Under the pieces are notes generated by a model. It saw only the letters and a program-made list of their open reading frames with translations. It was not told the origin of the DNA and searched no databases. Below, in pieces: positions 1 to 64,000 of a stretch of DNA of 64,000 nucleotides. The position numbers and the translations under genes were made by a program. Every line of letters begins with the position of its first letter. The stretch's first letter is position 1. Origin of the DNA: Ignavibacteriota bacterium (GTDB lineage Bacteria; Bacteroidota; Ignavibacteria; UBA10030); NCBI GenBank assembly GCA_963727825.1, contig CAVSHO010000014.1, forward strand, positions 42,897-106,896, read 5' to 3'.

Positions 1-169
1 TTAAGCGGTTATGCATATCCCAGCCAAATGATTCGAAGAATGGATCAATCAATTGCTGGCGTGCTTGAGTTTCGTTAAAGGAGGGAGATTTTAATTGGTA
101 AATATTTGAATCGAAGAATTGAACTAATTTTTCTATCTGTTGCCTCGCAGCAAGCCTATCATTTGCCAT
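1..169 (-). CDS. N-terminus (partial, runs off window) of probable type IIG / HsdR_N-like restriction-modification enzyme
   Basis: Manual translation from ATG at 169: MANDRLAARQQIEKLVQFFDSNIYQLKSPSFNETQARQQLIDPFFESFGWDMHNRL. The NETQxRxxxIDPFFxxxGWD segment resembles N-termini of Eco57I-like/HsdR_N fused RM enzymes. Not in the ORF track. Confidence 0.65.
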   Translation of the reverse strand, partial: MANDRLAARQQIEKLVQFFDSNIYQLKSPSFNETQARQQLIDPFFESFGWDMHNRL

Positions 170-232
170 AGATTTCTTGATTCTAATCGTTTCTTGATAA
201 GATCATACGATGAGACTTCGGTACCGCCACCG

Positions 233-263
233 TTAATCTACCAAACCCTTTGCTTGTTTGCAA
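233..263 (-). promoter_or_regulatory. Sigma70-like promoter, copy 1 (upstream of RM gene)
   Basis: Minus strand TTGCAA-N17-TAGATT; 29/31 identical to 839..869. Confidence 0.55.
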
Positions 264-291
264 TGACTTTATATTCCCCTCACGTTAAAGT

Positions 292-810
292 CTACATGAA
301 ATTGTTGGAAATTTCCTTTTCTATTAGCCATTTGAAAGGATTGTTGGCGATATATTCTCTTATATTATCGAGATCTTTGTCATCGCGTATGATATGCTCG
401 TAATAATTTCTCTGCCAGAATCGATCTCCTGGTGTTCGATTCATTGCGTTGATCAATTTCGTCGATTGGTATTTGAAATATGCCACCATATTTCCCAATG
501 TCGGTTTACGTAGTAGGGGCGAGGTCACCTCGCCCCTACCAGGTTCATTGATAACGATAATTCCATGCAAGTGATTTGGCATGGTTATAAACGCATCCAA
601 TTCGACATCATGAAAATGTCCGGGAATGTCTTTCCAACATCGTTTTACAATTTCTCCATTAGAGGATAAACACATTTCTTCATTTACAATCTTGCCTAAA
701 GAACATGTTTTGCCCTGTGTACACATCGTTATAAAATAATCTCCGGGCTGAGAATAATCATAATCCTGCAGCCGAATAGAACGTCTCTTGTGTAAATTGA
801 GATTAATCAT
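292..810 (-). mobile_element. REP-associated tyrosine transposase (RAYT, IS200-like Y1 HUH)
   Basis: RRSIRLQDYDYSQPGDYFITMCT, MPNHLHGII (HUH), FWQRNYYEHIIRD, YIANNP (catalytic Tyr). Confidence 0.9.
513..539. repeat. Perfect GTAG-type REP-like palindrome inside the RAYT ORF
   Basis: GTAGGGGCGAGGT-C-ACCTCGCCCCTAC, 13-bp perfect arms. Confidence 0.85.
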
Positions 811-838
811 AAAGGGATTTGTGAGAACTGGAGCTTTT

Positions 839-869
839 TTAAACTACGAAACCCTTTGCTTGTTTGCAA
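839..869 (-). promoter_or_regulatory. Sigma70-like promoter, copy 2 (upstream of RAYT)
   Basis: Minus strand TTGCAA-N17-TAGTTT; direct repeat of 233..263. Confidence 0.55.
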
Positions 870-946
870 CGGTTCCCTAACAAAACAGGCGATGCATTGC
901 CGCACTTTCTGTGAAATTAAGATATGACAAACATTTCCGATCGCTC

Positions 947-1717
947 TTAGCGGTCGGAAAGCTGCACGACATCGCCGTTTTTCAGAATGCGAATTTTATC
1001 TGAAATACCGATTCGTTTTGCTTCTTCCTGAAGGAGCAGAGGCGGTTCTTGAAGAGGTTCATCACTAATCTTAAATGTTCCCCAATGCATTGGTATTAAC
1101 ATGTCGGCTTTGAGATCCATGAAAGCCTGGATAGCAGTTTGCGGATTGAGATGTATATCTTTAAACCAGTTGTGCGGTTTATAGGCACCTATAGGAAGAA
1201 GAGCCGCACTGATGAGAAATCGGGATGAAATTTCTTTGAAATGTGTACTGTAACCGGTATCGCCGGCAAAGTAAATTGTGTTGTGTGGACTTTCGATGAC
1301 ATATCCGCAGCATAAGCGCTTGTTACGCTGGAAAGGTGTACGATTACCTTTATGTTTTGCTGGAACACATGTAATCCGGAGCTGATCGTGGTCATGAGTC
1401 TCCCATTCCTTCATTTCGATAACCGATGTAAAACCAGCATCGTACGCATACTTAGCATCACCCAGCGGAACGATAATTTGCGATTGGTGCTGCCTGCGGA
1501 GTTTGCGGAGTGTGCGTGTATTCAGATGGTCGTAATCATTATGAGAGATAAGGATAATATCGATTTGCGGAAGATCTTTAAAAGGGATACCGACTTTTTG
1601 CATACGCGGCGCAATCCATCCTATCGAGCATGCATAAATTGGATCGGTGATAATATTAGTATCCCCGATCTGAATAAGCAAAGTTGCATGGTTGATAAGT
1701 GTGATTTTCGTGCTCAT
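947..1717 (-). CDS. MBL-fold metallo-hydrolase (NAPE-PLD/RomA-like)
   Basis: ITLINHATLLIQ, SHNDYDH, YFAGDTGY, LPIGAY, PMHWGTF. Start trimmed to MSTKITL because the longer ORF runs into repeat DNA. Confidence 0.85.
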   Translation of the reverse strand: MSTKITLINHATLLIQIGDTNIITDPIYACSIGWIAPRMQKVGIPFKDLPQIDIILISHNDYDHLNTRTLRKLRRQHQSQIIVPLGDAKYAYDAGFTSVIEMKEWETHDHDQLRITCVPAKHKGNRTPFQRNKRLCCGYVIESPHNTIYFAGDTGYSTHFKEISSRFLISAALLPIGAYKPHNWFKDIHLNPQTAIQAFMDLKADMLIPMHWGTFKISDEPLQEPPLLLQEEAKRIGISDKIRILKNGDVVQLSDR

Positions 1718-1791
1718 TGCGATCTTCTTGATATCTGTTTTAATATTAAAAGCATTAAGCACGAAGTGCAAACCACCAACAATCACCCCTT

Positions 1792-1817
1792 TCCCGACAC
1801 GACCAATCGTGTCGAGA
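1792..1817. repeat. TCCCGA..TCG(A/G)GA mini-hairpin
   Basis: TCCCGACACGA-CCAA-TCGTGTCGAGA, 11-bp arms with 1 mismatch. Confidence 0.6.
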
Positions 1818-1831
1818 CTGTCCCCTCTTTT

Positions 1832-1928
1832 TGTCATGCCCGTGTAAACGGGCATCTTAGTTTAAGATATGTAAGATTCCCGCGTGCGCCTGCTCGCCGC
1901 TTCGCTTTGTCAGGCAGGTGGGAATGAC
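1832..1928. repeat. GTCATTCCCG-family inverted doublet repeat with nested 30-nt insert
   Basis: TGTCATGCCCGTGTAAACGGGCATCT ... AGATTCCCGCGTGCG[CCTGC..GCAGG]TGGGAATGAC; same family as 3655..3712. Confidence 0.7.
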
Positions 1929-1945
1929 GGATGGAAGATGAACAA

Positions 1946-2704
1946 CTACACTGCCCCTTGTTCCTTCTTCTTCACCGGAAATATAATCGACACGCTCAAC
2001 GCTAGCAATGCGTGAAAAAACACAAGCGTATATCCTGTAGGCAGATCCAGATTGTAGGAAACGAGAATCGACACTAAATTTACAGCCGTTCCGATGATCC
2101 ATGCAGTGAGAAGCAATTTCCCTTTATTGATTCTCAGTGCAATATATGCAGGTGCAACGAGGAGAGAAAAAACAATAAGCACTCCCGCTAATCGCACGGA
2201 ACTGGTCACCGTAGCTGCAAACGATACGAAGAAGAGTGCATCCTTCCAAAATCCTTTCATGCGAGGATACACAAAGACGAGCAACAAACCGAGCAGGGAA
2301 TAAATAATTCCCGTTTCGATAATATCTGACCATGGCGTAAAGAGAATATCCGAGGCCATCAGTTTATCGAACATCTCCATTCCATGCGCCGACTTGGAAA
2401 GAATAATAAACACACCTGAAATTCCAAATGCGTATAGAAGTCCGATGAATGCTTCGTGCGATACGGTCCGCTTGGATGCAATTGCAATGGCAAGTCCTGC
2501 AAGCAAAGCAAAAGCAAGTGATAGCGGATAAATAAATAGGCCGTCGAAGAAAAGAATCGAAAGCGCAGCTCCAATTGCGGACATTTGTCCTATTGCAAGG
2601 TCTGTAAAAATAATTCCCCTCCTGATGATTTCCAACCCGAAGAAAGAATGAATGCCGAGCAGTACAACAGAAAGAACGAATGCGGAAAGAAGTATATCAG
2701 CCAT
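1946..2704 (-). CDS. Metal (Zn/Mn) ABC transporter permease, ZnuB-like
   Basis: Hydrophobic; RRGIIFTDLAIGQ and GVLIVFSLLVAPA motifs of ABC-3 permeases. Confidence 0.85.
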   Translation of the reverse strand: MADILLSAFVLSVVLLGIHSFFGLEIIRRGIIFTDLAIGQMSAIGAALSILFFDGLFIYPLSLAFALLAGLAIAIASKRTVSHEAFIGLLYAFGISGVFIILSKSAHGMEMFDKLMASDILFTPWSDIIETGIIYSLLGLLLVFVYPRMKGFWKDALFFVSFAATVTSSVRLAGVLIVFSLLVAPAYIALRINKGKLLLTAWIIGTAVNLVSILVSYNLDLPTGYTLVFFHALLALSVSIIFPVKKKEQGAV

Positions 2705-3590
2705 TAGTCAATCTCCTTACAATCTCATCAAACATGCTGAACACATTATCAGCCTCTTTTATAGATCCGACATCATGCGGCATAATAATAAGTTTTACAT
2801 TAAGTTTTTTTGATAAATACGACGAAGCATCCTGCGGATTGTACACATCCTGTAGTATAAACTTGATTCCTTCTCGCTGGATTAATTTCTCAACTTCTGC
2901 AATGTGCTTTGTGGTCGGCGGAATTCCTGGTAGCGGCTCGATCGTGCCGGCGATAACAAATCCGAATCGATCTAGGAAATAATCGAAGAGCTTGTGATAC
3001 TCGACGACCTTTTCTCCCTTGAACGGTTTTAACTTCTCTTCCCACGTTTTCATTTTTTGCTGCCAGAGACCGTACAGTTCTTTATTATTGGCTTCATAGA
3101 AAGCTTGATTATCGGGATCAAGTTCGCTCAACCGTTCAGTGATTGCATTCGCAACAAGCGGAATATTATCAGGATCCAAAAAGAAGTGCGGATTCCCTTC
3201 GGGATGCACATCCCCAAGTTCACGGGATACACTCGTCGGCACATCGATCAGATGCACATGTTGAGAGAGATCGAGAAATCCCCGCTCCCCCGGCTGCACG
3301 GCGGCGTTATTCGCTTGCTTGATAATTTGGGGAAGCCATCCGATCTCTAATTGTCCGCCATTGATAATAAGAAGATCTGCTTTACGCATTTTTGCAATGT
3401 AGGATGGTTTAGGAATGATGATGTGCGGATTATAATCTCCCCGTGCAAGAGAGATCACTTCGACACGATCTTTGCCGATACGCTGAGTGATATCGCCGAT
3501 GTAACCGTAGGTTGCCACAACCTGCAATTGCCCCGTGAAAGCTGCTTGCATGCACACTAACAAGAGCGGAATAATTTTTAACAGTTTCAT
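2697..3590 (-). CDS. Metal ABC transporter substrate-binding protein (ZnuA/TroA family)
   Basis: Signal peptide, YNPHII, ADLLIINGGQLEIGWL, GNPHFFLDP, YHKLFDY, EPLPGIPPT. Confidence 0.9.
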   Translation of the reverse strand: MKLLKIIPLLLVCMQAAFTGQLQVVATYGYIGDITQRIGKDRVEVISLARGDYNPHIIIPKPSYIAKMRKADLLIINGGQLEIGWLPQIIKQANNAAVQPGERGFLDLSQHVHLIDVPTSVSRELGDVHPEGNPHFFLDPDNIPLVANAITERLSELDPDNQAFYEANNKELYGLWQQKMKTWEEKLKPFKGEKVVEYHKLFDYFLDRFGFVIAGTIEPLPGIPPTTKHIAEVEKLIQREGIKFILQDVYNPQDASSYLSKKLNVKLIIMPHDVGSIKEADNVFSMFDEIVRRLTNG

Positions 3591-3654
3591 ACAATACTCC
3601 ATAATGAGATGTGAATTTATATTCTACTGGGTTAAATACTCCAACGTTCATACC

Positions 3655-3712
3655 GTCATTCCCGCGAAAGCGGGAATCCAGAACATCAGACTCCTGCGTA
3701 CGCGGGAGTGAC
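3655..3712. repeat. GTCATTCCCGCGAAAGCGGGAATCC inverted doublet repeat (dRS3/REP-like)
   Basis: GTCATTCCCGCGAAAGCGGGAATCCAG ... AGACTCCTGCGTACGCGGGAGTGAC. Confidence 0.8.
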
Positions 3713-3759
3713 AAAATACCTTGTCCCGCTGTGCAGGACTACGAGGATGTTTATTTTCT

Positions 3760-5043
3760 TCAAAATGCATGTGCTCCGTGAGCGCCGATTGTTAAATTTG
3801 CCTGTAAAATAATTTGTGTATATGGCTGCTGAGACCATCCTCCAGATGTCTGCACATAGCGGCTTAAGTCTCTATCGAGTTGAAGCCGGAGACGTGAGAA
3901 TTCTGTTGGGCTATATTCGATCATTGCAGAATATCGCGGAAGATTTGACGGCATATGTTGATCCACGCCGCCGAGTAATACATCATTCTGCATCAGCAAA
4001 TCGCACCTTACGCCGATTTCCCAGAGTTGATCGAGCTTGGCGGCAACCTGTGCATAAAAACCGGAATTATGCTTGTCCAGACTCGGTGACAAAACAACGT
4101 TCGATGAATCGCGCGTGTATTCTGTTCCGTTCATCACACGATACATATATTCGCCCTGGAGTGAAACAAAACGGATCGCATCGAGAGAATATTTAATGGT
4201 CAAATCGCCGCCGATAATATCTGTGTTGGCATCAATGGCTTCTCCCGTGCCTCCTGTAGAAGAAAAGCCCTGATCGGTTCTTGTCGTTCCCAGCGCATTG
4301 GAAATACCGAATAGGATCGAAGCCTCATCGATATCGAATGACGAGCGCAAAAATCCTATATAAAGATTCGGTCCCTGGACGGGACTGACGGAAACAATGT
4401 CTTTCGGATCGCTGAATCCTACAGTACCGAAGCTCTGCGGATTTTCGCCGTTCAGAACTTCTCCTCCTAGTACCAGAAAGAACGATGTAGGTGCAACCCA
4501 CGTAACCTGTGCGCCGATTTCATTCAGTCCATCTTCACCGAATAACGCTGTTGCAATAAGCGGCCGGTTGGCAAAGTCCCAGTAATGTTCATGCTGCTCG
4601 TTGACCCTGCCAAAACTCGCGAGAAACTTTCCTGCCTTTATCTTAAAACCATACGGAAGTTTCCTTGTTGTAAAATATGCTTCTTCCAGGCCTGCACTTT
4701 CCGGTGCAAGATCGATAACGGCAAAGAGATCGAAATATGGATCGACGACGGAATATAGCGACATCTCACCATAATTGAAATTCAACCCACGGTGAGCATT
4801 CAATCCGGAAGAACTCGGCAGGTTCAGAAACGGAAAGCTGAAACCGGGAATTGTCAAAGAGTAATATTTTTGATCTGCCATATCGCGCCCAACACCAGAC
4901 ACATCGAGAATGAGTGCGATATCGGGAACATATTTGGACTGATCGAAGGCAGATCCTTCTTTCGATTGCGCCCGAAGCAATTCACCCGGCCAAAGAAATA
5001 ATAACATAAGCAATGCTGAAATGCATGTTTTGTTCAATTTCAT
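3760..5043 (-). CDS. Outer-membrane beta-barrel associated with metal ABC uptake
   Basis: Signal peptide, FGRVNEQHEHYWDF, C-terminal IGAHGAHAF, operonic with SBP and permease. Confidence 0.75.
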   Translation of the reverse strand: MKLNKTCISALLMLLFLWPGELLRAQSKEGSAFDQSKYVPDIALILDVSGVGRDMADQKYYSLTIPGFSFPFLNLPSSSGLNAHRGLNFNYGEMSLYSVVDPYFDLFAVIDLAPESAGLEEAYFTTRKLPYGFKIKAGKFLASFGRVNEQHEHYWDFANRPLIATALFGEDGLNEIGAQVTWVAPTSFFLVLGGEVLNGENPQSFGTVGFSDPKDIVSVSPVQGPNLYIGFLRSSFDIDEASILFGISNALGTTRTDQGFSSTGGTGEAIDANTDIIGGDLTIKYSLDAIRFVSLQGEYMYRVMNGTEYTRDSSNVVLSPSLDKHNSGFYAQVAAKLDQLWEIGVRCDLLMQNDVLLGGVDQHMPSNLPRYSAMIEYSPTEFSRLRLQLDRDLSRYVQTSGGWSQQPYTQIILQANLTIGAHGAHAF

Positions 5044-5177
5044 AATAACTCCTAAATCTTTTTTATGACACTACAAGCAAAGACAAGAACATCACTGTTC
5101 GGGATGAAGTATCAAATGATACTCAATTCCACCGCTCCAAAAAAAGTGTGGAATCGGTAAATTATTTTATTAAGAGA

Positions 5178-5483
5178 TTAGCTGAATTGAGGGGGAGCGT
5201 GAGAAGAAAAAACACTTGTATGGAACGGTTCCGTAACTCTTTCTGGCAGTGTGATAACGGAAAATAGAATAGGTTCATTATATAGATCAGAACATGCTTT
5301 CGTATCGAATGACAATATGGAGTTTGCAACCTGGAAGTTACAAATTGCGCAGTTATCCTGGTTCTCACAATCATGATGATTGTGGAATGCACTGATTGTG
5401 AGGCTTCCTAAAAGCAACATCAACATCAATGCAGGTATAACGACACGTAAGAAATGGCGATATTGCATCGATAGAGATTTCAT
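5178..5483 (-). CDS. Small His/Cys-rich membrane-anchored protein (DUF2946-like)
   Basis: TM helix, HNHHDCENQDNCAIC, C-terminal HAPP. Confidence 0.6.
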   Translation of the reverse strand: MKSLSMQYRHFLRVVIPALMLMLLLGSLTISAFHNHHDCENQDNCAICNFQVANSILSFDTKACSDLYNEPILFSVITLPERVTEPFHTSVFSSHAPPQFS

Positions 5484-5497
5484 ACTTATTTTGAGAA

Positions 5498-5518
5498 ATA
5501 TCGCATTGATTATGACAT
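5498..5518. promoter_or_regulatory. Candidate Zur/Fur-family operator overlapping the -10
   Basis: ATATCGCATTGATTATGACAT is an imperfect dyad resembling AAATCGTAATnATTACGATTT; minus-strand TTGCTA-N16-CATAAT promoter overlaps it. Confidence 0.4.
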
Positions 5519-5758
5519 TATTAAACGAAATAGCAACGAATTTTTTTGTCTAACTTGCCTTAAAAAATCATTAACCACATTCTTAATTATAAACGGAATA
5601 TTTAGCGCAGTGTTTCCTTAATGAGGCTTAAAAATGTAATAGCCAAGTATGAACACCTTAATAAACGATCAATTTAATGCTTGAAAATATCTGTCAATTC
5701 CTATCTCAGAAATACACGCTTTGACAATTTTGTTATACTAAGACAACAGCATTATTCA

Positions 5759-6058
5759 TCACGCAACTTCAATAAGCGTTGCATATCGGGCTTTGCCCTC
5801 TTTCAAATAAGTTTCAAGGCGATTCACTAGCTCTTCGCCGCTCTCCGTCATTCCATCTTCGAGCGCTTCATATTCTTCTACTGAATTGCAAACGAATTCT
5901 TCTACAAAAAAGTTCTTTTTTCCTTTTTGCTCGAAGATTGTGTAATTCTTTTTTTGCACGCCAGCAAAATGGTTTTTTAGTTCTCTTGCAAGAGCAAGAT
6001 AGTCTTCTCGTATTTCCGGTTTTATTTCGTATGAAATTTGTAAAATGACTTTAGACAT
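5759..6058 (-). CDS. Hypothetical protein (possible ABM-like alpha/beta barrel)
   Basis: Clean 99-aa ORF, co-directional with neighbours. Confidence 0.7.
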   Translation of the reverse strand: MSKVILQISYEIKPEIREDYLALARELKNHFAGVQKKNYTIFEQKGKKNFFVEEFVCNSVEEYEALEDGMTESGEELVNRLETYLKEGKARYATLIEVA

Positions 6059-6091
6059 AGGTTTCTTTCTTGATATAATTAAATGAATTAT

Positions 6092-6475
6092 TTATTTTTC
6101 CATCGCGTTCCGAATTTCCAGCTCGCTCATTCCGAAATAGTGCCCCAGTTCATGAAGCAGCACTTCTTTAATACGTTCAGATACTTCCTCATCGTTCCGG
6201 CAAACAGCTTCGATGTTAGCTTGATATAAAGAAATCTTATCGGGAATTGTCGGGCTCGTTCCGTACCATGTTCCCCGATGCGTTAAGGGTATTCCCTGAT
6301 ATAAACCCAAGAGAGATGTCTTGCTTGAATGCGTCTGGTGCATTACATCTTCTGAAGGATAATCCTCAACGGTTATGTGAACATTATCAATCTTATCCTC
6401 GAATAATCTCGGCAAACCTTCAAATACTTTTTCGGCCACATCTTCAAATTTTTCTCTTGTCATTGCATCTTGCAA
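6092..6475 (-). CDS. Zincin-like metallopeptidase family protein
   Basis: LLGLYQGIPL, PDKISLYQ, HELGHYFG. Confidence 0.85.
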   Translation of the reverse strand: MQDAMTREKFEDVAEKVFEGLPRLFEDKIDNVHITVEDYPSEDVMHQTHSSKTSLLGLYQGIPLTHRGTWYGTSPTIPDKISLYQANIEAVCRNDEEVSERIKEVLLHELGHYFGMSELEIRNAMEK

Positions 6476-6486
6476 ACTTATTATCG

Positions 6487-7206
6487 CTAAAACATTTTCA
6501 GCGCAAATTCGCCGCCATTCACTAATACAATCACAATAAGCCCATAGACAACCGAACTAATCAAAATTGATTTCCATAAAGAGATTTGATTGCCCACATT
6601 CGTTCCGATAATTAAAAGTATCCATGCCCATACCGCTAAGGCAATATCAAATCCAACAAGTAATATATATAACATCGGTTTGATAGTTATAGGAGGCGGA
6701 TTGAATGTGAAGAAGTACATTCCAAAAGTCAATAATTCAATCGGCAAGATAAATAATAACGACATAATGATTGGCGTTAACGAGTAACTTGTAATGCCTA
6801 ATGAATTACGGAAAGACGCTTTTTTATCCAGTATTTTTGATAAACCCCAATGCAGCGAAGAAGCAATAAGACAAAGTACAATGCCAAAGGGGATGCCAAT
6901 CAGGATCGTCAAAAAAATGAGTACGAGAATATTATCAAACCGATCTCCAAGTTTGAAATACGAGATTCCCGTGAATGTGATTGCAATTCCCGTCAAAGTA
7001 TATAGGAACAATGCATAATTCTTATGATCTGCACGCATGATCAACCGAAAAGCATCTCGAGGGCTTTCAAGGATTTTCCATATTACGTCAAACAAATCCA
7101 AATTAGGAACTCGATTCTGCAAAAAACCACCACATTTTTTGCAGATCGTTGCATATTGGTCATTTTCTGTTTGACAAACGGAACAATTGATCATAGAATT
7201 TGGCAT
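6487..7206 (-). CDS. Yip1-family membrane protein with N-terminal zinc ribbon
   Basis: CSVC..CKKC then about 5 TM segments. Confidence 0.7.
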   Translation of the reverse strand: MPNSMINCSVCQTENDQYATICKKCGGFLQNRVPNLDLFDVIWKILESPRDAFRLIMRADHKNYALFLYTLTGIAITFTGISYFKLGDRFDNILVLIFLTILIGIPFGIVLCLIASSLHWGLSKILDKKASFRNSLGITSYSLTPIIMSLLFILPIELLTFGMYFFTFNPPPITIKPMLYILLVGFDIALAVWAWILLIIGTNVGNQISLWKSILISSVVYGLIVIVLVNGGEFALKMF

Positions 7207-7288
7207 TTCTTGAGTTATGTATCTAAACGAAGTTATGAAGATTGTGCTATGGAAGCAACGCTTTTTTAAATGATCCGAATAAATCTGA

Positions 7289-8665
7289 TCAAGTCAAGCG
7301 CTTAAATTTTGCAGTAAAATGCCGAAGTGTCGGTGCTTCTTCGATGATTTTGAATCCTTTGAGACTTTTACGATTCTTAAATACTTCTTCTGCTACTTCG
7401 ACCACGTAATCCATATGGCTCTGTGTGTAGACCCGCCGCGGAATAGCAAGCCGAACCAACTCCATCGGTGGAGAAATAAATGCACCGGTTTGTGAATCAT
7501 ATTTACCAAACATTACGCTTCCTATTTCCACGCTTCGTATTCCGCCTACCCGGAAAAACTCGCTCACAACTGCTTGCCCAGGATATTCATGAGGCGGAAT
7601 TTGCGATAAGAACTGCTTTGCATCGATATAGATAGCATGTCCGCCAGGCGGCTGAACGATAGGAATTCCAATCGCTGTGAATTTTTCGCCGAGGTATTCA
7701 ACAGATCGGATTCGATAACGAAGGTATTCCTCATCAAGAATTTCTTCCAGACCTTGAGAAATAGCTTCCAGATCCCGTCCGGCTAAACCGCCGTATGTCG
7801 GGAATCCCTCAGTAACAATCAGAAGGTTCCTCGATTTCATGGCGAGGTTATTGTCGTTCATTGCCAGAAAACCGCCGATATTCGCGAGTGCATCTTTTTT
7901 TGCGCTCATCGTGCAACCATCTGCATATGAAAACATTTCGCGCGCAATCTCACGCACCGATTTTTTTGAATAACCTTTCTCGCGTAATTTGATAAAGTAA
8001 GCGTTCTCCGCAAATCGACAGGCATCAATAAACAATGGAATTCCATGTTTCTGGAGATTTTTTTTTGCTTGTCGGATATTTTCCATTGAAACGGGTTGCC
8101 CGCCGCCGGAATTATTTGTCACTGTCATCATGCATAGCGGTATGTTCTCAGCTCCCTTTTCCTCAATGATCTTCTTCAATGCTGCAATGTCCATATTCCC
8201 TTTGAAATCAGCGATGAGATCCGGATGTTTTCCTGTTTCGTTCAGTATGTCCACAGCTTCAGCGCCCGAATATTCCACATTTGCGCGAGTAGTATCAAAA
8301 TGAGTGTTGTTCGGGATCCATTTGCCTTTACCGCCAACAATTGTAAAGAGAATCTTTTCCGCCGCACGTCCTTGATGAGTTGGAATAATGTATTTAAATC
8401 CTGTCAGTTCGCGGACAGTTTTCTCGAAACGATAAAAACTTTTCGAACCTGCATACGACTCATCGCCATCCATCATGCCGGACCATTGTTTCGCACTCAT
8501 CGCAGAAGTCCCGCTATCTGTAAGTAAATCAATAAGAACATCTTCTGCAGGAATCAGGAATGGATTATAATATGCCTTGCGTAAAATGCATTCTCTTTGA
8601 TGTTCGGTAGTGAACTTGATAGGCTCGATGGATTTGATCTTAAATGGCTCAATAATTGTTTTCAT
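7289..8665 (-). CDS. tnaA: Tryptophanase
   Basis: IDLLTDSGT, THQGRAAE, MSAKKD (PLP Lys); LRHFTA rather than the LRFF of tyrosine phenol-lyase; GGAGGA RBS before ATG 8665. Confidence 0.85.
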   Translation of the reverse strand: MKTIIEPFKIKSIEPIKFTTEHQRECILRKAYYNPFLIPAEDVLIDLLTDSGTSAMSAKQWSGMMDGDESYAGSKSFYRFEKTVRELTGFKYIIPTHQGRAAEKILFTIVGGKGKWIPNNTHFDTTRANVEYSGAEAVDILNETGKHPDLIADFKGNMDIAALKKIIEEKGAENIPLCMMTVTNNSGGGQPVSMENIRQAKKNLQKHGIPLFIDACRFAENAYFIKLREKGYSKKSVREIAREMFSYADGCTMSAKKDALANIGGFLAMNDNNLAMKSRNLLIVTEGFPTYGGLAGRDLEAISQGLEEILDEEYLRYRIRSVEYLGEKFTAIGIPIVQPPGGHAIYIDAKQFLSQIPPHEYPGQAVVSEFFRVGGIRSVEIGSVMFGKYDSQTGAFISPPMELVRLAIPRRVYTQSHMDYVVEVAEEVFKNRKSLKGFKIIEEAPTLRHFTAKFKRLT

Positions 8666-8833
8666 TGTCAGATCCTCCAATTATTTCTTTTCTCTCACCT
8701 CTATGCTACGTTCTTCGAGAAAGTGCATTCTTTTCGCCAAGATTATTCAAACAATATTAAGTCTGAGTTTATTTACAGTGATTTGATCCTATTTGTAATT
8801 TTGCAGCCAATCTATGAAATGAATGATTATGGG

Positions 8834-9358
8834 TTATTCTTTGTCATATTGGACAAGCGAATAAATATCGTACTTTTCAAGGTTTTTCCGTCCTTGAAGA
8901 AATGAAAGCTCGATAAGAAAAGATATGCCGACAATATTTGCTTGAAGTTTCTCAACAAGTCTCACAGCAGCGCACATAGTTCCGCCTGTTGCCAATAAAT
9001 CATCGTGTAATAAAATACGTTCTCCGGGTTTGAGAGCATCCTTATGTATTTCGATTACATCGGTTCCATACTCCAAAGCGTACTCCTCTCTCATAACTTC
9101 AGCAGGAAGTTTTCCTTTTTTTCGTATAGGAACAAAACCTGCGCCCAAACTTACTGCTAATGCAGATCCGAGGATAAATCCGCGAGATTCAATGCATACA
9201 ACCTTATCAATTTTTGAACTTTTATATCGCTTACTTAAAATATTAACGGCATCACACAATGCTTCGGCGTCTTTTAGAAGTGTAGTGATATCGCGAAAAA
9301 CTATTCCCTTCTTCGGAAAATCAGGAATGCTGCGGATGGTTTCAGAAAGCTGTTTCAT
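8834..9358 (-). CDS. apt: Adenine phosphoribosyltransferase
   Basis: IPDFPKKGIVFRDIT, LHDDLLATGGT. Confidence 0.97.
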   Translation of the reverse strand: MKQLSETIRSIPDFPKKGIVFRDITTLLKDAEALCDAVNILSKRYKSSKIDKVVCIESRGFILGSALAVSLGAGFVPIRKKGKLPAEVMREEYALEYGTDVIEIHKDALKPGERILLHDDLLATGGTMCAAVRLVEKLQANIVGISFLIELSFLQGRKNLEKYDIYSLVQYDKE

Positions 9359-9373
9359 TGTTCACCTAAAAAA

Positions 9374-10156
9374 TTACCATTTTAATGGTTTTGAATTGAG
9401 AAAAGCGTCAATTCCCTTCTTGCAATCCTCTGTCATACGCGTCAACGCGTTTAGATGAGAAGCATAATCCAATGCATCACCCGTTTCCATTCCATAGACA
9501 CGCGCGAGAAGTTCTTTTATCAATCCCATAGATGTACTACTGTTGTTTGTGATTAATTCGTTCGCCAGCTGCATACCTATTTTCTCTAAGTCGATTGATG
9601 GAACAACTTTGCTGATAAGCCCGAGCTTAAACGATTCTTCTGCATCGATTAGATTGCCCTGCAGTACAAGCTCGCGAGCATGTCCTTCACCAATCCGTCT
9701 TACTAAATAAATCATAACGATCGCCGGGATAAGGCCCATCTTCGCTTCAGTATATCCAAACTTTGCTGTTTCACGCGCAGCTATAACGAAATCACATATA
9801 GTTGCCAATCCGCATCCGCCTGCAATTGCTTCTCCCTGAACAAGAGCAATAACTGGTTTTCGCAATGTATATATTTGTTGAAAGAGTTTCATCAAATCTG
9901 TCGAGTCTTGCAGATTCTGATTAAAATCGTATTTAGAAATACGTTCAAGGTAGGAATGTTCCAAACCAGAACAAAATGAATCTCCTTCTGCGCGTAATAT
10001 CACCGCTTTGACTACAGAGTCTCTCTGCGTTTGTACAAATGCCTGGGTCAGTTCAGAAACCATTTGATCATCAAGGGCATTTTGTTTTTCCGGCCAATTG
10101 AGTGAGATAATCCCAATTCGTTTTTCGATTGTATATGTAATACGATAGAATTCCAC
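9374..10156 (-). CDS. Enoyl-CoA hydratase/isomerase (methylglutaconyl-CoA hydratase-like)
   Basis: KPVIALVQGEAIAGGCGL, FGYTEAKMG. Confidence 0.85.
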   Translation of the reverse strand: MEFYRITYTIEKRIGIISLNWPEKQNALDDQMVSELTQAFVQTQRDSVVKAVILRAEGDSFCSGLEHSYLERISKYDFNQNLQDSTDLMKLFQQIYTLRKPVIALVQGEAIAGGCGLATICDFVIAARETAKFGYTEAKMGLIPAIVMIYLVRRIGEGHARELVLQGNLIDAEESFKLGLISKVVPSIDLEKIGMQLANELITNNSSTSMGLIKELLARVYGMETGDALDYASHLNALTRMTEDCKKGIDAFLNSKPLKW

Positions 10157-10268
10157 ATGTCACCTTTTATGGTTGTGAAAGTAGCAAGAAGGGAAATGAA
10201 AAGCAATGTTTCAGATCGAGATGGAAAATAAATCTTGTAACTTTATTGTAATGAGGATAAATCCATAA

Positions 10269-10739
10269 CTATTTTTGGGCAGCAATTTTTATCCTTGTTG
10301 TTTCTTTTGGGCTTGAGAGAACAAGACTTGTTGTTGTTTTGGAAACACCCTGCCATGATTGGATTTTTGATAATAACTTTTCCAGGCCATCAGTGTTTTC
10401 TGTCCGCACTTTCAACAGATGCGTACCATTCCCTGTTATTGCATGACACTCTTGGATATCGTCTGTTTTCATAACATGTTCAAGAACAGTTTCATAGTGT
10501 TTCGATGAGTCTACCGTAACAATGACAAACGCAGTAATGTCTTTTCCAAGACGTTTATGGTTCAGTTTTGCGTAATATCCTTGAATAATGCCATCCTCTT
10601 CAAGTTTATGCATTCGCTCACTTACAGCCGGAAGTGAGAGTCCTACCTTTTCTGCCAATTCGTTCCGTTTCGTTCTCCCTTCAACCTGGAGAACTTCAAG
10701 TAACTCGCAATCTATTTTATCCAGCATCATAAACTCCAC
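10269..10739 (-). CDS. Lrp/AsnC family transcriptional regulator
   Basis: LDKIDCELL, ELAEKVGLSLPAVSERMHKLE, ECHAITG. Confidence 0.92.
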   Translation of the reverse strand: MEFMMLDKIDCELLEVLQVEGRTKRNELAEKVGLSLPAVSERMHKLEEDGIIQGYYAKLNHKRLGKDITAFVIVTVDSSKHYETVLEHVMKTDDIQECHAITGNGTHLLKVRTENTDGLEKLLSKIQSWQGVSKTTTSLVLSSPKETTRIKIAAQK

Positions 10740-10921
10740 CCTTCTTTGCTAACGCATTATTCGATCTATACGATAATATATTAACACTTTCACAATATTT
10801 ACCTGAAGATGTTAAGATTTCTATCAATAAAATGCAAGATATAATTAATAGAATATTAGTAAGCTATTTTAAATATTCCGCAAATCATGCAAAAGTGATA
10901 AATGTTATTGTGCAGCGGTCA

Positions 10922-11575
10922 TTACTTTGCGGCAGTTCGTAGAGAAACAATAGCTTTTTTTATAGACTTTGCCTTAAATACAGATGTTCCAGCAACAAGA
11001 ACGTTGGCGCCTGCTTCAATAACGGAACGCGCGGTGTTTTGGTCTATTCCGCCATCAACTTCAAGCATAATTTCTCTTTTTGAGTGGCTAATCATTTCTC
11101 TTGTTTCATGAATTTTTCTAAGGGAATTTTTAATGAAGCTCTGACCTCCAAACCCCGGCTCAACAGTCATAATAAGAATCAAATCGACTTCATCGATTAT
11201 ATTCTGAATCGTAGCCACCGGAGTTGATGGATCAAGCGCTACCCCAGCTTTGCTGCCGCTTTCTTTTATCGCTTGAATAGTTCGATACAGGTGTGGACAA
11301 GTTTCCTGATGGACTGTTATAATATCTGCGCCGGCAGAACGAAATGAAGAAAGTAATTTTTCTGGCTCCTCAATCATTAGATGCACATCTAATGGGAGTT
11401 TTGTGCATCCACGAACTGCACTGACAAGAGGCGGGCCAAATGTAATATTAGGAACAAAATGTCCATCCATTACATCAAGATGAATTAAATCCGCTCCACC
11501 CTTTTCGGCTTCAACAACCTGTTTTCCAAGAATAGTAAAATCTGCGGCAAGCAATGAAGTAGCAATTTTAATCAT
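10922..11575 (-). CDS. rpe: Ribulose-phosphate 3-epimerase
   Basis: IHLDVMDGHFVPN, DVHLM, EVDGG; start set at MIKIAT. Confidence 0.95.
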   Translation of the reverse strand: MIKIATSLLAADFTILGKQVVEAEKGGADLIHLDVMDGHFVPNITFGPPLVSAVRGCTKLPLDVHLMIEEPEKLLSSFRSAGADIITVHQETCPHLYRTIQAIKESGSKAGVALDPSTPVATIQNIIDEVDLILIMTVEPGFGGQSFIKNSLRKIHETREMISHSKREIMLEVDGGIDQNTARSVIEAGANVLVAGTSVFKAKSIKKAIVSLRTAAK

Positions 11576-11579
11576 ATAA

Positions 11580-12341
11580 TTAATTCTCGAGCTTGTTTTT
11601 TGTGTCTGTCTTTTGTGCAATAACTAAATCTATGGCTTGACCCAACTGTAGAAGTTCACCAGCTTTTGGATTTTGTTCAAGAATCGTGTTGGGAAGGATA
11701 TCTATATTGGTCTGATAAGTTGTTTTCCCAATCTGAAACCCATTATCGATGAGTATTTTCTCGGCTTCATCTAAGGTCTTCAACGAAACATCCGGTACCG
11801 GATGTTTATCCGTAGAGCGCCCTTGACTAACTGTGACATTGATACTATTGCCACCTTTTATTTTCACGCCTGGTTGAATTTCTTGGCTAATAATCGTGTT
11901 TGCAAATATTTCTTCTGAAGGTTCATACGAAATTGTTCCAAGCTTGAGATTAAATTTTTCAAGATTGAAAGCTGCCTCTCGTACAGACTTGCCCCTTAAA
12001 TTTGGAACATCAACTAGTGCTTCTCCGCCGCTGATAGTTAAATATACTCCTCTATCTCGTTTTACTTCTGATTCAGCAATTGGGTTTTGTAACGTGATTG
12101 TACCGATTTTATACCTTTTATCATTTTTGTATTCTGCTTCTTTAGGATCTAATCCAGCTTCTTTGATTTTTTGTTTTGCATCTTCGAGAGATAATCCAAT
12201 GACATCGGGAACCTTCGTTGTCTTCCCCTTCTGAACATATAAAGGCATTAGAATATTGTTGAAAAGGAAGAAAATAATAAGTCCTATGATTGCAACAATG
12301 CCAATTGGTATTGCAGCTTTTTTAATTTTATCTCTTTTCAT
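11580..12341 (-). CDS. PASTA-domain membrane protein (3 PASTA repeats)
   Basis: TM anchor then VPDVIG / VPNLRG / VPDVS repeats. Confidence 0.85.
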   Translation of the reverse strand: MKRDKIKKAAIPIGIVAIIGLIIFFLFNNILMPLYVQKGKTTKVPDVIGLSLEDAKQKIKEAGLDPKEAEYKNDKRYKIGTITLQNPIAESEVKRDRGVYLTISGGEALVDVPNLRGKSVREAAFNLEKFNLKLGTISYEPSEEIFANTIISQEIQPGVKIKGGNSINVTVSQGRSTDKHPVPDVSLKTLDEAEKILIDNGFQIGKTTYQTNIDILPNTILEQNPKAGELLQLGQAIDLVIAQKTDTKNKLEN

Positions 12342-12691
12342 AAACAGATCGATTCTATTAACAATCGAATATAATTATTAATGGATTGAATTACAATGTG
12401 CTTCCACTTTTAGCATAGAATCATATATTTGAGCGATTTAGCTCTAAAACTAACCTGATAAGATATAGAAAAAACGTAAATGTGCTATTTCCTTATACAA
12501 GTTAAAGTGGTTTTTACAGGATTTCGAAACATTATAGGAATTATCGGCACCTCTGGATTTTTATTGCGAAAGTCTGCTTCACAATAAATTTATAATAATG
12601 TTTATCATATGATTTTCATAAATTGCTTCTCAGTCTAATCTTCTATATATTTTTCACAATTGTCTTTCAATAATCAATTATTGCATAATCT

Positions 12692-13111
12692 ATGAAAAGA
12701 GAATATAGAGAACTCGCAAATGCCGCTCAAAAAGCAAAGCTCAACTCCTATTCTCCTTTTTCTAAATTCAGAGTCGGTGCAGCGCTTCTCACAAAGGATG
12801 GTACAATTTTTACGGGATGTAATATCGAAAACAGTTCGTATGGACTTACGATCTGCGCAGAACGAGTTGCAATTTTTAATGCCATTTCATCAGGAGCATT
12901 AAAATTCAAGGCTATTGCAATTGCTTCAGATTATCATGGTTTTATATCTCCATGCGGTGCTTGTCGGCAAGTTCTCTCTGACTTAGCTGGCGATATAGAT
13001 TTTATAATGGTAGATTCTAAAGAACGACTTAAAATTTTAAAACTCAAATCTCTTCTGCCCTTTGCATTTTCTGGAAAAAACTTGAAGCATCCAATTAAAC
13101 TGAAGAAATAA
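12692..13111 (+). CDS. cdd: Cytidine deaminase
   Basis: [22 protein letters not shown]. Confidence 0.95.
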
Positions 13112-13113
13112 TT

Positions 13114-13689
13114 ATGGATACATCTGAATTGCATGATATTCCCCGTAATACCGGTTGGATTGAAGTAGTTTGCGGTTGTATGTTTAGCGGTAAAACTGAA
13201 GAACTCATACGTCGTCTTCGGCGGGCACAAATTGCAAAACAAAGAGTCGTTGTTTTCAAACCTAAAATTGATACGCGATATAGCTCGGAGCATATTGTTT
13301 CGCACAGCGAACAATCATTAAATGCTCTTGTAATCGAAGATGCTGATGAAATTTTGGACTTAGTTGGTGATGCACAGGTGATTGGAATTGATGAAGGCCA
13401 ATTTTTTAAATCAAATATAGTCGACGTTTGTAATCAGTTGGCAAATCAAGGAAAGCGAATTATTGTTGCTGGACTCGATCAAGATTACAGAGGAAATCCT
13501 TTCGAACCAATGCCTCAACTCCTTGCTATATCAGAATATATCACCAAAACCTTAGCAATTTGTGTAGTATGTGGAAATCCTGCTGATAGGACTCAACGGA
13601 AAAGTGAGCAACACGAACTTGTTATTGTTGGTGCTAAGGATATTTATGAAGCAAGATGCCGAAATTGTCATAAACCTCCGAAAGAATAG
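13114..13689 (+). CDS. tdk: Thymidine kinase
   Basis: [29 protein letters not shown]. Confidence 0.96.
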
Positions 13690-13719
13690 AACTACGGAGC
13701 ACGATCCATTTGCAGCTCA

Positions 13720-14565
13720 TTGATCAGTGAAAAATTGATTACAAAGAAGAAAATCAAAGATGCGTTGGGTTTTATTCGCGATGTTACAGATTTCAAACCT
13801 CAGATTGCACTGATTCTTGGATCTGGGCTAGGTGAATTTACTAAGAATATTAGTATAGTCTCTTCAATTTCGGCATCTAAAATACCTAATTACCCTGTTT
13901 CGTCTGTTCAAGGTCATGCCGGAAAGCTTATTTTTGGTTATTTGCAAAAGGATTCCACAGAATCGACACCTCTTCTCATTTTTCAAGGGCGTGTTCATTT
14001 CTATGAATTTGGATTTATTGACCGAGTCGTATTCCCGGTAATTATCGCACATCATATAGGTGTTAGAAAACTAGTTATTACAAATGCTGCTGGTGGTTTG
14101 AATAGTTGTTTCTCTGCGGGTGATTTTATGCTTATCAAAGATATCTTAAATCTCACTTTCCTACAGCAGCATTCAAAGAACAAAAAAAACGGGTTCTCGA
14201 CTTATGCTCCTAATGAATATTTTGACCATAAGATGCAACAAATGGTTCTTCAATGCGCAGCCCAACTTAAAATACCGATGCAACAAGGTACTTACTGTTG
14301 GTTAAAAGGTCCATCATATGAAACGCCATCAGAAATTCAGATGCTTAAGCGCCTCGGTGTCGATGCAGTCGGCATGTCAACTGTTCCAGAAATTTATACT
14401 TCCTTCAGTTTAGGAATGAAAACCGTTGGAATTTCGCTTATTTCAAACCTGGCTGCCGGTATTTCTAAGAACAAACTTTCGCATATAGAAGTTACAGAAA
14501 CAGCAAACAATGTGAAGGAGCGATTCTCTGAATTAATGGAAAAACTTCTTCTTTCAATCAATTGA
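13720..14565 (+). CDS. punA: Purine nucleoside phosphorylase (trimeric type)
   Basis: ILGSGLG, QGRVHFYE, GPSYET, VGMSTVPE. Confidence 0.9.
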   Translation: MISEKLITKKKIKDALGFIRDVTDFKPQIALILGSGLGEFTKNISIVSSISASKIPNYPVSSVQGHAGKLIFGYLQKDSTESTPLLIFQGRVHFYEFGFIDRVVFPVIIAHHIGVRKLVITNAAGGLNSCFSAGDFMLIKDILNLTFLQQHSKNKKNGFSTYAPNEYFDHKMQQMVLQCAAQLKIPMQQGTYCWLKGPSYETPSEIQMLKRLGVDAVGMSTVPEIYTSFSLGMKTVGISLISNLAAGISKNKLSHIEVTETANNVKERFSELMEKLLLSIN

Positions 14566-16247
14566 TATATCATTCTTTCACTTTTACTTTTTTTAGAATG
14601 CCTATGAATTTTATACCATACAACGAACTACAATCCGGGGAATCAGGATTTTCCCGCCTTTTTGTCGACTATATTGACAATTATTCGCTCGTTAAAGATT
14701 TTTTCATCGGCGATTTTCGTGATAAAAAACTATGGCAATCACAAATTAATGCGGTGTCACACCGAGAAATTGATCGATCTTCGCTTGCCCAAGTTCTTTT
14801 AAATCAGAATCGCGATTATCAATGCGGCATTAAGACATTAGCAAACATTGACCTTCTTCTTAGCGATAATACTGTTGCTATTGTCACTGGCCAACAGGTT
14901 GGCCTTTTCACCGGCCCCCTTTATACCCTGTATAAAATATTGACCACTCTCAAACTTACTGAGCAACTCTCTCAACAATATCCTGAATACAACTTTGTCC
15001 CAATATTTTGGCTTGAAGGGGAAGACCATGATATAGAAGAAGTAAGTTCTTTCTCTTTTCTCAATGCCTCAAATGAACTTCAAGAGCTGCGCTATCCATC
15101 TGAAGATAAAACAAGTGGGAATAATTTAGGTGCAGTTGGCGGTGTTCATCTAAGTGAATCAATAGGAATGCTTTTCCGCAATCTTCATCAAGCTTTGTTA
15201 CCGACAGAATATTCGCCAAAGGTTTTTGAGTTATTCGAAACAGCTTACCAAAAAGGAATGACCTTCAGCCGAGCATTTATCCATCTCGTCAATGTTTTAC
15301 TTGAAGACTCTGGACTTGTTTTTTTCGATCCCCATAATCCTGATACAAAGAAAATACTAAAGCCGATCTTTGAACAAGAATTAAACAATATCTCGCACAC
15401 ATGTCGTCTTGTTATTACTCAAAGTGAGATTCTTGAAAAGCAGTATCAAGCTCAAGTTAAACCAAGGGCGGTAAATCTTTTCCTATTCCATAACGGCGGG
15501 CGATATGCCATAGAACCGCACGAGAATGGATTCTCTTTAAAAGGAACACGCCGCACTTTTAGTAAAGAAGAAATGCTTGGATTTCTGAATACTGATCCGA
15601 ATCTTTTCAGTCCAAATGTTGTTCTCCGGCCAATCTGTCAGGATTACCTCTTCCCAACTCTCGCATATGTTGCAGGGCCATCTGAAGTTGCCTACTTTGC
15701 GCAGTTCAAGTTGCTTTATGAGAATTTTAACATACCTGAACCTATTATTTACCCTCGCTGCAGTGCAACTATCGTAGAGGAAAAGATTCAAAAGATTATC
15801 AATAAATATAGCCTTCAACCAAAGGATTTTTTCACTGATATAGAGGTTCTCAAGGAGCGAATATCCGCATCCATCTCTGATTTCAAGGTTGAAGAACTAT
15901 TCTCAAATACATTTGGAACTGTATCTGAAAGTTTAACTAGTCTAAAAGATGGCTTAGAATCAATCGATCCAACACTTGTCCCTGCAATGGAAAACACTCT
16001 TGTACGAATGCAGGGCGCACTTAACGGTTTGAAAGAGAAGACTCTTGCTGCTCAAGTACGTCAGCATGAAATATCATTTCGCCAATTGGACAAAGTGTCA
16101 ATTAGTCTCTTTCCAAATTCTAACTTGCAAGAACGAGAAATGAATATTATTTATTATTTGAATAAATATGGATTAGAACTATTACGATGGTTACGCAGTG
16201 AACTTGTTCTTGACAAATTTATGCACCAGATTATCAGTCTTGAATAA
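14562..16247 (+). CDS. bshC: Bacillithiol biosynthesis cysteine-adding enzyme
   Basis: VTGQQVGLFTGPLY, EDHD, FSPNVVLRP, YVAGPSE, LQER; true start may be ATG 14604. Confidence 0.92.
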   Translation: MIYHSFTFTFFRMPMNFIPYNELQSGESGFSRLFVDYIDNYSLVKDFFIGDFRDKKLWQSQINAVSHREIDRSSLAQVLLNQNRDYQCGIKTLANIDLLLSDNTVAIVTGQQVGLFTGPLYTLYKILTTLKLTEQLSQQYPEYNFVPIFWLEGEDHDIEEVSSFSFLNASNELQELRYPSEDKTSGNNLGAVGGVHLSESIGMLFRNLHQALLPTEYSPKVFELFETAYQKGMTFSRAFIHLVNVLLEDSGLVFFDPHNPDTKKILKPIFEQELNNISHTCRLVITQSEILEKQYQAQVKPRAVNLFLFHNGGRYAIEPHENGFSLKGTRRTFSKEEMLGFLNTDPNLFSPNVVLRPICQDYLFPTLAYVAGPSEVAYFAQFKLLYENFNIPEPIIYPRCSATIVEEKIQKIINKYSLQPKDFFTDIEVLKERISASISDFKVEELFSNTFGTVSESLTSLKDGLESIDPTLVPAMENTLVRMQGALNGLKEKTLAAQVRQHEISFRQLDKVSISLFPNSNLQEREMNIIYYLNKYGLELLRWLRSELVLDKFMHQIISLE

Positions 16248-16323
16248 ACTATTTACGCACCCAACTTTAGAACCTTCCGAAGGTCTCAGCAGATCTAGTT
16301 TGACCTTCGGAAGGTAACCTTGT
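16247..16323. repeat. 77-bp direct repeat copy 1 containing ACCTTCCGAAGGTC inverted pair
   Basis: 75/77 identical to 16489..16565; internal perfect 14-bp IR ACCTTCCGAAGGTC/GACCTTCGGAAGGT. Confidence 0.9.
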
Positions 16324-16326
16324 ATT

Positions 16327-16486
16327 CCTCGTTCCCGAGCTCCTTTATCCGCCATTTTGTTGGCGGGGCTTGGGAACGCCACTTCTGAAAGCTCCGCTTT
16401 CTTCCTTGTTACGAAGCAGAGCTTCAACCACTTCCGTTCCCAACAACTTGCCCGACATTCTTTGTGGCGGGGATGTTGGGAACAAG
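16327..16486. repeat. CTCGTTCCCAA..TTGGGAACGAG-family element with two nested 25-nt inserts
   Basis: Aligns to insert-free copy at 18574..18684; inserts at 16343..16367 and 16447..16471. Confidence 0.85.
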
Positions 16487-16488
16487 AT

Positions 16489-16565
16489 AACTATTTACGC
16501 ACCCAACTTTAGAACCTTCCGAAGGTCACAGCAGATCTAATTTGACCTTCGGAAGGTAACCTTGT
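16489..16565. repeat. 77-bp direct repeat copy 2
   Basis: See 16247..16323. Confidence 0.9.
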
Positions 16566-16699
16566 GATGACTGATATTTATGGTTTTAAGCATACTTATT
16601 ATACTAGTTCTGATACTGTTATTGACGGCAAGAACGCATCTACTCCAGCAGGAACAAATACTAATACTGCTACTTCATCATCTTATAAGAGTATCAGTA

Positions 16700-18104
16700 T
16701 GGAGATATAATAGTACAATAATATTTTTTTAGTTATATTTCTTGTGCCTTTATAGTTTCTCGATTTTGTTAATGGTATCATGTGCTTGTTGCACCTTGAT
16801 ATGAATGCCTCATCTTCAGGAATAATATATGGTCCACGCCTCTGTTGTGACAGAACCATATCCTACATCTTCTTTTCTTGAGGAGGTTCCACCAGTTGCA
16901 TATTGAGTTCTCTGCAGTTCATGACACATCAGGAGCCATACAGGTACCTGTCAGCCATGCCATGCGAGGTGTTTAATCCAACAATATACCTCTTAGGCCT
17001 ATTATCAGCAAACATCTCTTCGAGATATGTTGTTCCATCTTGTCCACCCACTGGTGATGTTACATCGTCTTTAGCATAGATTAAATCTATTGCTGTAAAG
17101 TCTGTCCCCTTATAAGATTGGTTTACAATAACATATTTTGCAGTCTTATCAGTCTTATTCCATGAATCCACAGCACCCTTAACAAATGCCCACCATGCTG
17201 CAGGACAATTAGCAGAATCCAAAAATAATTGCATAGGATAATGCGGTGTCCGGCATGTTTCAATAGTTGGATTTATATATGTTTGCCAGTATATTTGAAA
17301 TAAATCCAACTCAGTAGTTACATCCGTTGCCAATGGATAGTCTAGATTTCTCTTCGGAAATGCTGCATGATCATAAGTTGTTGTGCCGTCGAATTCATCA
17401 TCAATATATGTTTCAAACCTGTTCTGTGTCGAATCACTAAAAGACATAAAATTAGTAGACGATGTTTTTTTCAGACTACTTGATGTTTTGTCTAAATTTT
17501 TTAGTGCGTTTATCCCGACTTGTTCATGCCCTATAATATCATCCAAGCTAAAGTTTGTATTGTTGCTTACTGCTCCATCTTTTTGGTGTATATATTTTAG
17601 TGTGACTAGATCTTTTTGAGTCATGATTCTAATGAAGTATACTCCGTTAGCGACTTCTTGTCCGCCGGAATTTTTTCCATCCCATCGTGCAGTATGTATG
17701 CCTGGATGTAGAACATCATCAACAATAGTTTTTACTTCTTGTCCTAGCATGTTGTATACTTGTATTGTTACATGTGTTGTTCCGGGAATATTGTATCCGA
17801 CTACAGATTCACGTCCAGGGTTTGGGAATACTCCTGCACCAAATTTATATGATATTGGAGCCTTATTTTCTACAGCAGTAGGAGTGTCTAGAGTCATCTC
17901 ATAATTTCCTTTAGCATCACTAGTTGCTTTTCCAACTTTACCATTCTACGATGCTTGAACATTTACACCACTAACTGCGCTAGAATCCTCAGCAGAAAAT
18001 ATATTACCATGAATAGTTTGAGAATATAATGGAGATGCAGCTATTGCTAAAGCCGCAGCCATCCAAAAAGCTCCACGTTTAATACCTCGTAAGATTTTAC
18101 TCAT
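16700..18104 (-). pseudogene. Decayed secreted protein: signal peptide, CarboxypepD_reg-like, FlgD/T9SS-like Ig, zincin-like C-terminus
   Basis: ORFs 17946..18104 and 16929..17897 are in the same frame, separated only by TAG at 17946-17948 (VQAS*NGKVGKATSDAKGNYEMTLDTP). Contains VFPNP..YNMLGQEV..WDGKN..GVYFIR. After 16929 the reading continues in shifted frames (LMCHELQR.., PEDEAFISRC..). 3' end approximate. Confidence 0.7.
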
Positions 18105-18126
18105 ACAATCATCATAGACGTCAGTA

Positions 18127-18142
18127 TTTATAAACTTTACGG
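18127..18142 (-). promoter_or_regulatory. Archaeal-type BRE + TATA box
   Basis: Minus strand CCGTAAAG TTTATAAA; TATA spans -30..-23 from ATG 18104; no SD in between. Confidence 0.5.
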
Positions 18143-18252
18143 TTGTAGTTACTGAGATCATATATAACCTCCCAGCCAAAATACAAAATATTTCTATAGC
18201 GGTATTTAATTCCGCAAATAAAGTCCCATTTCATATAAGAATTAACCGAATT

Positions 18253-18370
18253 GAGAGGGGATTTTCCCGAAGGGATGGGGACGGCAAGGGGTGTGTCATT
18301 TATTCTTGCGTCCTTGATCTTCCAGCAATCGACTTCACACACCCCTGTGGTCCCCCTCTGGAGAGGGGAC
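18253..18370. repeat. CCCCTCT.GAGAGGGG / AGGGGTGTGT..ACACACCCCT palindromic repeat
   Basis: GAGAGGGGA..AAGGGGTGTGT ... ACACACCCCT..CCCCTCTGGAGAGGGGA directly downstream of the DUF559 remnant. Confidence 0.65.
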
Positions 18371-18372
18371 GT

Positions 18373-18570
18373 TCATCCTTTAGCGTGTGTTATCCGAGCT
18401 TCAATCCATTCCCGCAACTGCTCAACAATACCATCAACATTGCACTTCACATCCGAATCCCAAAATCGCATTATTGTCAACCCCAACGATTCCAGTTTCT
18501 CCTGTCTAATTCGATCGGCCTATTCCCTTCCGTCATGGGAATCGCCATCTATCTCAAGAATTAATTTCAA
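18373..18570 (-). pseudogene. DUF559/Vsr-like endonuclease C-terminal remnant
   Basis: Manual translation LKLILEIDGDSHDGRE*ADRIRQEKLESLGLTIMRFWDSDV..; 5' half missing, internal TAG. Confidence 0.8.
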
Positions 18571-18573
18571 TCA

Positions 18574-18684
18574 CCTCGCTCCCAAGCTCAGCTTGGGAGT
18601 GCCACTTCTGAAAGCTCCGCTTTCTTCCTTGTTACGAAGCAGAGCTTCAATCACTTCTGTTCCCAACAAGATGTTGGGAACGAG
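18574..18684. repeat. CTCG(C/T)TCCCAA..TTGGGAACGAG element, insert-free copy
   Basis: CCCAAGCTCAGCTTGGG..GAAAGCTCCGCTTT..GAAGCAGAGCTTC..CCCAACAAGATGTTGGGAACGAG. Confidence 0.85.
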
Positions 18685-19077
18685 ATAGCATCACCATTTT
18701 CGTCATTTTGAAATATTAATATTTATACCTTCTTAGAAGAAACCAGTTTCTGCCAAAATCCAGGAAATGAGATATCTGCACAATCGGTATTTTCTATAGT
18801 AATATTAGGAATTCTAAGCCCTGCTACTCCGAATGACATTGCAATCCGATCTTCCTTGTTACGAAGCAGAGCTTCAATCACTTCTGTTCCCAACAAGATG
18901 TTGGGAACGAGATAGCATCACCATTTTCGTCATTTTGAAATATTAATATTTATACCTTCTTAGAAGAAACCAGTTTCTGCCAAAATCCAGGAAATGAGAT
19001 ATCTGCACAATCGGTATTTTCTATAGTAATATTAGGAATTCTAAGTCCTGCTACTCCGAATGACATTGCAATCCGAT
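18624..19077. repeat. 227-bp tandem duplication including the aroA 3' end
   Basis: 18624..18850 matches 18851..19077 except C18819/T19046. Confidence 0.9.
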
Positions 19078-20233
19078 GATCACCATAACTAGGAATTAAT
19101 GCGCCTGAGTAATTTTTCTTCCCTTCAAAAGCAAATCCATCTTCATATTCTTCTATATCACAGCCCAATAAACGCAGATTATTCACAATAGCATGAATTC
19201 GATCAGTTTCTTTCGTTCTTAGTTCTCGCGCATCGTGAATGCTAAAACTGCCCTCTGCAAATAAAGCTGTAATCGAGAGAATTGGGATTTCATCTATAAG
19301 ATCAACCACTTCTGCACCACGTAGATCAATATTACTTTTCAATTCCGAATATTTGACAACAAGATCACCAATAGGTTCACCTTCGACGATTCTTTCATTT
19401 TCAACTTGGATATTACCACCCATTGTTTTGAATATATCCAAAATGCGTCTTCGTGTCGGATTAAGCCCGACATTTTGTATTGTGATATTTGATTCCGGCA
19501 CAATCAATCCAGTGGAAAGGAAAAACGCTGCTGCTGACATGTCTCCGGGAACAAAAAACTTCTTACCGTCAATTTTCATATCTGATTGGACTTCAACAAC
19601 ATTGCAGCCATTTATTGTTGTTGATCTCAAACCGAGCATTCGTTCAGTATGGTCGCGTGTTTTTGAATTTTCAATAACCGTTGTCAGACCGTCAGCAAAA
19701 AGACCTGCAAAAAGTAACGCAGATTTGACTTGTGCACTTGGTATAGGCAAGGTATATTGAATTGAATGAAGCTGTTCAACTGGTTCAATAAACAGTGGCG
19801 CAGTATTTGTTTCAGTACCATAAATATTTGCACCCATTTGTCGAAGCGGATCGATGATACGTTTCATTGGCCGCTGGCATAATGAAGAATCTCCAATAAG
19901 AACTGAATTAAATTTTTGTCCAGCAAGAATACCTGAAAGCAATCGCATAGTCGTACCTGAGTTGCCCGCGTTTAATGGCGCGGAAGCTTTCTGCAATCCG
20001 CGGCGTCCTTTACCATAGAATGAAATGTAATTTCCACGCTCGTTGATTTGAATTCCAAGTTGCTTAATACATGAAAGTGTACTAAGAGGGTCTGCAGCGT
20101 GCGAACACGAGCTTATTTCCGATACACCGTCTGCAATTGCGCCTATCAAAATGGCTCGATGAGAAATGGATTTATCCCCTGGAACTTGTAAAGTTCCCTT
20201 AAATCCTTTTATCTGTGGTATCGTAAGATTCAT
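18950..20233 (-). CDS. aroA: 3-phosphoshikimate 1-carboxyvinyltransferase
   Basis: PGDKSISHRA, GNSGTTMRL, SAQVKSA, KETDRI, DHRIAM. Confidence 0.96.
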   Translation of the reverse strand: MNLTIPQIKGFKGTLQVPGDKSISHRAILIGAIADGVSEISSCSHAADPLSTLSCIKQLGIQINERGNYISFYGKGRRGLQKASAPLNAGNSGTTMRLLSGILAGQKFNSVLIGDSSLCQRPMKRIIDPLRQMGANIYGTETNTAPLFIEPVEQLHSIQYTLPIPSAQVKSALLFAGLFADGLTTVIENSKTRDHTERMLGLRSTTINGCNVVEVQSDMKIDGKKFFVPGDMSAAAFFLSTGLIVPESNITIQNVGLNPTRRRILDIFKTMGGNIQVENERIVEGEPIGDLVVKYSELKSNIDLRGAEVVDLIDEIPILSITALFAEGSFSIHDARELRTKETDRIHAIVNNLRLLGCDIEEYEDGFAFEGKKNYSGALIPSYGDHRIAMSFGVAGLRIPNITIENTDCADISFPGFWQKLVSSKKV

Positions 20234-20304
20234 AAAAGAAATCCTCACACCGTTTATAAATTGTTTGTGATGTGAGGATATGTGCTCCTTGAAGTTGGAA
20301 ATGG

Positions 20305-22476
20305 TTAACGACGCGGACGCCGGTCGTCCCTGCCTCCATGATGATCTGATTTTTTGCGTTCACGGGAACGCTTCATTTCCTCGCCTGCATTTTCTCCACC
20401 AGGCAGCAATGCTTTATGACTTAGGCTCATTTTCCCATCTGGATCGATGTGCATTAATTTAACTTCAAGAATGTCTCCTACTTTCACAAAGTCGTCCACC
20501 TTTTCAACACGCTGCACATTTAATTGGGAAACGTGTACGAGTCCTTCTTTTCCCGGAAGAATTTCAACGAATGCACCAAAGTCTGTAATCTTTTTTACAG
20601 TTGCTTTATACACTTTATCTATTTCCGGCAATTCAGCAAGACCACGAATATAGAGCATCGCTTTATCTGCAGATTCTTTTTCTACCGCTGCAACTGTAAC
20701 CGTACCGTCATCTTCTACATTGATTTCTGCACCGCTATCCTTGACGAGCTGACGAATATTTTTACCGCCAGGCCCAATCAATGAACCAATCATATCTATC
20801 GGGATCTTTATAGTTTCCAAACGCGGTGCATACTGAGAAATTTCAGTCCGTGCTGTTGAAAGGCATGTAGCCATTATATCAAGAATATGCATTCGTCCTT
20901 CTTTCGCTTGAGCAAGAGCTTTCTCAAAAATCTCGAATGAAATACCTTTGATCTTAATATCCATTTGGAATGCAGTAATTCCGACATTTGTGCCGGCAAC
21001 TTTGAAATCCATATCACCTAAATGATCTTCGTTTCCAAGAATATCACTAAGAATGGCAACCTGATCAGATTCCTTCACTAAACCCATTGCAATACCGGCA
21101 ACAGCCCGCTTCATTGGAACTCCAGCATCAAAAAGTGAAAGTGTACCTGCACAAACCGTTGCCATCGAAGATGAACCGTTTGATTCGAGAATATCAGAAA
21201 CTACGCGAATAGTATAAGGAAATTCTACTTCGGTCGGAATCAATCTCTTAAGCGAACGCTCAGCAAGATTTCCGTGACCAATTTCACGCCGTCCAGTTGA
21301 ACCAACTCTTCCAACCTCGCCAACAGAAAATGGCGGAAAATTATAGTGGAGCATAAAACGTTTTGTTGTTTCGGGTAACAGACCTTCGAGTACTTGTTCA
21401 TCCATTTTTGTCCCAAGTGTCGCACTTGTAAGACTTTGTGTCTCGCCGCGAGTAAAAAGTGCTGAACCGTGCGTACGCGGGAGAATTCCAACCTCGCAAG
21501 TAATCGGTCGTATATCTGTCAAACCGCGTCCATCAAGTCGTTTACCATCGTTAAGGATAGTTGATCGCATTGCATCACGTTCGATATCGTGGAGTAATTC
21601 ATCTATAAGTGGTTCTTTCTCAGGATATTTTTCCGCCAAAGAAGCTTTGATCTCATCACGCACTTTATTCGTTTTTTCAGATCGTTCCTCTTTTGTCATC
21701 ACTGTGCGGCTTAATTGTTTCATCTTTGCTTCTGCAAGTGCAGTAACTTCATCTTTCATACCAGATGGAATTTCCGGAACAAGTATATTCCGCTTTCGGC
21801 TTATTGACTTCCTGAGCAAGCTCAACCTGAACAGAACAAATGCTCTTTATTGCTTCATGACCGATTCGCAATGCTTCAAGCAAATCATTTTCTGAAGCTT
21901 CAGCAGATTCACCTTCAACCATAACAATAGAATCAGGTGTTCCAGCTACTGTGATGTCTAAATCGCTTGAATCCAGTTCCCTGAATGTCGGGTTCACAAT
22001 ATATTTTCCATCAACACGACCTACTCGTACTTCCGCAATTGGACCATCAAATGGAACATCAGACACCATCAAAGCTGCTGATGCCGCACAAGCGCCAAGG
22101 ACATCGCCATCATGTTCCATATCAGAAGAATAAACAGTGACAAGAACTTGTGTTTCGTTTTTATATGTCTTGGGAAACATCGGTCTAATAGGACGGTCAA
22201 TCAATCGAGAGGATAATATTTCTTTTTCAGTCGGACGTCCTTCGCGCTTGAAAAAACCGCCTGGAATTTTCCCTGCAGCTGCCGTTTTTTCACGATACTC
22301 AACTTGCAATGGGAAAAAATCCTGACCTTCTACGGCTTCGTATCCGCTCACTACTGTCGCCAGCACCATTGTGTCTCCATATCTAACCATTACTGCGCCA
22401 TGTGCTTGTTTTGCAAACCTGCCGGTTTCCAGTGTGAATGTTTTTCCGTTAAGTTGTATTTCCTTTGTGACCATCA
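20305..22476 (-). CDS. pnp: Polyribonucleotide nucleotidyltransferase, split by a 1-nt frameshift near 21795
   Basis: Two overlapping ORFs give RNase PH1 and PH2-KH-S1; removing one A from CCGAAAGCGG restores [11 protein letters not shown]. Confidence 0.93.
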
Positions 22477-22543
22477 TAGTTACCTGCTTCTTTCTTCTAA
22501 AGAACCGCGTACTAAAAATTGATATCATTTATAGCGCATTTAA

Positions 22544-22813
22544 TTACTTACGTATATCAAGCTCTTGAATAATCTTTCGATAGCGCGCAATATCTTTTTT
22601 CATTAAATAGTCTAGCAATCGGCGCCTCTTGCCGACTAATTTCAGCAAACCCAGCCGGGCATGATGATCTTTTTTAAATGTATCAAGATGCGGGGACAAA
22701 CTGTCAAGAGTGGCTGTTATGATGGCAATTTGCACTTCAGGAGTACCAGTATCTGAAGAATTCTTGCCATATTTTCCTATTATTTCTTTTTTTTGCTCTG
22801 TTGTAATTGGCAT
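22544..22813 (-). CDS. rpsO: 30S ribosomal protein S15
   Basis: [26 protein letters not shown]. Confidence 0.97.
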
Positions 22814-22855
22814 TTTAGCTCCTTGTAAATTGTAATTGTACTGCAATCATTCTAT

Positions 22856-23800
22856 TCAATTATTTTTATATTCAAGCTGTAATACGCTGCTCAATTCTTT
22901 GTCTTTGTGCATTTGCTGAATAAGTTGCTCAGCGGTATCAAATTTAAATTCATTGCGCATTTTACGCAGGAAATTGATTTGAATATCTAATTCATAAATA
23001 TCTTTATCAAAATCAAGAATATTTACTTCAATAGTACGTTTACCTAACGGTTGAAATGTCGGACGCACTCCAATACTCGCCATACCAAAATAATTGTCCT
23101 TATCTACATTGACCTTCACAAAATAAATACCGTTATCAGGAACAAGCTTCTTTTGCGAATCAAGCATAATATTTGCCGTTGGATAACCGAGAAGACGTCC
23201 CCTCCCGTCACCTGCGACAACTTTCCCCCGTAAGGCATATGGCCTGCCCAATAATTTTGCCGCACTTTGTACCCTTCCTTGGTTTAACGCATCTCGAATT
23301 ATGGAACTACTTATCGGATTACCGTTAAGAGTGAATTGTTTAATATTTACAACATCAAATTCAAATTCTTTCCCCAGCTGTATCAAGGAGTCAATTGTCC
23401 CTTCGCGATTTCTTCCCCAGTGATGATCATACCCTTCTACCACTAGGCTTATTCCAATGCCATTAATAAGATATGTTATATAGAAATCTCGAAAGCTCTG
23501 ATTTGAAAACGCTTTGTCAAATTCAATCACAACAAACCAATCAACACCCAACATCTCACATAATTCTTGACGTTCTCGCAAGGTTGTTAGAAGTTGCACC
23601 TTTGTCTTGGCATCTGCTAATATTTCTCGCGGATGCGGTTCAAAAGTCACCACTACACTTCTACCATTCCTTTTTTTCGCAAGAGCAACTACTTCTTTTA
23701 TAATTTCTTGATGGGCAAGATGAACGCCATCAAATGTACCAACTGTAATAGTCGAATTCTTGTCAAACGGAATCTCATTAATTTGTTGAGCTAATTTCAT
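22856..23800 (-). CDS. ribF: Riboflavin kinase/FAD synthetase
   Basis: GTFDGVHLAH, ISSS.IR, GYPTAN, GVRPTF. Confidence 0.95.
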   Translation of the reverse strand: MKLAQQINEIPFDKNSTITVGTFDGVHLAHQEIIKEVVALAKKRNGRSVVVTFEPHPREILADAKTKVQLLTTLRERQELCEMLGVDWFVVIEFDKAFSNQSFRDFYITYLINGIGISLVVEGYDHHWGRNREGTIDSLIQLGKEFEFDVVNIKQFTLNGNPISSSIIRDALNQGRVQSAAKLLGRPYALRGKVVAGDGRGRLLGYPTANIMLDSQKKLVPDNGIYFVKVNVDKDNYFGMASIGVRPTFQPLGKRTIEVNILDFDKDIYELDIQINFLRKMRNEFKFDTAEQLIQQMHKDKELSSVLQLEYKNN

Positions 23801-23807
23801 GAAAGCT

Positions 23808-24512
23808 CTAATTATTTTTGAAGATCGAATTCCGCCAATCAATCAATTGTTCTATTGTCATAGCATTAGTGATACGATGATCGCCAATACGTGTTCTCCT
23901 CAGTGCTGTCAATGTTGCACCGCATCCAAGTCGCAGACCAAATTCATCAATCAAAGAACGAATATATGTTCCCTTTGAGCAAACGATACAAAAATCAATA
24001 TATAAATCACGAATATCAACAATATCAAAGCTTAAAATATTTATTTCTCGCTCAACACGTTCTACTGCTTTTCCGGCTCGTGCATATTTGTATAACGGTT
24101 TCCCGCCATATTTTACTGCGGAGTACATCGGCGGCAACTGGAGTTGCTTGCCGATATAACTTTGAGCTATCTCTTTTATTTTCCGTTCGGTTATTGTAGA
24201 AGAATCCCTCCATTCATGAGGCTCTGTTTCCGTGTCAAAACTTGGAGTGCGCACTCCAAGTTTACAAGTACCTGTATATTCTTTTTCTAGCCCGACAAAT
24301 TGCTCAATAGTTTTTGTTTTCTTGCCTGTACAAACAATCAATAAACCGGTTGCGTTTGGGTCTAAAGTTCCAGCATGTCCCACTTTCCGCACATCAAAGA
24401 GCACTCTTACTTTCTTAACAACATCAAAGGACGTCCAATCTAAAGGTTTGTCGATGAAAAGAACCACACCTTCAACTGAAAAATCATGTTGCAATAATTT
24501 CTCTTCACTCAT
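23808..24512 (-). CDS. truB: tRNA pseudouridine(55) synthase
   Basis: KVGHAGTLDP, PPMYSA, CSKGTYIRSL. Confidence 0.96.
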   Translation of the reverse strand: MSEEKLLQHDFSVEGVVLFIDKPLDWTSFDVVKKVRVLFDVRKVGHAGTLDPNATGLLIVCTGKKTKTIEQFVGLEKEYTGTCKLGVRTPSFDTETEPHEWRDSSTITERKIKEIAQSYIGKQLQLPPMYSAVKYGGKPLYKYARAGKAVERVEREINILSFDIVDIRDLYIDFCIVCSKGTYIRSLIDEFGLRLGCGATLTALRRTRIGDHRITNAMTIEQLIDWRNSIFKNN

Positions 24513-24889
24513 GCATCAGCCGAATTTTTCTCTTCTTCTTTCTTTGAATCATTCTCATGAATTTTATTAAATATATTCTCAAGTTTCATTGCCCTATCCA
24601 GGGATTCATCTAAATAAAAGATAATCTCAGGTGTAAAACGCAATCGCACTGCATGGCCGAGCATAGAGCGAATCGATGATTTTTGTGCTTCTAATTTGGT
24701 GAAGCTCTTTTTCTTTTGCTCTTCGTCTCCAAAAATACTTAAATAAACTTTTGCGACCTTAAGATCGGGACTCATTATTACATCTGTTACAGTTAAAAAA
24801 CCGTAATCGTTCATGCTGAAGTTACGTTGAAACATTAAGCCCAATTCCTCTTTGATGAGCGATCCAACTTTTTCAGATCTAACAGACAC
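24509..24889 (-). CDS. rbfA: Ribosome-binding factor A
   Basis: SPDLKVAKVYLS, LRFTPEIIF; synteny. Confidence 0.95.
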   Translation of the reverse strand: MSVRSEKVGSLIKEELGLMFQRNFSMNDYGFLTVTDVIMSPDLKVAKVYLSIFGDEEQKKKSFTKLEAQKSSIRSMLGHAVRLRFTPEIIFYLDESLDRAMKLENIFNKIHENDSKKEEEKNSADA

Positions 24890-24899
24890 ATTCTATCCT

Positions 24900-27586
24900 T
24901 TATTCCAATTTGCGTTTAGTTTCAACAGTTCTATATGCTTCAATAATATCGCCATTCTTGATATCGTTGAAGCTTTCAAGACTAATACCGCATTCAAACC
25001 CTTGTTCGACTTCTTTTACATCATCTTTGAACCGTTTCAGCGATGCAATAGTTCCGTCAAACACTTCGATGCCATCACGTACTAGGCGTACATGATTGTT
25101 CCGTACAATTTTGCCATCTCTAACATAGCAACCAGCAATTGTTCCGATTTTAGATATTTTGAAGACATCTCGAACATCTACCGTTGCAGTAACTTCCTCT
25201 GTTACAGTTGGAGCCAATAAACCTTCCAGAGCTTTCTTCACATCATTAATAGCATTATAAATGATATTATAGATTCTGATGTCAACATCTTCGTGTTGTG
25301 CTAATTGACGCGCTTTGAGATTCGGACGTACATGGAATCCAATAATCACTGCACTGGATGCCATAGCGAGCAATACATCTGATTCAGAAATACCACCGAC
25401 ACCTTTATAGATGACTTGCACTTTGACTTCATCTGTCGAGAGTCTCATCAAAGAATCCGAAAGAGCTTCTGCTGAACCATCCACATCAGCTTTGACAATA
25501 ACCGGTAGATCACGCACTTGCCCTTCTTTGATTTGTTGCGAAATATCATCCAATGTCACTCGTCTGTTTTGCCGGAAATCTTGTTCTCGTTTTAATTGCT
25601 GGCGTGTTAAACTAATTTCACGTGCTTGATGTTCGTCTTCAATGCCAACAAGATCATCACCCGCTTGTGGAATACCGTCAAAACCAACAACTTGGACAGG
25701 TTGCGATGGTTTAGCCGCTTCTACTCTTTGACCTCGCTCATCAAACATGGCTCTTACGCGTCCACTCCAAACGCCGCAAACAAATGAATCGCCAATACGC
25801 AGAGTACCTTTCTGTACTAAAATTGTCGCGATAATTCCTTTGCCCTTATCTAATTCAGCTTCTACAACAGTTCCGCGTGCTTCTCTATTTGGGTTTGCGC
25901 GAAGATTCAACATCTCTGCTTCTAGTAGTATTTTTTCGAGGAGCAAATTAATATTGGTTCCTTTCTTAGCAGAAAGTTCGACTGCTTGATGCTTTCCCCC
26001 GTATTCTTCAATCAGAATTCCGTGTTCGGCCAATTGTTGTTTTATCCGTTCAGGATTAGCTTCTACTTTATCAATTTTATTAATCGCAACAATTATCGGA
26101 ACGTTTGCTGCTTGTGCATGACTTATGGCTTCTACGGTTTGAGGCATTACACTATCATCTGCAGCTACCACCAAAACAACAATATCCGTAACTTGTGCGC
26201 CTCTGGCACGCATTGCGGTGAATGCCTCGTGACCTGGTGTATCGAGAAACGTAATCTGTTTATTACTATCAACTGTGACTTCGTAAGCACCGATATGCTG
26301 TGTTATTCCTCCTGCTTCACCAGCGACAACATTTGCACTTCTAATATGATCGAGCAACGATGTTTTGCCGTGATCGACGTGCCCCATAATCGTGACAACC
26401 GGTGCGCGCTGAATAAGTGTCTCTTCTTCATCTTCAATATCCGAAAGCGCTTCTGATGAAAACTCTTCTTCAAAATCCACTTGGAATCCAAACTCATCAG
26501 AAACTAGAGTAATTGTATCTTTATCTAAACGCTGGTTGATGGAAACCATAATGCCAAGACCCATTACTTTTTGTATGACTTCAGCTACAGTTACCTGCAT
26601 TAGATTGGCAAGTTCACCAACAGTAACATATTCAGTTACTTTGATGCGCATCTTATCATGTTCAATTTGATCGAGTTTTTTCTGTTCTTCCTCTTCTCTC
26701 TTTTCTTTTTTCTTTCGTCTTATGGCTGCACGTGCAATCGCCAACTCGTCGCCTGACTCAGCAAGAGTTTCCCGAATTGCTTTTGCCACTTCATCTTCAT
26801 TGACCTCAGCACGTCGAACTCGTTTTCGTTTTCTTGATTTTGATTCTTCTTCATCTTCCGATTTGCCTGGTGCTGATTTAGTTTTCTTAATCTCATCACG
26901 AACTTTTTTCTTTTTCTTTTTTCTTTTCTCTTCTATATCCGGTTTTTGATTACCTCGAGCAGGCGTTAGATCTATCTTTCCTTTGATTGTTAATCCGCGC
27001 TGCGAACGCGCAACAACAGCTTCCAATGGAGTCTGCAATTGCTTTTTTGCCCGTCCTGCTGGTTTGTCTTTGCTTGGAGTCTCTCCTTTGGTTTCTCGGT
27101 TTTTGTTTCAACGACTGGCGATGGCGGTTCAGCTGATATTTCTGTAGTTACGACTTCTTTTTCAGGTTCAGGTATTTCTTTAACAGAAATTTCGATTGTC
27201 TCTGTTACTATCGGCTGTGGAATTTCTTTCACAGCATGAATCAATGGTTCCTCTATTGTGGGTTGCTGCGCTTCCTTTTGCACAGGAATATCTTCTTTTC
27301 CTGCGGCTTTCTTTTCAACTTTCTCAACTGTTTCTGTTTTTTCAGGAGTTTCCTTCTTCCGTGTAGAACGGAACTCTTGAATTTTACGTTGATGCCTCTC
27401 TGCAACTTCCTTGTCTTTCTTAAAATGGCCCATAATAACAGGCATCATATCCTCGGTCACAGAGGACATGTGTGACTTCACATCGAAGCCTTTCTTTTTA
27501 AGGAAGTCAATGATTGTTTCGCTTGAAAGATTTAATTCTTTCGCGAGGTTGAAGATCTTCATTTTTTTAAAGCTCTGTTCAGACAT
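24900..27586 (-). CDS. infB: Translation initiation factor IF-2, split by a 1-nt frameshift near 27085
   Basis: IF2_N (KIFNLAKELN) in the 5' ORF; GHVDHGKT, DTPGHEAF, NKID in the 3' ORF, whose frame is open upstream as ETPSKDKPAGRAKKQLQTP. Confidence 0.93.
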
Positions 27587-27624
27587 TCTGATCTTCTTTC
27601 GTTATACACGAAATAAGTGTTTTT

Positions 27625-29022
27625 TTACTCGCCTTCCGGCTTAGTTTCTTCTGTCTTTATTATTTCTGGTTCTTCGTGCGCTTTTAAGTCTGAGGAAATT
27701 TCCTCTTTTTCAGTCTTCTCTTCTTTATCTGTTCCATCGATCTCTGCAAGTAAAGTATCCGTTTCCTCGTCGATTTCTACTTCTGCTTCTTCAAAGCCCT
27801 TCTTCAACATTGCAATAATCTCGTCCACTTTTTCCGGTTCTATCCCAAGTGTATTAACCAGATCTTCTTTTGGCGTCTTTATGATATCACGCACTGATTT
27901 ATAATTCTCATCAAAGAATTTATGGAAGAGCACATCGCCAAGTTCTTCACGGAATTCCGATAAATCCATGTCGTATTCCTCTTCTTCACCGCCTTCTTTT
28001 TGCACATTCAACTCAAATCCCGTCAACTTAGAGGCTAAACGAACATTCTGTCCGCCTTTGCCTATGGCAAGAGAAACCTGATCGTTGGCAACATTTATCA
28101 CTGCTTTTTTATTTTCCTTGTCCATCTGAATTTCTTTAAGTTTAGCCGGTGCAAGTGCACGTTGGATAAACACTAAAGGATCTTCAGAATAATTAATTAC
28201 ATCGATATTCTCGTTATTCAATTCTCTAACGATTGCATGAATACGCACACCCTTCATTCCAACGCATGCTCCGACGGCATCAATACGCTCGTCGTGTGAA
28301 AGCACTGCTACTTTAGCTCTATCTCCCGGTTCACGTGCAATTCTCTTAATTTCAATAATACCATCATAGACTTCGGGAATTTCAATCTCAAATAACCTCA
28401 TAAGAAAGGCAGGATCTGTCCGAGATATAACAACCGTTGGATTACCTGCTCCTTTGCGAACTTCTTTCACGATAGCTCGGATTGTATCACCTTTTTTATA
28501 GCGTTCTTTGTAAATTTGTTCATTCCTGGGCAGAAGCAATTCATTCTTATTATGAATGACAAGAATTTCACCTTTGCCTTTGCGAATCTGATAAATCTCA
28601 CCTACAACAATTTCTCCGATTGAATTAGAGTATTCATTAAATATCGCCTCGCGTTCGATCTCTTTGATACGCTGATTTAAGTTTTGTTTTGCACTTATCA
28701 CAAGACGACGGCCGAAGTCCTCTAATGGAACGATTTCGACGAACTCTTCTCCAGTGGCTAAACTATCTCCAGATTTTTTTTGTGCATCTTCAACAGAAAT
28801 CTGTGTTGATGGATCTTCTACCACCTCTACGACTTCTTTTTCAAGATAAATTTCGATGTCACCTTTATCCATATTGACGACAACATCATATTTTACATTA
28901 GGCCCATACTTCTTCTTCACCATCATCCCAAAAATATCTTCCACAATCCCAATAAGGATATCTTTGTCGATGCCTTTTTCGCGAGCCATCTGTGCAAATG
29001 ATTCAACAATTTCGTGATTCAT
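27625..29022 (-). CDS. nusA: Transcription termination/antitermination factor NusA
   Basis: AREPGDRAKVAV, GACVGMKG, AIGKGGQNVRLA. Confidence 0.97.
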   Translation of the reverse strand: MNHEIVESFAQMAREKGIDKDILIGIVEDIFGMMVKKKYGPNVKYDVVVNMDKGDIEIYLEKEVVEVVEDPSTQISVEDAQKKSGDSLATGEEFVEIVPLEDFGRRLVISAKQNLNQRIKEIEREAIFNEYSNSIGEIVVGEIYQIRKGKGEILVIHNKNELLLPRNEQIYKERYKKGDTIRAIVKEVRKGAGNPTVVISRTDPAFLMRLFEIEIPEVYDGIIEIKRIAREPGDRAKVAVLSHDERIDAVGACVGMKGVRIHAIVRELNNENIDVINYSEDPLVFIQRALAPAKLKEIQMDKENKKAVINVANDQVSLAIGKGGQNVRLASKLTGFELNVQKEGGEEEEYDMDLSEFREELGDVLFHKFFDENYKSVRDIIKTPKEDLVNTLGIEPEKVDEIIAMLKKGFEEAEVEIDEETDTLLAEIDGTDKEEKTEKEEISSDLKAHEEPEIIKTEETKPEGE

Positions 29023-29057
29023 CTTACCTCCATGCTACAGAGCATTCATTCTGTGGA

Positions 29058-29510
29058 CTACCAGGGAAGCTCTTCAATTGATTCAATAATCTCATTAAAG
29101 GAAATTTTACAAGTTTCTCCATTTTTAGTGATAAAAGTTAAAATATCACCTTCTATTTCACTAAGCGTACCGTTAATCTCTTCAATTCCGACGTCTTTTC
29201 GATAATGCACGAGGAATTTTCTTCCTATATTTTTACGATATTGCCTTAACAACCTAAGCGGTTTCGTTAAATCAGGAGAAGACACTTCCAATATATATGA
29301 ATTTGGAATAATATTTTGAAGTTCAAGCGTTTCTCCTATTTTTCGATTCAGTTCAGTACATTGACTAACCGTAATTCCTGAATCAGTATCTACAAAAAGC
29401 TGCAATACTTTTCGCTGCTCACCCTGTATATTAATATCAACGATGAATGCATCGATTGTGTTAAGAAAGGGTTTCGCTATTTCTTCAATCTTTTGCTGTA
29501 AATCCATCAA
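29058..29510 (-). CDS. rimP: Ribosome maturation factor RimP
   Basis: YILEVSSP; synteny. Confidence 0.92.
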   Translation of the reverse strand: MMDLQQKIEEIAKPFLNTIDAFIVDINIQGEQRKVLQLFVDTDSGITVSQCTELNRKIGETLELQNIIPNSYILEVSSPDLTKPLRLLRQYRKNIGRKFLVHYRKDVGIEEINGTLSEIEGDILTFITKNGETCKISFNEIIESIEELPW

Positions 29511-29521
29511 TTCAGGATTCC

Positions 29522-29551
29522 AAAAAAAATAGCCCGTCTACCTCGGGCTAT
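29522..29551 (-). terminator. Terminator-like hairpin in rimP leader
   Basis: ATAGCCCG-AGGTAGA-CGGGCTAT + U-tract just upstream of rimP. Confidence 0.65.
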
Positions 29552-29635
29552 CTACATCTGCTGTTTATAATATACACAATGGCTTTTGAAGAAGCAAGAA
29601 AATTTGCTGTTTATAGGTTTTGCCTCTACAGTAAT

Positions 29636-30364
29636 TTAAAAATTAGTAATCATTACATTTTTCTTGTAGAAATCCTCAATAATTGTAGCCGCCTCGACCG
29701 GATCATCAGTAACATGAAATATATCTATATCTTCGGGAGAAATCATTTTTTCCTGAACGACCGTTGTTTTAATCCAATCGACAAGGCCTTTCCAGTAATC
29801 AGAGCCCATAAGGACAATCGGAAACGCTTTTGTTTTTTGGGTCTGAACAAGTGTCATTGCTTCAAAGAATTCATCTAACGTACCAAATCCTCCAGGCATT
29901 ACTATAAATCCATGGGCGTATTTAACAAACATCACTTTTCGCACGAAGAAATGTCTAAAAGTTTGCAATCTACCGCGATCAATATACTTATTCGCGTCTT
30001 CTTCATGCGGCAGCTCTATAGCGACGCCGACAGAATCCCCTTTCTGCTCTTGTGCTCCTTTATTTGCCGCTTCCATAATACCTGGACCACCGCCTGTGAG
30101 CACATTGAACCCATGCTTGACGAGTTCCTTAGCTACCTGAACAGCCAGCTGGTAATATCGCGAATCCGGTTTTAATCGAGCAGAGCCAAATATAGAAACG
30201 AGATTTTTTTGTCTCGCCATCAAGGTGAATCCATCAACAAATTCTGCCATAACACGAAATATACGCCATACATCATCCTGCGCTGCGAGGAGCCCCCTGA
30301 GCTGTTGATCTTGTTGTGCGTCATAATCTGTTCGAGTCTGATGGTTCAAATTGTTATTTTCCAT
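29636..30364 (-). CDS. LOG-family Rossmann-fold protein (TIGR00730)
   Basis: SIFGSAR, TGGGPGIM, PGGFGTLDE. Confidence 0.92.
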   Translation of the reverse strand: MENNNLNHQTRTDYDAQQDQQLRGLLAAQDDVWRIFRVMAEFVDGFTLMARQKNLVSIFGSARLKPDSRYYQLAVQVAKELVKHGFNVLTGGGPGIMEAANKGAQEQKGDSVGVAIELPHEEDANKYIDRGRLQTFRHFFVRKVMFVKYAHGFIVMPGGFGTLDEFFEAMTLVQTQKTKAFPIVLMGSDYWKGLVDWIKTTVVQEKMISPEDIDIFHVTDDPVEAATIIEDFYKKNVMITNF

Positions 30365-30376
30365 ATTCTTCTCCTT

Positions 30377-31411
30377 CTAATTTCTAAAAAGTGATTTCAT
30401 CATTTCCGAGGCTATTATAATTTGTTCCTTACTGATATCTAGATGTGTAACCGCTCGAAGAGTAGAAATACCCATTTCCGAAATAAGAACACCTTTGGCT
30501 TTCAATTTGGAGATAAGCTCTTCGGCGCTCTCCGATCTGCCACTAATATTGAGGATGATAATATTTGTTTGTACAGATTTTAAGTCAAGATCAATGCCAG
30601 GGAGATTGCTTAATTCTTTTGCTAACCACTTTGCCTTATCGTGATCTTCCTTCAAACGTTCATAATTGTGATCAAGTGCAAATAATGCTCCAGCTGCAAG
30701 AATTCCAACTTGACGCATACCACCGCCGAATATTTTTCGATATTTTCGTGCCGATTCGATTTTCTCGCGTGTTCCAGTTAAAGCGGAGCCAACCGGAGCT
30801 CCCAACCCTTTTGAAAAACAAACCGAGACAGTATCAAAGAAACGAGCATATTCTTTCGGAGCAATGCCCGTTGCAATAGAGGCATTCCAAAGACGAGCAC
30901 CATCAAGATGAAGGGCAAGTTTCCTATTTCTCGCCAAGTTATGTATTTTCTGAATTTCTTCAAGCGGATAAATTGTTCCGCCTGCCTTGTTGTGAGTATT
31001 TTCAAGACAGACAAGTGAAGTTTTCGGGTTGTAATAGATCTTTGAACGGATTGCTTGAGCTACCTGTTCTACGTTTAAGATTCCATTGTTTCCTTTGACT
31101 GTACACAATTGCACATTGGAAAGAAATGCAGCTCCAGCTGTTTCATAGTTAAAGATATGCGATTCGCTTTCAACGATGACTTCATCACCCGGTTGAGTAT
31201 GCACTTTAAGAGCAAGTTGATTTGCCATCACTCCAGATGGCACGAAGAGCGCCGCTTCTTTGCCAAGGATTTCAGCTACTCTTTCCTGCAAACAATTTAC
31301 TGTCGGATCTTCACCATACACATCATCGCCAACTTCAGCAGTAAGCATCGCTTCTCGCATTTCTCGGGAAGGTTTGGTTACCGTATCACTTCGCAAATCG
31401 ATTATTTCCAT
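30377..31411 (-). CDS. ltaE: Low-specificity L-threonine aldolase
   Basis: [28 protein letters not shown]. Confidence 0.93.
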
Positions 31412-31412
31412 A

Positions 31413-33077
31413 TTAATTCCTTTTTAATTTATTTTTAAAAAGCACTGTAATAAGCAGCATTGATGAAATTGCAAGACAAATTTTGGCTACAACATCGCCG
31501 TATTTTACATAGAATGTCTCGTCTGATAATAAGCCAATATCTGCAATAAATTTAGTATTTGTGTACAAATTCGTTGTTAATTGTCTTTTACCTGTAGGAT
31601 CAACAACCATGGAAATTCCGCCATTTGCACATTGAACTATCCAGCGGCGCGTCTCAACTGCCCTTAAGGATGCAAACGCGGCATGCTGATATGCACCAGA
31701 TGTATTGCCCCACCAACTATCATTTGTTATAATAACCAAAAAGTTTGCGCCACGCTTCACAAATTCTCTTACATAATTCGGATAGACAGATTCATAACAA
31801 ATCATTCCAGAGAATTTTGTTTGACGACCATCTTTCAAATGAAATGAATATACAATAGTATCCGCACCTTTTCCCCAGCTTGAAATGCCCACATTCCATT
31901 TTAACGGTTCGATAAGCCAGCGAAATGTTTCGGCGTACGGAATACGTTCTGCAAATGGAACCAAGATTGACTTCTTATGAATTTGATCGATTATGCGATT
32001 GGGTTGAATTAAAACTGCAGAGTTGTATGATTCAATATATGAATTTGATGCTCCAATTCTTTCAGCAGTTGCGGGTGCATGCAACGAATCGAAAAATTCC
32101 GCTGTTGGAAGTCCAGTAAATATTGGAAGTCTCAGTGTATCAGAAAGCGAAAGAAGTTCTGAAAGAAAGAGAGAATATCGCGGCAATAGTATATGAAATG
32201 GAATAGCTGTCTCCGGCCAGAATACAATGTCCGGTTTGGATTTGGAAAGTTGCTTTGTCTCATCAAAGTAATAATTGAGTTGATGAAAATAGGATTCCCA
32301 TTTATCGCTGTAACTTCCACCCCATTTATCCCACGGATCAAAGTTTGGCTGAATGACGCCAATAGATATTTTGTTTCCTGAATCCACTGATTTATTTCCA
32401 ATAACATACGTACCATAAAGAGCAGACCCAAAATACAGAACAACCAGTACTGACACTAAAGACAGGACTTTTCTGGATCGAAATTCCCATTTGCCACTTG
32501 CTTGATTCACTATTAGCAGGAATGCTATAATGTTGAATGCAAAGATCAGAAGTGTTAATCCATATACAGAGGAATATTCAACAATTTGGATTCGATTGAG
32601 ATCATAAGCTTGACTATTTCCAATTGTGAGCCACGGAAATGAATATTCCCCCAGCGAATGAAGATACTCAAACGAAGTCCAGAACAAGGCAAATGCAATT
32701 AATCCATGAATAAGTCCAAGTCTTTTCTTGACAACAAATGCAAACAGGACTATCGGTAAGAAAAATATCGGGTGGATAAAAACGACTGCAGTGCCTGCCG
32801 TCATCATCCAAATATCTTTTCCAACAACAAATCCTCCTGTCCAATACACTGTGATTAAATGAAATATTAGCAGGAATAAATATGAATATTTTACGATTTG
32901 GTAGAATGATTCTAATCTAGCGAAAAGAAAAAACATTGGGATGAATGCAACATACGCCAGTGAATAGAATGGAGATGGAGGGAAAGAAAAACCGAGAAGG
33001 ATTCCAGAAGCAACTGCAAGACCTACATTTAACCACAATTGTTTAGGAGTTTGATTTGATTTTGAATCCTTCATCAA
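31413..33077 (-). CDS. lnt: Apolipoprotein N-acyltransferase
   Basis: WPETA, K..LVPFAE, ICYES, ITNDSWW. Confidence 0.94.
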
Positions 33078-33088
33078 ATACTTTCTTA

Positions 33089-33664
33089 TTACACTTTTCT
33101 TTGTCTAAAGCCATACCAAAGTTCTTCTAACGCGATAAAGATTAAAAGCACGATTCCAGCGCAAAATAATCCGATAACTGCGCCACCGATCACATCAGAT
33201 GGGTAATGTACACCAACATACACGCGCGAAAATGCAACAATTGCTGCAAGTCCAAAGAACCACCATTTACAGCGCGGAAAAAAGAAAGCCAGTATAAGAG
33301 CGCCTGCAAAATTATTGACGGCGTGCGAAGACGGAAATGAAAATCCACTTCCACAACTAACTAGTAGATGAACATTTTGCAGTGCAAAACATGGTCGTGG
33401 ACGTACCAGCAAATACTTGATCACAGAACTGCTTAATTGATCACTTATAATAATGGTAATAATGAGAAGGATTGCCGCTATTCTAACATGACGTTTTCCA
33501 CGAATAAGCATCCAGAGAAGAATTAAAGCAACGAAGACCAAAACGATGCGTTGCTTGTTCAAATCTGTGATGAACGGCATTAAGAAGTCGAATACCGGAT
33601 TACACAATGAAGTATTAAGAAAGTGAAATAATGTAATATCAAGAGAATTGAGAAAATTGACCAC
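33089..33664 (-). CDS. PAP2-family phosphatase
   Basis: K....RPRP, SFPSSH, SRVYVGVHYPSD. Confidence 0.92.
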   Translation of the reverse strand: MVNFLNSLDITLFHFLNTSLCNPVFDFLMPFITDLNKQRIVLVFVALILLWMLIRGKRHVRIAAILLIITIIISDQLSSSVIKYLLVRPRPCFALQNVHLLVSCGSGFSFPSSHAVNNFAGALILAFFFPRCKWWFFGLAAIVAFSRVYVGVHYPSDVIGGAVIGLFCAGIVLLIFIALEELWYGFRQRKV

Positions 33665-33736
33665 TAGTTTAACTATAATTTAATTATTCTGTTGTAAGTG
33701 AAAATATATATTGGATATAGACAATTATTTGATATC

Positions 33737-34246
33737 TCACTCATTTTTTTTTTGCAGAATGGAAGCAATTGCAAAAGCTGCACAACCTTCTTCCCTACCA
33801 AAGGATCCAAGACCTTCGTGAGTAGTAGCTTTAATGGAAATTAATTGAGGCGAGACATTGAGTGCTTTTCCAATGCGCTGGCGCATCGCAGCAACGTATT
33901 TTGCTATTTTTGGCTTTTCGAGAATTACAGTAGAATCAATATTATTAATCTCCCATCCACTTTTCTGAATCATTATTCCTACCCGTTTGAGAAGCTTAAG
34001 ACTTGAGATATTATGATATTCTTTATTAGTATCAGGAAAATGTTTTCCGATATCACCCAAAGCAGCTGCTCCAAGAAGTGCGTCACAAATAGCGTGGAGC
34101 AAAACATCCGCGTCAGAATGTCCTAAGAGTCCAATATCAGATGGAATGTGAACGCCGCCTAAGACAAGCTTTCGTCCTTGCATTAAACGGTGAACATCAT
34201 AACCCAATCCAAATCGAATTATTTCTCTTTTTTGTATCAGCATCAA
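33737..34246 (-). CDS. ispF: 2-C-methyl-D-erythritol 2,4-cyclodiphosphate synthase
   Basis: GYDVH, GHSDADVLLHA, DIGKHFPD, KATT. Confidence 0.96.
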   Translation of the reverse strand: MMLIQKREIIRFGLGYDVHRLMQGRKLVLGGVHIPSDIGLLGHSDADVLLHAICDALLGAAALGDIGKHFPDTNKEYHNISSLKLLKRVGIMIQKSGWEINNIDSTVILEKPKIAKYVAAMRQRIGKALNVSPQLISIKATTHEGLGSFGREEGCAAFAIASILQKKNE

Positions 34247-34261
34247 GAAATATTATCTCAT

Positions 34262-34534
34262 TTACTGTATGTCAAAACTTCTATAAGTTTTTATGCATTC
34301 AAGCCATTCTATTTTCAAATTTTTTACATGAGCTACACGCGGACCAACTTTCACTTCTTTAATAAATTCTTCAATTAATGAGCGATCTCCTTCGATTTCG
34401 ATTTCCACCTCTCCTGAAAATATATTTTTCACATACCCAACAAGTCCGAAATTTATTGCCCGATTGAAGACAAAGTAGCGATATCCAACACCTTGAACTA
34501 TTCCACTCACTAATAAATGTGCTCGAATTTCCAT
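34262..34534 (-). CDS. acyP: Acylphosphatase
   Basis: VSGIVQGVGYR, GYVKN. Confidence 0.93.
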   Translation of the reverse strand: MEIRAHLLVSGIVQGVGYRYFVFNRAINFGLVGYVKNIFSGEVEIEIEGDRSLIEEFIKEVKVGPRVAHVKNLKIEWLECIKTYRSFDIQ

Positions 34535-34590
34535 AGTTTATGCCAAATTACGATGAATGCATTTGACATGCAATAAAGTCAAGCAAAAGA

Positions 34591-34619
34591 AAAAGGGACA
34601 GCTGAATGCCGTCCCTTTT
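34591..34619 (-). terminator. Intrinsic terminator after tRNA-Leu
   Basis: AAAAGGGAC..GTCCCTTTT hairpin. Confidence 0.7.
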
Positions 34620-34624
34620 GTAAG

Positions 34625-34708
34625 TGCCCGGAGCGAGACTTGAACTCGCATGCCCTTACGGGCGCCACCCCCTCAAGATGGTGTGTCTGCCAGTTCCACC
34701 ATCCGGGC
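34625..34708 (-). tRNA. tRNA-Leu(GAG)
   Basis: Cloverleaf GCCCGGA..TCCGGGC, anticodon loop TT-GAG-GG, long variable arm, GTTCAAG. Confidence 0.95.
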
Positions 34709-34717
34709 AAAGAAACG

Positions 34718-34789
34718 TGAGCGTGGGTGGGCTCGAACCACCGACCCTCTGCTTAAAAGGCAGATGCTCTACCCCTGAGCTACACACTC
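34718..34789 (-). tRNA. tRNA-Lys(TTT)
   Basis: GAGTGTGTAGCTCAG..TCTGC-CT-TTT-AA-GCAGA..GGTTCGAG. Confidence 0.95.
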
Positions 34790-34872
34790 GCACATTTCAT
34801 AAATCATTCGCCAATCGCATTTATACTGTTCGTTATCGAACAAGCATAATATAAGAAATAGAGCGCCGAAAT

Positions 34873-35163
34873 TCAATGTGAATTTGCTGAATTTGTCTCT
34901 GCCGTTTTTACGATATCTTCTGTTTTCGTTTTTTTGCGAAAGAGAATTCCCGTTGGTATAACTATACAATAACCCACTACTAACAAAATTGGAGCAACCA
35001 CAAGTGGCATTGTTCCGTTCCATGGATCTTGCGCAAGAGCTATATAGCCAAGTATTATACATATTATCCCTGCGCCAAGAATTTGATAATTTATTTTTGT
35101 AAACGGAAGCCCAATACCGAATACTTTTTGTTTTGTAGTTGTATGTTTTTCCACTCGAACCAT
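34873..35163 (-). CDS. Small membrane protein (DUF3098-like)
   Basis: LPFTKINY, two TMs, APILLVVGY. Confidence 0.7.
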   Translation of the reverse strand: MVRVEKHTTTKQKVFGIGLPFTKINYQILGAGIICIILGYIALAQDPWNGTMPLVVAPILLVVGYCIVIPTGILFRKKTKTEDIVKTAETNSANSH

Positions 35164-35188
35164 TTTTTATTCTCCAAGATAAATCATG

Positions 35189-35303
35189 AAAAAACCCGAC
35201 AGATGAAAAAACGCCGGGCCTGACCATAACACCAGCAATGGTCAGGATATTCACCATTGCATTTATTTTAAAAGTAATTTAGAGCATTTCTTTTCAATGT
35301 CAA
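35189..35303 (-). promoter_or_regulatory. Promoter plus structured leader ending in a terminator
   Basis: TTGACA-N16-TAAATT; alternative hairpins; CCCGGCG..TGTCGGG-U6. Confidence 0.45.
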
Positions 35304-35318
35304 GATCCGAAAATATAT

Positions 35319-36023
35319 TTACTGATGCCTTGCTACGTTCAATTTTCCTTCCGAAAGCCGGAGGACACGATGAGCACGCCTTGTAAGATCAAAGTTGTGT
35401 GTTGCAACGACAAAAGTCATTCCAAATTCTTCTGATAGATGTACTAGCAAACGATGCAAACTCAAGCCATTTTCTTCATCAAGATTACCCGATGGCTCAT
35501 CTGCAAGAACAATCTTTGGATTGTTCATAAGCGCGCGCGCGACAGCGACTCGCTGTTGTTCTCCTCCCGAAAGTTCGTTTGGTTTATGATGCGCTCGATC
35601 CGAAAGACCTACCTGTTCCAGAAGTATTTGAGCTCTAGGAGTCGCTTCCTTAATTGTTTTTCCAGCAATCAAAGCGGGCATGCATACATTTTCTAGTGAG
35701 GAAAATTCTGGAAGAAGATGGTGAAATTGAAAAATGAAACCCAGCGAACGATTTCTAAATTTTGTCAATTGCTCTTCTGTAAGTGCAGACACATTCTGCT
35801 CACCAAGTTTCACCATTCCGTCTGTTGGACGATCGAGTCCGCCTAAAATGTGAAGTAATGTACTCTTGCCTGAACCAGACGGGCCTACAATCACGACGAA
35901 TTCCCCATGCCGAATTTCTATATCAACACCTTTGAGAACAGGAAGAGTTAGGTTCTTTCCCATCGGATATTCTTTCCAAATATTCTCTCCTGTTAGAAGA
36001 GTAGAGCGACGTGTCATTCCCAT
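35319..36023 (-). CDS. lolD: Lipoprotein-releasing ABC ATPase
   Basis: [29 protein letters not shown]. Confidence 0.88.
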
Positions 36024-37240
36024 CGTATAGCTTTCACTGGATCAAGGTTTGCCGCTCGTTTAGACGGGAGGCGTGAAGCAAGTGAGCATAAACCAATTGC
36101 AGCAACTGCAATAACCACAATATCTAAGATATGTACTTCTACAGGCATAGCCGGGATAATATAAATAGTAGTATCAAGCGCAACTAGATGATACCGTTGT
36201 TGAAGATACACAATAAATAATCCAATTACAGATCCTGTTATAGTGCCTACAATACCGACAAATAGACCCTGGAGAGCAAATATTTTTTTTAGACTTTCGT
36301 TTGACGCGCCCATGGACTTTAAAATTCCAATGTCACGCCGTTTCTCAATAACGGTCATCGTCAATGAGCCAAGCAAGTTGAATGACGCAACCGCGATAAT
36401 AAGACAGAGTACGATATATGCACACCACCTTTCAATTTGCATTACAGTATATAGTTCGCGATGTAGATCGTACCAAGTTAGATAACGAAATGTACTCCCG
36501 TATTTATTCTTTAATTCATCTTTCATATTATCTGCATTATCGATATGATCGAAGCGAATATCTATGCCATCAATTCGCCCTGCACGACCAAAAAGAGATT
36601 GGGCGCTAGCCAAATTCGTGAAAGCATAGTAACCGTCATAATCTTTATTGTTCGATTCATAAATTCCAACTACTCGAAAGCGGCGAATGACAGGCAAGTC
36701 AAGTTGCATCGTCGCTAATTCGGCTCCCGCTGGGCTTACAATAGAAATTGTATCACCGATTACGGTACCTAATCTATCTGCGAGAACAAGACCCAATACA
36801 ATTCCGCCTCTCTGTTTTTTATCTAAATCAATTGATCCGAGAACAAGTTTATCCGAAAGTCCGGATACATTCGGGATTTTACTTGTTTCGAGTCCTCTGA
36901 TATTGACAACTCGATTTACATTTTTAGAAACTATGAGTGCCTTTCCACCTACAAAAGGCGAGCATGCTTTAACATGTGGCTGGTGAGAAATGTATTCCAG
37001 TATCGGCCCGCTATTAATTGAATCCATTGGGACAGTACTTTCGATTCGAAGATGCGGATCAAAATTTATAAGAATTGAAGATACTAAACTTCCAAATCCA
37101 TTAAACACCGATAACACGACAACAAGTGCCGCCACACCTATCGTAACACCTATAACAGAGATTGCTGATATGATTGAGACAAATTTCAGATGTCTTTTGC
37201 TCAATGAATATCGAAACGCTATAAAATATTCATATTTCAT
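36014..37240 (-). CDS. LolC/E-family permease
   Basis: ISVIGVTIGVAALVVVLSVFNGF, EKRRDIGILKSMGA; start at MKYEY. Confidence 0.88.
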   Translation of the reverse strand: MKYEYFIAFRYSLSKRHLKFVSIISAISVIGVTIGVAALVVVLSVFNGFGSLVSSILINFDPHLRIESTVPMDSINSGPILEYISHQPHVKACSPFVGGKALIVSKNVNRVVNIRGLETSKIPNVSGLSDKLVLGSIDLDKKQRGGIVLGLVLADRLGTVIGDTISIVSPAGAELATMQLDLPVIRRFRVVGIYESNNKDYDGYYAFTNLASAQSLFGRAGRIDGIDIRFDHIDNADNMKDELKNKYGSTFRYLTWYDLHRELYTVMQIERWCAYIVLCLIIAVASFNLLGSLTMTVIEKRRDIGILKSMGASNESLKKIFALQGLFVGIVGTITGSVIGLFIVYLQQRYHLVALDTTIYIIPAMPVEVHILDIVVIAVAAIGLCSLASRLPSKRAANLDPVKAIRWE

Positions 37241-38481
37241 TATGAAAAACGAATAAGCGTTATAGGATCCATCTTTGCTGCAAGTCTCGAAGGAAGCCAA
37301 GACGCAAGAAAACTCATGCAGATTGCAGAAGCACTTACAATAATAAAATCGAAAATAGATAGAACTATCGGCACATGAGTCATAAAATAAATTCCCGATG
37401 GGAGCGGAAAGAAACGATAACGAAATTCCAGCCAACAAAGCACCAACGCAATGATATTACCTAGAATTGTTCCGACAATCCCGATAAGTATTCCTTGTTT
37501 TAGAAATACCAAAACGATACTCCTACGCTGCATACCAATAGCCATCAAAGTTCCGATTTCGCGCGACTTTCCAAGTATCATCATCAATAATGTTCCAATA
37601 ATATTTACTGTAGCAACAATAATTATAAGCGCTAAAATAATCAATACTGGAATTCGCTGAAGATCGACCCAGGCAAATAGATTTCTGTATTGCTGAAACA
37701 TTGTTCGCGCATAATAAGGATAGCCGAAGTACTCAGGAATTTGTTGTGCAAGCGATGCAAGACTATCTGTGTTAGAAACTAAAATGTCAAATCCCGAAAC
37801 AGTATTTCCGACCTGACACAGCCTCTGCGCATTTCTTAAATTAATATAGATAACACTTCCATCATAATCCGCCATCCCCGTTTCGTAAATACCACTGATT
37901 TCAAATTGCATTATTCGAGTATGAGCAAGTGATAGGGATGTTCCGCCAAGTGCATACATCAGAACATGGTCGTTCAGATGTACATTTAATTTTTCTGATA
38001 AACGTCTTCCAAGGATAACTCGCTGGGCACCGGTTTCCCGCTCTTCAAGATCGTATATTCCTTCCACAAGCCTTCGCTTTGCTGCGGAAATATCATTTGT
38101 CGGATCAACTCCCTTGATGAGAACACCGTCTATATCTGAATTTGATCGAATCATTCCTTCACGGGAAAGATAAGGCGCCATTTCAAGTACTTCTGGAAAT
38201 CTCGCAATAACTTTCTGAATGGTCAAAGCTGGATCTGGCAACAAATCATTTTCAAAAGCAAACAATTGCATATGCGCTGTAAAACTAACGACATTTTCCT
38301 TTATTGTTTTTTCAAATCCACCGAGAATTGCAAGCGTAATGTCTAAACTGGCAACTCCAAGTGTGACTCCGATAATTGCAATAAATGTAATAAAGGATAC
38401 AAATCCTCTATTATGCCTCGAAGTCAAATGTCGAATTGCGATAAAATCTGTAACATCCTTTTTTTTAAGCCGTAGGCGCAC
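37240..38481 (-). CDS. LolC/E-family permease
   Basis: FVSFITFIAIIGVTLG, KSREIGTLMAIG. Confidence 0.88.
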   Translation of the reverse strand: MRLRLKKKDVTDFIAIRHLTSRHNRGFVSFITFIAIIGVTLGVASLDITLAILGGFEKTIKENVVSFTAHMQLFAFENDLLPDPALTIQKVIARFPEVLEMAPYLSREGMIRSNSDIDGVLIKGVDPTNDISAAKRRLVEGIYDLEERETGAQRVILGRRLSEKLNVHLNDHVLMYALGGTSLSLAHTRIMQFEISGIYETGMADYDGSVIYINLRNAQRLCQVGNTVSGFDILVSNTDSLASLAQQIPEYFGYPYYARTMFQQYRNLFAWVDLQRIPVLIILALIIIVATVNIIGTLLMMILGKSREIGTLMAIGMQRRSIVLVFLKQGILIGIVGTILGNIIALVLCWLEFRYRFFPLPSGIYFMTHVPIVLSIFDFIIVSASAICMSFLASWLPSRLAAKMDPITLIRFS

Positions 38482-38498
38482 GAGGAATCCGGTAATTA

Positions 38499-39603
38499 TT
38501 ATTTTATTGAAGATTGAAGAAGATAGCTTTTGATAAATTCATCGATCTCACCATCCATTACGGATTGTACATTTCCATTTTCTGTTCCCGTTCTGTGGTC
38601 TTTCACAAGTTGATATGGTTGAAAAGTGTAAGATCGGATTTGACTCCCCCATTCAATTCGTTTTTTAGTACTTTCAATTGCACTGAGCCGTGCCTCTTCT
38701 TCTTCTCGGCGAATCTGATAGAGGCGGGATTTCAACATTTTCATCGCACGTTCACGATTCTGAAATTGCGAACGCTCCTCCTGACATGCAACAATGACAC
38801 CTGAAGGAATATGTGTTATACGTACAGCTGTCTCAACTTTATTAACATTTTGTCCGCCCTTGCCGCCAGAACGATATGTATCAATTTTCAAATCAGATGG
38901 ATTAATTTCGATTTCTACATCATCTTCAACTTCAGGATAGACAAATACGGATGCGAAAGAAGTATGTCTGCGCGCATTAGCATCGAATGGTGAGATGCGC
39001 ACCAGCCGATGCACTCCACTTTCTGCCTTCAAATAGCCATAAGCGTACTTACCAATCACTTCAATTGTGGCGCTCTTAATGCCGGCGCCCTCACCTTCTA
39101 ACATATCAGCAAGAAATATTTTTAGTCCATGCCGTTCGCACCATCTGGAATACATTCTTAAAAGCATTTCCGCCCAATCTTGTGCTTCGGTGCCTCCGGC
39201 GCCAGAATGAATAGTAAGAAATGCATTTTTCTCATCATCCGGACCACTTAACATATTTTTAAGTTCGAGGTTTTCTATATCTGCACGAAGCTTTTCAATA
39301 TCTCTTTTTACTTCTGTTTCAAAGTCTGTTTCTTGCGCTTCTTCGGCCATCTCAATCAATGATTTCGTATCTTGGTAAAGAGCATCAAGTGAATTCCACG
39401 CATCAAGCCATTCTTTTCGACTATTTATTTCTTGAATAACTTTCTGTGCTGCTACATTATCATTCCAAAAGCCATCTGAAGCCGTACGTGCTTGATATTC
39501 CTTTAATTCTTGTTCTTTTTTATCGAGGTCAAAGATACCCCCGAAGTGCGCCGATACGTTTTCTTAGTTCTTCCAATTCTGTTCGCAAATCAAGAAAGCT
39601 CAA
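38499..39603 (-). CDS. prfB: Peptide chain release factor 2 with programmed +1 frameshift
   Basis: TTG start 39603 after AGGAG; [24 protein letters not shown] then GGGGG-TAT-CTT-TGA-C (39528..39534); SPF and GGQ motifs. Confidence 0.96.
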
Positions 39604-39670
39604 ATCGTTTTCTCCTTATTCATTCTTTGGCTACATGCGCAATACTAATATGGATGCAACTCGTTCAACT

Positions 39671-41437
39671 CTACTTTAATCTGATATGCAATTCATCCAG
39701 CTGTTTCTTATCCACTATCGATGGCGCTTCATCCATCAATGACATGCCGCTCGATGTTTTCGGAAATGCAATAACGTCACGGATAGATTTACATCCAGTC
39801 ATCAACATTATCATGCGATCAAGTCCAAATGCAATTCCTCCATGCGGCGGCGCGCCATATTTAAATGCATCCAGAAGGAATCCAAATTTTAATTTCGCAT
39901 CCTCTGACGAAATGCCCATAAGACCGAACATTCTACTCTGTAATTCCTGTGTATGGATTCGGATACTTCCACCAGCAATTTCATTTCCGTTCAGCACTAA
40001 ATCATACGCTCGTGCTCTCGCTTTGCCCGGATCGTTTTCTAGCAAATGTAAATCCGCCAGGTTCGGTGCTGTAAACGGATGATGGACAGCGATAAATCTT
40101 TTTTCTTCTTCGCTATACTCCAGCAGCGGAAAATCTGTTATCCAAAGAAAATTCCACTTTCCTTCCGGAATTAAATTCAATCGTTGTGCCATTTCAAGAC
40201 GAAGAGTTCCAAGAATAGTTAAAGCTTTTTTCCAATCACCAGAAATTAACAGAATAAGATCTCCCGGCCTTGCATCAAACTTTTTTGCAATAGCATTTGA
40301 CTCTTCCTGCGTAATGAATTTTGCTGCAGAACATTCTACTTTATCTTCAGTTACTCTCAAATACACCAAACCGCCTGCCCCAAGCGATTTGACATAATCA
40401 GTCAAAATATCTAATTGACTTCTTGTGTAGGAAGCAAGATTCGGGACATTAATCCCAGCAACAATTCCACCCTTCTTTACTGCATCACTGAAAATCCGGA
40501 ATCCTGATTCCGCTGCTATATCTGAGCAATCTTGGATTTCCAGGCCGAAACGTGTATCGGGTTTGTCACTTCCGTAGCGCTCCATCGCTGTTTTATATGT
40601 TATAATTGGAAACGACGACGGCACTTCATAATTCAGGATCGTCTTAAAAATATCAGCTATAGCACCTTCAGTGATTCTCCGAATATCTTCTTCATCGACA
40701 AATGACATTTCAACATCGATTTGTGTGAATTCTGGTTGCCGGTCGGCACGAAGATCTTCATCCCGAAAACATTTGACTATTTGAAAATACCGATCAAACC
40801 CAGAAACCATCAAAATTTGCTTATAAGTCTGAGGGGACTGTGGCAGAGCGTAAAACTTTCCGCTGTGTAAACGGCTTGGTACAAGAAAATCGCGCGCCCC
40901 TTCTGGTGTGCTCTTCATTAAAATTGGTGTTTCGATTTCTAAGAATCCGTTTTTATCAAAATACTTTCTCACGACTTGATAAGTATGGTGCCGCATAATC
41001 AAATTGCTTTGTACTGAAGGCCTACGCAAATCGAGATACCTATACTTCAATCGCAGGTCTTCGTTGATTTCCACATAATCATCAAGAGCAAATGGCGGTG
41101 TTTCTGCTTTATTTAGAATCTCCAGCTCATTAATATCAACTTCAACTTCTCCTGTGGCAATCTCCGCATTTTCTGTTTCTTTAGGCCGGATATTAACCAA
41201 ACCAGTTACTGAAATAACATATTCAGAACGCAAAGATTTTGCAATTTCATGCGCACCTGCATGTCTCTCCGGTGAAAACACTATTTGTGTTTTACCGTAT
41301 CGATCGCGCAGATCGATAAAAATTAATCCGCCAAGATCACGGCGCTTATCTACCCATCCGGTAAGTGTCACTGTTTTCCCAACATGGATTTCTCTTAATT
41401 CGCCGCATGTAACAGTTCTTTTTTTATATGTGCTCAA
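39671..41437 (-). CDS. aspS: Aspartate--tRNA ligase
   Basis: ALPQSPQ, FRDEDLRADRQPEF, PPHGGIAFGLDR. Confidence 0.97.
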   Translation of the reverse strand: MSTYKKRTVTCGELREIHVGKTVTLTGWVDKRRDLGGLIFIDLRDRYGKTQIVFSPERHAGAHEIAKSLRSEYVISVTGLVNIRPKETENAEIATGEVEVDINELEILNKAETPPFALDDYVEINEDLRLKYRYLDLRRPSVQSNLIMRHHTYQVVRKYFDKNGFLEIETPILMKSTPEGARDFLVPSRLHSGKFYALPQSPQTYKQILMVSGFDRYFQIVKCFRDEDLRADRQPEFTQIDVEMSFVDEEDIRRITEGAIADIFKTILNYEVPSSFPIITYKTAMERYGSDKPDTRFGLEIQDCSDIAAESGFRIFSDAVKKGGIVAGINVPNLASYTRSQLDILTDYVKSLGAGGLVYLRVTEDKVECSAAKFITQEESNAIAKKFDARPGDLILLISGDWKKALTILGTLRLEMAQRLNLIPEGKWNFLWITDFPLLEYSEEEKRFIAVHHPFTAPNLADLHLLENDPGKARARAYDLVLNGNEIAGGSIRIHTQELQSRMFGLMGISSEDAKLKFGFLLDAFKYGAPPHGGIAFGLDRMIMLMTGCKSIRDVIAFPKTSSGMSLMDEAPSIVDKKQLDELHIRLK

Positions 41438-41473
41438 TACTATCCTCTTCTCTTATTCTGTTTTATAAAAACA

Positions 41474-41515
41474 AAAAAGCGAGAATTGCCATTAAGGCGC
41501 TTTGTTCTCGCTTTT
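41474..41515 (-). terminator. Hairpin terminator after trxA
   Basis: AAAAGCGAGAA...TTCTCGCTTTT. Confidence 0.6.
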
Positions 41516-41527
41516 ATTTTATTAAAT

Positions 41528-41851
41528 TCAATTCAAATGTTTCGATAATTTTTCGATAAGTGATCTCTTTGGCGCTGCACCGATAATCTGTTCTACTACT
41601 TTTCCATCTTTAAAAATAAGGAGCGTTGGAATGCTGCGGATACCGTATTGCATTGCAATCTGTTGATTATTATCAACGTCCACTTTGCCGATTTTCAATT
41701 TGCCTTCGTATTCATTTGCAAGCTCATCAACAACTGGAGCGATCATTTTACAGGGACCGCACCATACTGCCCAAAAATCAACAAGCACAGGCATATTTGC
41801 TTTTAATACTTCTTGTTCAAAATTATTTTCGTTCAATTCGACTGGTTTCAT
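41528..41851 (-). CDS. trxA: Thioredoxin
   Basis: WCGPC. Confidence 0.96.
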   Translation of the reverse strand: MKPVELNENNFEQEVLKANMPVLVDFWAVWCGPCKMIAPVVDELANEYEGKLKIGKVDVDNNQQIAMQYGIRSIPTLLIFKDGKVVEQIIGAAPKRSLIEKLSKHLN

Positions 41852-41869
41852 AAATGTAGTTCCTTTTTG

Positions 41870-44800
41870 CTATCCTTTTAGATGAACCGTCTCCTGCCCA
41901 AAAAGCTTTTTAACCGCATCCGTAAATTGTCTGTTTGGATCAATAGTATACTTGCGAGTTAAATATATCGAATTGTTGCTTAATCCGCTACCAGAGAGAT
42001 TCAAGATACATTGGCACTTACCTTGATTGTGTTCAATTAGCTTCACTAATTCGAACACATCCTTTTCCTTTATGATATCAAGATTCAAGTCGATAATGAT
42101 ACCTTTTGCGTATTTCTTTCTTACATCATCAATGCCGATAATTTCATTGACAATGACTTTAATTGCTTCTTCATTACCATCATTCTTCCCTATCATCATA
42201 ACTATGGAACCTACTTGGAGAAGAGCGGCATATTTTTGGAATGCATCAGCGAACACAATACAATCTGCTTTACCTGTAAAATCCTCAATTGTAACAAACG
42301 CCATGGTTCTATTTCGTTTATCTATTTTCTTTTTAATGTCAGAAATAATACCACATACATGGAGTGTAGAATTTGGTTTTATAGAATCTGCTTCGCCCAA
42401 TTTCGCTGTTGATAATCCATCAATCTCATCACGATATTTCAACAAAGGATGGCCAGATACATAAAATCCTAGTACAGTTTTCTCACGCGAAAGTTTTTCC
42501 GTTTCCGTCCAATCTGGAACATTACGAAACATGGGCCGATTTGTGACTTTCGCACCACCAAGATCGAATAAATTTGACTGTCCTTTTTCAAGTTGTTCTT
42601 GCAGATTCTGCCCATAAGCTATTGCAGCTTCGACATTACTAAATATTTGAGCGCGATTATTATGAAGAGAATCAAAAGCTCCTGATTGAATAAGTCCTTC
42701 AATTGTTTTTTTATTTGCCAAACGCAGATCGACGCGTATGCAGAAATCAAAGATATCTTTGAATCGCCCTTTCTCGCCTCGTGCTTTCACAATTTGTTCT
42801 ACAGCACCTGTACCGACATTCTTAATAGCGCTCAATCCAAAGCGAATTCCCTTTGGTGTAACGACAAAGTTAACACCGCTTTCGTTGACGTCAGGAGGAA
42901 GGACATCAATCCCTAATTTTCTGCACTCATCAATAAGTATTACTATCTTATCGGTGTTGTCCATTTCGCTGGAAAGTGTTGCAGCCATATATTCGGCTGG
43001 ATAGTGTGCCTTAAGATACGCCGTTTGATAAGCCAAAACTGAATACGCAACGCTGTGCGATTTATTGAAACCGTAGGAAGCAAATTTTTCAATCAAATCA
43101 AATATTTCTGAGGCAATTTTTCTCTCAATACTTTTTGCCACAGCATTCTCTACAAATTCTTTTTTCTGCTTAGCCATCAACTCTTTATCTTTTTTTCCCA
43201 TCGCACGACGAAGCAAATCTGCTTGCGAAAGGCTAAGACCGCCGATCTCACTGGCAATTCTTATTACTTGTTCTTGATATACAATTACTCCATAGGTCTC
43301 GCGAAGAATTGGTTCAAGTTTCGCGTGTAGATAGGAGATTTTCTGCTTGCCATTTTTTCTATCGATAAAGTCAGGTATGTTTTCCATTGGACCCGGACGA
43401 TATAGCGCATTCATGGCAACGAGATCATGAATAGATGTCGGCTTAAGCTTGCGTAAATAATCCTGCATGCCAGTACTTTCAAACTGGAACAGCGCCACAG
43501 TCTGTCCCCGTGTGAATAGTTCCAAAGTTTTTTGATCCGCTTCTGGAATTTTGGATAAATCCAATTTTATTCCATGTCCTTCTTCAACCATCTTCAGAGC
43601 ATCATCTATCACAGTCAGCGTACGCAAACCAAGAAAATCCATCTTGAGTAGACCGGCGTCTTCAAGATCCTTCATATTGTATTGCGTCATTAAATCGGTT
43701 TGTGGAGTTTTATACATCGGCACATAATCGCTAATGTCTCCTGGCGCAATTACAACGCCGGCTGCGTGGGTTGAAAGATTACGATTCATTCCTTCAAGTA
43801 CTTTTGCCGTATCAATCAACAGCTTTATTTTTTCATCGGAACTCTGATTTACCCATTTTAGATCTGGGACATTTTTTAACGCATCTTCAATGCGCGCCAC
43901 TTTTCCTTGAAATACCGGAATTTGTTTTGTTATAGAATCGATGACGGATAATTGAATACCGAGAACTCTACCAACATCCTTAAGTGCCGCACGGGATGAC
44001 ATTGTACCGAATGTGGCAATCTGCGCAACAGATTTTTCGCCGTACTTTTGTTTTACATAATCAATTACTTTTTCACGTTTATTATCTGCAAAATCAATAT
44101 CTATGTCAGGCATGGAAACACGATCTGGATTAAGAAATCTCTCAAAAAGCAAATCATATTTGAGTGGATCGACATCTGTGATTCCTAATGCATAAGAAAC
44201 GATGCTCCCTGCTGCGCTTCCTCTGCCCGGACCGACAGGAACATCCATCGAACGAGCAGCATTTATAAAATCCTGAACTATGAGAAAATATCCCGCATAT
44301 CCCATGTTCTTTATTACATTTATTTCATGAACAACCCGCTCTTCGATCTCAGGCGTGATTGTTTCATATCTTTTTGGGATTTTTTCTCGCACGAGTCGTT
44401 CAAAATATTCATTAAGATCAGTACTGCCTGCTTCCGGCGGAATAGGAAATGCCGGCATATGATTTTTATTTAATTCTATTTGCAGATTGCATTTGTCTGT
44501 AATTTCTAATGTAGATTGGATTGCTTCTGGATAATCTTTGAATAACGCGATCATTTCATCAGATGATTTGAAATAGAGTTGATCTGTTTTGTACCTAAGC
44601 GTCAGATAATCAGATGTGTTTGTGCTGCTCGCTTCCGGGATATAGAGCATGATATTATGCGGCAGAGCATGCTCTTGCAGGATATAATGGCAATCGTTTG
44701 TTGCAACCAATTTTATACCAAGTTCGCGCGCTATCTTAGGCGCACCTTCAAGGATAGACTGTTCGTTCTGCAAGCCATGGTTTTGAATTTCCAAATAAAA

Positions 44801-45331
44801 ATCTTCGCCGAATACATCTCGATAAATCGACGCAAATTCCATAGCCTCATTATAGTCACCGTTCACAAGTTGTTCATTGACGATTCCAGCTTGGCATGCA
44901 GATGTCGCAATAATTCCTTCATGATATTTCGATAAAACTTCAACGTCAATTCGAGGTTTGAAATAGAATCCTTCCGTATGTCCAATAGTGCAAAGGCGAA
45001 TTAGATTTTTATATCCGACTGCATCTTTTGCCAACAAAACAATATGGTTGTAAATACCACGTCCTTCTCTCTTGTTTAATCGATTCGTATCTACTTTCTT
45101 TTCAAACCGGCTTCCTTTGGTAACAATATACGCTTCACAGCCAATGATAGGCTTTATACCTGCTTTATCGGCACGTTTGTAAAATTCAATAGCACCAAAA
45201 AGCACGCCGTGATCAGTAATCGCCACTGCCGGCATATTATTTGTCACAGCAGCACTTACAAGACTCTGGACTGTTGCCGCCCCGTCAAGAAGGCTGTAAT
45301 GTGTGTGATTATGGAGATGAACAAACTGCAT
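41870..45331 (-). CDS. dnaE: DNA polymerase III alpha subunit
   Basis: PHP HLHNHTHYSLLDG, GRGSAAGS, PDIDID, YGFNKSH; no intein seen. Confidence 0.97.
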   Translation of the reverse strand: MQFVHLHNHTHYSLLDGAATVQSLVSAAVTNNMPAVAITDHGVLFGAIEFYKRADKAGIKPIIGCEAYIVTKGSRFEKKVDTNRLNKREGRGIYNHIVLLAKDAVGYKNLIRLCTIGHTEGFYFKPRIDVEVLSKYHEGIIATSACQAGIVNEQLVNGDYNEAMEFASIYRDVFGEDFYLEIQNHGLQNEQSILEGAPKIARELGIKLVATNDCHYILQEHALPHNIMLYIPEASSTNTSDYLTLRYKTDQLYFKSSDEMIALFKDYPEAIQSTLEITDKCNLQIELNKNHMPAFPIPPEAGSTDLNEYFERLVREKIPKRYETITPEIEERVVHEINVIKNMGYAGYFLIVQDFINAARSMDVPVGPGRGSAAGSIVSYALGITDVDPLKYDLLFERFLNPDRVSMPDIDIDFADNKREKVIDYVKQKYGEKSVAQIATFGTMSSRAALKDVGRVLGIQLSVIDSITKQIPVFQGKVARIEDALKNVPDLKWVNQSSDEKIKLLIDTAKVLEGMNRNLSTHAAGVVIAPGDISDYVPMYKTPQTDLMTQYNMKDLEDAGLLKMDFLGLRTLTVIDDALKMVEEGHGIKLDLSKIPEADQKTLELFTRGQTVALFQFESTGMQDYLRKLKPTSIHDLVAMNALYRPGPMENIPDFIDRKNGKQKISYLHAKLEPILRETYGVIVYQEQVIRIASEIGGLSLSQADLLRRAMGKKDKELMAKQKKEFVENAVAKSIERKIASEIFDLIEKFASYGFNKSHSVAYSVLAYQTAYLKAHYPAEYMAATLSSEMDNTDKIVILIDECRKLGIDVLPPDVNESGVNFVVTPKGIRFGLSAIKNVGTGAVEQIVKARGEKGRFKDIFDFCIRVDLRLANKKTIEGLIQSGAFDSLHNNRAQIFSNVEAAIAYGQNLQEQLEKGQSNLFDLGGAKVTNRPMFRNVPDWTETEKLSREKTVLGFYVSGHPLLKYRDEIDGLSTAKLGEADSIKPNSTLHVCGIISDIKKKIDKRNRTMAFVTIEDFTGKADCIVFADAFQKYAALLQVGSIVMMIGKNDGNEEAIKVIVNEIIGIDDVRKKYAKGIIIDLNLDIIKEKDVFELVKLIEHNQGKCQCILNLSGSGLSNNSIYLTRKYTIDPNRQFTDAVKKLFGQETVHLKG

Positions 45332-45476
45332 GGAACTGCTTATAACCAAGGGGAAATTCCAAATTCTAATCTACTAATCCTAAACAAAATACAAATATCA
45401 AGACCAACAATTAAGATCATTTATTTGTGATTTATCTGCAATTTGTTTTTGAGGGTTGAGTTTTTCTAAATCTCTA

Positions 45477-47168
45477 TTATAGTAACAACTTTTGTATTTC
45501 TGAAAGAGCATCTTCAAGCTTCACAAGAATCCGTTCACCTGTTCTTCTGCGCTTGATTTCAATCTGACCATTTTTTAATCCTTTATCGCCTACAATTACT
45601 TGAAACGGCATGCCGAGCAAATCTGCATCTTTGAATTTAAATCCTGGAGTAATGTTTGCCCTGTCGTCAAAGAGTGTATCAACGCCAAGTTTATTAAGCT
45701 GGGTGTAAATTCGATCCGCAGCAACCACAACATCTTTGCTATTCATATTAACAGCAATCAGATGGATTTGGTATGGTGCCAGGGCTTTGTTCCAGATGAT
45801 ACCATCTTTGTCATGATTCTGTTCAATATAGCAAGCCACGATACGTTCCATACCGATTCCGTAGCTGCCCATAATCACTGGCTGGGCTTTGCCGCTTTCA
45901 TCAAGATAGGTGATGTTGAGTGCATCGGAGTATTTTGTACCAAGCTTGAAGATATGTCCAAGCTCAATAGCGTTGGATATCTTTAACGGTGCCAAGCATT
46001 TGGGGCAAGGTTCACCAGCCTCAATTGATCGCAAGTCATAGTAACCTTCAATTTTAGCATCGCGAGCTAAATCTATATTCGCGAGATGATAATCATTCCG
46101 ATTCGCACCACTTATAAGACCATTCATGCCTTCTAATCGCTTGTCACCAATAATCCTAAATCCTTTTATGTTAACTGGTCCAATAGAGCCGCCGTCTGCA
46201 CCTGTAAGCGCCAACAATTCTTCTGCACCAATAGGTGTTGCATCACTACTACCCAATGCAACAGCAAGTTTTGATTCATTGAGTTGGTCATTTCCCAGCA
46301 TGAGAATTAGAAGTGGTTTACTATTATGCCTATATACAAGCGATTTTGCGAAGCGGGATTGATCAGTCTTTAGGAACTCTACAAGCTGGTCAATTGTCTT
46401 TACATTCGGCGTATGAATTTCTTTCAATGGCTCGTTGTTCTCAACTCGATTAACTTTGGGCATGTTGGAAGTCGCTACCTCTAAGTTCGCAGCATACCCG
46501 CACTTTGCGCAAAGAGCTGTAGTGTCTTCTCCGGATTCTGATTCGATCATAAATTCCTGTGAGCCTGTTCCGCCCATTGCACCGCTGGATGCCCCGACGA
46601 TAAAGAACTTAATTCCGCACCGTGTAAATATTTTCTTGTATGCTTCAGCTTGTGCATCATAGCTTTTATCCAGATCTTCCCACGAACGATCCAGCGAATA
46701 CGCATCCTTCATAATAAATTGCCGCCCACGGAGAACACCTGAACGAGGTCGCGGTTCATTTCTGAATTTTGTCTGTATCTGGTACCAAATCTGCGGTAAA
46801 TCTTTGTACGATTGAATGTGCATGCTTGCAATATAACCGATAACCTCCTCATGCGTTGGCGCAAGTACTAATTCCCGTTCTTTAATGCTGAAAATAAAGT
46901 TTGGTACATTGCGCCTTCCAGATTGAATCCAAAGCGATTCTGGATTTAATGCAGGTAGAAGTAATTCCTGTCCACCGATGGCATTCATTTCCTCTCGAAC
47001 AATATTCATTGCAATAGTGATTGCTCGCAAACCAAGCGGCAAGTAGGAATAAACTCCTGCCGTTAATTGGCGCATCATTCCAGACCTTAGCATCAATTGA
47101 TGACTTGGAATATTTGCATCTGCCGGAATTTCTTTAAGAGTCGGGATAAAAGCTTGACTAAGTTTCAT
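45477..47168 (-). CDS. proS: Proline--tRNA ligase
   Basis: PTHEE, FRNEPRPR, GHIFKLG, MGSYGIG. Confidence 0.97.
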   Translation of the reverse strand: MKLSQAFIPTLKEIPADANIPSHQLMLRSGMMRQLTAGVYSYLPLGLRAITIAMNIVREEMNAIGGQELLLPALNPESLWIQSGRRNVPNFIFSIKERELVLAPTHEEVIGYIASMHIQSYKDLPQIWYQIQTKFRNEPRPRSGVLRGRQFIMKDAYSLDRSWEDLDKSYDAQAEAYKKIFTRCGIKFFIVGASSGAMGGTGSQEFMIESESGEDTTALCAKCGYAANLEVATSNMPKVNRVENNEPLKEIHTPNVKTIDQLVEFLKTDQSRFAKSLVYRHNSKPLLILMLGNDQLNESKLAVALGSSDATPIGAEELLALTGADGGSIGPVNIKGFRIIGDKRLEGMNGLISGANRNDYHLANIDLARDAKIEGYYDLRSIEAGEPCPKCLAPLKISNAIELGHIFKLGTKYSDALNITYLDESGKAQPVIMGSYGIGMERIVACYIEQNHDKDGIIWNKALAPYQIHLIAVNMNSKDVVVAADRIYTQLNKLGVDTLFDDRANITPGFKFKDADLLGMPFQVIVGDKGLKNGQIEIKRRRTGERILVKLEDALSEIQKLLL

Positions 47169-47273
47169 AATGTATTTTTCAAATTTGTTAATTTAGTATT
47201 CATATTTAATATAGAAAAAGTCAATTCCCTTAAGCACGTAATCACACTTCTACAATCCGAAATTGGCAATTTT

Positions 47274-47581
47274 CTGTACCCCCGAAAGGATTCTCCCGAT
47301 GCATCCTGCATCGGGACGACCAACGGTTTAGTACCAATGTAACAAAAGTTAGCAAACGGATAACAGTTAACTTTTAATTTGCATTGTGAATCCCGCTTTA
47401 GCAGGAGATACTATTCCAAAGAATTACCTGTACCCCCGAGAGGAGTTTTCCGATGCATCCTGCATCGGGACTACCAACGTTTTAGCCCCAATGTAACAAA
47501 AGTTAGCAAACGGATAACAGCTACCTTTTAATTTGCATTGTGAATCCCGCTTTAGCAGGAGATACTATTCCAAATAATTAC
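47274..47581. repeat. Two 154-bp tandem units each carrying a tRNA-Arg 3' half with the T-arm replaced by a hairpin
   Basis: CTGTACCCCCG at 47274, 47428 and 47582; TCCCGATGCA-TCC-TGCATCGGGA at 47294..47316 and 47448..47470. Confidence 0.9.
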
Positions 47582-47584
47582 CTG

Positions 47585-47658
47585 TACCCCCGAGAGGAGT
47601 CGAACCTCCGACCAACGGTTTAGGAAACCGCTGCTCTATCCATCTGAGCTACGGGGGC
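47585..47658 (-). tRNA. tRNA-Arg(CCT)
   Basis: GCCCCCGTAGCTCAG..GCGGT-TT-CCT-AA-ACCGT..GGTTCGACTCC. Confidence 0.95.
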
Positions 47659-47967
47659 GTTGTTTTTATTCCTATGTCGGCAAATTGTCCTTCAACCTCA
47701 TACAGATAATGCCTAATTTATTTCATCTTTAACTCATTGAATACAATTGTAGAAGTAAAATACAAAAGATTGTAGAGTGAAGCAATTCAACTGACAATTC
47801 AAAAACAGCGCTAATTTTTGAATAATAAATATAAGTGAGAATATTTCCTTCTCGGTGCAGCTGTTGAGGTTGGATGAACAAATCTTGTTTAGGTGAACGA
47901 ATTGAACTACCGAAGTGACTGCTAATAGCTATTATTTTACTGTCTACTAAATATTTGATGCACAGAT

Positions 47968-48723
47968 TTACCAGCGACTATTCATCTGTTGAAAACTTTT
48001 ATCCAATTCTTCTCTAGAAGCTCTGATTGATTTTTCCGTCATTCCATAACCTATTTCAAATACATCATCCTTGAGGTATTTCATTACGGATGCCACAAAT
48101 TCTTCAGGCGTTAAATTTGCTTTAAAGTTTCCTCTTTTGGCCCTTCCATCTGGATTTAATTCTGTATCGACTGCGGGTGGAACAACTTCAAATACTTTGA
48201 TCCCGAGCTTTAAAAGTTGATGCCTAAGCGCAATAGAAAAAGCGTGCAATCCGGCTTTAGTCGCACTATATACCGGCATTCGGGCGGCTGGTACAAAACC
48301 TAATCCTGATGAAATATTAATAATTGCAGCTTCTTTCTTTCCGGTTAGATATGGAATAAACATTCCTGACAAGACTATCGGCGCTTCTAAATTGATTTTG
48401 ATTTCACTTTCTCCAGCAAGAAATTCATTAATACCTTTAGTAAAATCAATATCTCTTTGCACTCCAGCATTGTTAATGAGAATATTCAAATTGCTGAAGT
48501 TGGCAGTTATCCATTCCACAAGTTCTTCTCGATCCGCTTCTTCAGCTACATCACATACTTTGACATGAAGCTCCCGATGTTTTTTTTGAGCTTCAAGAAG
48601 TCTTTCTTCCCTTCGGCCGCAAATGATGACTTGATTCTTCGCTTCCAGGAAAGCTTCGGCCATTGCATAACCTATTCCTGTTGCCCCACCTGTGATTAGT
48701 ACGATATTTCCTGAAATCTCCAT
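47968..48723 (-). CDS. SDR oxidoreductase (DltE-like)
   Basis: TGGATGIG, NNAG, YSATK. Confidence 0.9.
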   Translation of the reverse strand: MEISGNIVLITGGATGIGYAMAEAFLEAKNQVIICGRREERLLEAQKKHRELHVKVCDVAEEADREELVEWITANFSNLNILINNAGVQRDIDFTKGINEFLAGESEIKINLEAPIVLSGMFIPYLTGKKEAAIINISSGLGFVPAARMPVYSATKAGLHAFSIALRHQLLKLGIKVFEVVPPAVDTELNPDGRAKRGNFKANLTPEEFVASVMKYLKDDVFEIGYGMTEKSIRASREELDKSFQQMNSRW

Positions 48724-48738
48724 TTGAAATCTCCACTA

Positions 48739-49431
48739 TTATTTTTTAACAGGATATCCAATGGTTTGGCCAAAGAGTACTCGTTGGTTACTATCTAAAC
48801 TTAACTTTTCTGTAAGGCTGGGTTTATTGCAATTATGGAACCATGATGCCAAGCCTTGAGCCGCAGCAAACAAATATACATTGCCTGCAATGAGACCTGT
48901 ATCGACATAGTAATATGATTTTTGAATTTCAGGATCCTGCAATCCGGGTTCTTGAAAACCTGATGTTTTAGAAAGTTTATTTACATCGACGACATAAATA
49001 ATCTGAATTGGAGCCTTCGCTATAAAATTCGCTTGACCAGGACCAATTGCCAGTGCACGAAAATCACCGACAACAACTGGAATCAGACTATTCTGAAATG
49101 CATTATACAAGTAAATTCCCTCCTGCATGGCAATATAAAGATCAATTTCCTGCGAGTTGCTCGCCGATGCAGCGGTTCTTCCAGGAATTCCGAATGGACC
49201 TATTTTACGATTTATACCATATGCTGCCCAGAGGAGATTTGAAAGGTGCTGCAAAGAAAGTTTTTTATCGCTTATATCACGGAGAGTTTTTCTTTGCTGT
49301 AATGCTTTGAACACCGACGAATCACGATCACAGGCGGGCTTCGGCATTTTGATCGTCAGCAGATTCTTTGCAGAATTTTGACGTTCCGGCACAGAAGCAG
49401 TCCGGTTATTTTTCTTTTCTTTCTGAATCAT
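48739..49431 (-). CDS. Nitroreductase family (SagB/ThcOx-like)
   Basis: LSNLLWAAYG, RTAASA, DTGLIAGNVYLFA. Confidence 0.85.
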   Translation of the reverse strand: MIQKEKKNNRTASVPERQNSAKNLLTIKMPKPACDRDSSVFKALQQRKTLRDISDKKLSLQHLSNLLWAAYGINRKIGPFGIPGRTAASASNSQEIDLYIAMQEGIYLYNAFQNSLIPVVVGDFRALAIGPGQANFIAKAPIQIIYVVDVNKLSKTSGFQEPGLQDPEIQKSYYYVDTGLIAGNVYLFAAAQGLASWFHNCNKPSLTEKLSLDSNQRVLFGQTIGYPVKK

Positions 49432-49608
49432 AAAATCCCCTTTTCTTGCTTTGGAATTTTCTTTGAATGCAGTTCCATGGGAGTTCAAGATATCTTTCCC
49501 TGATGAAAGATCAAGTGCTTATAATTACTGACTGCAGGAATTATCTTAACGTGTAGGTAACTGTATACATGAAATAAATGTAAGAGAACAAACTGTTTCG
49601 TTTTCTTC

Positions 49609-52443
49609 TCAACGCACAGTATAGGTGAATGTGAGTATTAAATATCTCTTCAGGACTTCATTGCTATCGTCTTCGATGTATGAACTTGCAATTGTTCTCG
49701 AAAGGCTTTTGTTTTGCCCGAGGAGATCGGCAACAGACAATTTGATTTCTCCGGCTTGTTTAGCAAAAAGCTTTTTTGCAAGGCTCATATTCCAGAGAAT
49801 AGAATTTTGGTTATACCCGTTGCTTTGACCGTTGTTCAACACATTATTAATTTCATCATGAAAAACTACGCCGTCCCAAAATATCCAGTTGAATCTGAGA
49901 CCTGCTGTATGGGAATAATAATTGGAATTCAAGCCAGATTGAAGAGTATTTCGGCTGACCGAATAGTTTCCAAGATAACTGAGTGTAAAGTCTAAATTCG
50001 GGCTAATATTGCTGCCGAGGACGCACCCCGCCGTAGAGGTGAGCGCATGGGCAATATTCATGGCATAGTTGACCGCGCCGGGAGTTTGCGTATAACTGAC
50101 ACCGCCACTCAGATTGACATTGGTTTTGATGAGATCGATAGGAAATCCGTATGTTGTGAACGAACGTACCGACCAGTATCCGTCGAAGTTTTGGGGTATC
50201 GTGAGTTGTGTGCCGGGAGATACTTTCGTTCCATCGACAACAGTGTCCCGACTCGGCGCAAATACTTCGTTGCCGATATAATCATTTGTAAATGTTGCAG
50301 AGAGCAGAAAGAAAAAGCTTCGTCCCTCTTCAGGTGTTGTCATCGAAAAACGGGAGAGCAAGGTTTGCGTGTAAGATTGTTTCAAATTTGAGTTTCCGGC
50401 AGTAAGGAGTAGTGGATTTGAATTGTTCACTACATCCTGTAATTGCGTCACTGCAGGCGCGCGGGTCGATGTCTGATAATAGATTCGAACGTTTTCATGG
50501 TTGGGTAACTTCCAATTGAACATTACATCGGGCAAAATGCTTGTAAATATTTTCCTGGTGGATGCCGAGTACGGAAAAGTCTGTTCATTAGAAAGATATG
50601 CTTGCTGCCCTTCGATGTGCATGTTAAAATTTATAGTTGAGTCATTATAACGATAACCAAAGCCTCCAGCTTGAGTCGAATATCGTGTTCCGTATGTGTT
50701 GGAAAGGGAAGGTTGAAAATTAGAATATTGCTGGGTAAGTGAATCGAATTCGTACGTGCGTGTGTCCGCTGTTCCGTGGGAAAAAGTGGGTTGATAGTTG
50801 ATTTCTAAAAGATGATTGCCGCCAAGTGGTTCTGTATATATGAGGCTTGGCGCAAGAGAGATATTACTAGCCGTGCCATCCGAATATTGAATGACCGGAG
50901 CAATCGAGTCTGGCGTTCCTGACATACTACTGCTCAATGCATTAAGATTAGTCGAACTTTCCTTGTAACTTTCGCCGAATCCGATATCAAGAGAGATCGT
51001 TCGTCCCGGGGTATCAAATCTATGCCGCAGAGTAAGGTGACCCGCAAGATTATTTCCGGTTGTTATCGTTTGGTTTTGTGTCTGCGTCTGCGAAACGGGA
51101 GTTCCGTCCGCAAGACTGTTTATAGCAATTTGATTATTCGAAGCATGATTATCCTGATAAGCAAATTGTGGAGTGAATGTAATACTGTTTGCTCGATCGA
51201 TTGCATAATCCCACCGTGCACTAAATCTGTGATTATAATTAATGCCATTGATGTCCGATTGTTGATCGTACAAAGAGCTAGAGTCGCTGGAATACAAGTA
51301 TTGGCGGTTGATATCTTGATTATTTTGATTCTTGGTCTCATTGAAAAAATAATTCATCTGAAGAAACATTCCGTGCGAGATCGAATCTGAATAATTTGCT
51401 CCGAGGAAACTGGTCGTATTGATACCCTGTTGCATGCCAATGATTGACGCACCCGTTCTTGCTGAGCCACCTGGGGTGAAGATACCTCCACGCGGAGCAG
51501 TTCCGCTGGCATTCCTCGGCCCTCTTCTGCCTCCTCCCATTCCATAATTACGTGACTGGCCTGTCCCCGACATTATGCCGAAGAGATCCTGCATCGAAAA
51601 TGCTTGCGTGTTGGTATTATTTGATGAAGCGAGAATTGTGAACCGTTGATTGCCGTTAAAAATATTGAAACTGCCATTCGATTCATATCGTTCGTCGTCG
51701 CCGTACCCTGCAGCAAATTTTCCAAAATTGGATTGCGCCGTACGTGTTCGAGTAATTACGTTCATTGTCTTGATATATTGCCCGTCGTCGAACCCCGTGA
51801 ACTGAGCCTGGTCACTCATTTGATCGAACACCTGTATCTTTTCAACGATCTCCGCCGGGAGATTACGAATTGCGAGTGTCGGATCGTCTCCGAAAAACGG
51901 TTTTCCGTCAATTAAAACTCGCTGCACAGTTTCACCATTCGTTTGCACGGTTCCTGTATTATCGACCGTAATACCAGGCATCTTGGTAACCAGTTCCTCG
52001 ATTGTCGCATCTGGATGTGTTTTAAATGCATTAGCATTGAATTCCGTTGTATCACCATTTTGAGCCGCAAGTGGAACTCTTCCCTCGATTGTAACAGCAT
52101 TGAGGTTAATCGTTGTTTCGGCCATATTTATTGTGCCTAGATCAATATCTTTTCCGACTGCTCGAATAACACGAATGATTTTTTTATAGCCAATTGTAAT
52201 TGCTTCGAACCGATACGTCCCTTTCCAATTACCGTGGAAGCGAAATCCTCCATGTGCATCGGTCGGCTGCACAAAAAAATGTGTCGTATCAGGTAGGCTG
52301 TAAAGCCAAACGGGATTGCCACTCGAAGGTGCGCCATTGGGAAAGTGTATAATTCCATAAATATCGGATTCCTGAGCCACAGCGGATGCCATGCCTAAGA
52401 AAAGAAAAAGCAGCAACAGATATAATTTCATTTGATAGATCAT
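49609..52443 (-). CDS. Outer-membrane beta-barrel/TonB-dependent-like receptor
   Basis: Signal peptide, GDTTEFNANAF..LVTKMPG, IDGKPFFGDDP, RYLILTFTY. Confidence 0.85.
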   Translation of the reverse strand: MIYQMKLYLLLLFLFLGMASAVAQESDIYGIIHFPNGAPSSGNPVWLYSLPDTTHFFVQPTDAHGGFRFHGNWKGTYRFEAITIGYKKIIRVIRAVGKDIDLGTINMAETTINLNAVTIEGRVPLAAQNGDTTEFNANAFKTHPDATIEELVTKMPGITVDNTGTVQTNGETVQRVLIDGKPFFGDDPTLAIRNLPAEIVEKIQVFDQMSDQAQFTGFDDGQYIKTMNVITRTRTAQSNFGKFAAGYGDDERYESNGSFNIFNGNQRFTILASSNNTNTQAFSMQDLFGIMSGTGQSRNYGMGGGRRGPRNASGTAPRGGIFTPGGSARTGASIIGMQQGINTTSFLGANYSDSISHGMFLQMNYFFNETKNQNNQDINRQYLYSSDSSSLYDQQSDINGINYNHRFSARWDYAIDRANSITFTPQFAYQDNHASNNQIAINSLADGTPVSQTQTQNQTITTGNNLAGHLTLRHRFDTPGRTISLDIGFGESYKESSTNLNALSSSMSGTPDSIAPVIQYSDGTASNISLAPSLIYTEPLGGNHLLEINYQPTFSHGTADTRTYEFDSLTQQYSNFQPSLSNTYGTRYSTQAGGFGYRYNDSTINFNMHIEGQQAYLSNEQTFPYSASTRKIFTSILPDVMFNWKLPNHENVRIYYQTSTRAPAVTQLQDVVNNSNPLLLTAGNSNLKQSYTQTLLSRFSMTTPEEGRSFFFLLSATFTNDYIGNEVFAPSRDTVVDGTKVSPGTQLTIPQNFDGYWSVRSFTTYGFPIDLIKTNVNLSGGVSYTQTPGAVNYAMNIAHALTSTAGCVLGSNISPNLDFTLSYLGNYSVSRNTLQSGLNSNYYSHTAGLRFNWIFWDGVVFHDEINNVLNNGQSNGYNQNSILWNMSLAKKLFAKQAGEIKLSVADLLGQNKSLSRTIASSYIEDDSNEVLKRYLILTFTYTVR

Positions 52444-52661
52444 TATATTTTACCTGAAAGACTTCCCTTTAACGAAAATTTGAATCGATTGAAATAGAAA
52501 ATCATTTTTGAAAGCACACTTAATAAACGAAGCTTTCGAGACATTGTTTCTGAAATATGAAAATCCGGGATGTAGACAGATTCATATCCATCTGCATAAC
52601 AGGCTAACGAGATGCGATAAATGTATTCGATGATCAGGGATTATGTTCAACGGTTAATTTT

Positions 52662-53510
52662 TTATTGCGCGAGGTGGATACGAAGACTGAGAGAAATTGG
52701 TTTATGCGTAGCTCCTTGGCTGCTACTTCGTTCCCCATAATTTCCTCGCCCGCTACCGGTGTAATCACTACCTTGTGTTCCTTCATTACCGGATATACCA
52801 CTTCCTCCTGGTGGCGTTCCAGCATTGGGTGTGCTACCGCCGCCATGCCTTCGTCTTCCACCACCGCCCATACTCCCATCTTGATGTTTGCTGTCTGAAG
52901 GCTTTTCGATCTTCCCAGATTCGATATTCATACTCAAGGTATTATCAATTCCAGCTCCAAAGGGTTCTTGCTTTGCTTTACGCGGAATTTTTAGTTCAAG
53001 AACAGCAAATCCGGACGAATCACGAAATGCAGCAGCGATGCCATAATCGTTTTCGGATGTTAGTGTTGAACTTTGGGTTATTGCATCTTTTTCAGGTCCC
53101 AATACCTCCATTTCGGTAGGATAACCAGAAGAGACTGCCCCTTCTGTAATTGAAGACTTGCCTATTTGGAGAGGATAATGAATTCCAAATTTTTTCCCAT
53201 TTTTTGGTTCGATCCAGACAATCATTCCCGCTGCTGTCATCAAACGTGCTGTTGCTCTATCGGTGGACATAAGGCAAACATACATATTGCTTGCATCGTT
53301 TTGAATGCCGATTAATAATCCTGCGTCTTCTAAATCAAGCATTTTCTTTCCGTTCCATTCATCGGCTCGACCGTCAACAATATATGTCCCGCTTAGTGAT
53401 TCGCTGTTCAATTCTTTTGTTGAGGAACATCCCGGAATGATGGCAGTTTGAAGCAGTGAGAAAGAAAAAAAAGTTACTTTTAAACACACTCTAAATTTCC
53501 AACTTGACAT
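52662..53510 (-). CDS. Hypothetical lipoprotein with Gly-rich tail
   Basis: IPGC lipobox-like, VDGRADEW, QNDASNMYV. Confidence 0.7.
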   Translation of the reverse strand: MSSWKFRVCLKVTFFSFSLLQTAIIPGCSSTKELNSESLSGTYIVDGRADEWNGKKMLDLEDAGLLIGIQNDASNMYVCLMSTDRATARLMTAAGMIVWIEPKNGKKFGIHYPLQIGKSSITEGAVSSGYPTEMEVLGPEKDAITQSSTLTSENDYGIAAAFRDSSGFAVLELKIPRKAKQEPFGAGIDNTLSMNIESGKIEKPSDSKHQDGSMGGGGRRRHGGGSTPNAGTPPGGSGISGNEGTQGSDYTGSGRGNYGERSSSQGATHKPISLSLRIHLAQ

Positions 53511-53702
53511 ATAAACCCTTCTTTGTTAAACCTAATGGCTTCAAATTTTAGATGCATTTTGTCGTTGTGAAGTTTAATACAAAGTTGATCTATTGAGAAT
53601 TATTTTCACTAAATTCTATTAACTTTATTAAGGATCGGACTACATATCTTTGCAGATAATAAAAAGAGCAAAATGTGCAAAAGTTTACTTTGACCCAAAA
53701 AA

Positions 53703-53727
53703 GAAACAAATAGTGCATTAAATCGTC
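53703..53727 (+). promoter_or_regulatory. ECF-sigma-like promoter
   Basis: GAAAC-N16-CGTC. Confidence 0.45.
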
Positions 53728-53755
53728 TTATTATTGTACAACATATCGAAACCAC

Positions 53756-54205
53756 ATGAATTTGACAAAACATTTTCTATTGCTTTCAATTTTAGTAGTT
53801 GTGTGTGTTTTAGGATGGAGCGGTTGTTATACACAATTAGCAACCAGTTCGGACAATCCTGAACCAGTAATTAATTCACCGACCATTCCTACAGATCAAC
53901 CTCCTCAATTGGAGCCATACGATCCATCTCCAACGGATCCATACTATCCGCCTCCAACAGATCCATATCAACCAATTCCTCCGGCAGGGTCTACATCAAA
54001 CGGCACCGGGTCAGAGACAACTCCGGATTCTCCTCATCGTCAGTCTGGATATCAGCGATCATCTTCGACTGACCAAAACAATTCTCGCCAGGCTGATACG
54101 ACTCCACCTAGAACTTCCTGGAGTCCGGCTCCAACGCCAAGCGCTCCAACTCCCAGTTCCGGTTCTAACACTCGCACCAGCGGTTCGACACGCGGAGGCA
54201 GATAA
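53756..54205 (+). CDS. Pro/Ser-rich lipoprotein
   Basis: WSGCYTQL lipobox, PTDPY repeats. Confidence 0.7.
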   Translation: MNLTKHFLLLSILVVVCVLGWSGCYTQLATSSDNPEPVINSPTIPTDQPPQLEPYDPSPTDPYYPPPTDPYQPIPPAGSTSNGTGSETTPDSPHRQSGYQRSSSTDQNNSRQADTTPPRTSWSPAPTPSAPTPSSGSNTRTSGSTRGGR

Positions 54206-54278
54206 AGATTGATCAACCTGCACATTTCTACAGGACGCCGTTCTATCAAAAAAGAAAAATATTAGAGGATTAAATTTT

Positions 54279-55769
54279 ATGGGAGCGATTATAATGAAGA
54301 AAAATCTTATAAAAGTATGGAATAAGTCTTTTTTCTTCCTCGCTATTCTATTCAACCTAACTCTGGCACAACAAGATACGTTTCAACTTGAATCAAAGCG
54401 CATTGCAGGTTCAATTCTAGTTGATGGTCATTCACTTGATTATTTGCAGGGACTGACAGATGGTTTCGGAGGACGCATCTCCGGTTCCGGCGCATATAAT
54501 CGAGCATCGGAATGGGCTGTTCAACAATTTCGTGAGGCAGGAATTAAAGACATAAGACTCGAACCGTTCACAATACCGAATGGCTGGGAGCGTATTTCTG
54601 CTAGTGCACGAATGATTACTCCTCTGGATCGCCCACTTCAGGTTCATTCATACGGTTGGGCTCCATCGACTTCAAAAGATGGTGTCCAGGGTGAAGTCGT
54701 TTTCATACGTCATATCTTATCGCAAGAGGAAATCAAATCGCAAGCCGATAAGATCAAAGACCGTATTGTTCTTATCAATGGTGATAGCTTTTACCAGAAT
54801 GAACGGTTCTTAGATAGCAAATATATCGCTTCGAAGAAACTTTTGAAAGAGCTTGGCGCGCACGCTATACTGGTTCGAGGTTCAGTAGAAAACAATATAA
54901 CCTCGACATGGGATGATACTTGGGGTGGAAAACTCGAGCCACTTCCGATTGCAGAGATTGGAATGGAAGATGGAAAACTAATCGAGAGACTATTAGAGCA
55001 TGGTGCTGTCACTATCAAACTTCAAATTGAGAATAAAATAACCGGACCTCTACAGGTAGCTAATGTTATTGCCGAAATTCATGGTCTTGAAAAACCAGAT
55101 GAGTGGATATTAATCGGAGCACACCTTGATTCCTGGGATCAAGGTACTGGAGCGCAAGACGGCGGTTCTGGTTGTGCGATGGTTATGGAAGCCGCACGTG
55201 CTATCATCCAATCAAACTTAGCTCCACGTCGCTCAATCAGGTTTGTGCTGTGGGGTGGCGAAGAACAAGGTCTTATGGGATCAAACTCTTACGTTCAACA
55301 GCACGCTTCCGAAATGGACAATTGTGTTGTTGCTTTGAATGCAGGCTTGTGTGCCGGTACTCCACAGGGATGGATAATGAGAGGTAACAATGATATGAAA
55401 AAAATATTACAATCTCTCGCTACTTTCTTGAATGGATTAGGCGGCGACGGATTGAAGTCAGAGGTGACGTTTGAAGAATTATCAGATTGGGAATCATTAT
55501 TTCTTGCAGGCATTCCAACATTAGATCTATGGGTGGATATGACATCTTATTGGAATATTGATAATAAATCCGGTGATACTTTTGACAAAGTTGATGCTCA
55601 TAATCTTGCCGATGGATCGGCGATTATTGCAATTACTGCTGCTTGGTTTGCTGATCAACCTATTGAACTGCCATCGCACTTAGACCAAGCAACAATAAAT
55701 AAAATCCTCATGAAAGCAGAAGTCTACGAACGTATCAATGATTTAAGGAAACTCGGTGTCCTCAAGTAG
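54279..55769 (+). CDS. M28 peptidase homolog (carboxypeptidase Q-like, PA domain)
   Basis: GAHLDSWD, GAQD, GGEEQGL, DTFDKV. Confidence 0.85.
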   Translation: MGAIIMKKNLIKVWNKSFFFLAILFNLTLAQQDTFQLESKRIAGSILVDGHSLDYLQGLTDGFGGRISGSGAYNRASEWAVQQFREAGIKDIRLEPFTIPNGWERISASARMITPLDRPLQVHSYGWAPSTSKDGVQGEVVFIRHILSQEEIKSQADKIKDRIVLINGDSFYQNERFLDSKYIASKKLLKELGAHAILVRGSVENNITSTWDDTWGGKLEPLPIAEIGMEDGKLIERLLEHGAVTIKLQIENKITGPLQVANVIAEIHGLEKPDEWILIGAHLDSWDQGTGAQDGGSGCAMVMEAARAIIQSNLAPRRSIRFVLWGGEEQGLMGSNSYVQQHASEMDNCVVALNAGLCAGTPQGWIMRGNNDMKKILQSLATFLNGLGGDGLKSEVTFEELSDWESLFLAGIPTLDLWVDMTSYWNIDNKSGDTFDKVDAHNLADGSAIIAITAAWFADQPIELPSHLDQATINKILMKAEVYERINDLRKLGVLK

Positions 55770-55946
55770 GATAGGTTCGATGTTCAAGTAAAATACGCCT
55801 TAAGACAAGATTCTTTAGGACAAAGAACAATATTCGCATTTGTTAAAGATTTAAACAAAACAACAAATACATTATTATAAAAAAGCCTCGACGTTTGCCA
55901 AGGCTTCAATAAATTCCAAATTATTATCTAGCGAAGATCTAAGTTT

Positions 55947-57911
55947 TTATTTCATTAAGATCATTTTATTAACCGCTATTTTGTCTTTGTACTTCAATTC
56001 ATAAAAATATATGCCGCTCGATAAAGCATTCCCCGGCTCGAATGTTACCTGATGTTTTCCTGCAGTCAAGTATCCATCAATTAATGTTGCCACAGTTTGA
56101 CCAAGAATATTGAAAACGCGCAATGTGGCTTTACCATCAGATGGCAAAGTGAAACTAATCTGTGTAGATGGATTGAAGGGATTCGGATAATTGTTATCGA
56201 GCGAAAAACTTACCGACAAATTAGTTATCGATGTTTCAACTGAAGTCGTTGTCTGTTCCGTTATAATAAAATCAGCCGGACTACTAAACTCCCCAGTTGT
56301 ATAATCAATAACAGGAGATGTAGACATGCTTGAAATGTAACCAACTTTATCGGTTATTACCGTATATACACCGGGATCAAGATCCACAATTTCGTATGAA
56401 CCATCTACAGCTGTAACATCGTACGAACAAGAATTCTGAGACTCGCCTATGACGATGACACCGGACAATCCAGAACCACTTGAATTCCTAACCGATCCTT
56501 TTATTGAACCACCACCTTGTGCAATAATATTATTCACACAAATAACAAGACCTCCCACATTTTGATTCTCTTTTACAACGATGGTATCGGCAGCTTTCAT
56601 ATTATAGATGCCACAATCGTTTGCTTTGAAATATGCCGGCAAATATCTGCCAAATGGAACCACTTGCAGTATGTAACTTCCATTTGCTACGGCATTAAAA
56701 GAAAATATTCCTAGTGAATCTGTATTAATTGTTCTCGCAATCGGAATAGGAAGTACTATTGTGCTTCTAACAGGAATAACAGGATACAAAATTACATGTG
56801 CTACTACAAACGCTCCTGCGCTATCAACAACAGCACCAGAGACTTTCGCAGTTGCTACAGGAAGAGCACTTAATTTAAAATTAATCCCCGTGGTATCACT
56901 ATTCAATGTAAGCTTATCAGCCTCGAGTACATTACTTTTGCCGTTGTAATATTGTAGAATATATCCTGCTTTATAGGATGCAACAACATATGGACTGCCG
57001 ATCACAGCCGTAAGTTTATATCTACCGGCGCTATCTGTTTTTGCTGTACCGCCAACATCACAGAACAATCCAAATCCTGATTCTTGAAACGACATCGTAT
57101 CTGCGTTAGCGGTAGATGATACAGGGCTAGGTATAAGTGAAGCAACAACAGTTGCTCCTGTTATCGGTTTTCCATTCAAATCAGAGACTGTACCGGATAT
57201 TAACATCGGAACAGGTCGTTGATATTTTTTAAGTATGAAGTTTGCGACAATTGGTGTTGTATCTTTCACTAGAACAGGCGTTGCGCCATCCATCGTTGGT
57301 GAATTAATATACCAGACTGGTATATAGTCTCCATTTATATTTATAGGGGAAATTACTAAAGGCGAAGGTCCCGACCTTGCTTGAATAAAGAATTCTCCAG
57401 AATCGGCGACAACAATTTTATAGGCACCAACCGAATCAGTAAATGCAGAAAGCAAAGTTGTATAAGTTGTAACTGCGGATCCATCTGTTTTTTTGTACAA
57501 CGATATAAGAATCCCTTTGAGCAATTCATTACTTTCATTTTTAACTACACCATTAACCGTTCCAAGAAAATTCACAACCTGAATAGTCCATGAATAAGAA
57601 GATGATTTACTCGAACTCGTAGTAATCCTGACTTCTACACTGAAATATCCCTTAACGGTTGGAGTCCATTTGACAAGTCCCGTCAATGAATCAATTGACA
57701 TACCTGCTGGTGATTTAGTTAGTTTGAAAGAAGCTTTTGTATTAGTTGGCATTGGAACCTGAAATTGGTATTCCACGCCAACGACAGCTATTGATTGTGT
57801 GGATACAATAACACCTTGAGTTGGTGTCGTGCTCTGTGCAATAAGCTGTGTTCCAACTAAGGAACAAATGATAAGTAACAAAACATTTCTGAAAAGTAAG
57901 GTTTGTTTCAT
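55947..57911 (-). CDS. Secreted multi-Ig / CarboxypepD_reg-repeat protein with T9SS-type C-terminal domain
   Basis: PAGMSIDSLTGLVKWTP, repeated GxVxD..G..G, C-terminal NYPNPFNPST..SSGIYFY..KMILMK. Confidence 0.85.
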   Translation of the reverse strand: MKQTLLFRNVLLLIICSLVGTQLIAQSTTPTQGVIVSTQSIAVVGVEYQFQVPMPTNTKASFKLTKSPAGMSIDSLTGLVKWTPTVKGYFSVEVRITTSSSKSSSYSWTIQVVNFLGTVNGVVKNESNELLKGILISLYKKTDGSAVTTYTTLLSAFTDSVGAYKIVVADSGEFFIQARSGPSPLVISPININGDYIPVWYINSPTMDGATPVLVKDTTPIVANFILKKYQRPVPMLISGTVSDLNGKPITGATVVASLIPSPVSSTANADTMSFQESGFGLFCDVGGTAKTDSAGRYKLTAVIGSPYVVASYKAGYILQYYNGKSNVLEADKLTLNSDTTGINFKLSALPVATAKVSGAVVDSAGAFVVAHVILYPVIPVRSTIVLPIPIARTINTDSLGIFSFNAVANGSYILQVVPFGRYLPAYFKANDCGIYNMKAADTIVVKENQNVGGLVICVNNIIAQGGGSIKGSVRNSSGSGLSGVIVIGESQNSCSYDVTAVDGSYEIVDLDPGVYTVITDKVGYISSMSTSPVIDYTTGEFSSPADFIITEQTTTSVETSITNLSVSFSLDNNYPNPFNPSTQISFTLPSDGKATLRVFNILGQTVATLIDGYLTAGKHQVTFEPGNALSSGIYFYELKYKDKIAVNKMILMK

Positions 57912-58091
57912 TCTACACCTCATACATATTTTAAATGGCAATTGTATAAGCCTTAATAATATTTAGCATGATCTGCAATTGTTTTGAATATATAAAAGAG
58001 TAAATTCAATAATTGTGCTTTCCGTCATATCAGTCTCAACATCATAAATTATACTATTCCAATAGTTAGAGACTTTATTCTATTGAAAGGT

Positions 58092-58637
58092 TTAACCTAT
58101 ATAGGGTAAATTACTAAGTTCTTCAATTTTGTGATTTTTGAGCACCTTCTTTGCACGTGCACGAAACGCTGGAGTTGAATAAGGAACCATCAGACTTACA
58201 ATAATCTCAAGCTCCTTTTTGAGCTCTGGTTCTTCCTGGGCAATATTTGCAAGCACGGTCATTGAAAATGTTCTCACAGCAATTGGCTCGTCGATTGAAG
58301 AGATTAACTCGAAACAAAGGTTTGCCACGATTCCTTGCAATCTGCGTGGTATCTTTACAAATTGCAGTATGCGAACAACATTACGCTTCACTGCATCGTG
58401 GACTCCTGCTTTTTGCATTCTATTTATCATTGGTTTAAGCCACGGGGAGACCATCTCCGGATGTCTTTCAGCACAATGACCTATGATCCAAGCCGATTTC
58501 CTTGCCAGCTGTTCATCCCCTTGCAGGAAAAATTTCATCAAGTGCTGAAAGCGCATTTTATCTTTCCCAATCCATTTAACAATCTTTTCCACTTGATCTT
58601 TTGAACGGACATCAAGTATTTCTTTTTCAATATCCAT
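58092..58637 (-). CDS. Conserved hypothetical helical (HEAT-like) protein
   Basis: Clean ORF; AVKRNVVRILQ, PIAVRTFSM. Confidence 0.7.
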   Translation of the reverse strand: MDIEKEILDVRSKDQVEKIVKWIGKDKMRFQHLMKFFLQGDEQLARKSAWIIGHCAERHPEMVSPWLKPMINRMQKAGVHDAVKRNVVRILQFVKIPRRLQGIVANLCFELISSIDEPIAVRTFSMTVLANIAQEEPELKKELEIIVSLMVPYSTPAFRARAKKVLKNHKIEELSNLPYIG

Positions 58638-58670
58638 TATTTATCAAAGAATATATAAATCATGAGAATA

Positions 58671-59093
58671 CTAAATATCTTTCGAAAATATGTCTAACGT
58701 CGTCCGCTTTTGCCAACCAAATCCATTATAAAACTGCTCGGCTTCATTATTGTCTCGATAGACAAAGAGATGACACTTAGCAATTCCACGCAGGCGAAGT
58801 GCATCCAGCGATTGCTGAGTCAATTGTCTGCCGATTCCACGCTTCCTGTACGTTTCATCAACAGCGAGATGATAGATATATCCGCGGCGGCCATCATGTC
58901 CACAGAGGATTGTGCCAATGAGCCGCTCTCCTTCTTCGCAGACAAAGCACAATCCTGGATTCCGCTCTAAGAATGCGAGTATTCCTTCCCGCGAATCTGC
59001 CTCACTCAAACCCAACCCCGGAGTCTTCTGCCAGAGAGCTAATATCCGGCTGTAATCGTCAATTGTCATTTCACGAAAAGAATATTTTTTCAA
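58671..59093 (-). CDS. GNAT N-acetyltransferase
   Basis: GHDGRRGYIYHLAV, YRKRGIG. Confidence 0.9.
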   Translation of the reverse strand: MKKYSFREMTIDDYSRILALWQKTPGLGLSEADSREGILAFLERNPGLCFVCEEGERLIGTILCGHDGRRGYIYHLAVDETYRKRGIGRQLTQQSLDALRLRGIAKCHLFVYRDNNEAEQFYNGFGWQKRTTLDIFSKDI

Positions 59094-59434
59094 AATATTA
59101 TACTTTCATCTATTTTTAGTTTTCGGATGATTATTTCCAATATCGATACTATATAAGGCTCACATTGATATTTTATGATTTATTATAAAATCAACAGCTT
59201 AAGAATAAACTCAGCAATATATTAAATGGTTTCGCATGCAGATGCAAGATAAATTGGCATGGAAACTGTTGAAATATAATACCGATAGAATGATAGTGAT
59301 TAGAATTTGATAAGATTTGAGTTAATAATTATCCACTAAAATTTATTTCTATCAGAAGATTAGCTTGATGTACAGAAGTATTACTTCGATTATATCGACA
59401 ATACATTTCCTACTTTTCTAAATAGCCAGTTTCT

Positions 59435-59872
59435 CTACTTCAATCCATACTTCCTGATGTGCTCATATAAAAGAAATGTCGTCCCACCAACTTCAAAAGC
59501 TCCCAAAATTGTTTTGAGCGTGTGTAGTTCATTCTCTTTAGCCAGCTCCTGTTTCCATGGCGATATGAGATCAATCTGTTGCTGGAATTGTCCTGAAAGT
59601 GAAGAAGGAAGAATCATGAGTGCTTGGTGTAAAGACATAGATTCATATTCAGGAGTGTCGCGTAGTGATGGCGGGGGAGTAATTTCAGTCTGGAAGCTGT
59701 GTAAGAGAGATTGATTGATAATTGGCTTTTTAACAAGCGTATCGCGCACTTCCGGTTTGCCAGGTTCTTGTGCGTATAGAGTATAACCCGCAGAAATGCT
59801 AATAATTAACATCCATTCCACCCGACTTATGATCCGTATAATTAGCATTCCAGACCTACCAAATAGCGGCAT
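59435..59872 (-). CDS. Hypothetical exported protein
   Basis: Signal-like N-terminus; start uncertain. Confidence 0.55.
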   Translation of the reverse strand: MPLFGRSGMLIIRIISRVEWMLIISISAGYTLYAQEPGKPEVRDTLVKKPIINQSLLHSFQTEITPPPSLRDTPEYESMSLHQALMILPSSLSGQFQQQIDLISPWKQELAKENELHTLKTILGAFEVGGTTFLLYEHIRKYGLK

Positions 59873-60114
59873 AACTGTTTATTATCATTTTATAAAAAAT
59901 ATTAAATATATAAACGAATCACAAATAGATATTATTCCATTTGGCTTTTATAGAAGTGATAGGCGGTTTGCTTTTATTTCCGATCAACAAACCACAGCTA
60001 CAATATTCTTGCATTTGCAGTGACGATCCTTACTAAAATAACAGCGGATAAAAATTGTACGCATTTACATTCAATTCCTGCAGAATTGGAGCAAGGAAGA
60101 CTAAATTGCGAAGT

Positions 60115-61356
60115 TCATTCGTAACGAAGCGATTCGACAGGATCCACGCTGGCTGCCTTGCGGGCCGGAAAAACTCCTGCCATAAAGCCAATCGCGGAAA
60201 GAATTCCTACGGTGATCAGGATAAGTGAAAAGGAAAGAACAGGTCTCCCGACGAATTGCATGGCACCTTCTTCTGCGGGGAACAACCACATGACTGAAAC
60301 GATTGCATAACAAAACAAAATTCCGATTGTACCTCCCGAAAAAGCAAGCAATAATGATTCAAAAATAAACTGTGCCATAATATAGCTTCGTCGTGCACCA
60401 ACTGCCATCTTAATGCCAATTTCTCTGGTTCGCTCTTTCACAACAACATACATCACATTCGCAACTCCGACGCCTGCAATGAGTAGTGTGAGGAATCCGA
60501 TAGAAAAGAGAAAGATTGAAACGCCAAGACCTACTTTATTCATGATCTTTTCTCCTTCAATAAAATCCCACATTTGAAGAGCGCGCTCATCTTTCGTGTC
60601 AAATTTGTATTTACGGCCAAGTACTTCATAAATAGAATTTTTTATCATTTCCTGTCTGCTCGGATCCGATGGCTGGAGGACAATACTATTCACATTCGTA
60701 TATCCATAGGATGTGTGAAAAGTCGTATAAGGTATAATTGCACGCCGGGTGTCAGGCCCGTTATTCATTGCTGTCTGCACCTTTTTTTGAATAATGCCTA
60801 CCATAGTATACGGAACGCGATCAACCATAATGGTCTTACCTATTGGATCTTCATCTTTAAAGATTTCATACGCAACCTTGGTGCCAAGGACAAGAACGCG
60901 CCTTTGCTGCTCCACGTCCACATCATTAAGGAATCGTCCGCCGCCCGCCGGATACATACGCCGCATTTCTTCAAAGCCAGGATCAACCCCTTCACACTCC
61001 GTTGTCGTATTATTCTTTCCGTAACTAAGAGTAACATTCGAATGATATTGAGGTGAAATAAGGCCAATTCCAGGCACTGACTGTTTGATCAATTCAACGT
61101 CGTCTTCCACGAATTTAATTCTTCTTCCTTTTGGCAATCCTTGATAGACAAGCCCTGTTTCTCCGCCGTATACAATGATGATACGATTACCTGCATTCAT
61201 CATTCCCTTCATCATCTGATTACCGAGCCCACGCCCAAATGATAGAAGCAGTACAACAGCAATCGTTCCCCACGTGATAGCAATGAGTGTCAATGTTGCA
61301 CGCGTGCGATGCGTACGAAGATCATATAGAAAATCTCTAAATAGTTCAAAAAACAT
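60115..61356 (-). CDS. MacB/FtsX-like ABC permease
   Basis: TLIAITWG, GGRFLN, ERTREIGIKMAVGA. Confidence 0.9.
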   Translation of the reverse strand: MFFELFRDFLYDLRTHRTRATLTLIAITWGTIAVVLLLSFGRGLGNQMMKGMMNAGNRIIIVYGGETGLVYQGLPKGRRIKFVEDDVELIKQSVPGIGLISPQYHSNVTLSYGKNNTTTECEGVDPGFEEMRRMYPAGGGRFLNDVDVEQQRRVLVLGTKVAYEIFKDEDPIGKTIMVDRVPYTMVGIIQKKVQTAMNNGPDTRRAIIPYTTFHTSYGYTNVNSIVLQPSDPSRQEMIKNSIYEVLGRKYKFDTKDERALQMWDFIEGEKIMNKVGLGVSIFLFSIGFLTLLIAGVGVANVMYVVVKERTREIGIKMAVGARRSYIMAQFIFESLLLAFSGGTIGILFCYAIVSVMWLFPAEEGAMQFVGRPVLSFSLILITVGILSAIGFMAGVFPARKAASVDPVESLRYE

Positions 61357-61385
61357 AATGAGTTATAAATTAAGAGACATTAATA

Positions 61386-62618
61386 TTATGTTCTCAGACA
61401 TTCAACAACATCAAGATTGGACGCCCGTCGTGCAGGCATCAACCCAGAGAGCAAACCTACAGCAATCAAAACACATATTGTTACGATGACAACCTCCATA
61501 GATAAAACAGGTGTTCCCACATATTCCTTAATCGGCAAGAGGTTTAAACCGGCAATGATACCGTAGGAAATAATGAAACCGATCGCAGAACCCGTGAATA
61601 CAATAAAGAAGGTTTCAGAAAAAAACTGAAAAAGAATATTTATTTTCGTTGCACCAACGGCGCGCTTTACCCCAATTTCTTTTATGCGTTCCTGCACAAC
61701 GATAAACATGATGTTCGCTACGCCAAGCCCGGCAACTCCCAGCGTAAAGCTACCGATAAGACCGAGGAAGACATTGATGCCGAGAAACATGTAGAATGCT
61801 AACCGGTCAAAATCGGTGGTATCCCAAATCCATACTGCATTTTGATCAGTCGGATCGAATCTATATTTCTTGCTGAGGGCTTCCCGAACCTCTTTCGCCG
61901 TCTCTTCACCCAATCGCGGGTCTTTCACTTGATAAATAATATTATTTAAATATACTGAGCCATAAACAGATTCAAACGTCGTAAGAGGAATAAAGATTCG
62001 ATCTTGATCCCTGCTATTATAAGACGAGGGCTGTGTTTTCTTTTGCATAACTCCGATAACCGTAAAAGGTGTAAGACCGATGAAAATCGTTTTACCAACT
62101 GCGTTCTGATCTGCAAAGAGAAATTCCTTAACTTTGTCACCAATCACGGCGACCCTACGCCTTTCTTGAAGATCAAGAGTATTAATATATCTTCCGCCTG
62201 CTTCCGGATTAATATTTCGTATATCACCGTATATTACATTAACTCCAGATATAAGCGGCGTCAGAATATTTTCTCCGACACGTGTTACTGTCCTTTTACC
62301 ATATTCCGGACTTATGCCCGAGACATTCGGTACCTGCGCAGCGACAAGCTTTGTATCCTCTTCAACGAACGACAGCTGTCTTCCAATCCCATATCCTGCG
62401 TAGGGTTTGGTTGTTTTCCCAGGCCAAACGATTGCAAGCCCTTCACCAATGCCATGCATACTCGCCACGGTTTGCTTTCTGAATCCGACACCAAACGCAA
62501 CGAGCACAACTATTGCAACAGTTCCCCAGATAATTCCAAACATCGTTAGAAATGCCCGAAGCTTCTGTGCCTTTAAATCGACAATAAATTCTGACAGGAT
62601 TGTGCGAAAAGTTTCCAT
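61386..62618 (-). CDS. MacB/FtsX-like ABC permease
   Basis: LTMFGIIWG, ERIKEIGVKRAVGA. Confidence 0.9.
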   Translation of the reverse strand: METFRTILSEFIVDLKAQKLRAFLTMFGIIWGTVAIVVLVAFGVGFRKQTVASMHGIGEGLAIVWPGKTTKPYAGYGIGRQLSFVEEDTKLVAAQVPNVSGISPEYGKRTVTRVGENILTPLISGVNVIYGDIRNINPEAGGRYINTLDLQERRRVAVIGDKVKEFLFADQNAVGKTIFIGLTPFTVIGVMQKKTQPSSYNSRDQDRIFIPLTTFESVYGSVYLNNIIYQVKDPRLGEETAKEVREALSKKYRFDPTDQNAVWIWDTTDFDRLAFYMFLGINVFLGLIGSFTLGVAGLGVANIMFIVVQERIKEIGVKRAVGATKINILFQFFSETFFIVFTGSAIGFIISYGIIAGLNLLPIKEYVGTPVLSMEVVIVTICVLIAVGLLSGLMPARRASNLDVVECLRT

Positions 62619-62629
62619 AAGAATCTCAC

Positions 62630-63727
62630 TTAATCAATTTTCTTAACGGGTCTTTCAAATACTTCGTCGCTATCATTTAAACCGGAAATAACTTCAATAT
62701 TAATCGCATCGCTTAAGCCTGTTTTGATATAATGTTTTTCATCTTTGTTTTTCCCTCGCGCCAAGTTGACAAATCCTGAATCATTGCTGAACGTAATTAC
62801 CCGCTCAGGAATTGACAATACATTGGTTTTCTTTTGGATGATGATATTAGCATTTGCTGAATAGCCGGCACGTAGAACAGCATTCTTTGCACCGGGAATA
62901 AGAATTTCTATTGGGAATACAGTGGAGTTATCTTTCTTTTCTGCCTTTAACCAGATTTTTCGAAGAATGCCTCTGACCGTATCGCTCGGCAATGCACCCA
63001 CTTTTATCTCAACATCCATTCCTTCTTTCATCTTTCCTACATCAATTTCATCCACTGTCCCTTTGAAAAGCAACCGTTCCATATTTGCCATCTTCATTAA
63101 CACTGTGCCTTCCTGATACTCAGTTAAAGGAGTTACAGGATCGCCAATCTCAATGGTTCGGTTGAGTACAAATCCAGAAATAGGAGATTTGACAATAGAT
63201 TCAATCTCGGTTTCTCCAATCTTAATTTTACCGCTTTCCATCAGGGCAAGATTTTCAGTCGCAATTTTCACCCTAAGTTCTGATTCGTCATATTGCATTT
63301 GGAAATCTTCATATTCCTTATCTGAAATTAGGTGGTTTTTAATCATGCTTTCCTGACGGACACGTTGCTTCTTCAAATTGTCTAAATCAACCTGGCACAG
63401 CTGTACCTGACGTTTGGCATTAGCAAGCTCACTCGGTGTTGGATCAGGACGCACTTCAAGCAATGGCTCACCGATTTTTATATATGCACCAACATCGACG
63501 AATATTTTGCTAACCACTCCAGAAACTTTCGACTTTACAGAAATCTCATTTTCCGGTTCGATTGTGCCAACTGCCAATGCTTTATCGACAATCGTTCCTC
63601 TTGTAACTTTTATCTTTGGCAAATCACTTTCGCTGGAAGATTTATTGTTGCCGAAGAAAAATAACGATGCGCCGCCCAGCACAATGACTGCAGCGGAAGA
63701 GAGTATGATTTTCTTTTTCATAGTCAT
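62630..63727 (-). CDS. Efflux periplasmic adaptor (MacA-like)
   Basis: VKSKVSGVV, VKSPISGFV, VDEIDVGK. Confidence 0.9.
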   Translation of the reverse strand: MTMKKKIILSSAAVIVLGGASLFFFGNNKSSSESDLPKIKVTRGTIVDKALAVGTIEPENEISVKSKVSGVVSKIFVDVGAYIKIGEPLLEVRPDPTPSELANAKRQVQLCQVDLDNLKKQRVRQESMIKNHLISDKEYEDFQMQYDESELRVKIATENLALMESGKIKIGETEIESIVKSPISGFVLNRTIEIGDPVTPLTEYQEGTVLMKMANMERLLFKGTVDEIDVGKMKEGMDVEIKVGALPSDTVRGILRKIWLKAEKKDNSTVFPIEILIPGAKNAVLRAGYSANANIIIQKKTNVLSIPERVITFSNDSGFVNLARGKNKDEKHYIKTGLSDAINIEVISGLNDSDEVFERPVKKID

Positions 63728-63796
63728 AGACGGATAACGCCCCTTTTATATTATCTGGAATATGATATAAAGAATTATATTTCAAAACTATTAAAA

Positions 63797-63824
63797 GATA
63801 CGGAGTAAATGGTTTGATGTTACA
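63797..63824 (-). promoter_or_regulatory. ECF-sigma-like promoter
   Basis: TGTAAC-N16-CGTATC upstream of adaptor gene. Confidence 0.5.
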
Positions 63825-63903
63825 ATAAAATGGGAAAAATATTTGTCTTAAATATCCGTAGCTGCGTCAGAAATGGCCTTATTTATTGACCAATGTTATA
63901 CTT

Positions 63904-64000
63904 ATGGAAAAAACACTCAAGGCGTTAAATACCGATTCGACAGAATTGGCATCTCTCAGGCAAATCACGATCGAAGCGCAACAGCCTGCCGCAGCCGACA
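63904..64000 (+). CDS. Partial CDS running off window
   Basis: ATG 63904, MEKTLKALNTDSTELASLRQITIEAQQPAAAD, open to the end. Confidence 0.45.
   Translation, partial: MEKTLKALNTDSTELASLRQITIEAQQPAAAD

Follow-up and report, generated by a model that had tools for sequence, protein, structure and literature searches.

The stretch of DNA analysed here, referred to as the window, is 64 kb in length and corresponds to positions 42897–106896 of contig C14 of G000, a 14-contig assembly of 3.12 Mb with a G+C content of 41%. It contains two copies (A and B) and one partial copy of a MITE-like repeat. The repeat is ∼115 nt in size and carries one terminal hairpin at each end, with arms of the TCCCAA(G/A)C type. 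Both terminal hairpins are filled by mini-hairpins (guests) in copy A and are empty in copy B. The features of the region are as follows; R1 is a covariance model built from an alignment of 26 guest copies.

16247–16323, plus strand: 77-nt REPIN with ACCTTCCGAAGGT arms, left of host copy A
16327–16489, plus strand: host copy A of the MITE-like repeat, with TCCCAAGC-type arms and both terminal hairpins filled (alignment)
16344–16367, plus strand: guest 1, 24-nt mini-hairpin of the TTTA subfamily in the left terminal hairpin loop of copy A (alignment, fold, R1)
16447–16471, plus strand: guest 2, 25-nt mini-hairpin of the CTTG subfamily in the right terminal hairpin loop of copy A (alignment, fold, R1; C14:59343–59367)
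16489–16565, plus strand: second copy of the 77-nt REPIN, right of host copy A
18406–18576, minus strand: broken DUF559 gene fragment with two stops (C14:61302–61472), abutting host copy B
18574–18687, plus strand: host copy B of the same MITE-like repeat, both terminal hairpins empty (alignment, fold)
18850–18914, plus strand: partial host copy (right half, hairpin empty), product of the perfect 227-nt tandem duplication 18623–19076

The 77-nt REPIN bracketing copy A is the REPIN that flanks a RAYT gene at C7:111489. The DUF559 fragment belongs to the context of the locus, and a role of it in guest movement is unsupported. Two features fall within the 227-nt tandem duplication, namely the 3′ end of the gene for EPSP synthase (18950–20248, minus strand) and the right half of copy B. 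The duplication is either genuine and recent or an artefact of assembly.

Copies A and B can be aligned along the entire host element with the exception of two blocks. Block 1 comprises 25 nt of A (16343–16367) in place of the single central loop base 'A' of B; block 2 is a clean 25-nt insert in A (16447–16471), located between CAACAA and GATGTTGG. Folding placed both blocks inside host hairpins, which are formed by TTCCCGAGC/GCTTGGGAA and GTTCCCAACA/TGTTGGGAAC, respectively. The left loop of empty hosts in other species has a variable central base (T, A, G or C); because base 16343 occupies the column of this variable base, guest 1 was read as 24 nt (16344–16367). The two extra blocks that an earlier note on this DNA had described within the host palindromes of copy A were thus confirmed by alignment and folding, with block 1 rescored to 24 nt. 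No duplicated target bases are present beside either block in the A/B alignment. In the single-stranded DNA fold, each guest hairpin stacks on top of its host stem; the guest 3′ arm continues directly into the host 3′ arm, and the 7–8 unpaired bases are located on the 5′ side only.

The doubly filled composite host is present again in the same assembly, at C8:61550–61690. Guest 2 also occupies the same host hairpin at C8:61665 and C8:57770, and it is identical in the three host copies. The recurrence of composite A on C8 and of guest 2 at C8:57770 indicated that hosts were copied when already filled.

The two blocks are different members of one family (TTTAT... and CTTGC...), and they are the only R1 guest copies in the window. 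The guest module contains one 4-nt tail, YTTR (TTTA, CTTG or CCTG in the 26 aligned copies), one 6-bp G+C stem (YCCGCC/GGCGGR) and one T-rich loop of 8–9 nt; the consensus of the 26 copies, which come from G000 and its genus, is TTTACCCGCCGTCTTTTTGGCGGG. Stem pairing holds in 98% of the alignment cells. Pair 5–26 covaries as CG (14 copies), UA (8) and UG (4), and pair 8–23 as GC (24) and AU (2); the observed covariation score was reached by none of 500 shuffles.

With R1 we detected 37 guest copies in G000 at E≤0.01, of which 20 are training members of the model and a few lie on strain-duplicate contigs. Guest 1, itself a training member, was matched at C14:59240–59263 with an E-value of 5.7e-7. 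One loose regular expression found 40 copies in G000, compared to 4–9 in five Markov-1 simulations, which is above the chance level. Most of the G000 copies are different from one another in sequence and therefore look old. They are mostly extragenic: 33 of the 37 are not spanned by any open frame of at least 190 aa, at most four lie in such frames, and only one is clearly genic. Judged by eye, the guest consensus is open in five or six of its six reading frames. Rfam returned no family at E≤1 for 16200–16600 and only three tRNAs at gathering score over the whole window. G000 also carries stretches of 4–14 kb twice, at 93–99% identity (C4, C5 and C6 versus C7 and C10; C7 versus C8; C2 versus C14). 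Together with the 6.55% contamination of the assembly, these duplicates suggest that two strains were binned together, in which case some of the counted repeat copies are not independent.

To examine the position of the guests, we took the 20-nt flanks on each side of every copy and searched for a perfect stem within 5 nt. Flanks forming a stem of at least 6 bp were found for 15 of the 37 G000 guests, compared to 0.9% of 20,000 random sites; for stems of at least 8 bp, the numbers are 11 of 37 and 0.085%, respectively. The guests are thus enriched inside other inverted repeats, as the earlier note had predicted. Further guests, guest 1 included, have flanks that pair with one mismatch or wobble. 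The 15 paired cases have a regular junction geometry: eight show a 3′ offset of 0 and none has one above 2, the 5′ offset is 1–4, and the leftover host-loop bases and the guest tail are all unpaired on the 5′ side. The other 22 guests have no clear apex position by the 6-bp criterion; several of them lie between a hairpin and the adjoining box of another repeat, and some sit beside other repeats rather than in them.

Seven or more unrelated hairpin repeats serve as hosts, most of them REPs or REPINs of different RAYT genes: the TCCCAAGC MITE, GGGAGA..TCTCCC, GTAGAGACGTTCAATTGAACGTCTCTAC, GTAGGGATTTGAT, the AACCTTGTCAAGGTT REPIN, GGTCAGGAC and CTCTCCGACCGC. Seven other hairpin families of G000 served as control and are free of such nesting; it was seen only in TCCCGAC (6 of 11 copies). 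One locus of a sister genome (L195, G005:C34:39150–39800) shows nesting of three levels: a CTCTCCG...CGGAGAG host hairpin contains a guest, and the loop of the guest contains an insert of ∼58 nt with another hairpin.

To compare filled and empty sites, we used the filled copy as query and fetched 20 loci of the host family from the genus. Of the left host hairpins, four are filled and seven empty; of the right ones, two are filled and 13 empty. The guests within one host family vary in both subfamily and loop. Empty loops match the consensus loops of their families, exemplified by nine perfect AGAGACG...CGTCTCT copies; another empty host hairpin is the GTAGAGACG REP.

Eight guest loci of G000 were also compared with sister species, yielding three clean empty orthologues, one partial case and four uninformative ones. 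At C9:153759, G000 carries a REP plus 24 nt; in G005 the same stop codon is followed by the intact REP, GGTAGAGACGTTCAATTGAACGTCTCTAC. At C9:281015, the second hairpin of a MITE holds a guest in G000; in G009 the same MITE lies at the same intergenic site with this hairpin, GGTCAGGACGTAAGTCCTGACC, empty. The third clean case is the genic copy at C7:138603, where the 24-nt guest lies in frame in a 3391-codon YD-repeat frame. G005 has no insert at this position; the YD repeat has a spacing of 28 aa in G000 and of 20 aa in G005, the latter being close to the spacing of the next repeat unit. In the partial case, C11:368572, the REPIN of G006 has a different 18-nt spacer. At C7:127915, C1:162027 and C10:208051 the orthologue flanks are too diverged or lack synteny, and at C9:161961 the whole 169-nt MITE together with its guest is absent in G005 and G006. 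No target duplication was found at the three clean orthologous junctions, so the earlier remark that none is evident now extends from the window to sister species.

Filled and empty allele pairs, which had been proposed as a check, were thus obtained from sister genomes; strain-level comparison yielded none. Between the strain-duplicate contigs (C4/C5/C7, C6/C10, C7/C8 and C2/C14) there is no guest-sized filled/empty difference, and the sole gap of at least 8 nt is one 9-nt indel seen in two contig pairings. No 24–25-nt indel was listed in contigs of four public runs of one study, which are short, of low depth and cover parts of the stretch. One public contig may be chimeric: a stretch of 50 shared bases connects the flank and the empty left hairpin of B with the right half of A in its filled form.

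These data bear on the direction of the change. The long form could be ancestral, with the empty hosts arising by precise deletion of the inner hairpin, for example by slippage across the nested hairpin. In its favour, nested hairpins could plausibly be hot spots for deletion, the assembly contains the doubly filled host twice, and several species of the genus have filled hosts. However, seven or more unrelated hosts contain the same 24-nt sequence, as do its own loop and one coding repeat whose canonical period is that of the empty form; empty loops equal the consensus loops of the REP families; and empty sites outnumber filled ones despite the use of a filled query. Deletion from a long ancestor is therefore very unlikely, and the empty orthologous sites in sister species indicated that the direction is insertion rather than deletion, in strong disfavour of the long-form-ancestral possibility that the earlier note had raised against itself. 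Its description of the blocks as ultra-short, non-autonomous and structure-targeted inserts agrees with the apex enrichment and with the paralogous and orthologous empty sites. That the guest is a mobile insert we consider highly probable.

The guest is not restricted to G000. All 16 genomes of the genus carry it, with 4–40 R1 matches each (E≤0.001). The genus includes one genome assembled as a single contig, which has 27 copies, so assembly fragmentation is not the cause. In a sample of 151 genomes of the phylum, 29 gave R1 matches; multi-copy carriers, with up to 41 copies, belong to the class of the window only, and the other classes gave single weak matches. A strict pattern scan over one genome per species returned at least 117 stretches. 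Among the matches listed, many come from records with the labels Ignavibacteriota, Melioribacteraceae, Bacteroidota, Chlorobiaceae, Desulfobacterales, Desulfatiglandales, Pirellulales, Sedimentisphaerales and Phycisphaerae. These relatives suggest that the organism of the window is a member of the Ignavibacteria lineage. Ten genomes reached via such records have R1 counts of at least 121 in one and of 63, 35, 35, 15, 15, 12, 10, 5 and 1 in the others; the guest is multi-copy in records labelled Desulfobacterota, Planctomycetota and Bacteroidota. The clear carriers are metagenome-assembled genomes or genomes of unstated origin, and lone matches in isolates (for example Shewanella, Vibrio and Pantoea) look like chance. 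Two records labelled Synechococcus sp. UW140 (L061 and L149) belong to one genome, G187, which carries 35 guests; its phylum-level sample is identical to that of G000, and the Synechococcus label conflicts with this grouping.

Nesting recurs across phyla. Guests are found in their own loop (L075, L095, L112 and L145), in one triple nest (L121), in direct tandem arrays (for example L125) and inside other hairpins (L047, L072, L078, L092 and L151). Among the 123 cross-phylum pattern matches listed, from which five Saccharibacteria matches resembling shared coding sequence were excluded, only 15 have pairing flanks, with a control level of 1.2%; self-nesting was seen in five and tandem adjacency in 13. 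One guest of G176 (L229, 4754–4777, C33) is located in coding-like DNA, where it would add EPAKQTAGR in frame; it is a possible second in-frame genic insertion.

Two further explanations have to be judged against this distribution. One ancient insertion may have spread by gene conversion or template switching among host copies, and by duplication of filled hosts, with no dedicated transposition. The TCCCAA(G/A)C arms shared by the left and right host hairpins, the identity of guest 2 in three copies of the same host and the movement of whole composites as units, such as the 169-nt MITE with its guest, are all in line with such a process. It cannot, however, bring a guest into hosts with unrelated arms, into the YD-repeat gene or across phyla, and the guests of one host family vary in subfamily and loop; we regard it as quite unlikely. 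Alternatively, the motif may be a functional site, either a protein-binding hairpin or an RNA element, that is under selection and arises repeatedly without being mobile. Stem, tail and loop are strongly conserved across phyla, as such a site would be, but its presence inside the loops of other repeats, self-nested, in tandem arrays and in frame within genes, the lack of any Rfam family in the search described above, and copy numbers from 4 to 40 within one genus make this explanation extremely improbable.

Regarding the enzyme that may move the guests, the earlier note had pointed to HUH/RAYT or DUF559-type nucleases and had placed both in the window. The contig of the window has no Y1/RAYT match, and DUF559 is present only as the broken fragment at 18406–18576. 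G000 has nine matches to PF01797 (Y1), on C7, C8, C9, C10 and C11; several of these are RAYT-like genes flanked by their own REPs or REPINs, and those REPs serve as hosts. Guests lie within about 1 kb of four of the nine Y1 loci, always inside the REPs of those genes, and no bare guest flanks any of the nine. No guest was found within 1.5 kb of any of the 30 Y1 loci in five genomes reached via other-phylum records. At the 117 cross-phylum loci among the matches listed, relatives of the G000 Y1 proteins are near the guest at one locus, and the gene families that recur near guests are generic ones only. Within the class, 13 of the 14 guest-rich genomes and 10 of the 17 guest-free ones have Y1; for DUF559, the numbers are 10 of 14 and 8 of 17, respectively. 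The genomes of this comparison are kin and not independent. G153 has 11 guests and no PF01797 match, and G183 has 12 guests and one match of 26 bits. Neither protein family tracks the guests well, and as mobiliser DUF559 was rejected since it fails to discriminate guest-rich from guest-free genomes. IS200-like genes beside guests of G176 were rejected as parents; on inspection, these guests occupy a GCCTGCC hairpin and coding-like DNA rather than the IS ends. Guest orientation in G000 has no bias relative to local GC skew (12, 11, 10 and 4 in four classes), a comparison of low power.

The guest could also be an ordinary REP whose cognate RAYT is present or was recently lost, the nesting being a by-product of BIME-like mosaic building rather than of loop targeting. 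The nine Y1 matches of G000, several with their own REPs or REPINs, and the enrichment of guests near them fit this explanation, and in the accessible part of Di Nocera et al. 2013 REPs inserted within palindromes are noted. On the other side, no RAYT is flanked by bare guests, the guest has no GTAG or CGTC tag and forms no REPIN doublets, the junction geometry is regular, and the host repeats are not nested in one another. We consider an ordinary REP unlikely.

The preferred reading is a non-autonomous mobile module of 24–25 nt, inserted mostly in hairpin loops and moved by a trans-acting enzyme; taken as a whole, this account is probable, less securely so than mobility itself. Weighing against it are the 22 of 37 G000 guests away from a clear apex, the low share of apex positions in the cross-phylum set (15 of 123) and the lack of filled/empty polymorphism in the strain-level and public contigs compared. 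The module is found inserted, with no target duplication, in sequence that is otherwise intact, most often in the unpaired loop of another hairpin repeat, with its 3′ arm abutting the host 3′ arm or lying within 2 nt of it. It occasionally lands in coding DNA, where 24 nt preserve the frame, and filled hosts are copied together with their guest. We infer that a trans-acting, sequence-specific enzyme acting on single-stranded or extruded hairpin DNA may excise or copy the module; the enzyme would recognise the hairpin and the tail and join the module into unpaired DNA at the 3′ loop-stem junction. IS200/IS605 TnpA and TnpA-REP proteins leave no duplication, read a hairpin together with a 5′ tetranucleotide and need single-stranded targets. 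Because HUH enzymes have these properties, a RAYT-like HUH Y1 enzyme is the leading candidate for the mobiliser by analogy, a tentative and rather doubtful one. The conservation of the guest sequence across phyla points to a dedicated enzyme, which would be a putative one. It is possible, if short of probable, that this cross-phylum family of 24-nt hairpins is among the smallest transposable units known, and that a horizontally spread enzyme, not necessarily a RAYT, joins the module at loop-stem junctions. If true, REP-like repeats would have a general route to colonise and remodel the hairpins of each other, occasionally adding 8 residues to proteins.

SDR4, SDR5 and SDR6, the small dispersed repeats of Nostocaceae reportedly described by Elhai and colleagues in 2008, are said to be 21–27 nt in size and to nest in other repeats. 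In the accessible parts of the citing papers, SDRs are described as 'some 20 bp', 'tandemly repeated' and elements that 'might be mobile' (PMC2884548), the insertion of SDR5 in the HIP1 palindrome is placed precisely between bases 3 and 4 (PMC4390886), and SDRs are reported in Nostocaceae only (PMC5861425). The earlier note knew of no named system; the SDR elements of Elhai et al. 2008, known to us via such citing papers, are a named precedent. They are the closest described precedent of the guest, compared here by the descriptions of citing papers and not by sequence. Like them, the guest is 24–25 nt in length, dispersed and multi-copy (37 in G000), and it is precisely inserted inside palindromes or repeats, at apexes in the proportion given above. 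Different from the SDRs, it occurs in the Ignavibacteria-like class and in records of Desulfobacterota, Planctomycetota and Bacteroidota. In the accessible literature, the source paper excepted, we found no description of a loop-stem-junction preference in REP hairpins or of cross-phylum conservation for SDRs; nor did the literature searched, Elhai 2008 and its supplements aside, contain a description of this guest family outside Nostocaceae.

The guest also resembles the REPs of RAYT systems in being a short G+C imperfect palindrome of the 20–40 nt class with a conserved 5′ tetranucleotide, dispersed, mostly intergenic and free of target duplication. REPs carry a GTAG or CGTC tag at one end, as stated in the accessible part of Di Nocera et al. 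2013, whereas the tag of the guest is YTTR. The REPs inside palindromes mentioned there are the converse of the guest arrangement. Other differences are the lack of a cognate RAYT flanked by guests at the nine G000 loci and at the 30 loci of five other genomes, the single, self-nested or direct tandem arrangement in place of inverted REPIN doublets, and the low copy number of 4–40 per genus genome. Insertion sequences are known that use related targets: IS1397/ISKpn1 and some IS110/IS1111 members target REP loops or hairpins, and they are full IS of ∼1–1.5 kb encoding a transposase. Tobes and Pareja reportedly treated insertion sequences targeting REPs in 2006. These elements and the guest share the apex of a palindromic repeat as target; the guest differs in being 24 nt in size with no coding capacity.

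Rickettsia palindromic elements are lineage-specific and about 100–150 nt in length. The guest differs from them in its 24–25 nt, its cross-phylum occurrence and its one clearly genic copy in G000. It resembles both these elements and the genic REPs (REPs inside genes are reported in the accessible part of Di Nocera et al. 2013) in lying in frame in the YD-repeat gene of G000 and probably in a second gene in G176. It differs from DDE-type MITEs in having no target-site duplication at two window and three orthologous junctions, and from IS200/IS605-derived PATEs in having one hairpin only; the inspected IS200-like genes do not end in guests.

The guest belongs among the very small mobile palindromic repeats, with an unusually clear structural target and an unexpected cross-phylum reach. 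The spread of very short palindromic repeats such as REPs and SDRs is still largely inferred, and in this family the ends are exact, the junction geometry is defined and filled/empty sites differ cleanly between sister species, which opens the mobilisation question to experiment and phylogenetic profiling. REP hairpins are in turn targeted by smaller parasites, giving rise to nests of three levels, and proteins can be lengthened in frame by a 24-nt module. In annotation, guest modules account for many 24–25-nt indels in intergenic hairpins of Ignavibacteria-like, Desulfobacterota and Planctomycetota assemblies.

Several other hairpins of the region and its relatives deserve mention. G000 has eight DUF559 matches, the window copy (18406–18576, minus strand) and others including C1:31879, C11:387206, C10:213128 and C7:238432. 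DUF559 genes tend to have a hairpin element nearby, at a distance of about 100 nt or less. These elements are of the CCCTCTCC or the CCCCTCC kind, carry a GGGGTGG/GGGTGAGG box and may be remnants of a small DUF559-carrying element; both kinds of hairpin are also found solitary, about a dozen times each.

Additional guests had been suggested in the window at 1889–1918 and ∼18263–18285; both lack an R1 match, and neither has a paralogue or an empty copy in the genome. Those suggested in tRNA T-arm copies (47294 and 47448) are not family members. There, a 28-nt stretch holding a TCCCGATGCA-TCC-TGCATCGGGA hairpin replaces 11 nt of the tRNA T arm, which is not a clean insertion, and the two tandem units share the replacement, so it represents one event. 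At 47276–47658, tRNA-Arg(CCT) on the minus strand is preceded by these two tandem units, each 154 nt in length and each starting with a copy of the 3′ end of tRNA-Arg(CCT).

At 1880–1935 of the window, ATTCCC...GGGAAT arms surround a CCTGC...GCAGG hairpin; elsewhere in the genome the same arms surround TCCCGAC hairpins, which suggests a second host-guest pairing. The first GTCAGGA hairpin of one MITE is empty in G000 (L183, C9:279800–282300), whereas in G009 (L239, C5:105500–105950) it is occupied by a CCCGCAAAGCGGG hairpin of 13 nt; the inner part of this MITE is inverted between the two genomes. The 13-nt hairpin is a second, shorter apex guest.
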